From: Gracilinanus agilis
Lineage: Eukaryota
Reading direction: 5' to 3'
DNA: 64,000 nt
Assembly: GCF_016433145.1 (NCBI RefSeq)
Contig: NC_058131.1
Span: 63,163,253 to 63,227,252 of the forward strand
The notes beneath the pieces were generated by a model that saw only the letters and a list, made by a program, of their open reading frames with translations, was not told the DNA's origin and searched no databases. This document shows, in pieces, positions 1 through 64,000 of the stretch. Each line of letters begins with the position of its first letter. The first letter of the stretch is position 1. The translations under genes and the position numbers were made by a program.

Positions 1-38
1 TCCTCCTCCTCCTCCTCCTCCTCCTCCTCCTCCTCCTC
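1..38 (+). repeat. (TCC)n microsatellite in ELMO3 intron 2
   Basis: About 12 tandem TCC units at the window start. Confidence 0.95.
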
Positions 39-72
39 TCCCATCCCACAAGCAGGAGGAATGGATACTCAC

Positions 73-486
73 ACACTGCAGACCTCCTTCAGCACTGCTG
101 CCAGGGGTTTGGCCTGCAAGGGGGAGTGGTAGGTCAGCCACCCCAGCCTCCAGGTGGAGGGTTCCCAGGCGGAGCAGGGTTTAGGCAGAATTCCTCGGCT
201 TGCCGAGGAGCTGGAGGGCAGTGGGCACGTTTAACCCTCTCTGGGCCCCAGTAAAGGGGTGGCCTGAGCTGGATGGTCTCGAAGGGAGGTCCCGACCCTA
301 AGTCCAATGACCCCGTGACTCAGGAGTGCCCGGGGCTGGGGCAGCTAAGGGCCCGGGCGAGGAAGGCGAACAGGGCGTGCCCGGGCCCAGGTGGCCGGTA
401 AGGGTTACCTGATCCAGCTGAATGAGCTGTGGGATGGCCCCCGGCATCTGAATGGCGATCTTGACCACGTTCCTGGTGGGGGCCAT
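73..486 (-). CDS. ELMO3: Engulfment and cell motility protein 3, first two coding exons (409..486 and 73..113); the gene continues beyond the window start
   Basis: Exon 1 encodes MAPTRNVVKIAIQMPGAIPQLIQLDQ (78 nt) with a GTAACC donor. Exon 2 encodes AKPLAAVLKEVCS(V) (41 nt) with CAG/GTGAGT sites. This matches the ELMO N-terminus, and the position downstream of E2F4 matches synteny. Confidence 0.95.
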
Positions 487-1100
487 GGCCCGAGCGCCGG
501 CTCAGCCGCCTGCCGGACCACGGGAAGCGGGGTCAGCGCGGGCGGGGCCGGGCGCATTCCTGAGACACGCCGGGACAGGTCTGTTCCGTCCGTTCGGCCC
601 CGCCCCCGCCCGCCCCCTGTCCCGTCCGGTCCGTGGCATTCCGGGGTTAGGGTTGGGGGGCTGAAATCCCCCCACGGCCCACCCCGGGGGCTCCCAGGAC
701 TCACCCGGTCCGCCTGCCCGCCTGCCCGCCCGGCGCGTCCTTCCCTGGGGAGCGCCCCGTAGTTCCGGGTTGGAGTCCCGGGGGTGGGACGCGCAGGGTG
801 CGGGAGTGCTCCTGGGCCGGGCTGGGCTGAGCCCGGCCCTGCCCCGCCCCCTCCGTTAAGGTGGAGGTTCAGGGCCCCAAGCACCGGGAAGGACCGGGGA
901 GACCACTCACACATCCCCCTTCCTCTTGGAGGCCACACGGCCTTTGTAAAGCGGAGCCGCCAGAACGGGAGCCAGCCTGTCACCTCCCCAGGGATAAAGT
1001 TCGAAGGCGGCCAGTTTGCTTGCGGGGCGAGGGCACGGGCCACCCCAGTGCCTCGTTCACCTGGGCCCTAGGCACGCCCTTCTACAGCACGGCCTGGGCC
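290..1100. promoter_or_regulatory. CpG island and ELMO3 promoter
   Basis: Very GC- and CpG-rich, with several GGGCGG/CCGCCC boxes upstream of the ELMO3 ATG (486). Confidence 0.85.
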
Positions 1101-1176
1101 CGAGCCTCCACTGCCAGGAGGGGCCTGCACCGGGTGCAGAAAGGAGGAAGGGGCCAGGGGAACCTTAGGCGCGGCT

Positions 1177-1182
1177 TTTATT
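1177..1182 (-). terminator. Probable E2F4 polyadenylation signal AATAAA
   Basis: TTTATT on the + strand, at the end of an AT-rich 3' UTR segment about 0.9 kb after the stop codon. Confidence 0.7.
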
Positions 1183-2095
1183 CAGACACTGTACAAATAT
1201 TACAGGCAATTTCCTTACACTGCAAAAAGTATAAAAATAATCTTTATATAGGAATCTGTTCATTCCTGTAAATCTCTCTAAATCTCTTTCCGAACATTTT
1301 CTAACTGGAGGCAAGGGGTGATACATGAACACAGGAGGCAGGGGCCACCTCCTTCCAGCCCTGGGCTAGAGGGGGCCCTCAGACTTGTGGCACAGGGATG
1401 GGGGGGGGGGGAACCCACCCAATTTGGGGAGTGGCTCAGCCTGCCTCAGCCACCTGCTGCGAGCAGCAAGTAGGCCACGTGGGGGAGGTGGTCACATTCC
1501 TGCTCCATTCAGAGATGTGGCTTGGCTCCCCTCCTCCCCTCTACAAGTTGGCAGGCCTCTGGGACTCCAAAAGAGCCTGGGGCACATTCCCCTAGTCCTA
1601 GTTAGGATGCTTGGGCTTCTGTCCACCCCCTGCCCTGGGCTTGGGAGGGGGGGGGGGGCAAGGTCCCTCTGGTAGCCTTGGGTGGGGATCTAGGGTTACT
1701 GTAATCCCTCTGCGGCAGCAGAGCCTGAGATCTGAGATGAGGTGTGGGAAGAAAAAGCCGGGGAAGATCAGGTTTTGGCCTAGAAGAGGCACATAGCAAA
1801 TGCTTTGGCTACCTGTGGGCAGAGGATAAAGATATTTGGGAGAAAGGGGTGGTGGCATGGGGTCTCTCCTCCCTCATCTGGGAGGGCAGGTGGACAAACT
1901 GGCCAGTAGCAGGAACAGGAAATCTATGACCCTAATTGTGCAATTTGGAAGGGAGGGCTGAATGGGGGCCTGGGGCTGGTCAGTCTGTATCTGGAGGAAT
2001 CCTGAGGACGGCAGACATGGGGGGAGAAGGAAGGCCCAAAGCAAGCCCAAGTCAAACAGTCTTGTCTCCACACAGCCCTAGAGGCAGCCCCAGAG

Positions 2096-5000
2096 TCAGA
2101 GGTTGAGGACTGGCACGTCAAAGAGGTCACAGACGCCTTCGCTTTCGTCCAGGTTGTAGATGTAGTCGTGGTCTCCAGGAGGAGGAGAGAGGCGGAGCAG
2201 AGGGGCAAACACTGTGGGAGGAAAAAGGAGTTGGGACTGGGCCGGTGCCAGCAGTGTCCACAGCCCTGCCCCACCCCCGCCAGGCTACCCACCTTCTGAG
2301 GACATCAACTCCTCCAGCAGCCCGGAATTCATGCACTCTGGAAGGGGAAAAGGCTGTTTGGCATACACTCCTGCTCCCACTTCACTTCTGAAGTCTTTTG
2401 GGAACAGGAGGAAGGGAGGCCCCAGCGGAGAGGGTGCCCAGAATAGGTGAGGACTCTGGAAACATGGCTTTGACACATGGACCCACAACCACCCACTGGG
2501 TCCTCATGCTGGCTGCCAGGTGATTGGAGATGCTGCTGGCCCCAGACAAGCCCAATTTCCCAGCCACAAGTTCAAGGAGAAGTGTGGGGCCACAGGTGGG
2601 CCAGGGCCTGAGATCAAGGGGCAGTTCTGGGAAGCCTTCCTAGACCTGGGTTAGGAGGCTCCCTTTTTTGTGGCTGGTGGCATCTTCGGTCTTACCAAAA
2701 TACCTTCCTAGACCACCTACAAGACAGATCCTCTGACCCCAATCTTGAGAGGTACCAAAGGGCCAGAAAATCAGATTTCAAACTGGAAGGGGACCTCCTT
2801 CTTAGCAGTATTAAGTCTTCAGAGTAAGACCCAAAGATGTATAGCGGTACAAGAATGACAAGATGAGGAAACTTGAGACCAAGAGAGAATAAATGACTTG
2901 ATAAGGATCACGAGGCTAGCCTAAGTCCAGCACTCCAACTCCACATGGGGCTGAGGCAGGGAAGGCAGCCATGTAAGGTGAGAGCAATCAGAGGACAGGG
3001 AGAACAGTGAAGTCTAGATGGTGCCCTACCTCTCGTTGGATCAAACATTTCCGACAGCTCTTTGGGGAGTTCCAGTACTGAAACAGAAAGCTAGAGTCAG
3101 GGCTTTCATGGCCAAATCCCACCATACCACCCAGTTTCAGATTATTCCTTGGGGCCTTTTAAGCCCTTGGGCCTAGCTACCACCAAAAGGCCCTGTACCT
3201 AGTACCTCTGCTCCATCCCACCTCCTTCCAGGTTGTCAAGAGGACAAGATGCTGCCATTTTCCCTCCTCCACCAACCATGCTACTGCTGGTGCAGCCATC
3301 TCAAGGCTGACCTTGCCAGGGCAAGCTGACCCTGGCCCCAGTCCTACCTACAATAAGATTGCACCTTACTGAATTGGGGGCTCAAGCTAGGTCTCCTCTT
3401 TTTCTTATTCCTTTTTCTAGGGGGTCTGGCTTCCCAGGGTAGCTGGGAAACTAAGATGCAGAGAATGGGGAGGGAGGAGGTGGGACAAAAAACCCACCAG
3501 TTCTCAATGCCCCCATGCCCCAGGGCAGGGTGTGCTAACTCTTGCCTGGGTGTCAGCAAGGGTCTTCCTATAGAGGTCCAGCCTCCACTCTCTACCCTTT
3601 GCAATTCATTTTTCACACCACACATAAGCAAAAATCCTCAGGAGATTCCCAATGTCTGTGAAATAAAGTTCCAGCTCTGCTGCATGCCAGTCAAGGTTCT
3701 TCTTGATCAGCTAGTCCTATCCTTCCTGTTTTGTCTCAGAAGCTCTTGAGAACTAATCTCTGCTTCCCCATTACATATCACTTCTATATGTACACACATG
3801 TGCAAACACACACACAAGCAAGCTATCTCCTTGTCTGCTGAATCCTTCCCACCTTACTCTTAATGTCACCACCTCCAGTAAGTCTTCTGGGATACGTCCC
3901 AGAAGGATGTCACAGAGCTCTTCTGTCCAGTGCCTCTCCAACATGTTATGCTGTATGTTACCTGACAGGTGGTGTGTCATCCCTGCCCTAGAAGATAGGA
4001 GCTGGGTCTACTGTAGCCTCATTACCTCCCTGGCACGAGGGCAGGGCTCAACAGAGATGTCCGAATAAAGATCTGCTGGAGCCCTGGGTACTAGTGTAGC
4101 ACTACTACACTGTCTGCACTGACTGGCTATACCACCCTGAGCATTAAATTAAAGGAGGAAATGAAAGTGAAGTGTGCACACTACCATCCAATGGAAGGTA
4201 GTCTTCATCTGGTCATTCCTGTGATTGGCCCATCATTGCCAAGGGTCTAGCTTCCAGTCTGAGGCTCTGCTTCTGGGACCAAGACTATGAAGGATATGTA
4301 GAGGCCTCAAATGCCCTCTCCAGAGCCCTGGGAAAGACCTCCCTTGTTGTATGTGCCACTGAGGGGGAAGGGTTTCTGAGGGGCCTCAGCCCTCTTGGTG
4401 AGCCAACACTCCCTCCTTAGTAGGCCCAAGTCTTCAGGGTGAAAACCAAAGGAAGACAAGATGTATACAGGGACAAGAACAGGGACCTGAGTATCAGGCG
4501 GTTTGGGTTCTAGTCTTGATTCTGCTGTAATTTATGACTGCTTCAATGTCTAGGCCTCAGTTTCCCCTACTGTAAAACGAAGGGTCTAGACCAGATCATC
4601 TCAGATGTCTCCTTCAGTTTTCCCATCTTTCACTAGTTGAGGAGAGAAGCAGCATGAGCTGCCCCCACCCCTTCTGCTGGGCTAAGCAAATACTCACTGC
4701 CCGTAGGATCCGGCTTGATTGGCTCAAAAGAGGTAGAAGGGTTGGGCAAGATGGAGCTGCTGTCCAAGGAGGCCGAGGACTGGAGTGGCCGCGTGTCAAG
4801 TGCAGCAGGGGAAGCAGTGCTGAGGGTACCGAGGACACTGGCATCCTTGCTGTCTGCCCCAGGGCCACTGCTGCTCCCTGCAACTATACCCCCAAGCCCC
4901 ACACTGGAGGTTAGGCCATGGGGGAACATCCTCAAAGCAAGGAGCCCTCCAATTTCCCCCATCAGTTGAATCAGATCCCAGCTTCCCAAACTAGAAGTCT

Positions 5001-8000
5001 CCCTGATGCCAACATGAGGCCAGTGGGAATCCAGAAAAGAGCTGCTAAGTCTGGGACACGTGAGGTCAATGGTTAGGGCCCAAAAGAGGACAGCCCTTGA
5101 AGTCCTTCCATTATTGGGAATGGTTTCCAGAACAAGAGAAATGTCACCTCAAGGTCTCTCAAAGTAAACAATGGACGGAATCATAACAAGATGAATATTA
5201 ATAACATGAGATCCTACACTAGAGTCCCAGAGATTGGCTGCATTAATAGGGAAGAGAGAGGTGACTTTGCAACAATTCATGTGAAGCTCAGTAGGAGTAA
5301 CGTGAAGGGGATCTCAAGCTATGTTAAGAAAGGCCTAGAAGCAATAACTCCCACGTGCTCATGGTAGTCCTCTGTGCTCAGGGCCAGGCACCACACTCTT
5401 TGAAGGGCAACAAGCTGGAGTTGGGTCCCAGGAGAACAGCCAGAACATGTTAGGGAAACTGAAACAAGGTCACTGAAGGATGATTAGAGGACCTGAGGAT
5501 ATTTATTTAGCTTGGAAAAAAGAGGGCATGACTCCTGTCTTGGCATATCTGCATAACTGTCCAAGAAGGGTTTGGCTTAATCTATGTGGCAGGGCAGGGC
5601 TGGGATCACTAGGTTCATATTGTAGAAAATTTATATGGAAGAACTTCCTAATCATCAGATTAGATTGCCCAGAGTAGAATGGGCTGCTGCTTCAAGACAC
5701 TATGATCTTATTATCATTTGAACACTAGAAGCTTTCAAGAAATGGCTGAGGCCCAGGGGGTCTGGGCCTAGAGAGCAGAAGTTGTTTTTGTTTCTTAAAT
5801 AAATCTATCTTCCATCTTAGTATCAATTCTAAAACAGAAGCATGGCAAGGATTAGGCAATTGGGGGTTAAGTGATTTGCCCAGGGTCATAAAGGTCGAAA
5901 TGTTTGAAACCAGATTTGAACCAGAGTCCTCCCAAATTTAGGCCTGATGCTCTATTCATTGTTACCTAGCTGCCCCAAGTAAGAAGTTCTTAAGGCTCTG
6001 CAAAATTTGTCTGTTAACTGCATTTGAATCTAATTGGCTTACTTGGTAATCCTACATATTTTGTTTCATGCTTTAAAATCACAATTTGGATAAGGCCCTG
6101 TGGCCCCTCCCTAGGTTAACTCCAAAGAAATTTAGGATACACACAAAAAGACTAAGAATCTCCACTGTTAAGAGGAATTCTGCCCTGGGTAGAATGTCAA
6201 TATCAAGGTTTAGTCCTTGATGCAAAAAGAAGCTCCATGTCTCCTGTGGGCTGACCTTCCATCCCTCTGTTCTGTCTATCGCAGGACAGGTTCCAGCCTC
6301 CCTCTAGTCCCTCTCACCTGGGCTGGCTGTTTGTTGCCCAATGGCACTCTGGTCCTGGGTGCTGGTGGGAGTAGAGGGGCAGGGGCTGCTGGGGATGGAG
6401 GTCTCCGGGTGTTGAGAGGATGCTGGTCTCGGCTGTGAGGGGGAAGGAATGGCTGCCTGGCACTGAAGAAGATCCTCAGGAGGAGGCACAGGGACCACCA
6501 CAGGGGGAGAACTCCATGCGTCCTTGTTTACCAGCAGCACATCGATGGGGCCACTTGTACTCCTCAAATGGATCTGATACTTCTTCTGCCCATTTAGTCC
6601 CTAGGGAGCCACAGAACTTGGCTCAGAGGTGACAACAGGGGCAACTGGAGAGAAGAGCCTGGCCAAGAGGAGAGGCTCTGCCTCATGGGCTCAAAGCTCA
6701 CACACCCCCTTCACCCAACCCCCAATCTTCCCCATCCTTCTTTTGCTGCTGTGCCACCAGGGTCTCTCGAGAAGTCAATTCTCTCTAGGCATGCCCTCCT
6801 TGCCCCACCCACCCTATTCCTGACTTATCAGCTTTAGCAGCTGGTGCTCTTTGCTGCCTGTTCCCTCCTCCCCTTTCCAAAATGCACCCACCTCAGGGAC
6901 TGGCACTTCCAGGCTGGTACCTGATGGGGCCCGAATGGCCAAGAGAGTATCCCCTGGAACAGAGACAGCAAGTTGTAGATTGAGAGCAGGCCCACAGTCT
7001 GCAAAGGCTAAGAGTGGACAGGGCAGAGCCACAACAGGTAGGATAAGGGGGGCTTTGAACACTCCCACCTCACTCCCACCCAAAATCAGTTCTGGTTCCT
7101 TCAAGGGAGGCTGGGATATCTGTCTCTTCAGGAAAAGAATCCCCAGAATGATGAATAAGAAAAATCCTCGCTCAGTGCTAAAGGCCTCCCCAGAGAGGTA
7201 CAAAAGAGATACATGGTTTTTTAAATTGGTCCTATTTACCAAAAGTTCCCTCCTGGATATAAGCTTTCACTCTGTATTACCTGGTCATATCTATGATCTG
7301 AGGAGAAATGAACATGCTCCCTTCCAGCAGCCCTATCAATCAGGAGCTAACCAATATGCATCAATTCCTAAGAAACTGTACATCCCAACTGGCAGAATAC
7401 AAGGATTCCATTCATCCACTGCCTTATCCTCCAGCATCCAGGACCCTGACATTAAGGCCCAGTAGGATCAGGTCCCACCAAGTCAGAGCCAAGAGCCTTT
7501 CCAAATACATCTGACAAGTGAAGGCATCTCTGCACATGGGAGACTGTAAGAGCTGAAGCTGGCAAAATCACAGTGAGAATGAATGGCAGAGAAGTAATTA
7601 GAAATTCAGAAGTCAACAGAAGAAATTAGAAAGTTCACAGTTGGCTGCCTTTGCTGAGGATTGCTTCCTTATCAAACATTTTAACATGCTGCTCCCTAAG
7701 GATGGTTGTCACAGTCACAGCCAAGATCAAGGTCCAACCCCTGGGCCCCAAACTACCAAGGCCAAACTTGGGGGGGAGGGGATACGGGGAGGGGGATGAG
7801 GCAGAATTCTACTTTCCCTTTCCCATCTGTCTTACCTCTTCATTCAAATTTGTCTGGACCAAGTTATAGCCATCCTCAATGACAGACAGCATAGCATAAT
7901 GAAAATAATCAATTCAGAGTTAAAGGGCCTGGTTTTAAATCTTATGCCTTCCATTAAATTGCTAGGTGACCCTAGGCAAATCACTTCCCTCTGCTACAGA

Positions 8001-11000
8001 AATAAGCTAGGTATTAAAAGGGGGAGCTCCAGGCCTGGAATCAGTACACATAAGTTCAAGTCTGACCTCAGACACTAGTGAGCTGTGAGACCCTGAGCAA
8101 GTCATTTAATCTGCTTCACATTTCCTCAACTGTAAAATGTAAAACAGCATCTACCTCCTAGGGTTGTTGTAAAAATAAAATGAGGTCTTTGTTAAAGCAC
8201 TACACAAATGATGGCTATGAATTCTCATTAGTAATATTGGGTTTTACTTTCTTCATCTATGAGAAGGCAGGGCTAGATAATTTCCTCTCTGATACCAGTA
8301 CTTCACATTCCTTCTCTGGCTCCAAGTCCTACTATAATAACTGATGAAAGAAGGGGAGCCACAGGCAGGATTTCCCAAAAGTAACCACATCTTTAAATGA
8401 ATGAGACCCACTGGCAACAATCTCCAGAGTTCTCTTAGGCAGATTACAATATCATCCATGAAAACATATACAGTCACCTCAGCAAAACTAGCTTTCACCA
8501 AGCTCTGAGCATCCACACCACCTAGCCTGATGACATATGTCATGGCCTACAAGTCAGGACTTGGGATAATCAATAAATGGGATGCCCAGGAAATAAGAGC
8601 CAACCTCCCTGTTCTTTACCCCCAAATAGAGCAAAGAGGAGCCTTCCATAAGCAAGAGTGGCAGCCTCTTTCCCCTGATCACAGGTGCCCGCAGGTCTCC
8701 CCTCCCCCCACTGACTCTGAACTATAAACCACAAAGCTGCCCAGCTACTGGCAGGTCAGTCCTGACCTGTCACCACATTAGTGACCCTTTCCCCCTGAAA
8801 ATCATCTACACCTGCTTGTTGTTGCCATCTTCAAACACTTAGTGAATGGGGGGGGAAGGAAGGTGGTCAGCTGGGGGGGGCAGAAGAATGTTGAGAAAGG
8901 GGGCACTCAACCATCCAAGTTTGCTCACTCACCCACTGCCCAAAAGCCCACTCACCTGTGAAACATTTGCAGATATCCTCATGAGTGACATATGCTAGGG
9001 TGCCAGGGGTTAAGGAGAAGAGCCAAAAATTCTGCTTAGGGGTTAGACTATGAAGGCAACAGGTTAGAGAATTCCTTCCTTGTAGCTCTGAAGTTCCACA
9101 TGGTACTGAGAAGAGGGGAAGTTCAGAGATTATTCTGCTACAGAGCCAAGTCTAAAGTAAGGGCAACTCAATGAAGCCCTCCTCCAAAGCAAAGACACCA
9201 CAAGTCTTTGCCTCCAATCTGTCCCACACATGGGATACAAAAAAAGGAGTCCTGGCAATCTCCTGATGCTTCTAGGGTAAAGTTCCCAAGAAATTACTGA
9301 GTTTAACCTGGGCAGAAAGAGGGTCTGAGGAGAAGGAACAATGACAAGAAGCCATCAGAAAAGACCTCAAGCCAGGGAATTCTGCTATCAAATTAGACTA
9401 GTGGCACAGGAACTGCAACAGGTTATGAGAAATGACAGGAAAGGGACCAGTTCTGGGACCAGTACTTGAGAGCTAGTGCCAGTCCTGAACAATGGCTTCA
9501 TGAAGCATGTTGTGGTAGAAGGTACACTGGCCCTGGAGTCAAAAGACTGGGTTTTTAATCCCAGCTAAAACTAAGAAGTCAATTTCTCTCTCTGGAGCTC
9601 AGTTTCTTAACCAGTAAAATGGAGATAATACTTATACTATCTACCTCACTGGCTTGTTGTAGGGAAAATGTTTTGTAAACCTTAAAGCCCTAGGAAGCAG
9701 TCCAGCATTATTATTTTAGGCCACTTTCTTTTTTCTTTTATTCTGCTACTTTCTATCTTTCCTTGCAACACCCAAAACTCTTCAGGGTGTGGCCTGACTG
9801 TATCTCTCCAAGACTTCAAACAGCCTTTGCCTTGCCCGGCCTAGATCGTTGTCTCCCTAATCCCTGGGTTTAGTAACTCTGACTTCAGACCCAGCTGTGA
9901 ATCTCACTTTGACACTTACAGCTATATTACTTTGGCCAAGAAGGATCAACTCAGAGCTTCATAATTTTCCTCCTTGTTAAATGTAGATGATTCCTATACT
10001 ACTAACTCCACAGAATTGTTTTAAGGAAATTACTTTGTAAACCCTGAAGAGCAGCCAAAACAGAAACTATTATTATGAATGACTCAGGATGGTGAGGATA
10101 TCAATTGTTCTGCACATCTTCAGTGACATTCCGGATGCTTTGCTGGACCCAAACCTTGTGCTGGTCCAACTCCTGCTCTCTCTGCTGAAGCTCCTCAATC
10201 TCGGCCTTCAATTCGATGAGCTTGTCTGCTATTTCCCTGGTGTTACAGCCAGGTCCCACACCCCTATATTCAGGCCCCAAGTGGGGAGAAATGGATGAGA
10301 AAAGAACTCCCAAAAACCTCTGTCCCTAGTGTAGGCATCCTTCCACCCAGGGCCTACCACTCAGAGAATTTGCTTCCTTTCTCCCATAGGCCTCAGTCAA
10401 AGAGGCTCCTCAGTCTCCTTTTAGAATTCTTTCTGCCCTGCCTTCCCCAGTACTCACTTCCACTGGATACTGTTCTTCGACTTCTTTTCAATTAGCCCAA
10501 TTCCTTCTAGGACATTCGTGATGTCATAGATTCTCCGCTTCTGCCGAACAGCCAAAGTGTCTGCTGCCTATAAGAGAGAGAAAGGAAATGCTTTAGCTTG
10601 TCTCTTAGTTTCAGGCCACAACCACCACCACCACCACCACCACCATTTCTAAGCCACTTTGGCACCAAAAGCTCAGGGCAGCCCAAAGCCACACATAACT
10701 TCTTAGGTTAACTTTGTTCTCCCAACTACTCCTCATTTCTAGAGTCTCTTTGTACCTGTGCTTTGCCCTACAAGCCTGAAACACTTCCCCTGCCTGACTC
10801 AGTATAAATCTCTTGCTCTGTGGTCCAAAATTCAAATTTGTTCCAACTTGGTTCTCCTCCAGAAACCTGACTAGCAAAAGGAGAATCTCCATTCTCTAAT
10901 TGCTCTCTCCCCCAGCCTTTCCCCCTTTACCTGCTTTTCAGTCTTTCCAGGAATCCTTCCCCTTTTCAGGTTCCTCATTGATCAGTCCCCCACACCCCAG

Positions 11001-11789
11001 ACTCTAGTTCTCCCCAGTCTTGTTCAGATCTCCCTCCATACTCTGGCCTGACTCCCCCTGATCTTTGGGTTGTTGGTTAAACTTCCACCTTCCAGTATTC
11101 CCCCAAGACCCTCACCTCTCAGGCCTACCTCCTCTTTTAACAAGCATTTATTAAGCTCCGACCATGTACCAGGCACTGTGCTAAGCTGGGGATACAAAGA
11201 AAAGCAGAAAACAGTCCTTGCCCTCAAGGAGCTCACAATCTAACGGGGAGACAACATGCAAACAACGATGTACAAGCGAGCTATGAACACGATGACCTGG
11301 AGATGATCAATAGAAAGCCCGAATTAAGAGGGCCCAGGAAAGGCTTTCTGTAGAAGGTGGAATGTTAGCTGGGCCTCTCCAGAAGGTAGGAATGGAGACA
11401 GGAAGGAAAAATTTGATTCCAATGGTACCCTCTTCAGCCTCTCTCCTCGCAAGCCATTCTCCTGGAGACCCCCTGCTGCTCCCTCCCCCCGCCCCGCTCG
11501 TCCCCGGTGTCCGGCCCCGGCCCCCGCTCGTCCCCGGTGTTCGGCCCCGGTCCCCGCTCCTTCCCAATGTCCCCTGCTCCTCCCCAGTGTCCGGCTCCGG
11601 CCCTCGCTTGTTCCCAGGTTCCCCCGCGGGGCTGGGCCGGGTCCGCACCAGTTTCAGGTCTAGGACTCCGTCCTTGGCCTCCTGCAGCAACGACACAAAC
11701 TTGGTCGTGAGCAGCCCCAGGCTCTTCTCGTGCCGGCTCGGGGTCCCGGGAGGCGGCGGCGGCGGCGCCTGCGGCCCGGACTCCGCCAT
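2096..11789 (-). CDS. E2F4: Transcription factor E2F4, 396 aa; exons 11649..11789, 10458..10567, 10102..10263, 8956..8999, 6892..6953, 6318..6600, 4698..4877, 3030..3077, 2293..2337, 2096..2211
   Basis: Recognisable segments: [47 protein letters not shown]; [37 protein letters not shown] (DNA-binding domain); marked-box region; C-terminal [23 protein letters not shown] pocket-protein-binding motif. Exons sum to 1191 nt and all phases are consistent. The exon 7 acceptor could be 4877 or 4883. Confidence 0.97.
5100..5740 (+). mobile_element. Degenerate CR1/L3 LINE 3' fragment in E2F4 intron 6
   Basis: Resembles the L3 ORF2 C-terminus and 3' end (aagctggag...ccaggagaacagccag...ttggaaaaaagaggg). 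Confidence 0.55.
5795..5976 (-). mobile_element. SINE1_Mdo-like SINE
   Basis: Reverse complement of the ggggcagctaggt...tcactt aacccc...ttgccta...ttctg consensus. Confidence 0.8.
9000..10101 (-). other. E2F4: U12-type (minor spliceosome) AT-AC intron 3 of E2F4
   Basis: 5' splice site ATATCCTC at 10101..10094, branch site TCCTTAAC at 9016..9009, 3' end CAC at 9002..9000. Splicing joins TG+C into a Cys codon and keeps the frame. Confidence 0.93.
10621..10644 (+). repeat. (ACC)8 microsatellite in E2F4 intron 1
   Basis: accaccaccaccaccaccaccacc. Confidence 0.95.
11140..11370 (-). mobile_element. L2 LINE 3' end fragment
   Basis: aacaagcatttattaagc...ccaggcactgtgctaag...ccctcaaggagctcaca is the reverse complement of the L2 3' tail. 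Confidence 0.7.
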
Positions 11790-12100
11790 AGCAGCCTGCC
11801 TCCCTAAGCCCAGGCCAGGCCGGCGCCCGCCGCCGCCACTTCCGCTTCCGCTCCCCAGTGCCCCGGCCGGCAGCAAGAGCGACACTTCCGCTCCGCACTT
11901 CCGTTCAAGCCCAGCTCGGGGCCTGCGCGTGCGGGCATGCGCCCCTGCTGGCCCGCTTCCTCGAGTCCTCGGCGTTCCAGGAACCCCGAGCAAATACCTT
12001 TCACTCGGAGAGCCGCAGAATCCCAGGGATCATGGGGAAAAGTCCAACCTCTACGGACAGCGAAAACAACCCAGGCTTCTGTTGGTTACCAGATTTGGCT
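11440..12100 (-). promoter_or_regulatory. E2F4 CpG-island promoter with clustered ETS (CGGAAGTG) sites and an NRF1-like site
   Basis: CACTTCCG at 11837, 11883 and 11896; CTTCCG at 11845; tgcgcgtgcgggcatgcgc at about 11924..11942. Confidence 0.8.
11491..11610. repeat. GC-rich 30-bp minisatellite in E2F4 intron 1
   Basis: Units at 11491..11520 and 11521..11550 differ at 2 of 30 positions; two degenerate units follow. Confidence 0.8.
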
Positions 12101-14047
12101 AAAAATCCAAGGGGATCTCGTCAAGTGACATCTGGTGGAGACCACCAGGGTCATGGACCGGCCGAGGAGAGGGATCCCCCCTAATCTCATCTCCGTTAGC
12201 TCAGGCGGCTAGATGGTGCAGTGAAAAGGACGCAGGACCACCTTATTAAGCTCCTTCTCTTCCCAGGCTCGGAACCGAGAGGCAAGGGCAAGAAGACTGA
12301 GTTCAAACGCAGCCTTGGACACTTAATGTGGCCCTAGACAAGCCTCTTAACCTATGCATGCCTCGGTTTCCTAATTTGTAAAATGGGTATTATAATAATA
12401 CCACCTACTTCCCAAAGTTGTGGTGAGGATAAAATGAAATAATACTTTAAAGCACTTTGGAAACCACTATCATAAATGTTAGCTAATTATTATAATTTTA
12501 GCTCTATGAAAGTTTGTGTTGGTAGCTCCCATGAGCATCTCTTTTCCATTGGCTGACCCTCTTCTACACCATATCTATGGACTAAATTTCCCCAATGAAA
12601 AGTTTGGAGACCAATGCCCTAGTCCCTGGGACTCCTTCTGCCATAGCCTCTGGCTACCCTCTTCCTAGTCTCCCCGAACTTTGGCCTCCACATTCCAATT
12701 CTGGGAGTCCCAGACCTCTCCCTGTGCACACATGTGCTGCTTGCCAGTGGTTGGCCATGATGCCATATTTCCCACATCCTTCCCTATGGATGACCTTCCA
12801 TTTACACTGCATGTATCTGGCATATACAATTATTTGCATGAGGTCTCCCCACCATTAAAAGAAAGCTACTTGAGAACAGGAATTTCATTTTTGCCTTCCT
12901 TTGTATCCTGAGAGATTAGTACCAAGCTAGTCATAAAGTGTTTAATAAATACTGATTGACACCCTGATGAAGAGAATATACTGGCCCTCCAGAGGGGGAT
13001 AAAAGTCAGCAGCTCTCCTTCCTGCCATTCTCCTTCTAGGTTAAGGTAAAAGAAAAGGGAGTGGAGTTGGATCCTTGGGGTATCTGGGTAGCTCAGTGAA
13101 GAGGCCAGAGCATGGGAGAAGAGGTATTTCCCTCAGACCTGCTTAATTGTCCATATAGCTTCGCCCATGGCCCTGCACTACCCACAACAGGCCACTTCTC
13201 ATCCCAGCCCCTAAGTGCAGGAGTAGACTAGCCTGCCTTCTACCTGATGCCTCTCTATCATCCCTAACTAATATTAACTAATTATAATATAAATGTAATA
13301 AAAATTAATATTAGTCATCCCTAAGATATTTTGCTATGGTTACCACAGGCAGGGAGAGAAAGAATTCATACACTAGGGAGGGATGGAGAGAGAGTCTGTC
13401 CCTTCTCTTCCATTTCTCTTCCCACTCCCTGATGATTTCTATATTCCTGAACCCCCACTAAGCTCCAGGAAGAAGATGGACTAAAGTAAAGTGGAGAATG
13501 GGAAGCTTGAATCTGCTGAATTCCATTTGAGAAGGGAAGAAGGGGATGCTCTACGGCATAGAACTACGGGGTCAGAAAGCCAGATTTTGATGGTCACGGA
13601 GTACCTTAAGTGGCCATGATGCTGCTCCTTTCCAGGCATAATAGACTGTTAGATGTAGCTATAGTTGGCACAAATGTTATACTGGGCCCTTGCCTCATGA
13701 TGAGATACCCCAGTCTAGAGCTGCCACTCAGAGTTCCCCCCTCCACCTTATCTAGATAATATGGATCATCCACAGGGCATTTCCCAGAAGCTCCAATGTC
13801 CACCCCTCCATGTTCAGTCCCTCCTCCACCCCACCCAATCCCCAGCACATACTCCTCCCTCCCATATCCTGAGTAGGCTGGGCAGGAACCAAGCTGCCCC
13901 AGAGGAGCCTGCCTGGAGAAGAATCAGCTTTGGCTTTTAAGCTGAGCTGAATTTCCATAATCAAGCTTGAGCCATCTTCCCAGCCCCCAACATCTAGGCT
14001 CTATTCCAATCCCAGGGCTAGCCCCCACCTTCACTTCTGCCTGAGCC

Positions 14048-17000
14048 ATGGGCATGGATACTGAGGAGGGGCAGAAATCTGGAGCCCCCCAAGGTAATGG
14101 GCCAACCCCCCTGGGGGTCACTTTGGGATGCATGGGTAGATGGATGGCCTCAGAGAGAAGCTCCAAATACCTGGAGTCAGCCTTGGTGGGTAGCAGAGAG
14201 CGGGTATTGAGGTTGTTTTCCCAGAGATTGGGAATTAGCCACTTACCACCCAATAGAAGCAGCAAAGTCCAGTGGATGGAGGATGGGCTCTGGAGTCAGA
14301 GAAGTTGGACTTTTGTAGGCCATGCTACTTACTAGCTATGTGACCTAGGACAAGTGATTTATTTGACTTCTTGGGGCCTCAGTTTCTTATCTGTAAAATA
14401 AAGGGCTGAACTAGATAGCCTCTTAGCCCTAAATACTATGATATTTTGGTTTCTGTTATTGCACTCCATAACAATATGGTATTAAAAGATTTATAGAGTA
14501 CGCCTAACCAGACTCCCTTCTCAGCATTAGAGGAAACTAGGAGTGGTTAGAAGAATCACTCAGACCAGGTCAGGGCCTCAGCTTCTAGGAGCCAGGAGCC
14601 AGGAGCCAGTGACTTCCTGTCAGGGACAAGGGAGTGGGAAGCAGCTGTGGCTGATCACTTTTCCTGTCCTCCCCCCCTTCCCCACTCCCATCCACCTAAG
14701 CAGAGTCTGAGTGGCCAGAATTGGAGAAGGCTGAAAGGCTGGCCCGAGGGGCAGCCCTGAAATGGGCTTCAGGCATCTTCTACCGACCTGAGCAGCTGAC
14801 CAGGCTGGACCAGTACCGAAGTCGGGAAGCCCAGAGAATGTGTTCCATTGAGTCCCGAATCAAGGTGTGGGGTAGGGAGAGACTTGCCTTGGACTCCCTA
14901 AAAGTCATTATCCATGCATCCCTGGGCCCAATCATTCCCATTCTGTCCCAGGACTCCCACAATTCTGCCAAAGGACTATGCCCTGCCCATAACAGAATCA
15001 TGTTTAGAGGGACAACCAACGTTCTCTTCTCTGCCCCCTCCATCACTCCCCCACCTGCCACTGACCCCCACAAGTTCTCTCCCCACAGTCTACGATACAG
15101 TCATACTTGGAGAATGTGCAAACAGGCCTTGAACAGCTAAGCCTGGCACTGAAGGAGGTCCAGGAGGCTCGGGAAGCCCTGGCTGAGGCCCGGGGGGCAC
15201 TCAGGAGCCAGGCTGAGGCTGCCCACACCCTAGAGCCTCTCCGGGAGCTGGCTGATCAGCATGGACAACTGCAGGCTGTGACACTCTTACTGCCCCAACT
15301 CTTGGCAGGTGAGTAGACAGGAAGGGGTGGCATAATGCCCCGAGGCTTGCTCCTCCTAGGATCATAGGATTGTGCGATGGAAGAAACTTTAGAGTTCATC
15401 TGGTCCAACACCCTTATTTGAACAGAAAAGGAAGTTAGAGATTAAGAGAGGTTAAATGATAGCAGAGCTAGGATTCCAATCCAGATCTTCTGACCCCCAA
15501 TCTAATATTTTTTCTATTAGGCAATGCTGTCCTTGAGCACCAGCCCTCGTTAGGCCACTTGCACATTACCAGGGCCCAATCAGCTGGGCTAACCTGATAG
15601 CTAACCTGAACCAGTGAAGGGGCTTGGGTGAAGAGGACTCTGGACTTTTATAAAATATCACCAAGCCTCAAAATGGCATTGTAAATCAGCTCCAAAGTCA
15701 GAAGAACTGTAAAGGTCAAATCATCTTTTTTGTTTTCTGCAGTTTTTTTTAATCCTTATGTAAGATTAAAATTAATATCCAATAACTCCAAGTATTATAT
15801 TTTATAAAATTTATTAATAATCACTTGAAGTAGAAGAAATAAAAAGGCAAAAGTAAAAGCCTGAGTAAAGAGAAGTTTTCCCAGCTGCATTGGCACAAAA
15901 AGAAGAGAAGGGCAGGGTCACACACAAACTTTATCTCCAAAACGTAAGGACATAGTGTGCGTGAGAATGAAAGTGGGATGCTGGGAATTGGAGTCCTGGG
16001 GAGCAGATTCTAATTATACATTTACTTTCTGTCTTAGTAACAACTCTAAGACAGAAAGGCAGGGGCTAAGCAAATAGGGTTGTGATTTACTCAGAGTCAC
16101 ACAACTAGAAGTGTCTGAGGTCAGATTTGAGCCCAGGTTCTCCCAACTCCAGGTCTGGCGCTCTGCCCACTGTGCCACCTAGCTGAACCCATAGAGAAGT
16201 TAATAAATGTTTGCTAGACTGAATTTTACATTTGAGAAAAGTAAGTACAGATAGAAGTGATATAAATTCCCCAAAGTCACATAGCAAGTTCATGATAAGT
16301 CTAGAGAAGTCCTGATTGTCCACCCTGTTTCTGGGGCTCCCTTTGGGCCTTTTTCTTAATCTCCTGCTTCCTACTTTTCTATTCACAGTACCTGAGGCAG
16401 TGGCTAGAACCCAGGCCCTGATCCAGGGCCGTGGATTTCTGGAGGCCTACCGGGTCCTACGGGAGCTGGAGCAGTTACGGGATGAGGTGTTAGAACTGCT
16501 TGGGGGACCTGAGCTGCCCCTCTTTGAGGGTCTGACACATCTGGGGGAGGAACTGGGCCTAGCTGTGGGGAAGGTAGTGGGTTCAGCTCGGCAGTTGGCA
16601 CGAGATGATCCAGCCCTGCTAGTAGCTGCAGTGCGGGTGGCTGAACTCGAGGAGCAGAGGGATATTCAGCTCCAGTCGTCCTGCCCTGGGCGACCCAGGG
16701 CCTGGCGCCAACGCTGCCTTGGGGCCCTGCGGAGGGCCCTAGAGGAAGCCTACTTTGAGGCGCCGGCCCCTACTCCCTCCGGCCTGGCTGGACACCTGGC
16801 AGCTCTCCGAGAAGCTCTTCCTGCTGAACTTGCACTGGCTGAGTCCCTCGTGGCACCCTGCTGCCCCGCAGATTACGCCGTGGTGAAACTGTGGGCCCAC
16901 ACCCTGCACCAAGGCCTCTGCCAACACCTGCAGAGACTGATGGACTGCGAAGACCTGGGCAGCCAGGACATCTTCACCTTGTTGCACTGGGCTCTGCATA

Positions 17001-20000
17001 TCTACCCAGGGTCAGTGCCAGGCCGGGGTGGGGGAGAGGCGAGGCAGGGGGGACAGGGAGGGTGGGTAGGGCAAGTCACAGCAAGCTGGAGGAGATGAGG
17101 ATGGAGGGAAGGAATCTTCACAGCTGTCACTTTTCTGATTTCCCTCAGCCCTGAGATGATGGGGCGTCCTGACCTCAGTCCTGAGGCTGACATCTCGGAC
17201 CTCCAACCTTTGCTCTCCCTGGAGGCTGTGGAGCAGCTAGAGAGGACTTACACGGAAAAGATCAAGGTGAGGGTTTGAAGAAATAGAATCTCCAGGCAAA
17301 AGAGAAATTTCTTGGCTCAATACAGTAGGGCAGGACTCGCCTTCTCTAAATATTTCTTTGGCCTTCTTTTCTTTGAATGCTAGCAAAATATTTTAGAAAA
17401 ATGTAACCTCTGTCTTCTTGGGGCAATCCAGCTAGATTAGACAATGGAAGGAGACTACCAAAAAGGTCACCTGCTAGTATTTTGGAAAGCAACCTGGTGA
17501 ACTAGAAAGAACGTGAGCTTTTGAGTTCAGTAACCTGAGTTTGAATCTTAGTTTTCAGCTGGCACATCACTAGCTATATGACCTTGGACAGGTTGATTCC
17601 TCTCTCTTTCCTGAGCCTCAGTTTTTTTTAATGAATTTTTAAAATGGGAATAATTACATCAGTTAGGTGGCTTGGTGATTAAGAGCTGGGCCTAAAGATA
17701 GGAAATTCTAGGTTCAAATCCTAGGCTCAAATCTTCCTAGCTATGTGACCAGAGGCAAGCCACTTAATCCCAGTTGCCTTGCCCTTACCACTCTTCTCTC
17801 AATACAATCAATTCCTTTTTTTTTAACCCTTAACCTTCTGTTGTAGAAGCAACACTATGCATTGGTTCCAAGGCAGAAGAGTGGTAAGGGTTAGGCAATG
17901 GGGGTTAAGTGACTTGCCCAGGGTCACACAGCTAGGAAATGTCTGAGATGGGATTTGAATTCAGATGGGATTTGGTCACATTTTAAGTTGAAAGATTTGG
18001 AATCAGAATTCAAAGCTTGGGCTCATGTGACCTTTTGTTTTCTTTGTAAAATGAGAGAATTGGCCCAGATAACCTTCCAGACCGGGATGCTAACCATGAT
18101 ACTGAAATAGGCTCCCAGGGTCTGACCATCAGAAAGGACTTTGAGAGTCATTAGTTCAAAGGTGAAATAAAATGGCACCCTGGGTAAACACACATTCCCT
18201 CCTCCTGCCCTCAGTGCACTGGGAATCATAAGAAAATCTAACTGATAAGCATTTTAACAAAATAAATACTCTAGAATGAAGATAATTTTAATACATGGTT
18301 TTCTAAGTCAAAATGCTGCCACGGGCATCCTTCTGTGTGGTTTTGGGGCCCCCGTTTCTGAGTTTGACACCATTGGCTGGTCCAATCTTAACCTGCAGAA
18401 ATATGTTATTATCTGCATATATTATCATCTCCAAGTGGTCATCCAGTCTTTGCCTGAAGACCTCTAGAAAGGGGGAACCCACTTGCTCTGGCTCAGGCCA
18501 TTCCACTTTGGGAGAGCTCACCTTGCTTGTTGTTGTTGTTCAGTTGTATCTAACTCTTTGTCACTCCCTTTGGGGTTTTCTTGGCAAAGGTGCTGGTTTG
18601 CCATTTCCTTCTCTAGCTCATTTGATAGATCAGGAAACTGAGGCAAACAGACTTATAGACCTGACCTTATATATATGGTCACATATAGTATCACATAGCC
18701 AGTAAGTGTCTGAGGCTGGATTTGAACTCATGAAAATGAGTCTTCCTGACTACAGGTCCTGTGCTCTGTCCACTCCATCATCTCACTGCCCTTACTAGGA
18801 CACTCTAATCCTTAGGAAGTTGGTCTGGACTTTTTCTTTCTGAAATATTATTTCCTCATAGAGGATATGGGGGTCTATGTATATGTGTGCACCCTGAATC
18901 CTCTTTACTGCACTGTTTTCTGCCTTTTCTCTGTTCTTTTGATGACCCTCACCCAGATAAGTATAGGAGAATGGCTGCAGAAGGCTCTAGAAGGAGAGGT
19001 GGCTGAATGGTTCCGAGAGCAGGAGCCAGACATGGATCCTGAAGGTTTCTATCATTCTTCCCTGCCTGCTGTTGTTTTGCAGGTTTGTGCATATGTGTGT
19101 CGGGGACATGGATTGGGGGAAAGAGGAGAAGAGAATTGTTTGAGGTAGAGGAAAGTGTCAAGTATTTGTACTTTGAAATAATGGCTAACAGTATGCTACC
19201 CTGGGCCTTTCTTCCCCACCTTCCCCCCCACAGATCCTAGATGAGAATATCCGTGTGACAACCTTGATCAGCTCTTCTTTGCAGGAGAGAATATATGGCA
19301 TGGCCCTAAGGGAGCTGGGCACCTTCCTGAGAAGGTCTGTTCTACACCCCCCCACTTCTCCAGTGATATATACAATCCGTATGATCCCCCTGACTGCCAA
19401 CATAGAATCCACCATAGGCATTTCCAAAATGTCAAGGGTGAGGGCACTCTGAGGCAAAATACAAAGGAGGTGATGTGACCCAGTAGGGAAGAGTACTGCC
19501 TCTGTTCAATTCCCACCTCTGATGGATACTTACAACCTATGTGACCTTGGGAAGGTCATTTAAATCTTCCAGGACCTTGGTTTCCTCATTTGTAAAATAA
19601 AGGGTTAAAACAGACCAGATGGCCTCTGAGATCTCTTCCAGCTCTCAAGCTATAATCCTACAATTATGTAAAATGATGCAAGCAGGCCCTTATTTTTGCT
19701 TAGAGCCCAGTGACCTAATGAGAGGTAGTGGGGTAAAAAATGGATGTGGGGCTCAGCCCAAGTGGTGATGGGGTTCATGCATAAAGGATGGTGCTAGCTA
19801 AGCCACTGGTCTCTGCCTTTTCCTGGCTCCCCTGTGCCTTATCCTCCTCTCTCAGCCCTCCTCTGTCCCCAAAGTTTGACTGGCTAGGAATGGAAGCCAT
19901 GGTGCTGGTCCTGCTCACCCATTCTTCCTGGTCACAGCCTCCTGGAGGCACTGGAGCATTTCTCTCAAGAGCACCTGAAGGATGTATCTAAGCCCCGTCA

Positions 20001-22666
20001 CTACGTGCCCTACCTGCTGGTCTGTCTCAATCACTACACTGCTCTAAGGTACTCTCTGCACAGAAAGATGGAGGAACTCTCAGAAAACAGGGTCACCAAG
20101 AGTATGCTAAGGCCATAGGGCTAGGGACAAGAGAAGATCCAGACATCTTAAGGTGGAAATCTTTTGCATAGTTGTGACTGAGGTTAATTCAAGTCAGCAC
20201 ATTTAATTTATACTAGATTCCTTCTTTGTGCTAGACTCTGAGATAACCAAAACAAAAAAAGGTCTCTGTTCTCAGGGGCCTTTCATTCTACTGTGGAGAA
20301 TGTGCTCTGTAAGGCAATTCACTATAAAATCTCAGAGTAAGGAAGCTTCAGTTTCAAAGGTATCCCTGTTCTAGAGGTAAAAGCACTGGATTTTGGAGTA
20401 AGGGGCACTGGGTTTGAATTCCATTCAGCTACTAACTAGTTGTGTGATCTTGGAAAAATCATATTACTTCCCTGGTCCTGTTTCCTCATATGCAAAATTC
20501 AGGATTTGGATTCAAGTCAGTTCCAGCTCTAAACCCCATAGTCTTTTAGGACTGGGCCTGTTTATTCCTTCTTATTGAGGAATTCTTATTCTTCCTTGAT
20601 CTAGATTTCAAGCCAGAAAGCATATCTCACAACCCTTTGAAATGGGTGAACAAGTACTATCATTTTCATTTTTGTTTTTAAACCCTTATCTTTTGTCTTA
20701 GAATTGATACTGAATATCATCAGTTCTAAGGCAAAAGAGCAGTAAGGGCTAGACAATTGGGGTTAAGTGACTTGCCCAGGATCACATAGCTAGGAAGTGT
20801 CTGAAGCCAAATCTGAACCCAGGACCTGTCTTCTCCAGACTGAACCATCTAATGGTTCCTCATTTTCATTTTATAGATGAGGAAAGAGATGGGTTGGGAA
20901 GGATCTTGGAGATTAGTCCATCCAACAACATTTATTAAGCATAGCTCCATGAGCCAGTCACTGTACTAGGTAATAGGGATACCAAGAAAAAATATTAATG
21001 CATAGTTCTTGTCCTCAAGAAGCAACCATTCTAGTGAAAGAATCAACATATACACAGAGAAATAATTCAGAATATATGCTAAGTAATTTAAAATGATAAT
21101 TCAAGCCCTACTTTGTGATTTATAGGGAACAGACTAAGTTGTAGAGTACTTATGCAAGGATATTCACACAGTTGGTAGCAGAGTTAGAATTTAAATTCCA
21201 ATTCTCAATTCAGTGTACTTTCTACTATAATCAGACTAAGTAAGGATGAATAATCCTCAAATCAATCCTCAGCCTCTTTCCCACTTTGTTTCTGCCCCCT
21301 CCATCATGCAGTTCTTCAGTTTCCCTCTTGCAGCCTACTGGGGTGTCCACCCCCACAGGAGTCTCAGCCACCATCGATGCAGCCCTTGGAGACCTCAAGA
21401 AGAAGATCTGCAGACTGATCTTGGATGCTCTGTTGGAGGAGCTACAGGTCTGGGCCCAGAGCCACATCCCTACTCCCTTGCTCCCCACTCCTCTAGGGCC
21501 TGAGATGGTATAGAGCCTAACTTTGCTCCTCTGCTCTCAGCCTCTGTTCGTTGCCTTGCCGTCTCGACAATGGCTATCTAGCCTGGTGATGCTGGATAAA
21601 GTGTGTGAGCAGACAGCCAGCTTCTGCTCACGGTTCTCTAGAGTCCGGAGTCCCATGGCTCAGGTGCGACACATTAGCTGTTCATCTCTTACGCAAGTGA
21701 TTAACCTATACGAACTTCACTTTTCCCATTTGTAAAATGAGGACCAGATTCTAAGGTTCTTTTCAGCTCCAAATCCTGTCCGTGATTCCATCCCATCCCA
21801 AACTCAGGCTCTCGGGTTCCTCTTCCCTCATTTCTTTCCTCCTATCCAAATGTGAGGGTGTGTATGAGCTAGGAGGGGTTGGATCGAATTAGAGCCGCAG
21901 GGGATGGAGGGACAGCTATTCTTCTCAAACTAAACATCCATCCCTTTCTCTGGGGGCTCTAAGACGTTGCTATCGGAGAGCGAGCGCGCCGTGGTGCTGG
22001 AGTATCTTCGGGGCTTGATGCAAGGAAAACTTGTGTGTCGGAATTCGTCTGAGAGGATCCAGACGTCAGAGCGCATGTTGCAGGACTCAGTCCAGCTCAG
22101 GGAGCTCTTCCTTGGCTTGGTGAGAGATGAAAGCACCCCAGTGAAGGCAGCTGAGGATCACATCACAACGCCGGGAGTTAGGGGTGTCTCTTTGGGGTCT
22201 CGAATTCTATGCTGATACCCACCTCAACAGACTGTGTCCATCATTTGTTCTAGGAACTAGAGGAGAACGCGCAGACTGGAGCAGTCCTGGGTGCCCTGCA
22301 GGAGCTGTTTCGCCTCCAGGACCCAGGGCTGCTCAGCCTCGAGGTGTCCAGCTTCTTGCACAAATTCCCCGACGTGAGGTAAAGAGACGTTGCGTTGGCT
22401 CGGAAGGGTAGAGGAGGGCTACCCTCATGGGAAAGGAGAGGGTGTACCCAGCCCATCTTCCCATCTCTCTCAGCGAAGAACATATCGGGGCACTCCTGGA
22501 TGTGCGCGGAGACGTGTCCCGGGAGCAGCGCCAGGCAGTCTTGGAGACGATGCAGGCCAACCCTCCTCCTCCGCCGCCGCCCGAAGGCCACCGGCCACTC
22601 TTCAGCCTTGTGCCAGTGCCCTCGCCTACGCTAGTCTTCTGCTTCCCCGCGGGGTCCTGCTCTTGA
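14048..22666 (+). CDS. EXOC3L1: Exocyst complex component 3-like 1, 745 aa; exons 14048..14093, 14704..14864, 15089..15308, 16389..17010, 17149..17266, 18957..19082, 19234..19334, 19938..20048, 21312..21447, 21541..21663, 21964..22119, 22254..22378, 22474..22666
   Basis: Motifs LARGAALKWASGIFYRPEQL, DPALLVAAVRVAE, HYVPYLL, LPSRQWLSS and PLFSLVP match EXOC3L1. All introns are GT-AG with consistent phase. Exons sum to 2238 nt. The ATG is in a strong Kozak context (gagccATGG). Confidence 0.95.
17662..17960. mobile_element. Two SINE1_Mdo-like copies, tail-to-tail (+ then -), in EXOC3L1 intron 5
   Basis: cccttaccactcttct at about 17782, and its reverse complement agaagagtggtaaggg at about 17876. 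Confidence 0.8.
18530..18790 (-). mobile_element. MAR1-like CORE SINE
   Basis: ttgttgttcagttg...tggggttttcttggcaaag...gaggaaactgaggcaaac...atgagtcttcctgac. Confidence 0.75.
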
Positions 22667-23720
22667 GCGGGCGGCAGGGATGGATCCCTTCTAATAAAAA
22701 CCCAGGGTCGCTGCGGCTGAGTCTGTACGTGGGAGGGAGCCGGACAGCTCTTTTAACTCAATTCTCACTCAGCTCTGGTCAACTGCAACATCCGTAGCCC
22801 GGTTGCCCGAGCCAGGGATTCCAGGATGGGGGCGGGGCGTACGGGTGCGGGAGGGCGGAGCTATCTGTCTTCTAATAGAGGGGGCAGGGCTAACATGAGT
22901 ATGAGAGCGGGATCATGGGGTGGGGGGGGGAGGGGAAGGACCGGGCTGGGTAGGGGCGGAGTCGACGTATTTGCCAATCCTGTTCAGACCGCTTGCACCA
23001 ACTCGCGAGGCTAGCTTGGTAGCTATGCGAGCCAGTTCGACTTCGGGAAGCTCCGCGGTGGGTGGAGCCTGAGGCATGCTGCCTCCTCTACTCCCTCCAG
23101 TATCCCAGACCTCGCCCCCAAGAAGTCCCCCAGGAATCCCACACTTTTCGCGCAGCCGCGAGGTTGACGCGAGCACGTCGCGTGCATGCGTGCCGGCGTC
23201 GGGCTCCAGGCGAGTGGCCGGCTCGCGACTGCAGTGCGGACCCGGGGCTACCGAGGTAGACTGAACCAGGCGGCACGGACAGGTGGGGCGGGGCGGGACT
23301 GGTAGGGCGGGTTTCGGGGTAGGCAGGGGCTGACGGAGAGTGCGCGTCCCCTGACACCCCTATTCTCCTGTTCATTTCCTTCGGCGCGGGGCCCTTCCCC
23401 ACCCCTTTCTATTTGTTAGCCGGAGCTGTCCCCATCTATTGGGTACCGACGGGCGCGCTCTTTGTGAGCTCCCAGGCCGCCGCTCGGTCTGGAGCCCCGC
23501 CCACTCAGGATTCTCGGTTCTTTATTGGCTCAGGGCCATTTTCCCTTGTTGCCTCGCCTCTCACCTCCCCCAGCTCCCATTGGTCAGCACCGCGCCCCCT
23601 CCTTCGTCATCGAGCCCAGCTTTTCTTTTACGCTAACCTTTCCACCCCTTTAACTTACTACCTAAGGGGACCATAGGATAATGGATCCGCTGGTCGGGGG
23701 CCAGGGTCACGCTGGGAAAT
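22250..23720 (+). promoter_or_regulatory. CpG island covering the last EXOC3L1 exons and the MATCAP1 promoter; candidate non-coding exon 1 donor at 23255/23256
   Basis: High CpG density, GC boxes, TTTCGCGC at 23146, ATTGG at 23438, 23524 and 23579, and the donor GAG|GTAGAC. Confidence 0.75.
22693..22698 (+). terminator. Probable EXOC3L1 polyadenylation signal AATAAA
   Basis: AATAAA 27 nt after the stop codon, followed by GT/T-rich sequence. Confidence 0.75.
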
Positions 23721-26019
23721 CGGGCGGGAGCCTGCCCGTAGGAGGCTTCCCGTCTAATGAGGATCTGGCACAGTTTAGAGGACCTTTATATGTTGGTTGT
23801 CATGGAAGAGGACAGTTAAATGAAGCCTTCATGGGAGAGGTGGGACTGGAGGCCAGCCCCTTGATGTAGTGGAAAGAGCCCTGGTGATGGATCTGGGGGG
23901 AACGTCTTTGAATCCCGGGTCTTCTCTTTACTAGCTTTGTGATTTGGGGCTGCGGTTTCTTTTCTGTAAAACGAGGAAGTTCTAGTCCTTTCCCAAGGAC
24001 CTTTCCAGTTCTAAAGCCCTGAGCCTGGGATACATACACAGATAAAATGCATGCAAAGGCAAGAGCCATTCCAAAATGTTAACTATATATGGCTTCTATA
24101 TTATATATTCTTATTTATTTATTGACATGTACAGCTTAGTTTTTCAACTATATTGTATGCATTCCTTGAAGACCTTGTTTTAATTCAGCCATTAATAATA
24201 TGCCATATCAGAGTGCACTGAAAAGAGATAGATTACCATTTATCCAATAAAATAATTGTCAGTAGTGGAAATCTGGCCTCAGATACTAGCTATGTGTGAT
24301 TTTTGGTAAGTCACTTAATCTCTGCCTTATTTGCCCTCTTCTGTAAAATAGGGATAGTAACACCTACCTTGCAGAGTTGTGAGGATAAAATGAGATAATA
24401 TTTATAAATTGCTCAGCATGGAGCCTGGCACATACCAGTTCCTATATAAATATTAACTATTATTATGTGATGGACAGTATTGAAGTCAAAGTATATATCC
24501 CTTTCTTTTATTAACAAAAAGTAAAGTACAAAAAATGGGAAATGACATCCTCCAAGTTTCAATGGCTCTATTAAATGCTTTTGTATAACTTTTAAAATGG
24601 GAAAACAATGGAGAGTAGACTGAAGAGGTTCTTATTTGGGAAAGAAGGGATGTGCCAAAATAGAACACACACACACACACACAAAGACACTGGATTTAGG
24701 GAACTATATGATCAGAGTTTGGTGCCTACCTATTATGTGCACACTTGGTTAAATTATTAATTATTTTCCTTCTCTGGGCTTCAGTTTCCTTATCTATCAA
24801 ATGAGAAGATTGGACTGGACGATTTTTAAAGGGCTATGCCAGTGGATCCTTCTAGCTCTAAAGCTTGTAGTTAAATACCAGTTGAGCAGAGCTTAAGCAT
24901 TAGGATGAGAGGCTTCTATTGCATAGAAAAGAGTGCTGGTTCTGAGCCACAGGAGTGGTTGAGTTCTGTGTGGGAAGGCATGTGGGGAAATTGACTGCTT
25001 CTAGAAGGAATTGGGAAGAAAAAAGTGAGATTTTGCCTCACCATATTTTTCATTGGGAAGCGATAGCAAGGTGGTTAGGAGAACATCAGTGAGATAATTT
25101 GTTTTCTTCAGAGAGACAGTAAAATAAATAGAGATAGAGCCAGGAAAGATAGAATGGAGACCAAGAAAATGCAGTGGCAGAGAAATCAAGAGATGAAATG
25201 CATTTAGTGCATGATGTCCTATTATAGGAATCTTGGGATGCTATCTGGGCCTCTGACTCCTAGGCTGCTCAGAATACATCCTTCTGCTCTCCAAACCCTA
25301 GCTCTATTTCCTAATTTGATGAAATCTTGACTCTTTCAAGGTCTGGAGAAGAGCTAAGCTGTTGGGTTCTGGGAATTCATGGATTCCTTTTCCTAACAGC
25401 TGCCAATTTTCCTGAATCAGCATAATAGGATCCAGAATTCTGTCATCAAAAACCTCTTGGTTCACAGAATGCCCTCTGGGAGCTGTGTTTCTTGATCTCT
25501 AAACTGGGTGTACTATAGGGATGTGTGAATAACAGGGTTTGGAGAATCCCCCTTTAAGAATTCCATTTAATTCAATAAACATTTTTTTTAATGTTACCAT
25601 GTGCCACACACTGGATGCTACAGAAAGTATAGGCCATAAAATTTTGATCTGGGAGATACCATAGGGATCACCTAGTCCAGCTTTCTCATTTTACATGGTG
25701 GGAACGGAATCCCAGGGAGATGGGGAGGAGAGGAAGTTACCAGGGAAACATGGCCTCAAAATTGGCCCTCAACCAGTTTTTTTTAATCTTCAGATATTAA
25801 AACTATTTGGCCCTTCCAGAGGTTATCTAGTCTAGCTCATTTCCCTCTTTTTTGGGCTTTCAAGTCTTCTTGGGTTGGGAGAGGTCAGTTGCAAATCTCT
25901 TTAGTGATTTTAATATAAACACTGAGGACTTTTTCTATTGACAAGGGAGTAGAGACTTTTGCTAATTCTTAGAAATATTGAAAAGTTATGAGGGAACCCT
26001 TTCCTTCATACCTTTTTTT

Positions 26020-26210
26020 TTTTTAACTCTTGCTTTCCGTTTTATAATTGTTATTAAGTATTGGTTCCAAGGCAGAAGAGTAGTAAGGACTAAGCAGTTG
26101 GGGTTAAGTGACTTACCCAGGGTCACACAGCTAAGAAGTATCAAGTCAGATTTGAACCAGGACCTCCCAATTCCAGGCTTGACCCTATCCATTGAACAAC
26201 CTAGCAGCCT
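26020..26210 (-). mobile_element. SINE1_Mdo-like SINE in MATCAP1 intron 1
   Basis: gtattggttccaaggcagaagagtagtaagg...gttaagtgacttacccagggtcacacagct. Confidence 0.8.
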
Positions 26211-27261
26211 CTCCCTCCGTTCCCTGGGGACTTGGACACATTCTCATCCATCTCCTTCCAAGATGATTCCTATCTTTCTGAATAGTACCTCTTCTCCCAA
26301 CCTTGAAAGGCTAATGAAACCCTTTCCCTTAACTTGCTCCTGGGCTCAAGAATAAACTGTAGGGTCTTACATATTTGGTGTCAGAAGACCTAGAATGATA
26401 ATGATAATAATAATAATTAGCATTTATATAGTGCCTATTCTGTGCCAGGCAGTGTGCTAAGCACTTTACAAATATCTCATTTGATCCTCAAAACCATCCT
26501 GGGAAGTAGGCACTCTTATTAACCCCATCTTATAGTTGAGGAAACTGAGTCAGAGGTTAAACACTCCACTGTACCACCAGCTGTCTTGATCCCATCTCAT
26601 TACTAGTTGTGGGACTATGGGCAAGTCATAATCCTCTCTGGGTTTCCATTTCATCCTCTGTAAAAGGAGAAAGTTGCATTAGTTTATCACAAGGAACTTT
26701 CCAACATTAAATCATGCTTGAGTTATGATCAAGACTGTGGGATGCTAATATTGTATAGTAGTAGTAGAAGCTCTGATCAGGCCCAAAAGGTGGGAATTTT
26801 AGTCCTGGTTCTGACATTTATCCTGGGTAATAAGTGTGTACATTTATATAGTTTTTAAATGCTTACTTTCTGCCTTAGTAACTCTAAGACAGAAAGGTAA
26901 GGGTTAGGCATACAGGGTTAAATGACTTGCCCAGGGTCACACAGACAGGAAGTATCTGAGTTCAAATTTGAACCCAGGTCTTTCCAAGGGCTACACATTT
27001 ATTAGCTTGTCTGAGCATCAATTTCTTCATCTATAAATGAGCATAATCATTGCATTACATACCTCTCTAGGTCCTTGTAAAGAAAACACTTTGTAAACCT
27101 TTAAAGTATCATATAATAACTATTGTTCGTCTTGTCATTGTTCTTTTTTTTTTACCCTTCGTCTCATCTTGTTCCATGAAATTCAGATTGAAATATAGGG
27201 GAGTGGAGAACAAGTAGCTGACTTGCTTCTTTTACACATAGTATTCTGCAAACTATTAAAC

Positions 27262-28110
27262 AGTCATGTATTAAGTGCCTGCTCTGTGCCAGGCATGATA
27301 TTAAGAGCCAGAGAGACATAGAAAGGTAAAGGACAGCCCCTGCTCTGAGGTCACAGTCTTATGAAGGGGGCAGTATGCAAGCTTTATGTACAGATGATAT
27401 AGACAGAATAAATTGGGGTTAGCTTCAGAAGGAAGGCACTAGATTTAAGGAGGATTGAGAAAAACTTGCTGTAGAAGATGGATATCAGCTGGGACTTGAA
27501 GGAAGCCTAGAGCTGGAGATAAGAAGGGTTGAGAGTTCCAGGCAGGAGGAACAGCCAAGTGAAAACATTCAGAATTGGGAGATGGAGCATCTTGTTTGAG
27601 GAATAGCCAAGGAGGCTAGTGTCACTGATTTGTAGACTAGACAGAAGGAAGTAAGGTATGAAAAGACTAGAAAGGTTATAGGGGCCAGGAGGTTTTCCAG
27701 AACTTTGAAAGCCAAACAGAAGATTTTGTAATTGGTCTGAGAGGTAATAAGGAGCCACTGGAATTTATTTAAGAGGGGGTAAAGGGTGATATGGTCAGAC
27801 CTGTGACTTAGGAAGATCAATTTGACAGATGAGCAAAGGCTGGAATGTAGTAAGGAGGGAAAAGAGACAGGGAGCCAAACCAGCAGGCTTTTTAGTCTCA
27901 AGTCTCAAGATGTGAGGAGATGAGGGTGTTGGTAGTGACAGAGGAGAAAAGGGGATGAGGTGCAGGAGATCTCATTAAGGTAGAAACTATAAGATTTGAT
28001 AACTGGTTGGATGTCAGGGTTGTGAGAGAGTATTTGAGAGATCAAGGATGTGAGCCTGGACAAGTGGGAGGGTGGTAAAATGGTACCCTTGAACAGTGAT
28101 CGGGAAGTTA
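27262..28110 (-). mobile_element. L2 LINE 3' fragment (about 850 bp)
   Basis: The minus-strand translation RSDHITLYPLLNKFQWLLITSQTNYKIFCLAFKVL resembles the L2 ORF2 C-terminus, and the L2 tail catgtattaagtgcctgctctgtgccaggc is present. Confidence 0.75.
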
Positions 28111-29573
28111 GGAATTGGGGAGCATATGGACCAAATGACTTTTTTGCAATTGAATTAAAGTTTGAAGCTGTTGCTTGAAAGCATCTTCAGGATAATGCCA
28201 ATAGCAGAAAGGACATCAGAATGACAGAGATGACATGTACTTTAGTTCCTACATGGTTTTGATTTCTTCTTTTATGTGTTTATATCATGAAAGTTTCAGG
28301 CATTATTATAATTCTATAGAGTGACTCCTATTAAAAAATCTTAAGTCTCCACAGATCCGTGTTATGTCTGGGCCCAGTCATAATCATATTTATGATTATG
28401 CTGTTTGTTTAATCTTGAAAAAATCAGTCCTACTTGAACTGGGCACAGTAATCCTGTGCTTGCTTTTCCTGGCTCAGAGGGCTATTGTGAAGAAAGCACT
28501 TTGGAGGATTAGAGAAATGAACAGTACTACAGGCCCCCACTCCTGCAGAACCCTTCTGCACCAAGTTGTCCCATGGATTCAACACCCTAAACCCCACTGA
28601 CTGAAACTGCTTAAAGGAGGAGCTGCTCACAGCTTTTCTCTCAGAGTGACATTTGGTGAAGTCTCCAGCAGTTACAGTTTAAAAAAAATCTTACCTTTAA
28701 CACACTTAGTGACACCCCTCCCCCCAAAATAAATTAATGAAAACTGTTGCATTGGTGATGATGAGAAAGACACTTTCTGGAGAGAGACTCTGCCAAATAA
28801 TAATAATAATGTTTATAATGTGCCATGCTTTCCAAGGAATTTGACAAATATATCATTTTGTCCTCATATCAATCCTGGGAAAGTAGGTGCTATTGTTATC
28901 ATTCCCATTTTTCAATCGAGGAAACTGAGACAGATATTGAGCAGGAGTTGGGGAAGTAAGGGGAGGGAGTGTTTTCCTTCTGAGGCTTCAGGACTCAAGC
29001 TTCTAGCTGGAAATCTAGAGAATGCTAGAAGATAGGGAATTGTTTCTTCTTGGAAGGTCACCTGGGGACAAAAATCCTAGGCCTTAATCCTTCAGTAATT
29101 GATTGTTTCTGGATTTGCTTTCTTATTCTTTCTTTCTTACACTGTATTTTCTTTTACTTTAAGTCAAAAGAGCATGTATTACATACTTACTGTATGTAGG
29201 TGCTGGGGATTCTGATATAAAATAGGGCAGTAAATTGTCATGTCTTTTTTATTTTTCTATCGCCAAAGATAATGTTGATTCAATTATTGTTCCTTGCACT
29301 AAAGTTGATAGTTGGGAATGGAGAGGGTTTGAGTTGAGAGAAGAGGGAAGGGTATGCCTCCAGAGCAGATTGTTGGATGCTCATACCATACTAACTATAC
29401 TTTGTTCTGAAGGTTAGTTGGATGGAAAGAAGAAGCATGGAGGGAGTGTTTGGGACCTGATAGAAAGGAAGGTGGGTAGGATCATTTGATTCTCAAAACT
29501 ATTCTGGGAGTTAGAGACTATTATTCCCATTTCACACTTGAGGAAACTGAGGCAAACAGGGTTAGTGACACAG

Positions 29574-29576
<3 letters not shown>

Positions 29577-29612
<36 letters not shown>
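29577..29612. repeat. (TA)n microsatellite
   Basis: About 17 TA units. Confidence 0.95.
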
Positions 29613-29614
<2 letters not shown>

Positions 29615-30050
29615 CTAGTAAGTGTCTGAGACTAGATTTGAACTTAGTTCTTCCTCGATCCATGCCCAGGGCTTTGTCCACTGCCCCAGCAGCTGCCTCT
29701 GGAGGACAGTTGAGGTGAGGACTGACTTTACCATCCATTCAGTTTCTCAGTCCTCTTTGTATGCTGAGGACACAGCCTTAGATCTTCATTTTTAAGAGAC
29801 TTTCATACCTTTTCTTACAGTAATCTGCCCTTCCCTTCTTTTTCTCATGATAAACACCTGATTCTCCTTTCCTTTCATCTTCATCATATTCCCTGACTCC
29901 ATAAGCAGTGTTTTTTCTACCATGTCACACTGTATCCTGCTGTGCCGTTCCTTTGTCTCATACGCCTCGTGTCATTTTGTGTCCCCACAGGCCAGGATCA
30001 AGGGCAGAGGGGGATCACACACCTAGATGTGACCCTTCTCTGAAGGCAGG

Positions 30051-33000
30051 ATGGTGCTGGACTCGGGGACCCAGGCCTATGAGCAGGCACCCCCTTCCCT
30101 CTCTGTCATCCCCCCCACTGTTTCTCGAGTGGGGAAGATATCAAAAAAGAATGGGCCACGACTGTACCCCTCTACCCGGCCACCTATGTCAGCCCCCAGC
30201 TCCCGGAAATCGTCCCTAGTCATCCCAGTAAACTCCAGACCCTCTGTGTCCCAACCATCTGGCCTGGCCTCTTCCCGCCCCAAGGTCCCAAGTTCGAAGT
30301 CTGAAATAAGACGATTCTCCTCAACCTCACTGAGTCATGGTCGGATTCGGCGTAGTGAGAGCACCTGCTCAGTTGGAGGGTACAGCAGCAAGGGATACCT
30401 CCGGGCTGCCACTTCCCTACCCCATATTGCTAAAAGCAAGGCAGAGGAAGCTCGAGCAATTAGCAAGAGCCCCTGCCTGCTGGTGGCCTTAAGACCCAAC
30501 AACTTGGAGCAAGAGCGAGACCGGTTCTTTCAGTCAAGGTACACCTATAACCCGCAGTTTGAATATGAGGAGCCGATTCCTGCTGCCGTGTTGGAAAAGT
30601 ACAATGAGGCCTCGGACAAGTTCATCCCCCAGGTCAGGGAGCCAGGGACGCCCCGCTGGGGCTCCCTGCCCCCGTCCCGGCCCCTTTCCCATTGGTTTGT
30701 CTGGCCCCTTCTCCCCGGTGTGGTGGGTTGTGTGGAGCTGGAAGGAGCTCCTGCTCTGTCTCCCCTTCTCTGCCTCTCCCCCATCCCCAAGCCCCTAGCA
30801 GCTTCTTTCCTGTCCAGCCCTTGTCCTGAGCCTTCCCTCCCTTTGCTCATCCCTGTCTTACCCTCAGCTTCATGCTGAATGACTGCCAGCCCTGTGGTCC
30901 AGGGGGAAGCCCAGGCTGAGGCCATGGCTAGGAAAAGGGTGACAGCCCCTGGCGGCGGGGTGTGTATGGCAGGCGGTGAGGATCATTGAAGCGGTCCTGG
31001 AGAAGTATGGCACCTATGAGCAATTCGAGGCAAGCACGGGAGGCCAGCTGCTGACCAAGTGCCAGATCTGGTCCATTGTCCGAAAATACATGCAGAAGGA
31101 GGGTTGTTCCGGAGAGGTGAGCTGGAGGATGAGCCGCGGGAGGGCCTGGATACTCACTGGACTAGTCCATCCAAAATGCGGGTGTCCCAGAGAGCAGAGG
31201 TTTGGCGGGGAGGCCTCATTGGGTCCACGGGGACTCCACCTCCAAGTCCTTGTTACTCACCCTGAGTTATGGGGAGCGCTCAGGCCCCTCTCTGCCTTCC
31301 CCCCTCAGGTGGTGGTGCAGCTGAGTGAGGACCTGCTGTCCCAAGCAGTGATGATGGTGGAGAACAGCCGCCCTACGCTGGCTATCAATCTGACTGGGGC
31401 CCGCCAGTATTGGCTGGAGGGGATGTTGCGACATGAGATAGGTCAGGATGAGGGGCTGACCCTCCAGGCTAGCAGGAATATTGTGTCGGGGATAGAGAAG
31501 GCCTGCACTGGTCCATGGGAGGGGGGAAGGAGGGCAGAGGGAACAGACCCAAAGGGGAAACTGGGAGATGGGGAGCCCTGGAATGGAGGCAGAGGCTTTG
31601 GGGGGAGGTGGAGCTGGGTAGAGGCTGGGTATAACTGGGATCGTGGGGGAGGGATCTGGGGGAGAAGTCTGTGGCCCAGTAATCTCACTCCCTTTATTTC
31701 TTCCCCTCCTTCCCTGAGGACGGTCCCTCCCAGGAATGAACAGCTTCCCTCATCCCTCTTACTCACAGAGGTAGGCAGGCAGAGCCCTTCCTAAGGGCCC
31801 ATTTTCTCCTCTGCCAGACCATTCTCACCCTTCTGGGCCTTACCCTCTTCTCACTAACTTTTTCTCTGGCTTCTTCCCCATCTCATTCGGCTGGAGGCAG
31901 GGGATACTGAGATCCGACCTGGAGCTAGAGGAGAACCCAGGTGTCCCACCTGCTTGGCTAGAGCCCCCAACCCTTCTTGATTATAGAATAGCCATGGTTT
32001 TCTCATGCCCTCTTCCCTGCTCCTCTCCCCCACAAAAAGCTCCTCTGGAGGATATAGGAGGAAGCTCCCAGAGGGTCAGGGCTGGGGATGACTCCATGGT
32101 GAGAACCATCCTGGCCAGGCTGGCCATGCACATAAAACTTCTTTGTGGAGTGAGTGGAAAAGGAGGAGTATTTCTTCTGTGAATTGGGTGGGGATGGATG
32201 GGGCCTCTGCCTGGGTTCACTAATCACTTTTCCTTTCCTTCTGTCTCTTCTCTTGAAGAATGCTGTCCTTCTGGACATGAGATGTCTGCAGAGAGACTGT
32301 AGCGGGTGGGGGCAGGATGAGCATGTCTGGGAGGGAGGGAGTGACGGTTTGTCATAAAGGCTTGGCAGAGTGTGCTGGGCTCACGACTGCCTCTCCATCA
32401 TATATATCCGTGAATCTGTGTGAGTATGAGTGAGCGAGTGGTTCTTATGTGTGGCGAGTGTGGAGGTATGCAGGGGCTGAAGCTTGGCAGAGGGAGGGCT
32501 GTTGTCTGCATTACTTCTGGGGGAAGCTGGGGAGGGGGCTTTCCTTGGGCTGTGGCCCCCAGCCCTCCTTTTTCCCTCCCCGCAGGCACTCATTACCTTC
32601 GATTTATCAATAACACTCAGCAGCCCTGGAGCACCTCCGATGGCCGGCGGCAGTATGGGCTGCGGCCTGCCAACCCCACGGAAGAGGGGCTGGCCAGCCT
32701 GCACAGTGTGCTTTTCCGAAAACAGCCCTTCCTGTGGCGGGCAGCCCTGCTGTACTACACTATCCAGCGTGCGGCTCTGATGTCCTTTCGCCAACTTTTC
32801 CAAGACCTTGCTCAGTATGTACAGGACACATCGGTGCGTTGGGAGTACTGCGTGCGGGCCAAACGTGGCCAGACGGACACTTCCAAGCCTGGTGAGGTTC
32901 CCTGGAACCTCTGTTTGTGTTCCTTAAGTACCTCATGCTTCTAGAATATAGAATATGAGAGCCAGAAGGGCCCTTTATAGATGGGGAAACTGAGACCCAC

Positions 33001-35397
33001 AGAGGAAAAGTGAGTTGCCCAGGATCACACATTGAGTTTGTAGCAAAGATGAGACAAAAACCCCGGTCCCCCTGTCCCTATCCAACCCATTCTCTAAGCT
33101 CCAGTTCTCAAATCTCTCAAAAATCTCAAATCCTCCCCCATTTCCCTCTGGTTACAAGCAGGTCATATTCCCAAAATTCATTTTATAAATGGGTTGCATA
33201 GAACTCATGCCACCTCTTCTGGCAAAATGCTACACACAAGGTTTAGGCCTGGGCTCTGCTGCTACTAACTCACATGATGTTCAGCAACTCTTTGTGGCCC
33301 TGGTCTCTTCATGTGTAAAATAATTATTATAGTTGAGAGAGAAAGCTCGTGACTTGTAAATCTGTTGAGAGGGAGCCATAGAGGTATCACTGTCCTCATT
33401 TTACAGAGGATTAATGTGAGTCACAGAAGGACAAAGTCACCTTTTCCTAGCTGAAAGGATCTGGTGGGCACCATGCAGTACTCTGGAGTGAACTATAGCA
33501 TGGGGGAGGTGATCTCCAAGATACCCTCTGACTAAAACTGGTCCATCTGGGATGAGCTAACTGCTTTAAGGCCTGACAAGTCAGGTGGACTTCCCTAAAG
33601 GTCTAGGCAGGAGGGTCCTGACTTTCCCAAACTTGGTGGAGACAGAAAGGGAGGGAGGAGCTGACAAAAACAGGGGCTGGCCCTGGCTGGGATGTTTGTT
33701 AGCTGTGGACGGTGTACCCTGGGCGATCTAATGAGGCAGGGCCTCTCACTCACTCAGTCCTCCTCGTTTGGGGATGGTAAGACAGGGAGTTGGGGCTTGA
33801 GTAAGAAGAGCCTGGTATGTCCTTATCCCAAAGAAAAATGTGAGAGAGGACATGTGGTGAGGCCCCAGAGAATGCCTAATGTACCTTGCCCACTTTGGGG
33901 GGCTGGCAGCATCAGTGCCAAAGCTCAGAGCCCTCAAACTCAGGCATGGCCTGGGCACTCCACTCTTCATCAGTCCACCTGACCTCCTTCTGGACCTTTT
34001 TATTTTCTTGTCAAGATTGCTTGGATGCCTGAGGACTTCCATCACCAAGCTACCCATATTTAAAGGCCTGTCATGCAGAGGAAAGGTCACACAAATTCTG
34101 TTTGGCCCCATGGAGCAGTGAGCAGATGTTACACAGACAGATTTTGACTCATATCATAAGATAAACTGAAGGGGTCTCTAGATGGCTCAGTGAATAAAGA
34201 GCCAGGCCTGGAGATAGGTCCTGAGTTCAGATTTGGCCTCTGACATTTCCTAGATGTGTGACCCCTGGGCAAGTCACTTAAGCCCAGTTGCTTGACGTTT
34301 ACTGCTCTTTTGCCTTGAAACTGATCCCTAGATTCCAAGGTAAGAGTTTTAAGAAAAGAAGAAAAAAAAGAAAAAGAAAAAAAGGTTAAACTGTTGAATG
34401 ATGAAGACTGTCCAAAAGTAGACATGGGCTACCCCATCTTCAAGCTGAAGACTGGAAGGCCCCTTCTCAGGGATATTGGAGAATGGATTTTTACTCAGAT
34501 AGGAGTTAGACTAGACTTTGGAGGTTCCTTCCTGTTGAGATTCTGGGCTTGAGTGCCTTCCCATTCCCACAACAGCAGGAGTCTCTGAGTCTCTTTACAC
34601 CCTTACAGGCTGTTTCAGTAAGGACCAGGTGTACTTGGACGGCATCCTCCACATCCTCCGGCACCGACAGTCTATTGATTTCCATATGCTGACTGCTTTG
34701 GGCAAGGTGAGGCTGGCCCCTTGGGAGGGGGCTCTATCTTCTCCCCTCTGGGCAGCCCAGGGGCATGTCAGTGTCCAGCACCTTCCCTGGATCCCTGGGT
34801 CAGGACCCAGACCAGTCCTAGCATCAGTCGAGTGGGCCTGGTGAGTATGTCTGAAGCTTGTCTGGGTGTCACTGGCTCTCAAACCAGAGAGAGCTGCTAG
34901 ATCCTAGTGCAGAGAACCAGAGGATGAGGGTCCAAGTGCTAAATGAGCCATGGTCTAGACCAGTGATTCCCAAAGTGGGCACCACCGTCCCCTGGTGGTT
35001 GTTGCAGTGATCCAGGGAAGCGGTGATGGCCACAGGAGCATTTATCTTTCCTATTAATTGCTATTAAAATTAAAAAAAAATCATTTCCAGGGGGCTAAGT
35101 AATATTTTTTCTGGAAAGGTGGTGGTAGGCCAAAAAAGTTTGGGAACCGCTGGTCTAGCGAGACAACAGGAGGCAAGTCTCTTGGCTCTTTCCTCCAGGG
35201 TGACCAAGGTCCCTATGATCCTCCCCCTCCAGATCTCTTATGAGGACGTGAATCTGCTTCAGGCCCATGGAAAGCTGGAAAAGACGCGCATCCCTCACTT
35301 CATGCAGGACTTGACACGTTACCACCAGCAGCTGGAACACATCATCACCACCAACCGCTTGGATGATGCCCAGCTGGACAACCTGCTGCCAGAATGA
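30051..35397 (+). CDS. MATCAP1: Microtubule-associated tyrosine carboxypeptidase 1 (KIAA0895L), 475 aa; exons 30051..30632, 30973..31116, 31309..31441, 32586..32891, 34609..34706, 35233..35397
   Basis: MVLDSGTQAYEQAPPS start; YTYNPQFEY; gluzincin motif HEI|GTH split by intron; NPTEEGLASLHSV; WEYCVRAKRGQTDTS; CFSKDQVYLDG. Exons sum to 1428 nt with GT-AG sites. Confidence 0.96.
34170..34385 (+). mobile_element. SINE1_Mdo-like SINE with A-rich tail
   Basis: tagatggctcagtgaataaagagccaggcctggagat...gtgtgacccctgggcaagtcactt, then an A-rich tail. Confidence 0.8.
34961..35152 (+). mobile_element. Non-autonomous hAT (Charlie-like) MITE, copy 1, in the last MATCAP1 intron
   Basis: TIRs cagtgattcccaaagt and agtttgggaaccgctg; 8-bp TSD gtctagac / gtctagcg, matching the NTCTAGAN hAT target. 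Confidence 0.85.
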
Positions 35398-36989
35398 AGA
35401 GCTGAGAGTGGGGGTCATGGGGTGGTGGGGTGACTGGTCAGCTGGCTGGCCAGGGATCAGAGGAAAGGAAGATCTTGGGTCAGCTTGACCAGTAATGGAC
35501 AGTAGCATGGCAAACCCTTCCATGCCCTAGCTATTGGACAACCTGGGGTAATGGCTGCATAATATATGCTAGAGGCCCCTCTGGTAGGGAGCCGTAGAGT
35601 CTGTCTTCCAGCTTAGAACAGGAGGGGAATTCCTCCTAAAAGATCAGAAAATATAAACTGAGGCTGCCCTATTGAATAGAATGAAGACATTCCAGCAGGG
35701 ATGAAAACTTGCCCTGGCTTAGTGGGAAGGGGGGAAGGAGCTAGCTTTGAAAGAGGGTGTGCCTGTGGGGAAGGAGAATGGGGGGTGTGCGTGTGTATGA
35801 GGGGTGGGAGGGAGGGGGTGACTCCTTATGCATGAGACAAGTTCAGTAGAATTCTGGGATCTCAGTTAACTCTTCACCTTCAATCCTGTACTCTTCCCCC
35901 TCTGCTGGCAGGGGCTGACACCCTCCCTCAAACAGCAATTCTAGCCTTTTGGTGCTCTTAGCCCCCTTGATGTCTACCTCTTGCTGGGCTTTCGTGAAAG
36001 ACAAAATGTCCGTGTTTCCCTTACCTAGCCAAGGCCCCAGTATTGCTGCTCCCCTTGTGGGTGTACCCTCTCTCCTCCCTCTTACACTCTCCTATATGCC
36101 CTTCCACACTTTGCTGTCTGACTCCAGGTCTCCTCTTTCTCCCAGTGCCCAGCATTTGCACTTCCCCAACCTCCTGCCCATATAATATATTCAATGAAAT
36201 AATTGAAAGGGCAAGAGAAGAATGGAGTAGATAGGGATGGGATGCTGCCCCTCTGATCCATGGACCCCAGCAATTCAAGTATTTACTAAATATCCTCCAT
36301 GTACAAGGTCCTGTGGCCATCCCTGAGGGTAGATAGATGAGAAAGAAGGGTCCCTGGCCTTAGCCTAATAAGGGAGCTGTGACATGCAGACACAAGGGAC
36401 TAGGTGAGATGCGAGAGGGGCACAGGATGGATCTGAAGACGTGGTGAAGGCCAGTAGTGGCAATGGTTTCTGTCATTCTTACCTCTCTGGGTCACATAAC
36501 CTGGCTGGGAGAGGTGTCCAGGGAATGATGCTGTGTGCTCTTTGCTCCTCTTCCCCTTGCCCTTTTCCTGCTGCTGCCTCAGGCTTAAGGGGAAGTTGCA
36601 GAGTTCTCTCTCCTAGCAGAGTTGTGTTGTTCCCATTTTCCCAACACATACTTAATTTTAGGGGAAAGTTTATGTGAGTCCCAAGAATATATCTTGTGGG
36701 GTAGGTCACTGTCCTGAGGCGTTATGGAGAGCCTGACCTGTGTCCTTGAGCCCTGGTTTGATGAAAAGTTGACTCCTAGCCTCAGAGCTCCTTATTTTTA
36801 GAGGCAACCCAGCCTCATCTCTCTGTTTTTGAGTTTATGCTTAGGCCTGGGTTTTAGCAGTGCTTAACAGGTCTGTGGTAGTACATTTGTGAACTAGACA
36901 AAGTTGGTGAGTGGATAACACTATAATTGGATGACTTTTGGACCTTTTGGATACTGAACCCAAAAGGGAATTGATGGATCTGTGGCAGC

Positions 36990-37250
36990 TTGGAGAGGCA
37001 TATCTAGGGGCCAAAGCAGGTCTTGGTCCTCGGCCCCATTTTGGTACTTTTTAATCAATTATCTGAATGAAGGCAGTCAATTGTGGATAATGTAGAGAGG
37101 GATAATTAATGTATGGGTGATAGAATCAGGATAGCAAAAGGCTCAGACAGGCTGAAACTAATGGTGGAATTGTTCATGGATTCATCTGTGCAAAATCCTG
37201 TGCTGGAAGCTGGGGCTATTAAGATGAAAAACTGCCAGTGAGGTGCTCCC
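36990..37250 (+). mobile_element. Degenerate CR1/L3 RT fragment
   Basis: Resembles the QGSVLGP.LF.IFIN and IQ.DL.RL segments of CR1 RT. Confidence 0.55.
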
Positions 37251-40200
37251 AGTCTGATGGTGGCAGGAGATGAAGGGAAAGTCTTCGTCTGATCTATTTA
37301 TTTATTTATTTATTTATTTATTTTGCACATTTTACCTCACAGGGTGCTTGTGAGGAAGCACTAGGTCTTCACTTGTTACGGAGATGGGGGCATTGATGCA
37401 TTGAGGATGTTCCTGACCACCTCTGTGATGCTGTCCAATTCTTCTGAGACTTAGTTCCCTCTTCTGTAAACTGAAAGGATAATGTTTTAGGTCTATGAGT
37501 TTTAGAATATGCTCAGACTTTGGGCACTCTGTTCAGATACAGAGGCCGATGGTGGCTTTGGAGAGTGTCAGCAACTAGCCCCCATTTTGATGTAATTAGC
37601 CCAGAGTATTAACCCACATGAATATAGTATTTATATTGCTTTCTTCCTAATCATCCTGGAAGACAAGGAATAAGAATAGCACCCCCATTTTAGGGATGAA
37701 TGGGAATGGAAGCAGTATATCGGATTTGTATCCAGGCCCAAATGGGGAAAGTGAGCTCCAAGTCTATTCACTGTGTCAGAAGCAGGACTAGAATTCCTTC
37801 CACCCCTCTACAGTCACAGCCATCACCAAAGCAAACATTGCATGTTGCCTTTTTTTTCATAACATTTTCCAGCTCAGAGGTGTCTGTGGTATTTGTGTTG
37901 ATCTGATTTCCTTTGGACATATGTTAGAAGATGGGCAGGAGACCACTGAAACAATGGTTTGGATTTTGCCTTGGACCCCATCTCCAAGACCCCAAGCCAT
38001 CTCCATCCTGGCTTGACTTGATCAGTAATTTCAGCTGGGCCCCTTGGCTGTGCCCTTCATGTTCTCAGTGCTGCTAATAGTTGAGTTATTGCTGGGACTC
38101 TTGGCCCTGTGAAAACAGGCCTCGAGCCCCATTTCTGTTGCCCTCCTTTGTGTACCTCACCAAAAATTGCCTTTTTTTTTTTTTAAACCATTTCCCCTCC
38201 CCTTCACAGAAACCTAAAATAGTGATCAGACTATCCAGGAGCTCTGGTCACTACTGATATTTTAACCCCATCTGGAAGAAGCCTGACCTATGGCTGTGGG
38301 TACTGGTTAGACTTCAGGAATTGCTTGTTTCAGGGACTTGGAGAAGGGAGCCTCTACTGTAGTCCCTTGGTGAATGTAGGCCCTTCTCAGCATCTGTTTG
38401 CTCATCTGTAGAACAAGGGCTTTGGACAAGGCCCCTTCTGCCTCTGAAATCCAATGATCCTCCTCTCCCAAAGGCAGGTGGGGAGTGTGGAGCAGAGCCA
38501 AGTGGGTTGTTTCCCTGGAGGCTCATCTTGATGTCCCCCATAGACACTTCCTTCTACCCTGGGCCCATACAGCTACCCTAGCAAAGCCTGAATGCCTGGA
38601 GAGACTCCTATTGTTTACTACTATTCTAGATGAGGAGTGGAGGCTGAGGTGCTGTCTTGAGATTCACTTTAACTGAGCATATATTGTGCCCCTTTCACAG
38701 GTCAGGGTTGGAGGGACTATCCAGACTCTGTATATGTTGTCTGTAACTGAAAATGATTTTTCTCTCTACTTCCTTATTCCTCTTCCCAAAGAAAGGAGGG
38801 GCAAAAGGAGCTTTGGAATAAAATTATTTTTTATCCTACATGTCTTTTTTTTGGTTTTTAATGTTTCTGCAAATACCGTTTATTGTGACCTCACAGTCAT
38901 TTCATCTGTACCTGTAGATCAAACCCACCCTTGCGGCAAAAACAATGATGAAGAAACATCTAAGGGAGTATTGGCAGTGCCTGTGATAGGCTCCCCAAGT
39001 GGTCCTCCACTTCTTTCCTGTGAAGGAGCTACTAATGTTACATGGAACCTTCACAGGGTTTTCTGTTATTCCAAGTCTGGCATCCTTCTAGTGCTGTCTT
39101 CATTAACATGGTTGTTGTAGTCATGGTGTGTTTTCTCTTAAATCCCATGTTTCTGAATACATTCATTATTTCTTATTGCATGATACTATTCCATTGCATT
39201 CATAGATCATAGTTTGTTCAGCTACTTTCCAGTTTATGGGCACTGGCCCTCTGTCACTCTAGAGGGCAACGATGCTGCTTTGAATATTTTGGTGTATGTT
39301 GGAATATTTTCTCTGTCTTTGACTTTCTTGGGCCCTAGATCTACTAGTGAGTTTTCCTACATATCCCATTTCCTTTATCTCCAATATATCTTCCCCTACC
39401 TTCATTCCTCCTCCTATCACCTTATAATCACCCTAATATCCCCATTTATCTTTCTTTTGACCCAAACTGCATTTCTTTTGACCTTACTCAGATTATCAGA
39501 TTATTTACCTTATTTTTTGATAACAGTACAAAGGTATACACTTTATACCTTTAAAGTACAAAGGTATACACTTTAGCTCCTTAAAAAAAAAAAAACCAAT
39601 TAACAAGCATTTATTACATTTCTTGTGTGCCAGCACTGGGCTAAGCCATGGAAATACAAATGCAAGCAGGAAGATAGTCTTTGCCCTCAGGGAGCTTTCA
39701 GTCTAGTGATGGGAAGATGGGGATGGAAGGGGTAGCACCTCAAGGTAGAGAAATACTTGGGAATCAGGAGTGCGGCCTAGAAAGAAATGAAGACATGATG
39801 GGCCTTCTTAATATCCTTCTTAAAATACATGTCCTGGGAGAAACCAGCTACTTTGAGTCACCATGGAGCAGAGGATACTTCCAGAGTAAGAAGTCTTGGG
39901 GTGAGTGAACTCTCTGAATGAATAAATAGATTTCTGTGGAATGGTAGAGAAGGCCTGGAAAGCCAGGAATGCAGTTTGGAAATGAATTCCAAATTAACAT
40001 CTGGAACAGCTGGTCTGCTTCAGAGTTCCACCACCAGTAAGAGTGTGCCTTCTCCAAAAATGACTTTTTCCATTTTTGATCATCTTTGCCAATTTCTATG
40101 GAATGTGATGAAACCTTGGAGTCATTTCAATGTACATTTCACTTATTAGTGACTCAGGATATGTTTTCATGTGGTTCTTTATATTTTGCAATTTTTCTTT

Positions 40201-40574
40201 TGAAAACTTTGTCCTTTGACCATTTATCTTGGCTCTGATCTTAGAAATGGGATTGGATAGAATCACTCATTTGAGAGGGAGAAGAATTGGGTAGTACAGG
40301 AGCCAGTCCTCTTCAAACACAAAGAAGGAACAGTCATTTAACCTAGGCAACTCAATGCCAGTTGCAGAGAAGATGCCAACCTACATTGATAAAAGATTAT
40401 AGATTTAAATTTGGAAGAACCTTTAAGGCCATTGAGTCTAATCCCCTTCATTGTACAGATGAGGAAACTGAGGCAAATGGGGTTAAATAATTTGCAGATG
40501 GTTACAAGTGAGGCAGAATTTAAACTCTTCTTCCTGAGCCCAAGCCCAGTGCTCTATCCATTGACCCCTCTACC

Positions 40575-40765
40575 TTTCTTTTAATCCTTCCTTTCTGACT
40601 TAAAATCAATACCGTATATTGGTTCCAAAGCAGAAGAGTGGTAAGGGCTAGTCAATGGCGATTAAGTGAGTTGTTCAGGGTCACACAGCTAGAAAGTGTC
40701 TAGGTCAGATTTGAATTCATCTCTAGGCCTGGTTCTCAATTCACTAAGCCACTTAGCTGCCCTCT
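40575..40765 (-). mobile_element. SINE1_Mdo-like SINE
   Basis: ggttccaaagcagaagagtggtaagggcta...cacttagctgccc. Confidence 0.8.
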
Positions 40766-41621
40766 CCATAATTTGACAATTGTCTCTTCCCATATTTCCC
40801 TGTAGGTAGTGGGGTAAGATAATTCCAATCCCAGAAACATCCCAGCCATTGTGAGAGTCAGCAGGCCACTTCCCTAGGATTTAAAGGCTTCAACCTCACT
40901 AGGACCATTTTCTTTGGGTCTTTGGGATGGATCATTGCATAGAGAGGTGTGTACATTTGGGGGTCACCACTATTGGGGTGGGGAGAGCTCTTCCCCAAAA
41001 TAAACAAAGGTGGAGGAATGAGTAAGGGATATGGTCAGGACCTACAAATTCACTAACTTCTTATCCCACCCTCCTTCATCTACAGCTCTGTGAAGAAGGT
41101 GTAGCTCAAATGGATCTTGGTTGAACTGGGACTGACATCAGATACCAGGAACCAGTTGGGCATAGGGAGAGTCAAAGACCAGGGACTACTAAATGTTTGT
41201 CAGTCGATGAGCCATTAAATGACTGCCATGAGCCAGGTACCAGGAGATGCGAAAAAGAGGAGAAAGTCAGTTTCCATCTCTGAGGAGTTCACACTTCAGA
41301 ACTCGCTTCTAAGACCCCATCCTTCCATCCATACTTCCCACCATAACATGACTGGTCTGGAGCAGGTGAAGGCAAAGAGAGCTCCATGGAAGCTAAAGAT
41401 ATAGGGCTGAGGCATGGATGGCATAACAGCTAAGAAACAACTAGATGAATCTAGTCTAATGGCCCTCCCATCTTTTCCTAGGAAATTGAGTTTGTTCCTA
41501 TTTTAGCCAGGTCTGGCTTACTTCATCTCTAAAAGAAGAGGTCTGGGAGTGATGTGGGGCACCTGTCAGGAAAGGAAGGCAAAGAGCACCTCTCTAGGGA
41601 CCCCAATTAAAGGATGCGAAA

Positions 41622-41663
41622 GGATATTTAAGGCACACCTTATTTGGTGTGCCTTAAATATCC
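41622..41663. repeat. Perfect 18-bp inverted repeat with a 6-nt spacer, centred on the CArG box CCTTATTTGG (41638..41647)
   Basis: ggatatttaaggcacacc-ttattt-ggtgtgccttaaatatcc. Confidence 0.9.
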
Positions 41664-43849
41664 CCTCTGAAAGGCTTGGATCGCTCCTCATGAAAGCATC
41701 AATAAGTGAAATCTAAGCAATCTTAAAACTAGAAGGGGCTTTAGAGATTGCTATCTACAACCTAGTCATCTATAGTTGAGGAAACCAAGGCCCAGGGAAA
41801 TATAGTAATTGGCCTAAGATCACACAACTAGAAAACTAGAGTGTTGGAACTAGAAAACAGATTTCCTGACCCATTTTGTTGCATATAAACTGGTAGAACA
41901 ATTCAGTGGAGTTATGGGGATAGGGTGTGGGAAAAATCTATCGTTTGTGGAAAGGTAATAGGGAGTGGTGTCTCCTGTTGATGGTGGAGGTATGCTAGAG
42001 GTAGAGGTCATAAACCATGGTAAAGTAGCTGAATGACCAAAGTATTCAAAGGGAGAAGGGGACTTAAGGGGGAAAGGATTTTAAGACAGGTACTAAATTT
42101 ATTGGGAAGAAAGAAATGTGATTTGAAGCTCCAGGAATGCCATTTATGAGGACATGAATGGAATGGACTACACGTTAAAGAAGGTGATTGCCAATTGAGG
42201 GTAGAAAGGAACTGAAAGAGGCAGTGGGGAAACAAGGAGTATACCCTATGTGTCAAGGAATGTGAAAGAAGAGGCAGTAAGCCTTGGAGCAAATGTAAGA
42301 GAGATGGTGTCTTCAAGAGAAAGTCAGGTTTCAGAAAGGCACCAAATGTTGGAAAGAAGAGGAAGAGGTGAGAGGAAGAGATTTTGGGTGGAGAGTTTTA
42401 ACAGTAAGAAGAATTCCAGAGGATACAGGGAAAGGGGGCCAGAGGGTGAACTTATTTATGAGGGAGGAGGCAGAATGGCTGCTGATAGGTGCTGCCTTTG
42501 ACTTTGATCCCACCCCCTCCCTCCACATACATTGATCTTGAGAAGCTCCCACTAGTCCCACCTACATGGCATGTTATCACCCTGTTAGGTGATAGGATGA
42601 TTGGCCTGACTGGAATCCAAGACCCAATGGAGTTTGTGTTCTACTTGAAGTGAAGCTGCCCCCTTCTTTGTTGCCTCTTGGGCTGGATATCTGGTCATTC
42701 TTGTTCTTACTGGCTACGTACAATAGAAATATAATTCCAACCTTGAGAAATCACAACTGAGACTATGAGAAATGGCATGCTATGTCCCTTCCTTCTCTAC
42801 AAGGAGATCCCTCTACTCTGAGCCCAGGCATAATGTTAGACTGAATTCATTCCTGGGGAGAACCTGGCCTGTAACAAGAGGGGTTCTGCTTCCTTCTCTC
42901 ACATTCTTCAGGTCTTGATCTCCAACCGCCCGGGACAAATTTACTCGTAGCTTGGGTTATTAGCTATGATTCATTTCTAGATTTTCCAAAAAGATACTCA
43001 AAGTATAACCCATATGGGTAATTTATTCCTATATACAAACTATTTGTTAATTTAAAACACTCATATCTTGTATAAACAGAATGACTCAAAATGGTATTCA
43101 GCAGCTTAACTCATAATTACTATTACAGTGTACTGGGAATCTGAAAGTTCATCAAAACAGTTTGCAAGGCTGCTGATTGGGCATTTTGCATTTCACATCA
43201 GCTCTCTCTACTCTCCAAATAAACCCAGGACACGTCTGCTGGTAAAATGGCCAGGCACGCGCCCACTCTTTTCAGGAGCCGTCTTCTGGAAGAGCACTGA
43301 AGTCTGCTGGAGATGCCTCCTTTGCCACCATTTAGATCCAGCAAAATGGGATGATGCAGGATCTCTGGAACCCTGGAAGTCCAGGCCTAAATAAGTTCAT
43401 CTCTGTGTAGATACTTGTTCACCCGAGATCAGGGAAAAAAATCCCCCAAAAGGCAGTTGAAATCCAGGTTTAGGCTTGCCTTGAAAGGACGTGTGTTTGG
43501 GGTGTTGTGTGCTGGTGGCCACATGGAGGTCAGAGTAGGCATTAGGGGGCACTGCTTCTTTTCTCTCCACCCTCACCTACTTAAGAAGCTTGAAGTGGTC
43601 CTGACGTGATCAGCAGCTGGAAAAGGAAGAGAGGCTGAGGGAAATGGTTGCTTCTTTTTAGATACCCACTGAGTCATCAGCCCTTCTGGCCCCTCAGCAA
43701 ATAAGAAGACTCTCATCTCAGTTCGAAGCCAGGATAACTCACATGTGGCTGGAAACAAGCTCCCAAACTCCCATGTGGTCAGCCAGAAGTGGGAATGGCA
43801 AATCTGAACACGCTCCATGGATTGGTACCTATAGACCAATTCAATTCTA

Positions 43850-44105
43850 CTTGTTCAGTCATTTCAGTCATGTCTGACTCTTTGCAAACCGATTTGGGGT
43901 TTTCTTGGTAAAGACACTTGAAGTAGTTTGCCATTTTCTCCTCCAGCTCATTTTACAGATGAGGAAACTGAGGCAAACAAGGTGAAGTGATTTACTCAGG
44001 GTAACCTGGTTGGTAAGTGTCTGAAAGCCAGATTTGAACTCGGGAAGATGAGTCTTCCTGACTTCAGGCATTAGACTCTCTCCACTCTGCCACCTAGCTG
44101 CCCCT
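43850..44105 (-). mobile_element. MAR1-like CORE SINE, near full length
   Basis: ttgttcagtcatttcagtcatgtctgactc...gatgaggaaactgaggc...ccacctagctgcccc. Confidence 0.85.
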
Positions 44106-44527
44106 CAACCCTTCTATGTAATATATAAGATCACTGAGATAACATGAGGCAATATGGTGGAAAGAACCCTGGAATTAGGTGTCCTGCTGCAAACTAACTG
44201 GGTGACCTCAAAGTGACTTAAATTCTCCCAACTTCAGCTTCCTTTTCTCTAAAATGGAAATCGTAATACTTGTACTACTCACCTCACAAGATTGTTATGA
44301 CTGTATGACACCCACCGAGATAGGTGGAACCCAGCTGGCATTTTTCTGGTTTATTTGTATTTATTTTTATTAACTTGTTTATTTATTTTGGGGATCCAAG
44401 ATTTTATTTTATTGGTTTCTTTCTGAAATTGCATACTAGTGAAAAAAGAGAGGTAAGAGGAAATTCCCAGGACAAAAGATGTTACAAGATGTTGCACTGA
44501 ACAAGATGCTTTAAAAAGACAGAAATA

Positions 44528-44743
44528 GGGGCAGCTAGATGGTTCAGAAGAAAGAGGGACAGACCTGGAGAGGGAAGGTCCTGGGTTAAAATCTGGCCTC
44601 AGATACTTAATTGTGTGGCCCTGGTCAAGCCACTCAATCCCATCTAGCTAGCCCTTAGTACTCTTCTGCCTTGGAACTGGTAGTGGGTATTGATTCTAAG
44701 ATAGAAGGTAAGAGTTTTAAAACAAACAAACAAAAAAAAAAAA
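44528..44743 (+). mobile_element. SINE1_Mdo-like SINE with imperfect TSD
   Basis: ggggcagctagatggttcag...A tail; flanks aaaagacagaaat and aaaggacagagat. Confidence 0.85.
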
Positions 44744-45544
44744 GGACAGAGATGAGGAATAGGGTAAAAACCACCTAGAGAGTCAGGATAGACAATAACA
44801 TAACCCACTATAGCAGGGTCTATAGACTAGAATGAAGCTGACTAATAGAACAGGAGCTTGAGATTTTGAGCGTAGACATACAATTCAGTCCTGTCCTTTG
44901 ACTATTTATTCAGGCCTTGTTCTGAGGAAAAGGCTCTAGTAGATCTAACATTCTATTCCATTTCCTTCCTATTATGTGATCAGAAATGGAAAGGCCTTGG
45001 AAAGACTTATATGAACTGATACAAAGTGAATTGAGCAGAACCAGGAGAGCATTTAAAAAAGTAATAGCAATATTGTTTAATTATTGTGAATGAGTTAGCT
45101 ATTCTCAGCAATACAGTGATCCAAAACAAACCTCAAGGACTCATGATGAAAAATCCATCTCCACAGAAAGAACTCAAGGAATCTGAATGCAGATGGAAAC
45201 ATACTATATTTCACTTCCTTTCTTCCTTTTTTAGTTAAAGTTCTCTTTCTTTTAAAAAAATTCTTTAGATCTGGCTTTATTTATGTAAAAAATGTTTTAT
45301 AAATTTCCAACATTTTAAAAAGAATTTTAAGCCTCAAATTCTCTCCCTCCTTCCCTTCTCTATCTGAGATGGTTCCAGTTCTCTTTCACCAAATGACTAA
45401 TATGGGAAAATGTTTCACATTATTACACTGTAAAATCTATATCAGATTGTTTGCCATCTCAGAAAGGGGGAGGGGAGGGAGGGAGAGAATTTGGCTCAAT
45501 TTTTTAAAATGAAAGTTCAAAATTGTTTTTTACATGCAATTGTC

Positions 45545-45945
45545 GAAAAAAGAGAAAGGAGAGGAAAAAGAAAGCAGGAGAGAAAATAGAAAGAAGGAAG
45601 GATGGAAAAGGAAAGGAAGGAAGAAGGAACNNNNNNNNNNNNNNNNNNNNNNNNNNNNNNNNNNNNNNNNNNNNNNNNNNNNNNNNNNNNNNNNNNNNNN
45701 NNNNNNNNNNNNNNNNNNNNNNNNNNNNNNNNNNNNNNNNNNNNNNNNNNNNNNNNNNNNNNNNNNNNNNNNNNNNNNNNNNNNNNNNNNNNNNNNNNNN
45801 NNNNNNNNNNNNNNNNNNNNNNNNNNNNNNNNGGAAGAGAAAGGAAGGAAGGAAGGAAAGAAGGAAGAAAGAAAGACAGGTGAAAGGAAGGAAGGAAGGA
45901 AAGAAGGAAGAAAGAAAGACAGGTGAAAGGAAGGAAGACAGAAAA
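45545..45945. repeat. (GGAA/GAAA)n polypurine tract containing an assembly gap (N 45631..45832)
   Basis: Purine-only repeats on both sides of 202 Ns. Confidence 0.95.
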
Positions 45946-46040
45946 AAAGGATTTGAAAACAAACCAACCTATCTGCTCCAGATTAATACTGAATATAGCC
46001 CAGGAACTATGTACTCCGAGCCAACTCAAAGGGAAGGCTT

Positions 46041-46074
46041 GAGCGCCCCCCGGTGAGCAGTGAGGACACTGCAG
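46041..46074 (-). promoter_or_regulatory. CTCF site (core plus upstream motif)
   Basis: The minus strand reads ctgcagtgtcctcactgcTCACCGGGGGGCGCtc: a near-consensus core with a TGCAGT upstream module. Confidence 0.6.
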
Positions 46075-46479
46075 TCTTTGGAATGCTGTCTTGACAGTAT
46101 CCTCCCCTAGTGGTCGAAATTTATATGACACTCAAGCTTATAAATGAGTGAAGAATTAACTGACAAAATTGGCTTCTCTGTGGGTGGCAGAAAGGAGAAT
46201 TTTGAATCAGGTTTTTGGTCCAAGTGTCCTACCTCTATAAAGAGAGACCTCCGATGTGAGGCCACATTGTTCAATAGAAGGAGTCTCATCACCTTCCTTT
46301 TTTCCTCTCTCTGACGTTCTGGTGTTGGGGACTGAAGATGAAGGATATTTGTTTGGGCACAGGGAGTGCAGAAGCAGCTGCATTGGGGGTTTGCCCTGTA
46401 GCCATAGGGCTCCTGAGTTCCTCTGGCAATCAGCTAAGGAGCCCAGACTCACCTTGGGCATGCTATTATGTGATTTAAA

Positions 46480-46918
46480 AAAACAACTCTCACCTTGGGT
46501 CTTAGAATCCATTCTGTGTATATTGGTTCTAAGGTAGAAGATCCATAAGGGCTAGGCAATAGGGGTTAAGTGAGTTTCCCAGGATCACACAGCCAAGAAG
46601 TATCTGAGGTTTGATTTGAACCTAGGACCTCCCATCTCCAGGTCTGTTGGAGCCAGACTGAGCCACTTAGCTACGTCCCACTATTATGTGATATTGGAGG
46701 TGGGGGAAGAGTGAATAATAGTTGTCTTTTTTTTTTTTTTTAATTAAATCCTTACCTTCCGTCTTGGAGTCAATACTGTGTATTGGCTCCAAGGCAGAAG
46801 AGTGGTAAGGGTAGGCATTGGGGGTCAAGTGACTTGCCCAGGGTCACCCAGCTGGGAAGTGCCAGAGGCCAGATTTGAATCTAAGCCTGGCGCTCTGTCC
46901 AGCTACCCAGCTGCCCCC
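46480..46918 (-). mobile_element. Two tandem SINE1_Mdo-like copies (about 46480..46680 and 46745..46918)
   Basis: Both match the reverse-complement consensus and have T-rich tails. Confidence 0.8.
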
Positions 46919-47194
46919 AATAGTTATCTTTTGCAAATGGCTTCTGGTTCCTTTTTTGGGTAGTCCGGGCTCTGAATCCTCAGCACTTTCTCCTGGGAAG
47001 AGTAATGTGTGAACTCAGACATTAACAGCGCATCTGCTGCTGGCAACATTTATCGCCATCTGGTCTTTGACTTGAATGCTGAACAGTTGCATGGAGGGAG
47101 TCTCAATACTGTGCTTATTCTTCTATTTCTTTTGGTAAATGGATCTAAACTATAATGCAAATGTGCCTTCTTTCTGGGATGGAAATAAGAATCT

Positions 47195-47240
47195 TCATTC
47201 ATTCATTCATTCATTCATTCATTCATTCATTCATTCACTT
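47195..47240 (+). repeat. (TTCA)n microsatellite (L2 tail-derived)
   Basis: About 10 TTCA units. Confidence 0.9.
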
Positions 47241-49029
47241 ATTCATCCAACAAGATTTTTATAAGGACCCTACTCTGTCCCAGGTCCTTCACCAGGTGAG
47301 TGAGGCATGACCTATCCGGAAGCTTTCCCAGACTATACTGCGGAGGGGAGGATGAGGGTTAAGCCACCGATGTGATCGATTTGTGAAATATTCCGTGGGA
47401 CTCTCCTTTTCATGTTTGCAAAACCCTAGACCAAAGACCTTCAGAAGAAGCTAGGCTGGTGCTAAATGGTGGGGTTGGGGGGAGGTGGCCCACTGGCTGC
47501 ATTTAGGATGACTTTCTAACTATCCCGCCCGAAAGGGAGAGAGAGAGCCATGTCCTGGGTGGGGAATGTGAAGAGAAAAGGGAGGTGATGGGATGAAGCT
47601 CCCGAACTAACCTCTCTCCCTTCCTTTAGTGACAGTGACTGATCCCCACTTCCCATGGAATGATTCTCTCTCCCTTGGGCTCTAGGAGGATGCTCACGAG
47701 ATCTTAGAGATGTGAGCGGCCGGCTGGCTTTATCCTTTAGCCTAGGCTTCTGTCAGAGCTCTTCCAGGTCTCTAGTAAAGGGAGCGTGAGGGGATAGGGA
47801 GGAAAAAACCTTTTTAAAACCCTTACAGAAGGTATACTATGTATTGTCTCCAAGGCAGAAGAGTGGTAAGGGCTAGGCACTGGGGGTTAAGTGACTTGCC
47901 CAGGGTCTAGACTAGATTTGAACCCAGCAGCTCTCATTTCCACTGAGCCACCTAGTGACCCCGAGGAAGGAAATCTTTTTAAGACAGAGAATTTGGAGCC
48001 AGAAGATTCTTCTAGATCAGCCTTTCTACCAGTTGGTTGGAATGTTCTCCCTCCTCACCTCCTTCTCTTGGAATTTCTAGCTCCTTTTCGAGGTTCAGCT
48101 CCATAGCCAGGCCCTAGAAGGAGACCTCCCTGATTCCCCAGGTTTCCCTCCTCCCAATCGCTTTCCTCTGATTTTGTTTATATGCTCTCTTTACCTGTCT
48201 GAAGAAGACTGTAAACCCCGTGAGGGCAGAGACAGCATCATTTTCAGTGTCGCAGTGTCTGGAACATGGGCGTCTAATATGTAATTGTTGATTGACCATC
48301 TAGTCCAGCCCCCTTCACTTTTCAGAGGAGGATATTGAGTTTCAGAGAGAGGAAGGGATTGGCCCATCAGGTGACGCTCCTAGGAAGGAGGCTTCTTTGC
48401 TTTCGGATGTACTTGGCTCAGTCCCATCTCAGCGGTCACTTTGCTCCTTAGAACAGGGTTCCTGATCCATCAAATGATCAACATGTATTAAAGATGGATG
48501 CAAATACATAAAGGGGATGCAAATACAAAGGGAAACTAATCCTCGCCCTCAGGGACCTTACCTTCTACTAACTAGGGGCATACAAACACATGTCATAAAG
48601 TGGTGGCCAGGGAAGGGAACCACTCATAGCACCTGGGAATTGAGCCATAGGACAGTACTCCCATGTTCTTTCCAAGTAGCCATGGTAATGTTGATTTGAT
48701 TGCTATTCCTTGAAAAAAAGATGGAAAGCTGCATATCAAGGGAACAGTGCTCTCTTTGGAATTTGGGTGCCAAACAATACCAGGCAGGTGGCAAGATGCT
48801 GCCCCAGCCTCCTCCATTGGGGGTCCACCACAGCCTTCTCCTTCTCTAGCTTCTGTTCCAGGGGATTGAGTTTCCTCATCTGTAAAATGGGCATATTACT
48901 TCACTCTCAACCTCATGAGATTACTATAAGGAACATGCTTTTTTAAGCCTATAGAAATGGAAACTATAACTTTCCTCATCAATAATAGGAATCTGGTGCT
49001 GCTCAAGACCCTTCATTAAGAGTTTATTC

Positions 49030-49380
49030 AGTAATGAACTTCTCTACTAGCAGCAATGCAATGATCCAGGACAATTCTGAGGGACTTATGAGGAAGATCC
49101 TATCCACATCCAAAGAAAACTGTGGGAGCAGAAATGTGGAAGAAAAACAACTGCTTGATCACATGGGTCAATGGGGATATGATTGGGGATGTAGACTCTA
49201 AATGATCACCCCAGTGTAACTATCAGTAATATGGAATTAGGTCTTGATCAATGATACATGTAAAACCCAGTGGAATTGCATGTTGGCTATAGGAGGGGGT
49301 GGGAGGAGGGAAGGAAAAGAACATGAATCATGGAACCATGGAAAATTATTCTGAATTAATTAATTAAATGAAAATTTAAC
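49030..49380 (+). mobile_element. L1 (L1_Mdo-like) 3' UTR fragment
   Basis: ctctactagcagcaatgcaatgatccaggacaattctgagggac...aaaacccagtggaattg; homologous to 61090..61430. Confidence 0.8.
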
Positions 49381-49565
49381 CCCCCCCCAAAAAGAAATCA
49401 AGAGTTTCTTTCTTAGTATATACATTGCTTAAATAAATAAATTATTTTCAAACTAAAGCTTCAAAATACACACAAATGTTTTTCTCACAATTTTTGTTAA
49501 ATGACTGTTGTTAAATTGTTTTTGCTCAGTTGCTATGTACAAAAACTAGGCTAAAACTATATAAA

Positions 49566-49602
<37 letters not shown>

Positions 49603-49654
49603 CACACTAATCACTGTATCAACAAACGTAATTTTTATCATCCAAAAAAAAAAG

Positions 49655-49660
49655 TTTATT
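49655..49660 (-). terminator. Probable NOL3 polyadenylation signal
   Basis: AATAAA on the minus strand about 170 nt after the stop, followed by U-rich sequence. Confidence 0.6.
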
Positions 49661-49828
49661 CAAACCGAAATAGGAACAACCCAGACCCCAAGCCTTAGCT
49701 GTTCAGGAACTCTTGGGGCTAGGTTCCCCAACCTGATCATTCTCCTAGTCCAAAGAAGACCTCCCTCCTTCGTCTGGTCTGGCAGGTAGGATGGGATAGT
49801 GGTCATTTTAGTTGGCTCCATCATAAAT

Positions 49829-52800
49829 CTAGAGGAGACAAGATAAGATAAGTTGATTGATTAGAGGCTCCCAAGGTGGAAAAGGAGCAATTCTACACTC
49901 CTTCATCCACTCCTCTTCCTCCCTTTGTATTTCCCCTTTGGATCTCCCCTCAACCACTGTAGTACCATAATCATCATCTTCCACCACTTCTCCATACTCT
50001 GGCTCTGGCTCCAGTTCCGGCTCCGGCTCCATATTCCATCCTGGAAAGTCATCAAGCTCTGGCTCCTCCGGATCCTCCTCCACAAGCTCAACTTGTTCTG
50101 GAGCTTCAGACTCTGGCTCTGGGTCCTTCGGAGACTCTTGGTCCTCAGGAACATCCTGTTCTGTTACCTCTAAGACTTCCTGTCCCTCTATCTTGTCAGA
50201 CTTATCCTCCTCTCCAGGATTAGGAACCCCAATACATGTGCCCCCAGCTGAAATCTCAGTGGTTCGGTCATTATCCCAGCAAGATTCATGACTTCTCCGG
50301 CGATGATAGCCATATCCTAGTTGAGGAAGGTGAAGAAAAAGGGGAGTTAATGTGATTCTAGCCTTCATTTCCTATGAAAGTATCTCTGTCCAGTTGCCCC
50401 CCTAGTTGCCCCATCTCCCTTTCCTTCTTTGCTCATGCCTACTTTGGAACAACCTAGCTCAACCCCCTTCTCCCAGACCCTCCTTACTCTCTGCTGAGGG
50501 CAAGAGAAGGAAATACAGTACAGGTCTCCTTGACTCACAATAAGACAAAGCTGAAAGCATGTCAGGATATGGAATATTCAGTTTGGAAGAGACTTTGTGG
50601 TTTCCAAACTTTTTTGGCCTACCGCCCCCTTTCCAGAAAAAATATTACTCAGCGCCTCCTGGAAATTATGAAACTATTTATTGAACTCAGAATAAAATGT
50701 AATACAAAAAAAGTGTGGCCATCACCGCCTTCCTGGATCACTGAAGCACCCACCAGGGGGCAGTGGTACCCACTTTGGGACTCACTGCTTTAGATCAATG
50801 AATAGAATGTCAGAACTGGAATCATGAAGACTTTAGTTCAAATCCTGCCCCAGAAATTTACCAGCTGTATAACTCTGGGTACTTAATCCCTCAGCCTCGA
50901 TTTGCTCATCTGTAGAATGGGAATAGCATCTCCCTGACAAGGTTGTTGTGAGGATCAAATGAGGTAATATTTGTAAAGCACTTTGCAAACCTTAAAGTTC
51001 TAAAGAAATGTTAGCTATCTGGGTATCATAGAATGCAAAAGCCAAAAGGTTCTTTGGAAACCAGAATGTTAGAGCTGAAAGGAGCCTTAGAGCATTCATT
51101 ACATGGGAGAAAATGGGGACATGATGTCAGAGCTGGAAAGGGTTCAAGAATCTAGATGCTTAAAGGCCCTGAAAGCATCCGTTATAAGAACATGGAACAA
51201 AGAATGAGAGGGCTGGAAAGGTCCTTCAAGGTTAAGGCCAACACTGTCATTTTACAAATAAGACCAGAGAGGGTAAAGAGTTTGTCTAAGAATCAGGACT
51301 AGAATTTGATCCTAGTAGGACTGCAGGCAGGTAGGTGGCACGGCAGTGGATAAAGTGTTGGGCTTGGAGTCAGGAAGACTCATCTTCCTGAGTTCAAATC
51401 CAGCCTCAGACACTTATTGGCTGTTTGGCCCTGGGCACATCACTTTACCCTGTTTGCCTCAGTTTCCTCAACTGGAAAATGAGCTGGAGAAGGAAATGGC
51501 AAACTGTTCCACAATCTTTGCCAAGAAACCTCCAAATGGAGTCAGAAAGAGCAGGACAGGACTGAACCAAGAATTGTGGAATTTTGAATGAGCAGGGGTT
51601 TAGGGACAGGTTGGACAACTAGTCCTTGACCTTCAGCTTAGAAATGAGGAAACTGAGGCCCGAGAGGTCATACAAAAAGGAAGTTAACAGTTAGTATATG
51701 AACCCAGGTCTTTAGACTCCAAAAGGAGCCGTCTTTCCACGATGGGACATTGTTTGCTTAGTATCTATGTTTTTCTTCTCTGTTTGAATATAAGGACCTT
51801 GAGAGCAAAGCCTCTGTTCCGTTGTATGTCCTCCAGGGCATAGCACCCAGTAAGGCGCTCAACTGAAAATCTTTCCTTGTGTTTGTTGAATGAATAAATG
51901 TGTGGATGGTAGATACTAAAGCTGATTCTCAGGTCTTTGTTATCTCACCAAAAGTGAGCCACAACCCCTTCAGTAGAGGCCTTCTGCTCCAAAGGGAGTT
52001 CTTCCCCAAAGAAAAACTATCCACACCAATAATCTTGAGAGGCAGAATGATGTTAAAAGAATTTACTCTTAAGGCATTGTTTTCTCTAGCCTTTTATTGA
52101 CATTGAGCACTTCCTTCACTTATGACTGTAGTGAACAAACATTTCTGAGAAAGAGTCCATGAGCTTCACCTGACTGTCAAAGGGTTCTGGCTAAGAACAC
52201 CCTTGCTTTACTTTGAGGGGGGCTAAAGAGAGCTAAAAGATACAGGAGGAAAGGACTTCCCAACCACAGTTAGGCAGGGGAAATCATGAAGTGGTGGAAA
52301 ATCCTCCTACGGGGGCGGCTAGGTGATTCGGTGCATTAAAAGCCAGGTCTAGAGACAGGACGTTCTGGGTTCAAATCTGGTTGGTCACTTAACCTCAGTT
52401 ACCTGGCTCTTACTACTCTTCTGCCTTGGGACCCATATTCTGGATCAATTCTAAGGCTGAAGGTAAGGATTAAAAAAAAAAAAGAAAAGAGAGGAAAGTC
52501 CTCCTATGTGCGTACTAAGACCAGAAAGATATAAACCTATGATATTCCCCCTCTTAAGCTACTAGGGTATTGGGTCAGGCTGGCTAATAAACACTGTGGG
52601 CTGGTAATTGCCAGCCTTGTCTGCAAGTCTGGCTAATGGTACAGAGAGGAGGGAGTCCATGCTTGTTTCCCTACTTTAACTCTGTGTTCCCTGGCTACAT
52701 AGGAGGTTAGGACCACCTTTCTTTCTCCATCTCTCATCTCTTCCAATTCGTTTCCTTTCTCTTCCTTCTACCCTCTTGCCTACTGGGCTCCCTTGAGACA

Positions 52801-53113
52801 CTCACTACTTACCCTCTTGTGGAAGCTTCCAGTTCCAATAAGGGTCTCTGGAGTCTTTCGGGTGGATCTCAGAGGCGCACTTCAGCAGCTCCTGACAAGC
52901 AAATTCACCTTTCTGCTGAACTATCAGCAGTACCTTGCGTACTATGCGCTCAGGGTCATCCATGGCATCCAAGGACTCATATTCACTCGCTGTGATGATG
53001 CCTCGGGAAAAAAGCCCATCCAATAGGATGACTGAGTCTTGTTTCAAGGTATCCACCAGGCGTCTTCGCTCCCGTTGGATCAGTTCTGAGGGCCTTTCCT
53101 GGAGGTTGCCCAT
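49829..53113 (-). CDS. NOL3: Nucleolar protein 3 / apoptosis repressor with CARD (ARC), about 262 aa; exons 52813..53113 and 49829..50316 (3' end uncertain)
   Basis: [23 protein letters not shown]...CARD; phase-1 donor G|GTAAGT; acceptor TAG|GA TAT; P/E-rich tail [11 protein letters not shown]; synteny next to MATCAP1. Confidence 0.9.
50595..50787 (-). mobile_element. hAT MITE, copy 2 (same family as 34961..35152), in the NOL3 intron
   Basis: Colinear reverse-complement similarity to copy 1, including both TIRs and gtggccatcaccgc.ttcctggatcactg. Confidence 0.85.
51325..51565 (+). mobile_element. MAR1-like CORE SINE
   Basis: ggcaggtaggtggc...ggaagactcatcttcctgagttcaaatcc...gagaaggaaatggcaaac. 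Confidence 0.85.
52312..52485 (+). mobile_element. SINE1_Mdo-like SINE
   Basis: ggggcggctaggtgattcggtgc...tactcttctgccttggga, then an A tail. Confidence 0.8.
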
Positions 53114-53314
53114 CTCGAAGGAGGAGGAGTGAAGAAGGAATCCTAGAACAGAACCATTTCATACTCCCAGGACAGTCGACCCCTCATCCCCACACAACCC
53201 TCTGTTCCCATACATAACCTACAACTTTCTGCGCTTTAGTTTCCTCATCTGTAAAGTGGGGATGTTAATACCTTTCCTACTTATCTCAGTCTTACTGTAA
53301 GAATCAAATGGACA

Positions 53315-53495
53315 GAGACAGCTAGGTGGCTCAGTGGATAGAGAGCCTGGGTTCAAATCTGGCTTCATACACTTCTTTGCTGTGTGACCCTGGGTAAATC
53401 ACTTAACCCCCATTGCCTAGCCCTTACTGCTCTTCTGCCTTGGAGCCAACATACAGTGTTGATTCTAAGATGGAAGGTAAGACTTTTTTTTTTTA
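53315..53495 (+). mobile_element. SINE1_Mdo-like SINE
   Basis: cagctaggtggctcagtggatagagagcc...cccttactgctcttctgccttggagcc. Confidence 0.85.
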
Positions 53496-54848
53496 ATCCA
53501 ATGGAATAAGATGCATTTTTGTACTTTTTCATCTTAAAATACAACATTCATGTGATTTGTGAATATCTTCCCTGTGAAGAAAGAGCAGAGAGCCCATTAT
53601 TTGGCAGCCAGCACATGAAATGTCAGAACTGGAAAGACATTTAGAGATTATTTAGTCTACAACTTCTTGACTCCATCTCCCTTCTTTTTCTGTGGTTGAA
53701 CCATACAGTGCTGGCCCCAAAACACCTCTCCAATTATTTCTGCTGCTATTAGCCTTGGAGAAAGGTGACTTCCCCTCCAGCCCTTGACTTTCTAGGCAAA
53801 TCCTGCTTCCTTTAATTCATCTTAGATGCCATTAATGTCTTTGTAAACTTAAGACTATAATATTTAAGATGAAGGGACTTTAGAGGTCATCTAGTTAACT
53901 CTTTCATTTTCTAGCTGAGGAAATTGAGGACTTTGACCATGCTAAACATCTCTACTTCAATTTCTGGGAAATGGGATTTCACAGCTTCTGAGGCAGGTTA
54001 TATTTCCCCCAAAGACTTTAGATCTCTTTGACTTATGGAAGCCAAAGAAACTGAGTCCATGCAGAATTTTACCTGATGAAGGAGGTAAAGTTTTCTTTTC
54101 TTTCCCAGATTCAGAGCCTTCCTCTCTAAGGTGACCTTCCATCTACTCCGTATGTCTTGCATACTTGCTGTTTCTTCTCTAAAGTAGCCTTTGGGTCCAT
54201 TCTCCCCACATCTCATGCTCCTCCATCAGCCTTCCCTCATCTGATCCCTGTCTAAGATTCCCCGGCTTTCATCACTATCATGAGGGTTCTTCTATAAGGG
54301 CTAAAGGTTTGGGGGTTATTGGGGGGATAAGAGCTGGGCTCTCTGGGTGACAGCCATCCCCTCTCCTGACATGGAGGACCCATGTCAAGCCCTTCATGGG
54401 AGATACCCAGGATCTAACAGTGACGTTTGGGGATACCCAGGTAGGTGAGATCACAAAGGCTTTTGGCATCTTTCCTTGGCCTTGCCTTGCTCCTCCCAAG
54501 CCTTCCCAGCAGACATGTCCCAAGGTTTCTCCATGCACTCCTGGCCTTGTTTCCCAAAGTCCAAGTCTTCTTACCAGGACTGATTCTCCCCTCAATAAAA
54601 AGGACACCCTAAATTTGGTCTAGACACCAGATTTACCAGTTTTCAATTCAAATCCTATTCTAACGGACAATGGGTCTTTTCCTGGCTTGTGCTTCAGTTT
54701 CTCCTCCATTGATAGGGAGAGGATGATTCATCACCTCAGCCATCAGTACTGAATCAGAAACCCACACAGACAGACTTAGCTTCTCTCATACTGAGCAGGT
54801 TTTACTCAGAGGAAAGGAGAGAAGGAAACAGAGAATATCTCACAGCTC

Positions 54849-54860
54849 ACTCACCGGGGT
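54849..54860 (-). other. Candidate donor of the NOL3 non-coding first exon
   Basis: CCG|GTGAGT at 54855/54854 on the minus strand, about 1.7 kb upstream of the ATG exon; no transcript evidence. Confidence 0.35.
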
Positions 54861-56379
54861 TGATGCCTCTGGCTCAGGAGGGAGATGACTGTGCAGAAAG
54901 TCTAAGTCGAGAAGATGGAGAGAGTATATAGAGAGTCCTGGAGAGGGAGGGACTTCTGCAGCTGCCCTGCGGGGAGGGAAAGGCTGGCTCTTGCTGAGGT
55001 TCTGGCACTGGGCCTAGGGCTGCCGGGAACTGATATGGGTCAGTGTCCTCTCTCTCCTGGACAACAGCAAGGAAGGCAGATGGGACACAAACCTCTCCTT
55101 GGACCTTATCAGAAACAGTCTTTTCATTTTCACTCACTGTGGCGTGAAACGAAGGGGCCAAAGGACTTGGGTTTCATTGGCTGGGAGCATTGTCAACGGA
55201 CCTTCACACATCACAAAGTGGCCTTCATGAGCGGCTGTGTCCAGCTGAAGAAATTCAACACCTCAGGGCCAACTTTTTGGTGACGAGACAGCTGACAAAT
55301 AAGATGGCCAAGCGTGTATCAGGGCCAAGGGTACAGAAACCCATAAATGTCCACCTTTCCTAACTGAGTGGTCCTGGGCCAGTTAACTAATCTCACTGAG
55401 CCTCAGTTTCCTCATCCTTAGGATGGAGGAGGCCTGCACGTTCCTGCCTCATCATCCTTCCATTCTACTCTAGTCAGACCACGGGAGAGTGCTCAGCTGT
55501 GAAGCACGATGACGTAGCAAGTGTGGGGGATCAGGAAAACTCCTGATTTGCTAGTCAAGTGGGCATTGGTTCACTCCAGCTCCCTGTGAGGGTTTTGTTG
55601 GGATGAGTCGAGGAACTCCTGGCTGGTTCGTTCACAGGTATGTGTCGGGAGCTATTAAGAGAAATTAGAATCTCAAGTAGATATTTTTATCTGGACCCCC
55701 TCAAAAGATCAATACAGCCCAGCAGAGCCGTGTATTGGCTTTTCTCCCTATCAGGTTCGAGACAGAGTGGGCTATCTAAGATAAAAATCCAAGATTCCTC
55801 TTTTGATTCCTTTCATAATTCTCACCTTCCTTTAAAATGCATTATAGTCTTATTGAAAAAAGCTTTGGGCTCTCAGGAATCCAGCAGGAGGGGGGCTAAC
55901 ACTGTTCTCCTTTGACCAAGAATGCAGCTGGCTGGTACGGCCAAGGTTGAACCCTTGGCAGGGCATTTTGCCCAGAATTAAAGTAAAATAATGAGGCTCA
56001 AAAAAAATTGTTTAATACCATCAAGGCTGAGAACTTCAGGGCTTTCTGACCTAACCAGAAGTCCCAGGCTCCACTTAAAGATAACACATATAGTTGATAG
56101 TTTAGCATAGGTTTTTTATCTACACCTGGAGGTTTCTAAGGCTTTTGTTTTGATTATAGTAAAAATACTGCTCTCTGTATCTGTGGGAAACTTTCTTGAG
56201 CTTTTGGGGGAAGGGGATCTTTAATTTCCTTTATAATAAATTGGTAACTCCAGTATCCCTCGGAGCATTATGAGCTAACAAGCATGCTTCCAATCTGTTT
56301 CGTTCTTTACATCCGACAACCACCCTAGGCCACTCAGATAAGTCTCTGGTTATAGAGCAGGATCTCTATAGGTATGGCC

Positions 56380-56765
56380 AGGCAGTTCCCCCAAAATGAC
56401 TGAAAACTGAGAGCTGGCCACAGTGCAATGATCCAGGACAATTCTGAGGGACTTACAACAAAGGATGCTGTCCACCTCCGGAGGAAGAACTGTTGAAGTT
56501 GGAATGAAGATGAAAGCAGGTGATTTTTCACTTGTTTATTTGGGTTTGGTTTTGGTTCTACAAGATTACTTACAAAAATGACTAATATAGAAATATGTTC
56601 TGCATAATAATACATATATGACCCAGATAGAATTGCTTGCCAGCTTCAGGTATGGGGAGGGAAGGGAGGGAGGGAGACAATTCAGATCATATAACTTTGG
56701 AAAACTTGGGTGGAAATTTATTACATTGGTAAAATAAAATATCTTCATAATCAAAAAAATTTAAA
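56380..56765 (+). mobile_element. Older L1 3' UTR fragment
   Basis: tgcaatgatccaggacaattctgagggactta...aaaatgactaatatagaaatatgtt...ggggagggaagggaggg. Confidence 0.7.
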
Positions 56766-56984
56766 AACAGAGTTGGGGGCAGGAGGAAGATTGAAAATCT
56801 TGGTAAGAGTTTGCCTGGCTTGTGCCTCAGTTTCTCCTCAGCTAATATGGAGAGGAATAATCTATTCCCTCTGTAGACTATAGGAGATAAGAGGAAAATA
56901 GATCTACTCTCTGTCTCCCCCTCTCTGTCCCTATGTCTCTGTCTGTCTGTCTGTCTTACCCTCCCCAACCCCTCCTGGCTTAAA

Positions 56985-57540
56985 TAAAACCCTTACCTCG
57001 AGGCCGTCTTAGAATCCATACTAAATACTGGTTCCAAGGCAGAAGAGTGCTTAAGGGCTAGGCAACTGGGGTTAAATGTCTTGCCTAGGGACATACACCT
57101 AGGAAGTATCTGAGGTCAAATCTGAACCCAGCACCTCCAGTCTCCAGGCCTGGTTCTCTATCCACTGAGGCACTTAGCTGCCTCTGCCTCTTTTCTAGTA
57201 CTTTCTTTCCATTAGGCTTCCAGAAAAGGTATGCAAGAGACAGAATGGGAGTCTCACCACTCAGCCCCACTATGGCAATAGATGTTTTCCCATCCAGGTC
57301 TGTCTAGAGATTTCTTCTTAGAACAGATGATCGATCACTACAGCAACTAGGTAGCATAGTGACTAGAGCACCAGACCTGGAGGTGGGAGGTCCTACGTTC
57401 AAATCTGACCTCTGACGTGCCTTAGCTGTGTGACCCTAGTCAAGTCATTTAACCCCAATTGCCCAGTCCTTATCAGTCTTCTGCATTGTAACCAATATTT
57501 AGTGTCAATTCTAAGACAGAAGATAAGGGGTTAAAAAAAA
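56985..57540. mobile_element. Head-to-head SINE1_Mdo-like pair (- about 56985..57183; + about 57340..57540)
   Basis: Consensus segments in opposite orientations. Confidence 0.75.
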
Positions 57541-58657
57541 GAGTGGGGTGGGTGGACAATGAAAAAGATGATCACCCTCGGGATCCCCTCGTGGCAAAAA
57601 GAATGAGAGGAAGCTCTGCCCTGGCTGTCCAGACTGCTGGATAGTCCTTGCACATAATGCCCCATTTCCCAACTCCTTGCTTTTGTACCATCTGTGCCCC
57701 CTTATCTGGCATGTCCCCCTTCCTCTTGGCATCTCTGGCTTCCTTTGACACTCAAATGGAATTCCCTCTTCTGCAGGGGACCTTTCTGAGATCCAGCCAC
57801 CAGTGCCTTCCCTTCCCTGGTCTGAGATAACCTCTGGTGTACCTGTATATCACTTACATTAGATATGTTATAGTGAAGTTCTTACAGGAAAGACCTGGGT
57901 TTTCTTGGCAAAGATATTGAAGTGATTTATCATATCCGTCTCCAGCTCATTTTACAGATAAGGAACTGAGGCAGAGGGTTAAGTGACTTACCCAGGGTCA
58001 TGTAGCTAGTAAGTGCTTTAGACTAGATTTGAACTTATGAAGAAGAATCTTTCTGATTCCAAGCCCAGGGTCACCTCGCTGCCCAAGGAGCAGGTTAGCC
58101 AGCAAGTTTGCTAGGCTGGAGAACAATAAACTTCTTGGAGAAATATTTCTTTCCCCCTTGGAGAGAGATTTTTTATGATTTCCAAGCTTACCTTCATGAG
58201 AAGGTGGCATTCTTGTGCACTGAGGAAAGTAGTGGGAATCATGTAGCAACCCTGAGAATTGAGTCATGGAAAATTTGCTTTTATATTGCCTTTGATAACT
58301 TAATCCCAGACCATTATTAGCCATGACCCAGTTGATAGTCATTGAAAAGAAAACGCCTTAGCAGCTCTGAGATTGCAAGAGATTATGGCTCTATACTGGC
58401 ATTTGCATGCCACTGGTATGGAATGCCTAAACTGGCAGGGGAGTAGAATAATTTTTCCTATTTGGAGATTTGGATTGGGAAATGCATTCAACTGGATTCA
58501 TTATTATTGGATTGGCAGTAAGTTTTGTTTCCTGTTCTCAAGGTTGTTTTGTTAGTGCCGTGTTTATAAGTTTTTCTGTGTTATAATTTCGGAAACTGGT
58601 TTAGAAAAGGACAATTTATGTTTAAAACCTTTACCTTCTGTTTTAGAACCAATATGA

Positions 58658-59022
58658 GGGGGTGCAGCTAGGTGGCTTAGTGGATGGAGAGTAAGGCTCA
58701 GATAGGATAGGTCCTGGGTTCAAATCTGATCTAAGACCTTTTTTAGCTGTGTCACTCAACCCCACCATTGCCTCACCTTTACCATTATTCTGCTTTGGAA
58801 ACTATACTTTGTATTGATTTTTTTCTTTTTCTTTTACTTTTTTGGTCTGAGAATCAATATTGTGTATAGATTCCAAGGCAGAAGAGTGGTAAGGACTAAG
58901 CAATGGGAGGTTAAGTGACTTGCTCAGGGTCACACAACTGGAGAAAGTCTGAGGTCAGATTCAAACTGGGGATCTCTCATCTCTGGACCTGGTACCGTAT
59001 CCACTGAGCTGTCTAGCTGCCC
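58658..59022. mobile_element. Tail-to-tail SINE1_Mdo-like pair (+ then -)
   Basis: gcagctaggtggcttagtgg... followed by ...ccactgagctgtctagctgccc. Confidence 0.8.
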
Positions 59023-59369
59023 AACAATTCATTTTTGAGATGATATTTGGTGTGATGTATTTATGACTTTAAGGTGTTAGATTCTTATTCTGTGGCTGAT
59101 TTATGAATTAGTTATTGCACACCAGAGACAATTATCTTGAAGATTTAATGATCCTTCTCTTGTTAACGCTTGTCCTAAGTGTTGAAATGTATGTACTTCT
59201 GGTTTGTCAAAGTATTTATTAGTTGGAGTTTAGTAAACAGTACGGCAGCCACTGGAAAGCCGACATTCCTATTTGAGAACACAGTTTGAAAACAATAAAG
59301 TTCTAAATACTGTAATTAGGAATATTTGGAATGTAATCAAAATGTGAAATAGGCTGTCTGTGTTTCTGT

Positions 59370-59615
59370 GCATTAGTTTCACTTGTGTCCAACTCTTTGC
59401 AACCTCATTTGTGGTTTTCTTGGCAAAGATACCAGAGTTATTTGCCATTTTCTTCTCCAGCTCATTTTACAGATGAGGAAACTGAGATAAACAGGATGAA
59501 GTGGCTTGTCTAGGGTCACTCAGCTAAGAAGTGTATGAGGCCAGATTTGAACTCAGGAAGATGAGTCATCCTGATTCCAGGCCTGTCTTTATCCATTGCC
59601 CCACTTAGCTGCCCC
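59370..59615 (-). mobile_element. MAR1-like CORE SINE
   Basis: tccaactctttgcaacctc...gatgaggaaactgag...ccacttagctgcccc. Confidence 0.85.
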
Positions 59616-60562
59616 GACCAAATTTTAATGATGAATTTGGTGACTTCAATAGAAATCCAAACCATGGTGTTATTCATGGCTACTGCAATGAATTCCATCT
59701 TGTCTTTTAGATAATTAGATTTCTATCAACTGATGTTTGTAATAGGATCCAGGATAACTTTGGACAATTGGCCAAAGACTCTTTGGCCAAAGATCTCTTT
59801 GCTGGGGCATGTTCCAATACATGAATCTCTGAAGAGATCTCTCCCTGTATAGATGGGACCTGTTGTCCAGGAGACTGTTTCAGGCCAATGTAAGAGCTAA
59901 ATAAAAAATTCAGGCTATGAAGATCTTTGGCCCTTTTGTCTTTGTAGATTGTGCAAAGTCAATCAGAAAGGTTTTTCAGAAAGAATAATGAAGATGAGGA
60001 ATGGGGCAGCCAGGTAGCACAGTGGATAGAGGGCCAGACCTGGAATCAGGACTTGGGTGTTCAAATCTGACCTTGGATTCTTCCCATCATTCGACCCTGG
60101 GCAAATCATTTAATCCCCATTGCCTAGACCTTTCCCCTCTTACACCTTGGAAGGGATATTAAGACAGAATCTAAGGGTTAAAAAAGAAGATGAAGACTAA
60201 GACTTTTTTTGGACATGGACAATGGAGGAACTTGTTTTGCTTGATTATGCAGAGTTGCATCAAAGGTTTGTTTTTTTTCTTTTAAATGGTGAGGTAGGCA
60301 GGAGAGAGATTAAATACTTGTTGATTGAAAAAGAAAAAAAAAGTATGATCCTGGGGCCATCCTGGGAATAGATGGGCAATAGGAACAGGTGATCTGGACT
60401 CCATAGCCAAGACCTGAAAACTTATCACCCCTCAAGCAGGACAGTTATGGCCTAGCTCTCTGCAAAGTTTGTTTTTGCCTAAAATGATCATTCCTCTGTT
60501 CCTGAGTATAGAAACCTGGGTGGTAACTGGTGTGGCTGCAGTTTTAAAAAACCATCTTTAGA

Positions 60563-61435
60563 AACACATGAAAAAGTGTTCTAAATCTCTTATAGAGAAA
60601 TGAAAATCAAGACAACTATGAGGTACCACCTCACACCTAGAAGATTAGCTAACATGACAGCAAAGGAAAGCGGAGAATGTTGGAGGGGATGTGGCAAAAT
60701 TGGGACATTAATGCATTGCTGGTGGAGTTGTGAATTGATCCAACCATTCTGGATGGCAATTTGGAACCATGCCTGCCCTTTGATCCAGCCATACCATTGC
60801 TGGGTTTGTACCCCAAAGAGATCATAGATAAAAAGATTTGTACAAAAATATTTATAGTCATGCTCTTTGTGTTGGCAAAAAATTGGAAAATGAGGGGATG
60901 CCCTTTGACTGGGTGAACAAATTGTGGTATCTGTTGGTGATGGAATACTATTGTCCTCAAAGGAATAATGAACTGGAGGAATTCCATGTGAACTGGAAAG
61001 ACTTCCAGGAATTGATGCAGAGTGAAAGGAGCAGATCCAGGAGAACATTGTACACAGAAGCCGATACGCTATAGTACAATTCAACATAATGGACTTCTCT
61101 ACTAGCAGCAATGCAAGGATCCAGAGCAAGGCTGAGGGACTTATAAGAAGGGAAACTAGCCATATTTGAAGGAAGAACTGTGGGAGGAGAAACATAGAAG
61201 AAAAACAACTGCTTGAACACATGGACTGATGGGGATATTATTGGGGATGAAGACACTAAACGATAACTCTAGTCCAACTATCAATAATATAGAATTAGGT
61301 CTTAATAATACATGTAAAACCCAGTGGAATTGTGCATTGGCTGTGGGGTGGTGGTGGTGGGATTTGGGGGGAGAGGGAAAAAACACGAAACATATAACTA
61401 TGGGAAATTTTTCAAAATAAAAATAAAAAAGGGGA
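60563..61435 (+). mobile_element. 5'-truncated L1 (ORF2 C-terminus plus 3' UTR) with a 17-bp TSD
   Basis: Translation KTTMRYHLTP.RLA...CWRGCGKIGTLMHCWWSCELIQPFW is the L1 ORF2 Cys-rich end. TSD aaaaaaccatctttaga / aaaaaactatctttaga. Confidence 0.92.
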
Positions 61436-61452
61436 AAAAAACTATCTTTAGA

Positions 61453-61630
61453 GGGCAGCTGGGTAGCTCAGTGGATTGAGAGCCAGGCCTAGAGATGGGA
61501 GGTCCTGGGTTCGAATCTGACCTCTGATACTTCCTAGCAAGTCACCACTGCCTAGCCCTTACCACTCTTCTGCCTTGGAACCAATACATAGTATTGATTC
61601 TAAGGCAGAAGGTGAGGGCTTAAAAAATAA
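61453..61630 (+). mobile_element. SINE1_Mdo-like SINE directly after the L1 TSD
   Basis: gggcagctgggtagctcagtggattgagagccaggcctagagatgggaggtcctgggttcg. Confidence 0.9.
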
Positions 61631-61954
61631 TTTTTAAAAACACCTGTCTTTATAGCTTAACAATGCTATTCATCTTTCAGGCACATAAAGTTGGGAAAGC
61701 AGACCAATACTAAAAGAGCATATACATGTATATATGAATTTCCTGAGTTCAAATTCAGCCTCAGATATTAGATGGGTGACCCTGGGCAAGTCACTTTGCC
61801 CAATTTGCCTCAGTTTCCTCCTCTTTAAAATGAGCTAGAGAAGGAAATGGTGAACCACTCCACTATCTTCACCAAGAAAATCCCACAAGGGGCCATTAAC
61901 AGATAGGTCTGGAAAATGACTTAATAAAGAGAGAACAGTACACACGATGGTTTC

Positions 61955-62943
61955 TGTTATCATACAAGTTGATTTTATTCAAATGACTAAATGCTACTAA
62001 AATAGGGGACTAGTCAGTGAGTCCAGACCCTAGTAGTATGCCCAGAATTCTACTGCCACGATTCTGCTCATTGAAGAAGCTGAGGGAACTTGCTTCTGGG
62101 AGACATGGGATGCCATGTAATTGAAGTGCTTTGGATCATGCTTAGAGATTTGGGTCTACTCACCATGTGGTGAATAGCAGCTTCTTCAACAGGCTGCAAT
62201 TGCAGAATTAGAACTTGTAGTATACAGAATTGGGGTCATATAGTTTTTTCTAGCTTTGGCTGAGTTTAAAAGCAGCTCAACTGATTCACAACCTCCCTCC
62301 ACGGAAGATCCAGCCTTTCCTCAAGATTCTAAACCTCTAACAGCTTTTGGAACTCAGCCAAAGCTAGAAAAAACTATATGACCCCAATTCTGTATACTAC
62401 AAACTGGAGAGGCCATATTCAGCCTCAGGCTCTCTCTCTTTGCTAGATCTCTGTGATGAGTTTAGTTCCTTTGCTGATGGTGTCCAGTTGAGAAATGATG
62501 CTGTAAAGGGAGAAGCCTAAGGCTCTCTCTTCTAAGTTAGACAAGTGGCTCCAAGAAAGTGAATCACGTTCTTTTGACTTATTGTTTGTTTTTTTCCTTT
62601 TGTTTAACCTGGCATCTAAACCTTGTGAATCTCGAAAGGTCAAGAAAAGGGGCTACCTGGGAGTCTTGGCATCCAGGAGTCTAGAGAATATGGGGAGTCT
62701 GGGTGTTAATTTTATTCAAATGACTAAATGCTCCTACAACAGGGAACAAGTCAATGAGTCTAGACCCTACTAGTACTAACACCCAGAATTCTACTTCTGG
62801 GAGTCTGTCCATTGAAGCAGTCTAGTTGTTAAATCCAGATTGGGTTTCAGAGGGACCCCAGCACTGAAGCCCCTAGTGTGACCTTGGGAGTGCAGCCCAG
62901 TGGTGACTGAGAGGAGGACTCATCCAGAAGAAGCACGGTTACA
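61955..62943 (-). mobile_element. Probable ERV solo LTR with an internal ~110-bp direct repeat
   Basis: TGTTA...TTACA termini, flanks tttc/ttta, and two copies of a segment carrying AATAAA on the minus strand (61972..62080 and 62709..62820). Confidence 0.45.
62216..62401. mobile_element. 186-bp foldback/MITE-like element with 51-bp perfect TIRs, TGT...ACA ends and a 4-bp TSD (AACT)
   Basis: 62216..62266 is the exact reverse complement of 62351..62401; aact at 62212..62215 and at 62402..62405. Confidence 0.75.
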
Positions 62944-63049
62944 TTTAGATGATAATATGGTGGGGATCAATACTCTGTAGAAATTGTACTAAGTTAGAGT
63001 CCACTTTCTCCAGGGTCTGAGGTGGGATAGGGAGAGGGTGTCCTTGAGG

Positions 63050-63650
63050 TGTTGGGAAGAAAATATGAACCTTTGTTCTTGCCGTATCTTCATCGCTTTG
63101 TAAAAGCTAATTGATTAAATGGAACTGGTGGTGAACATTGGGGGGAACCAACTCGAATAGGAGCCTGAGCGAATGCCATTAGAAAAGATATACCCTTCTG
63201 GGGTATCCCTAGAATCCTGAGGTGGTGATATAGTTGGCCTTGCTCTGGTAGAGGCCAAATCATACTCACTATACCATAACGAATATATTTCTGTCAAAGT
63301 ATGTGGGGTTTGGGAATGAGTTGAAGTTTACCCTAATTCTAAAGCAGACTCCAAAAAAAAATTGCTGAAAGGCTTTTGCAACCACTATGTTGCTAATAGC
63401 CAATGACTGCTAAATCTTCAATATTGAGTTAATATATTCCACAATGTTAATATATTCTAGCTTCAATTCTCAAGAAGGTTGAGGCAAAGGGATAGTGACC
63501 GCTGGCCATCTCTCCCCTTTCCAAAGAAGAGGTCCAGAGCAAATAAGTTGTTTTGCAGTAGTGCGTCTACCATCTCCAGAACAAAAAAACTGTCCTTTAT
63601 TCTGTGATGAGTACCTTTCTGGAAGGAACTGTGAAAGATGAGCTAGGAAT
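63050..63650 (-). mobile_element. Very decayed L1-clade reverse transcriptase fragment
   Basis: Frameshifted minus-strand translations NIVEYIN, NIVVAKAFQQ (cf. IDAEKAFDK) and RVGSPQCSPPVPFN (cf. RQGCPLSPLLFN) occur in the expected order. Confidence 0.45.
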
Positions 63651-63699
63651 GTGAGATGCATTATTCCCTAAATATTGGAACATCCAGCTACATTTACTT

Positions 63700-64000
63700 T
63701 TGGGTGTCTTTACTTTCCATTTCCTACCTCAAATGTATCCTTCCACAAATGTATTCTTTAAGAAGGTATTTGATACAAAGCACTTTAAACTGTGCATACC
63801 CTTTGATCCAGCAATACTACTCCTAGTATGCCAAAGAGGTTAAAAAAAAAAAAAGAGGAAAGGACCAATTTGTACAACAGCTTTTTGTTGTGACAAAAAA
63901 TTGGAAATAGTGGGGATGCCCATTAGTTAGAGAATGGATGAACAAATTGTGGTTTATAATTGTGATGGAATACTATTGTGCTATTAGAAATGACAAGAAG
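63700..64000 (+). mobile_element. L1 ORF2 3' fragment running off the window end
   Basis: ccctttgatccagcaatac...ggggatgcccatt...gaatggatgaacaaattgtgg...gatggaatactattgtgc. Confidence 0.85.

Follow-up and report, generated by a model that had tools for sequence, protein, structure and literature searches.

The short inverted repeat analyzed here resembles two kinds of described element. Solo LTRs and proviruses of class I endogenous retroviruses (ERVs) have TG...CA termini and a 4-bp target site duplication (TSD) and are inserted by integrase chemistry. Ginger1 and Ginger2 DNA transposons have TGTNR termini, terminal inverted repeats (TIRs) of ~40 to 270 bp and 4-bp TSDs, Ginger1 preferring CCGG/CCGT and Ginger2 RTATAY as target, and in the available part of their description it is suggested that Ginger1 TIRs derive from two oppositely oriented LTRs flanking an integrase (Bao, Kapitonov and Jurka 2010, PMC2836005). 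The unit at positions 62216 to 62401 of the window (the whole 64-kb stretch of DNA analyzed) agrees with the Ginger description in its termini (TGTAG at both ends), TIR length (51 bp) and TSD length (AACT), but AACT fits neither target preference. It shares termini, TSD length and integrase chemistry with class I ERVs, and its arms are LTR sequence. Unlike solo LTRs and proviruses, it has U3 at both ends, inverted, and no R or U5, and it would have formed at integration rather than by LTR-LTR recombination.

The unit is 186 bp long and its first 51 nucleotides are the exact reverse complement of its last 51, as originally predicted, with pairing between the arms continuing imperfectly to 57 bp. 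AACT is present on both sides, also as predicted, and an exact 4-mer duplication is expected by chance at ~0.5%. The very stable hairpin expected from these arms is borne out by folding (z-scores of -13.5 for DNA and -15.4 for RNA; none of 200 shuffles was as stable). An 84-nucleotide core between the arms was also correctly measured, but it is not a separate interior: it is the right arm running on into the LTR. The unit holds only U3 bases ~1 to 140 and inverted bases 1 to 51, and not the complete U3-R-U5 of a solo LTR. It is two U3 ends of one ERV LTR, joined head-to-head between a 4-bp duplication (Table 1), as in the second option of the original prediction, an LTR-end fold-back with an integrase-type TSD. 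Because it has no PBS, PPT, R or U5, it is predicted to be a dead end, and the locus by itself is probably inert.

Table 1. Coordinates of the U3-U3 unit and its flanking duplication in the window
Feature	Position	Strand	Remark
Left TSD copy, AACT	62212..62215	.	Solo LTRs of the family also have 4-bp TSDs
Short arm, ERV LTR bases 1-51 (U3 end, TG terminus)	62216..62266	+	PPT precedes this end in proviral 3' LTRs
Junction	62267..62268	.	2 untemplated bases, or 1-nt overlap plus one substitution; adjoins a 5-nt stretch fitting both arms
Long arm, LTR bases ~1-140 (U3), with a 7-bp deletion	62269..62401	-	Aligns to copy L003 at 94% (one mismatch, one 7-bp gap)
Right "TIR", last 51 bases of the long arm	62351-62401	-	Part of the long arm
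Right TSD copy, AACT	62402..62405	.	

The unit lies among old repeats in intergenic DNA. The neighborhood is ordinary and gene rich, with coding exons for E2F/DP (11310-12029; below the Pfam cut-off), Sec6 (16316-17095) and CARD (52808-53158) domains. The CARD-encoding exon is ~9 kb from the unit, and exons of a heat-shock-factor-like gene lie at least ~10 kb away, beyond the window; from sequence and gene order, we take these genes to be NOL3 and HSF4, respectively. No further piece of the LTR family of the unit was found anywhere in the 64-kb window, and Rfam gave no match over the element. An older direct duplication (61968-62079 and 62705-62820; 79 to 87% identity, ~740 bp apart) brackets the insertion site. 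Contigs from four runs of one study contained no joint that skips the element, as an empty allele would, and only run X1, which may be the assembled sample, covers the flanks.

A DNA search of the same genome with the unit gave 1,990 candidates; among the best 40, which were scored, all except the locus itself and one other two-armed unit match only positions ~51 to 186 of the query. Read on the minus strand, the matched segment is the start of a ~975-bp LTR, and the first 20 bases of this LTR have 1,078 exact matches in the genome. The matched end is U3, because a PPT precedes it in 3' LTRs and a PBS follows the opposite end in 5' LTRs. Solo LTRs of this parent family have an exact 4-bp TSD in 11 of 16 cases (two of the misses lack the first bases), and two proviruses (L046 and L112) have paired direct LTRs, a PBS, a PPT and a 4-bp TSD. 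Proviral LTR pairs differ by 0.9% and 2.1%. Three ORFs of another copy (L047) contain the Pfam domains Gag_p30, RVP, RVT_1, RNase_H, rve and MLVIN_C, and Gag_p30 and the MLV-type integrase C-terminal domain suggest that the parent, a young gag-pro-pol ERV, belongs to class I (gamma/epsilon-like, "ERV1"). The ORF lists of two proviruses contain no ORF of env length between pol and the PPT.

Other irregularities were seen at the 5' ends of family members. The 5' LTRs of L047 and L048 are cut to ~30 to 43 bp of U3, with the U5 end or gag following directly, and the joint in L048 falls in the same gag stretch as an insert in L040 (see below). In five copies (L006, L014, L022, L023 and L027), the spacer between the CA of U5 and the PBS varies from 2 to 3 nt, and the PBS seems to match what we presume to be a tRNA-Arg end for only ~10 nt. 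The variable spacer and short match might impair formation of the U5 end.

Head-to-head U3 ends are not confined to the window. A pattern of two inverted U3 termini within 400 bp (longer spacers lie outside the pattern) matched 14 units with 16-nucleotide seeds and 46 sites with 11-nucleotide seeds, compared with 1 in the control. Subtraction of one chance match and one duplicate locus and addition of four longer units (514, 740, 1,043 and 8,094 bp) gave 48 units, 40 of which have an exact 4-bp TSD; three of the longer units came from the first 100 of the 1,078 LTR starts and one (L016) was met by chance, so that long units are undercounted. With a 6-nucleotide seed on one side there were 11 further candidates, and the seven with an exact TSD were counted in, the TSD being itself the criterion for four of these (arms of 7, 9, 9 and 10 bp). 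The genome therefore contains at least 55 U3-U3 units, 47 with an exact TSD. Left out were L062 (seed match only), L085 (same flanks as L067), L091 (seed only, among five direct U3-U5 matches), L086 (a U5 control match without family sequence beyond the seed), two nested seed matches, and L101, L103, L105 and L110 (6-nucleotide seed only, no TSD). These last four are single short U3 arms of 23 to 141 bp at which no second viral end was found. Set against ~1,000 LTR starts, roughly one insertion in twenty is a U3-U3 unit, with long units undersampled.

U3-U3 units range from 28 bp to 8,094 bp. Of the 48, 24 do not exceed 100 bp; 13 of these are no longer than 60 bp, without exception flanked by an exact TSD. 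The TSDs of the 48 comprise 43 different 4-mers, ATAT occurring three times. Nearly every unit has its own junction. The multiple copies with independent 4-bp TSDs envisaged in the original prediction thus exist as a class but not as copies of the window unit, as neither the own-genome search (best 40 of the 1,990 candidates) nor the 16- and 11-nucleotide inverted-U3 patterns gave a second copy of its junction. Repeated junctions are limited to three 28-bp palindromes overlapping in AATT, L052 and L076, which carry different LTR variants, and L038 and L071, with a 4-nt overlap, for which one secondary copy or move is possible. Short arms are 7 to 95 bp long (e.g., 55 bp in L054), with 14 of 48 at 14 to 17 bp. 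In one of the longer units (L016:598-1640), a complete LTR with 10 nt of PBS is followed by an inverted U3 arm of 51 bp, which stops at the LTR base where the short arm in the window also stops.

The two arms of a unit differ little: there are 15 substitutions in 1,559 bp (~1%) over the 48 units, which at the neutral rate that we assume corresponds to an order of one to a few million years. The lack of mismatches in the window unit had been ascribed to recent origin or homogenization of the arms. Since arm divergence of ~1% is like that of the family LTR pairs, a match of 51 of 51 has a probability of 0.3 to 0.6, and homogenization is therefore not needed.

The mirror class is absent. No U5-U5 unit was found with 17-nucleotide seeds (434 U5 seed matches in the genome, 17 in the control), and 11-nucleotide seeds gave one unrelated match where ~20 were expected at the U3 rate, the seed catching 11 of 24 U5 ends. 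Short direct U3-U5 units number four, one with an exact TSD. A second LTR family (~900 bp, 4-bp TSDs, with a PPT before the corresponding end in 1 of 19 copies examined) has 11 U3-U3 units (L115 to L125; 40 to 220 bp), seven with an exact TSD, and no U5-U5 unit, with 126 U3 and 116 U5 seed matches that may sample different subfamilies. The U3-only bias recurs in two ERV LTR families.

Among 47 junctions scored, 28 are flush or overlapping (0 nt, 9; 1 nt, 6; 2 nt, 7; 3 nt, 1; 4 nt, 5) and 19 contain inserts, the classes being approximate because long-arm ends were set against the available intact copies and six units were adjusted by eye. Overlaps of ≥2 nt occur in 13 of the 28, compared with 14.5% in a simulated null (p = 5e-5). 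Small inserts often look as if the arm had been copied by snap-back or slippage (L052, L073, L076, L039 and L080), a pattern typical of joining by polymerase theta, and reverse transcriptase (RT) is also a possible source of such inserts.

Larger inserts include 32 bp from just upstream of the PPT (L044) and a 68-bp gag piece in an insertion with three U3 ends, in which a complete inner U3-U3 piece is joined to a third U3 end and the outer TSD matches at 3 of 4 positions (L040:1497-1722). Cellular RNA is also represented. In L068:301-395 (G000:C3:83576229-83576323), 31 nt of U6 snRNA, antisense and primed from a 7-nt match at the end of an arm, lies between the U3 arms; Rfam missed this piece in L068, and it was identified through 41 exact matches in the genome, four of which are Rfam U6. 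In L077:301-640 (G000:C5:260121825-260122164), two U3 arms surround ~260 nt of the 3' end of a spliced, polyadenylated FAM177 mRNA. This insert crosses an exon junction, and its A-run, absent from both genomic copies, meets the T-run of the arm. L077 lies within a GT microsatellite and has no TSD, and its ends look unprocessed; three of the eight units that lack an exact TSD show TT ahead of TG and AA behind CA, like unprocessed ends (~1% each by chance). The U6 and mRNA inserts show that reverse transcription took place at the junction, which could have happened in the particle.

Arms do not have a strict minimum length of 14 bp, a possibility that was weighed, since some measure 7, 9, 9 and 10 bp. 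The cluster of short arms between 14 and 17 bp falls at the self-complementary AATT and is no proof of an integrase footprint. HIV integrase is stated, in the available part of the source, to protect 16 to 32 bp per end (PMC3185514), and the arms of 7 to 10 bp with an exact TSD, being shorter than this, would fit trimming after strand transfer.

Overall, we have high confidence that the window unit is an ERV integrase-era U3-U3 product. The class to which it belongs has two termini precise to TG, the TSD length of the family, recurrence at least 55 times, a bias toward U3 and junctions like those of end joining, some with reverse-transcribed inserts. The main route is moderately likely to be one with two donors, in which integrase pairs two separate U3 ends and the arms are end-joined later. 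Plus-strand priming at the PPT, the probable source, would produce surplus U3 ends; the ERV integrase would pair two of them from separate DNA pieces, unlinked at strand transfer; and the two inward-pointing arms would then be trimmed and end-joined, with a polymerase or RT adding the junction inserts. DNA is stiff, and duplexes of ≤60 bp should not be able to bend both ends into one intasome; since all 13 units of this size have an exact TSD, the arms were probably unlinked at strand transfer. The counts of 44 U3-U3, ~9 U3-U5 (corrected) and 0 U5-U5 units fit random pairing in a pool of about ten U3 ends per U5 end. The inner unit of L040 and the three units with unprocessed-looking ends indicate that some two-ended duplexes probably existed before insertion, and both routes may operate.

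Formation of the whole unit by reverse transcription before integration, for which a PPT-primed plus strand would fold back, or anneal 3' to 3' with a second plus strand or packaged RNA, and be copied to the U3 end before insertion by integrase, is possible but rather unlikely. It agrees with the U3-only asymmetry in two families, the U6 and poly(A)-primed mRNA inserts, the three units with unprocessed-looking ends and no TSD, and private variants common to both arms. However, half of the 48 units measure at most 100 bp, and the two active sites should be out of reach for a single rigid duplex as short as the 13 of ≤60 bp, each of which has an exact TSD. Nor are the 28-bp units fold-backs, as their arms overlap in AATT and leave no loop. 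The fold-back route may be true for a subset of units. A replication template switch in a solo LTR or provirus already inserted, substituting an inverted copy of the LTR start for the 3' portion and retaining the old TSD, would account for the TSD and identical arms without unusual integration, and template-switch inversions are known. It is nevertheless improbable: the copy ends precisely at LTR base 1 and would need an equally precise rejoining at the old end, which has only 3 to 4 nt in common with the inverted start, and the absence of U5-U5 units in both families and the RNA-derived and distant viral inserts at junctions also argue against it.

The first option of the original prediction, an undescribed young Ginger-like MITE family transposing as DNA, draws on the termini, TIR and TSD length compared above, and a single secondary move is possible for L038 and L071. 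Longer relatives with an integrase ORF were likewise to be looked for and are found in the form of the ERV with its rve domain, but this ERV also encodes RT; the ends of the unit are common to an LTR element with Gag, protease, RT, RNase H and integrase, and no RT-less transposase partner was found. Unlike a MITE family, the units are not amplified copies: the window junction is single-copy in the own-genome search and the inverted-U3 patterns, sizes span the range given above, and the other repeated junctions lie at microhomology or belong to distinct LTR variants (L052 and L076; the three 28-mers). None of the 48 TSDs is CCGG, CCGT or ACGG. Transposition as DNA is thus very improbable. The chance that the unit is a fold-back artifact of assembly or library preparation is negligible. 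Among the contigs of run X1 listed, none covers the inner junction at 100%, a gap that itself proves nothing, but matched 4-bp TSDs at 40 of 48 sites are not made by artifacts, and short-read contigs enter the element by 26 and 28 bases from its flanks at flank depth, which is below the 31-letter bridging rule and probably from the same sample.

An integration error in which ends from different donors are paired is normally known only from in vitro work, and these dozens of fossil products would be a readable record of it. The U3-only bias in two LTR families bears, in a testable manner, on the stage of reverse transcription at which integrase captures ends. In repeat annotation such units would be filed as MITEs or Ginger relics, and the class suggests that retroviral insertion has a common by-product that has been overlooked. 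We tentatively propose that germline ERV integrases routinely join two U3 ends head-to-head, with about one insertion in twenty becoming a TIR-bounded, TSD-flanked element. Such joining would continually supply MITE look-alikes and hairpins, allow cellular RNA to be captured between viral ends and, with gag-pol enclosed as in L045, produce the intermediate proposed for the birth of Ginger-type DNA transposons from LTR elements.

Head-to-head U3 insertions are a recurrent and apparently undescribed class: a full-text literature search, which mostly does not cover older retrovirology in subscription journals, returned no description of U3-U3 mini-insertions. Pulsinelli and Temin reportedly described, in 1991, strand-transfer deletion products that were defective and had one truncated LTR. 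The asymmetric-LTR proviruses of HIV-1 (Joseph et al. 2022, PMC9278108) resemble the U3-U3 units in being defective replication products in which one LTR is truncated, but they retain a U3 end and a U5 end, directly oriented, and no U3-U3 product is described in the available part of that report; L047 and L048 are of this direct-orientation kind. Capture of RT products at double-strand breaks in mouse zygotes, as far as described in the available part of the source (Ono et al. 2015, PMC4516963), is similar in its microhomology of 1 to 5 nt and in its inserts of ERV pieces and spliced mRNA. In that system the break is made by Cas9 and the inserts have no LTR ends and mostly no TSDs, whereas here the break would lie between two U3 arms joined by integrase.

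The nearest approach to Ginger is the 8.1-kb unit L045:568-8661 (G000:C1:276499067-276507160), which has 41-bp inverted U3 ends, the TSD TGTG, a full 5' LTR and a gag-pol interior that ends ~750 bp short of the PPT. This interior aligns at 95.6% to the stretch of L047 with the integrase region. L045 shows no sign of having moved, but it has the inverted-LTR shape proposed for the origin of Ginger1, and 41-bp inverted ends around a pol region make that 2010 hypothesis testable in genomes. Ginger termini copy the LTR pattern, and the likeness of the window unit to Ginger is real but borrowed.
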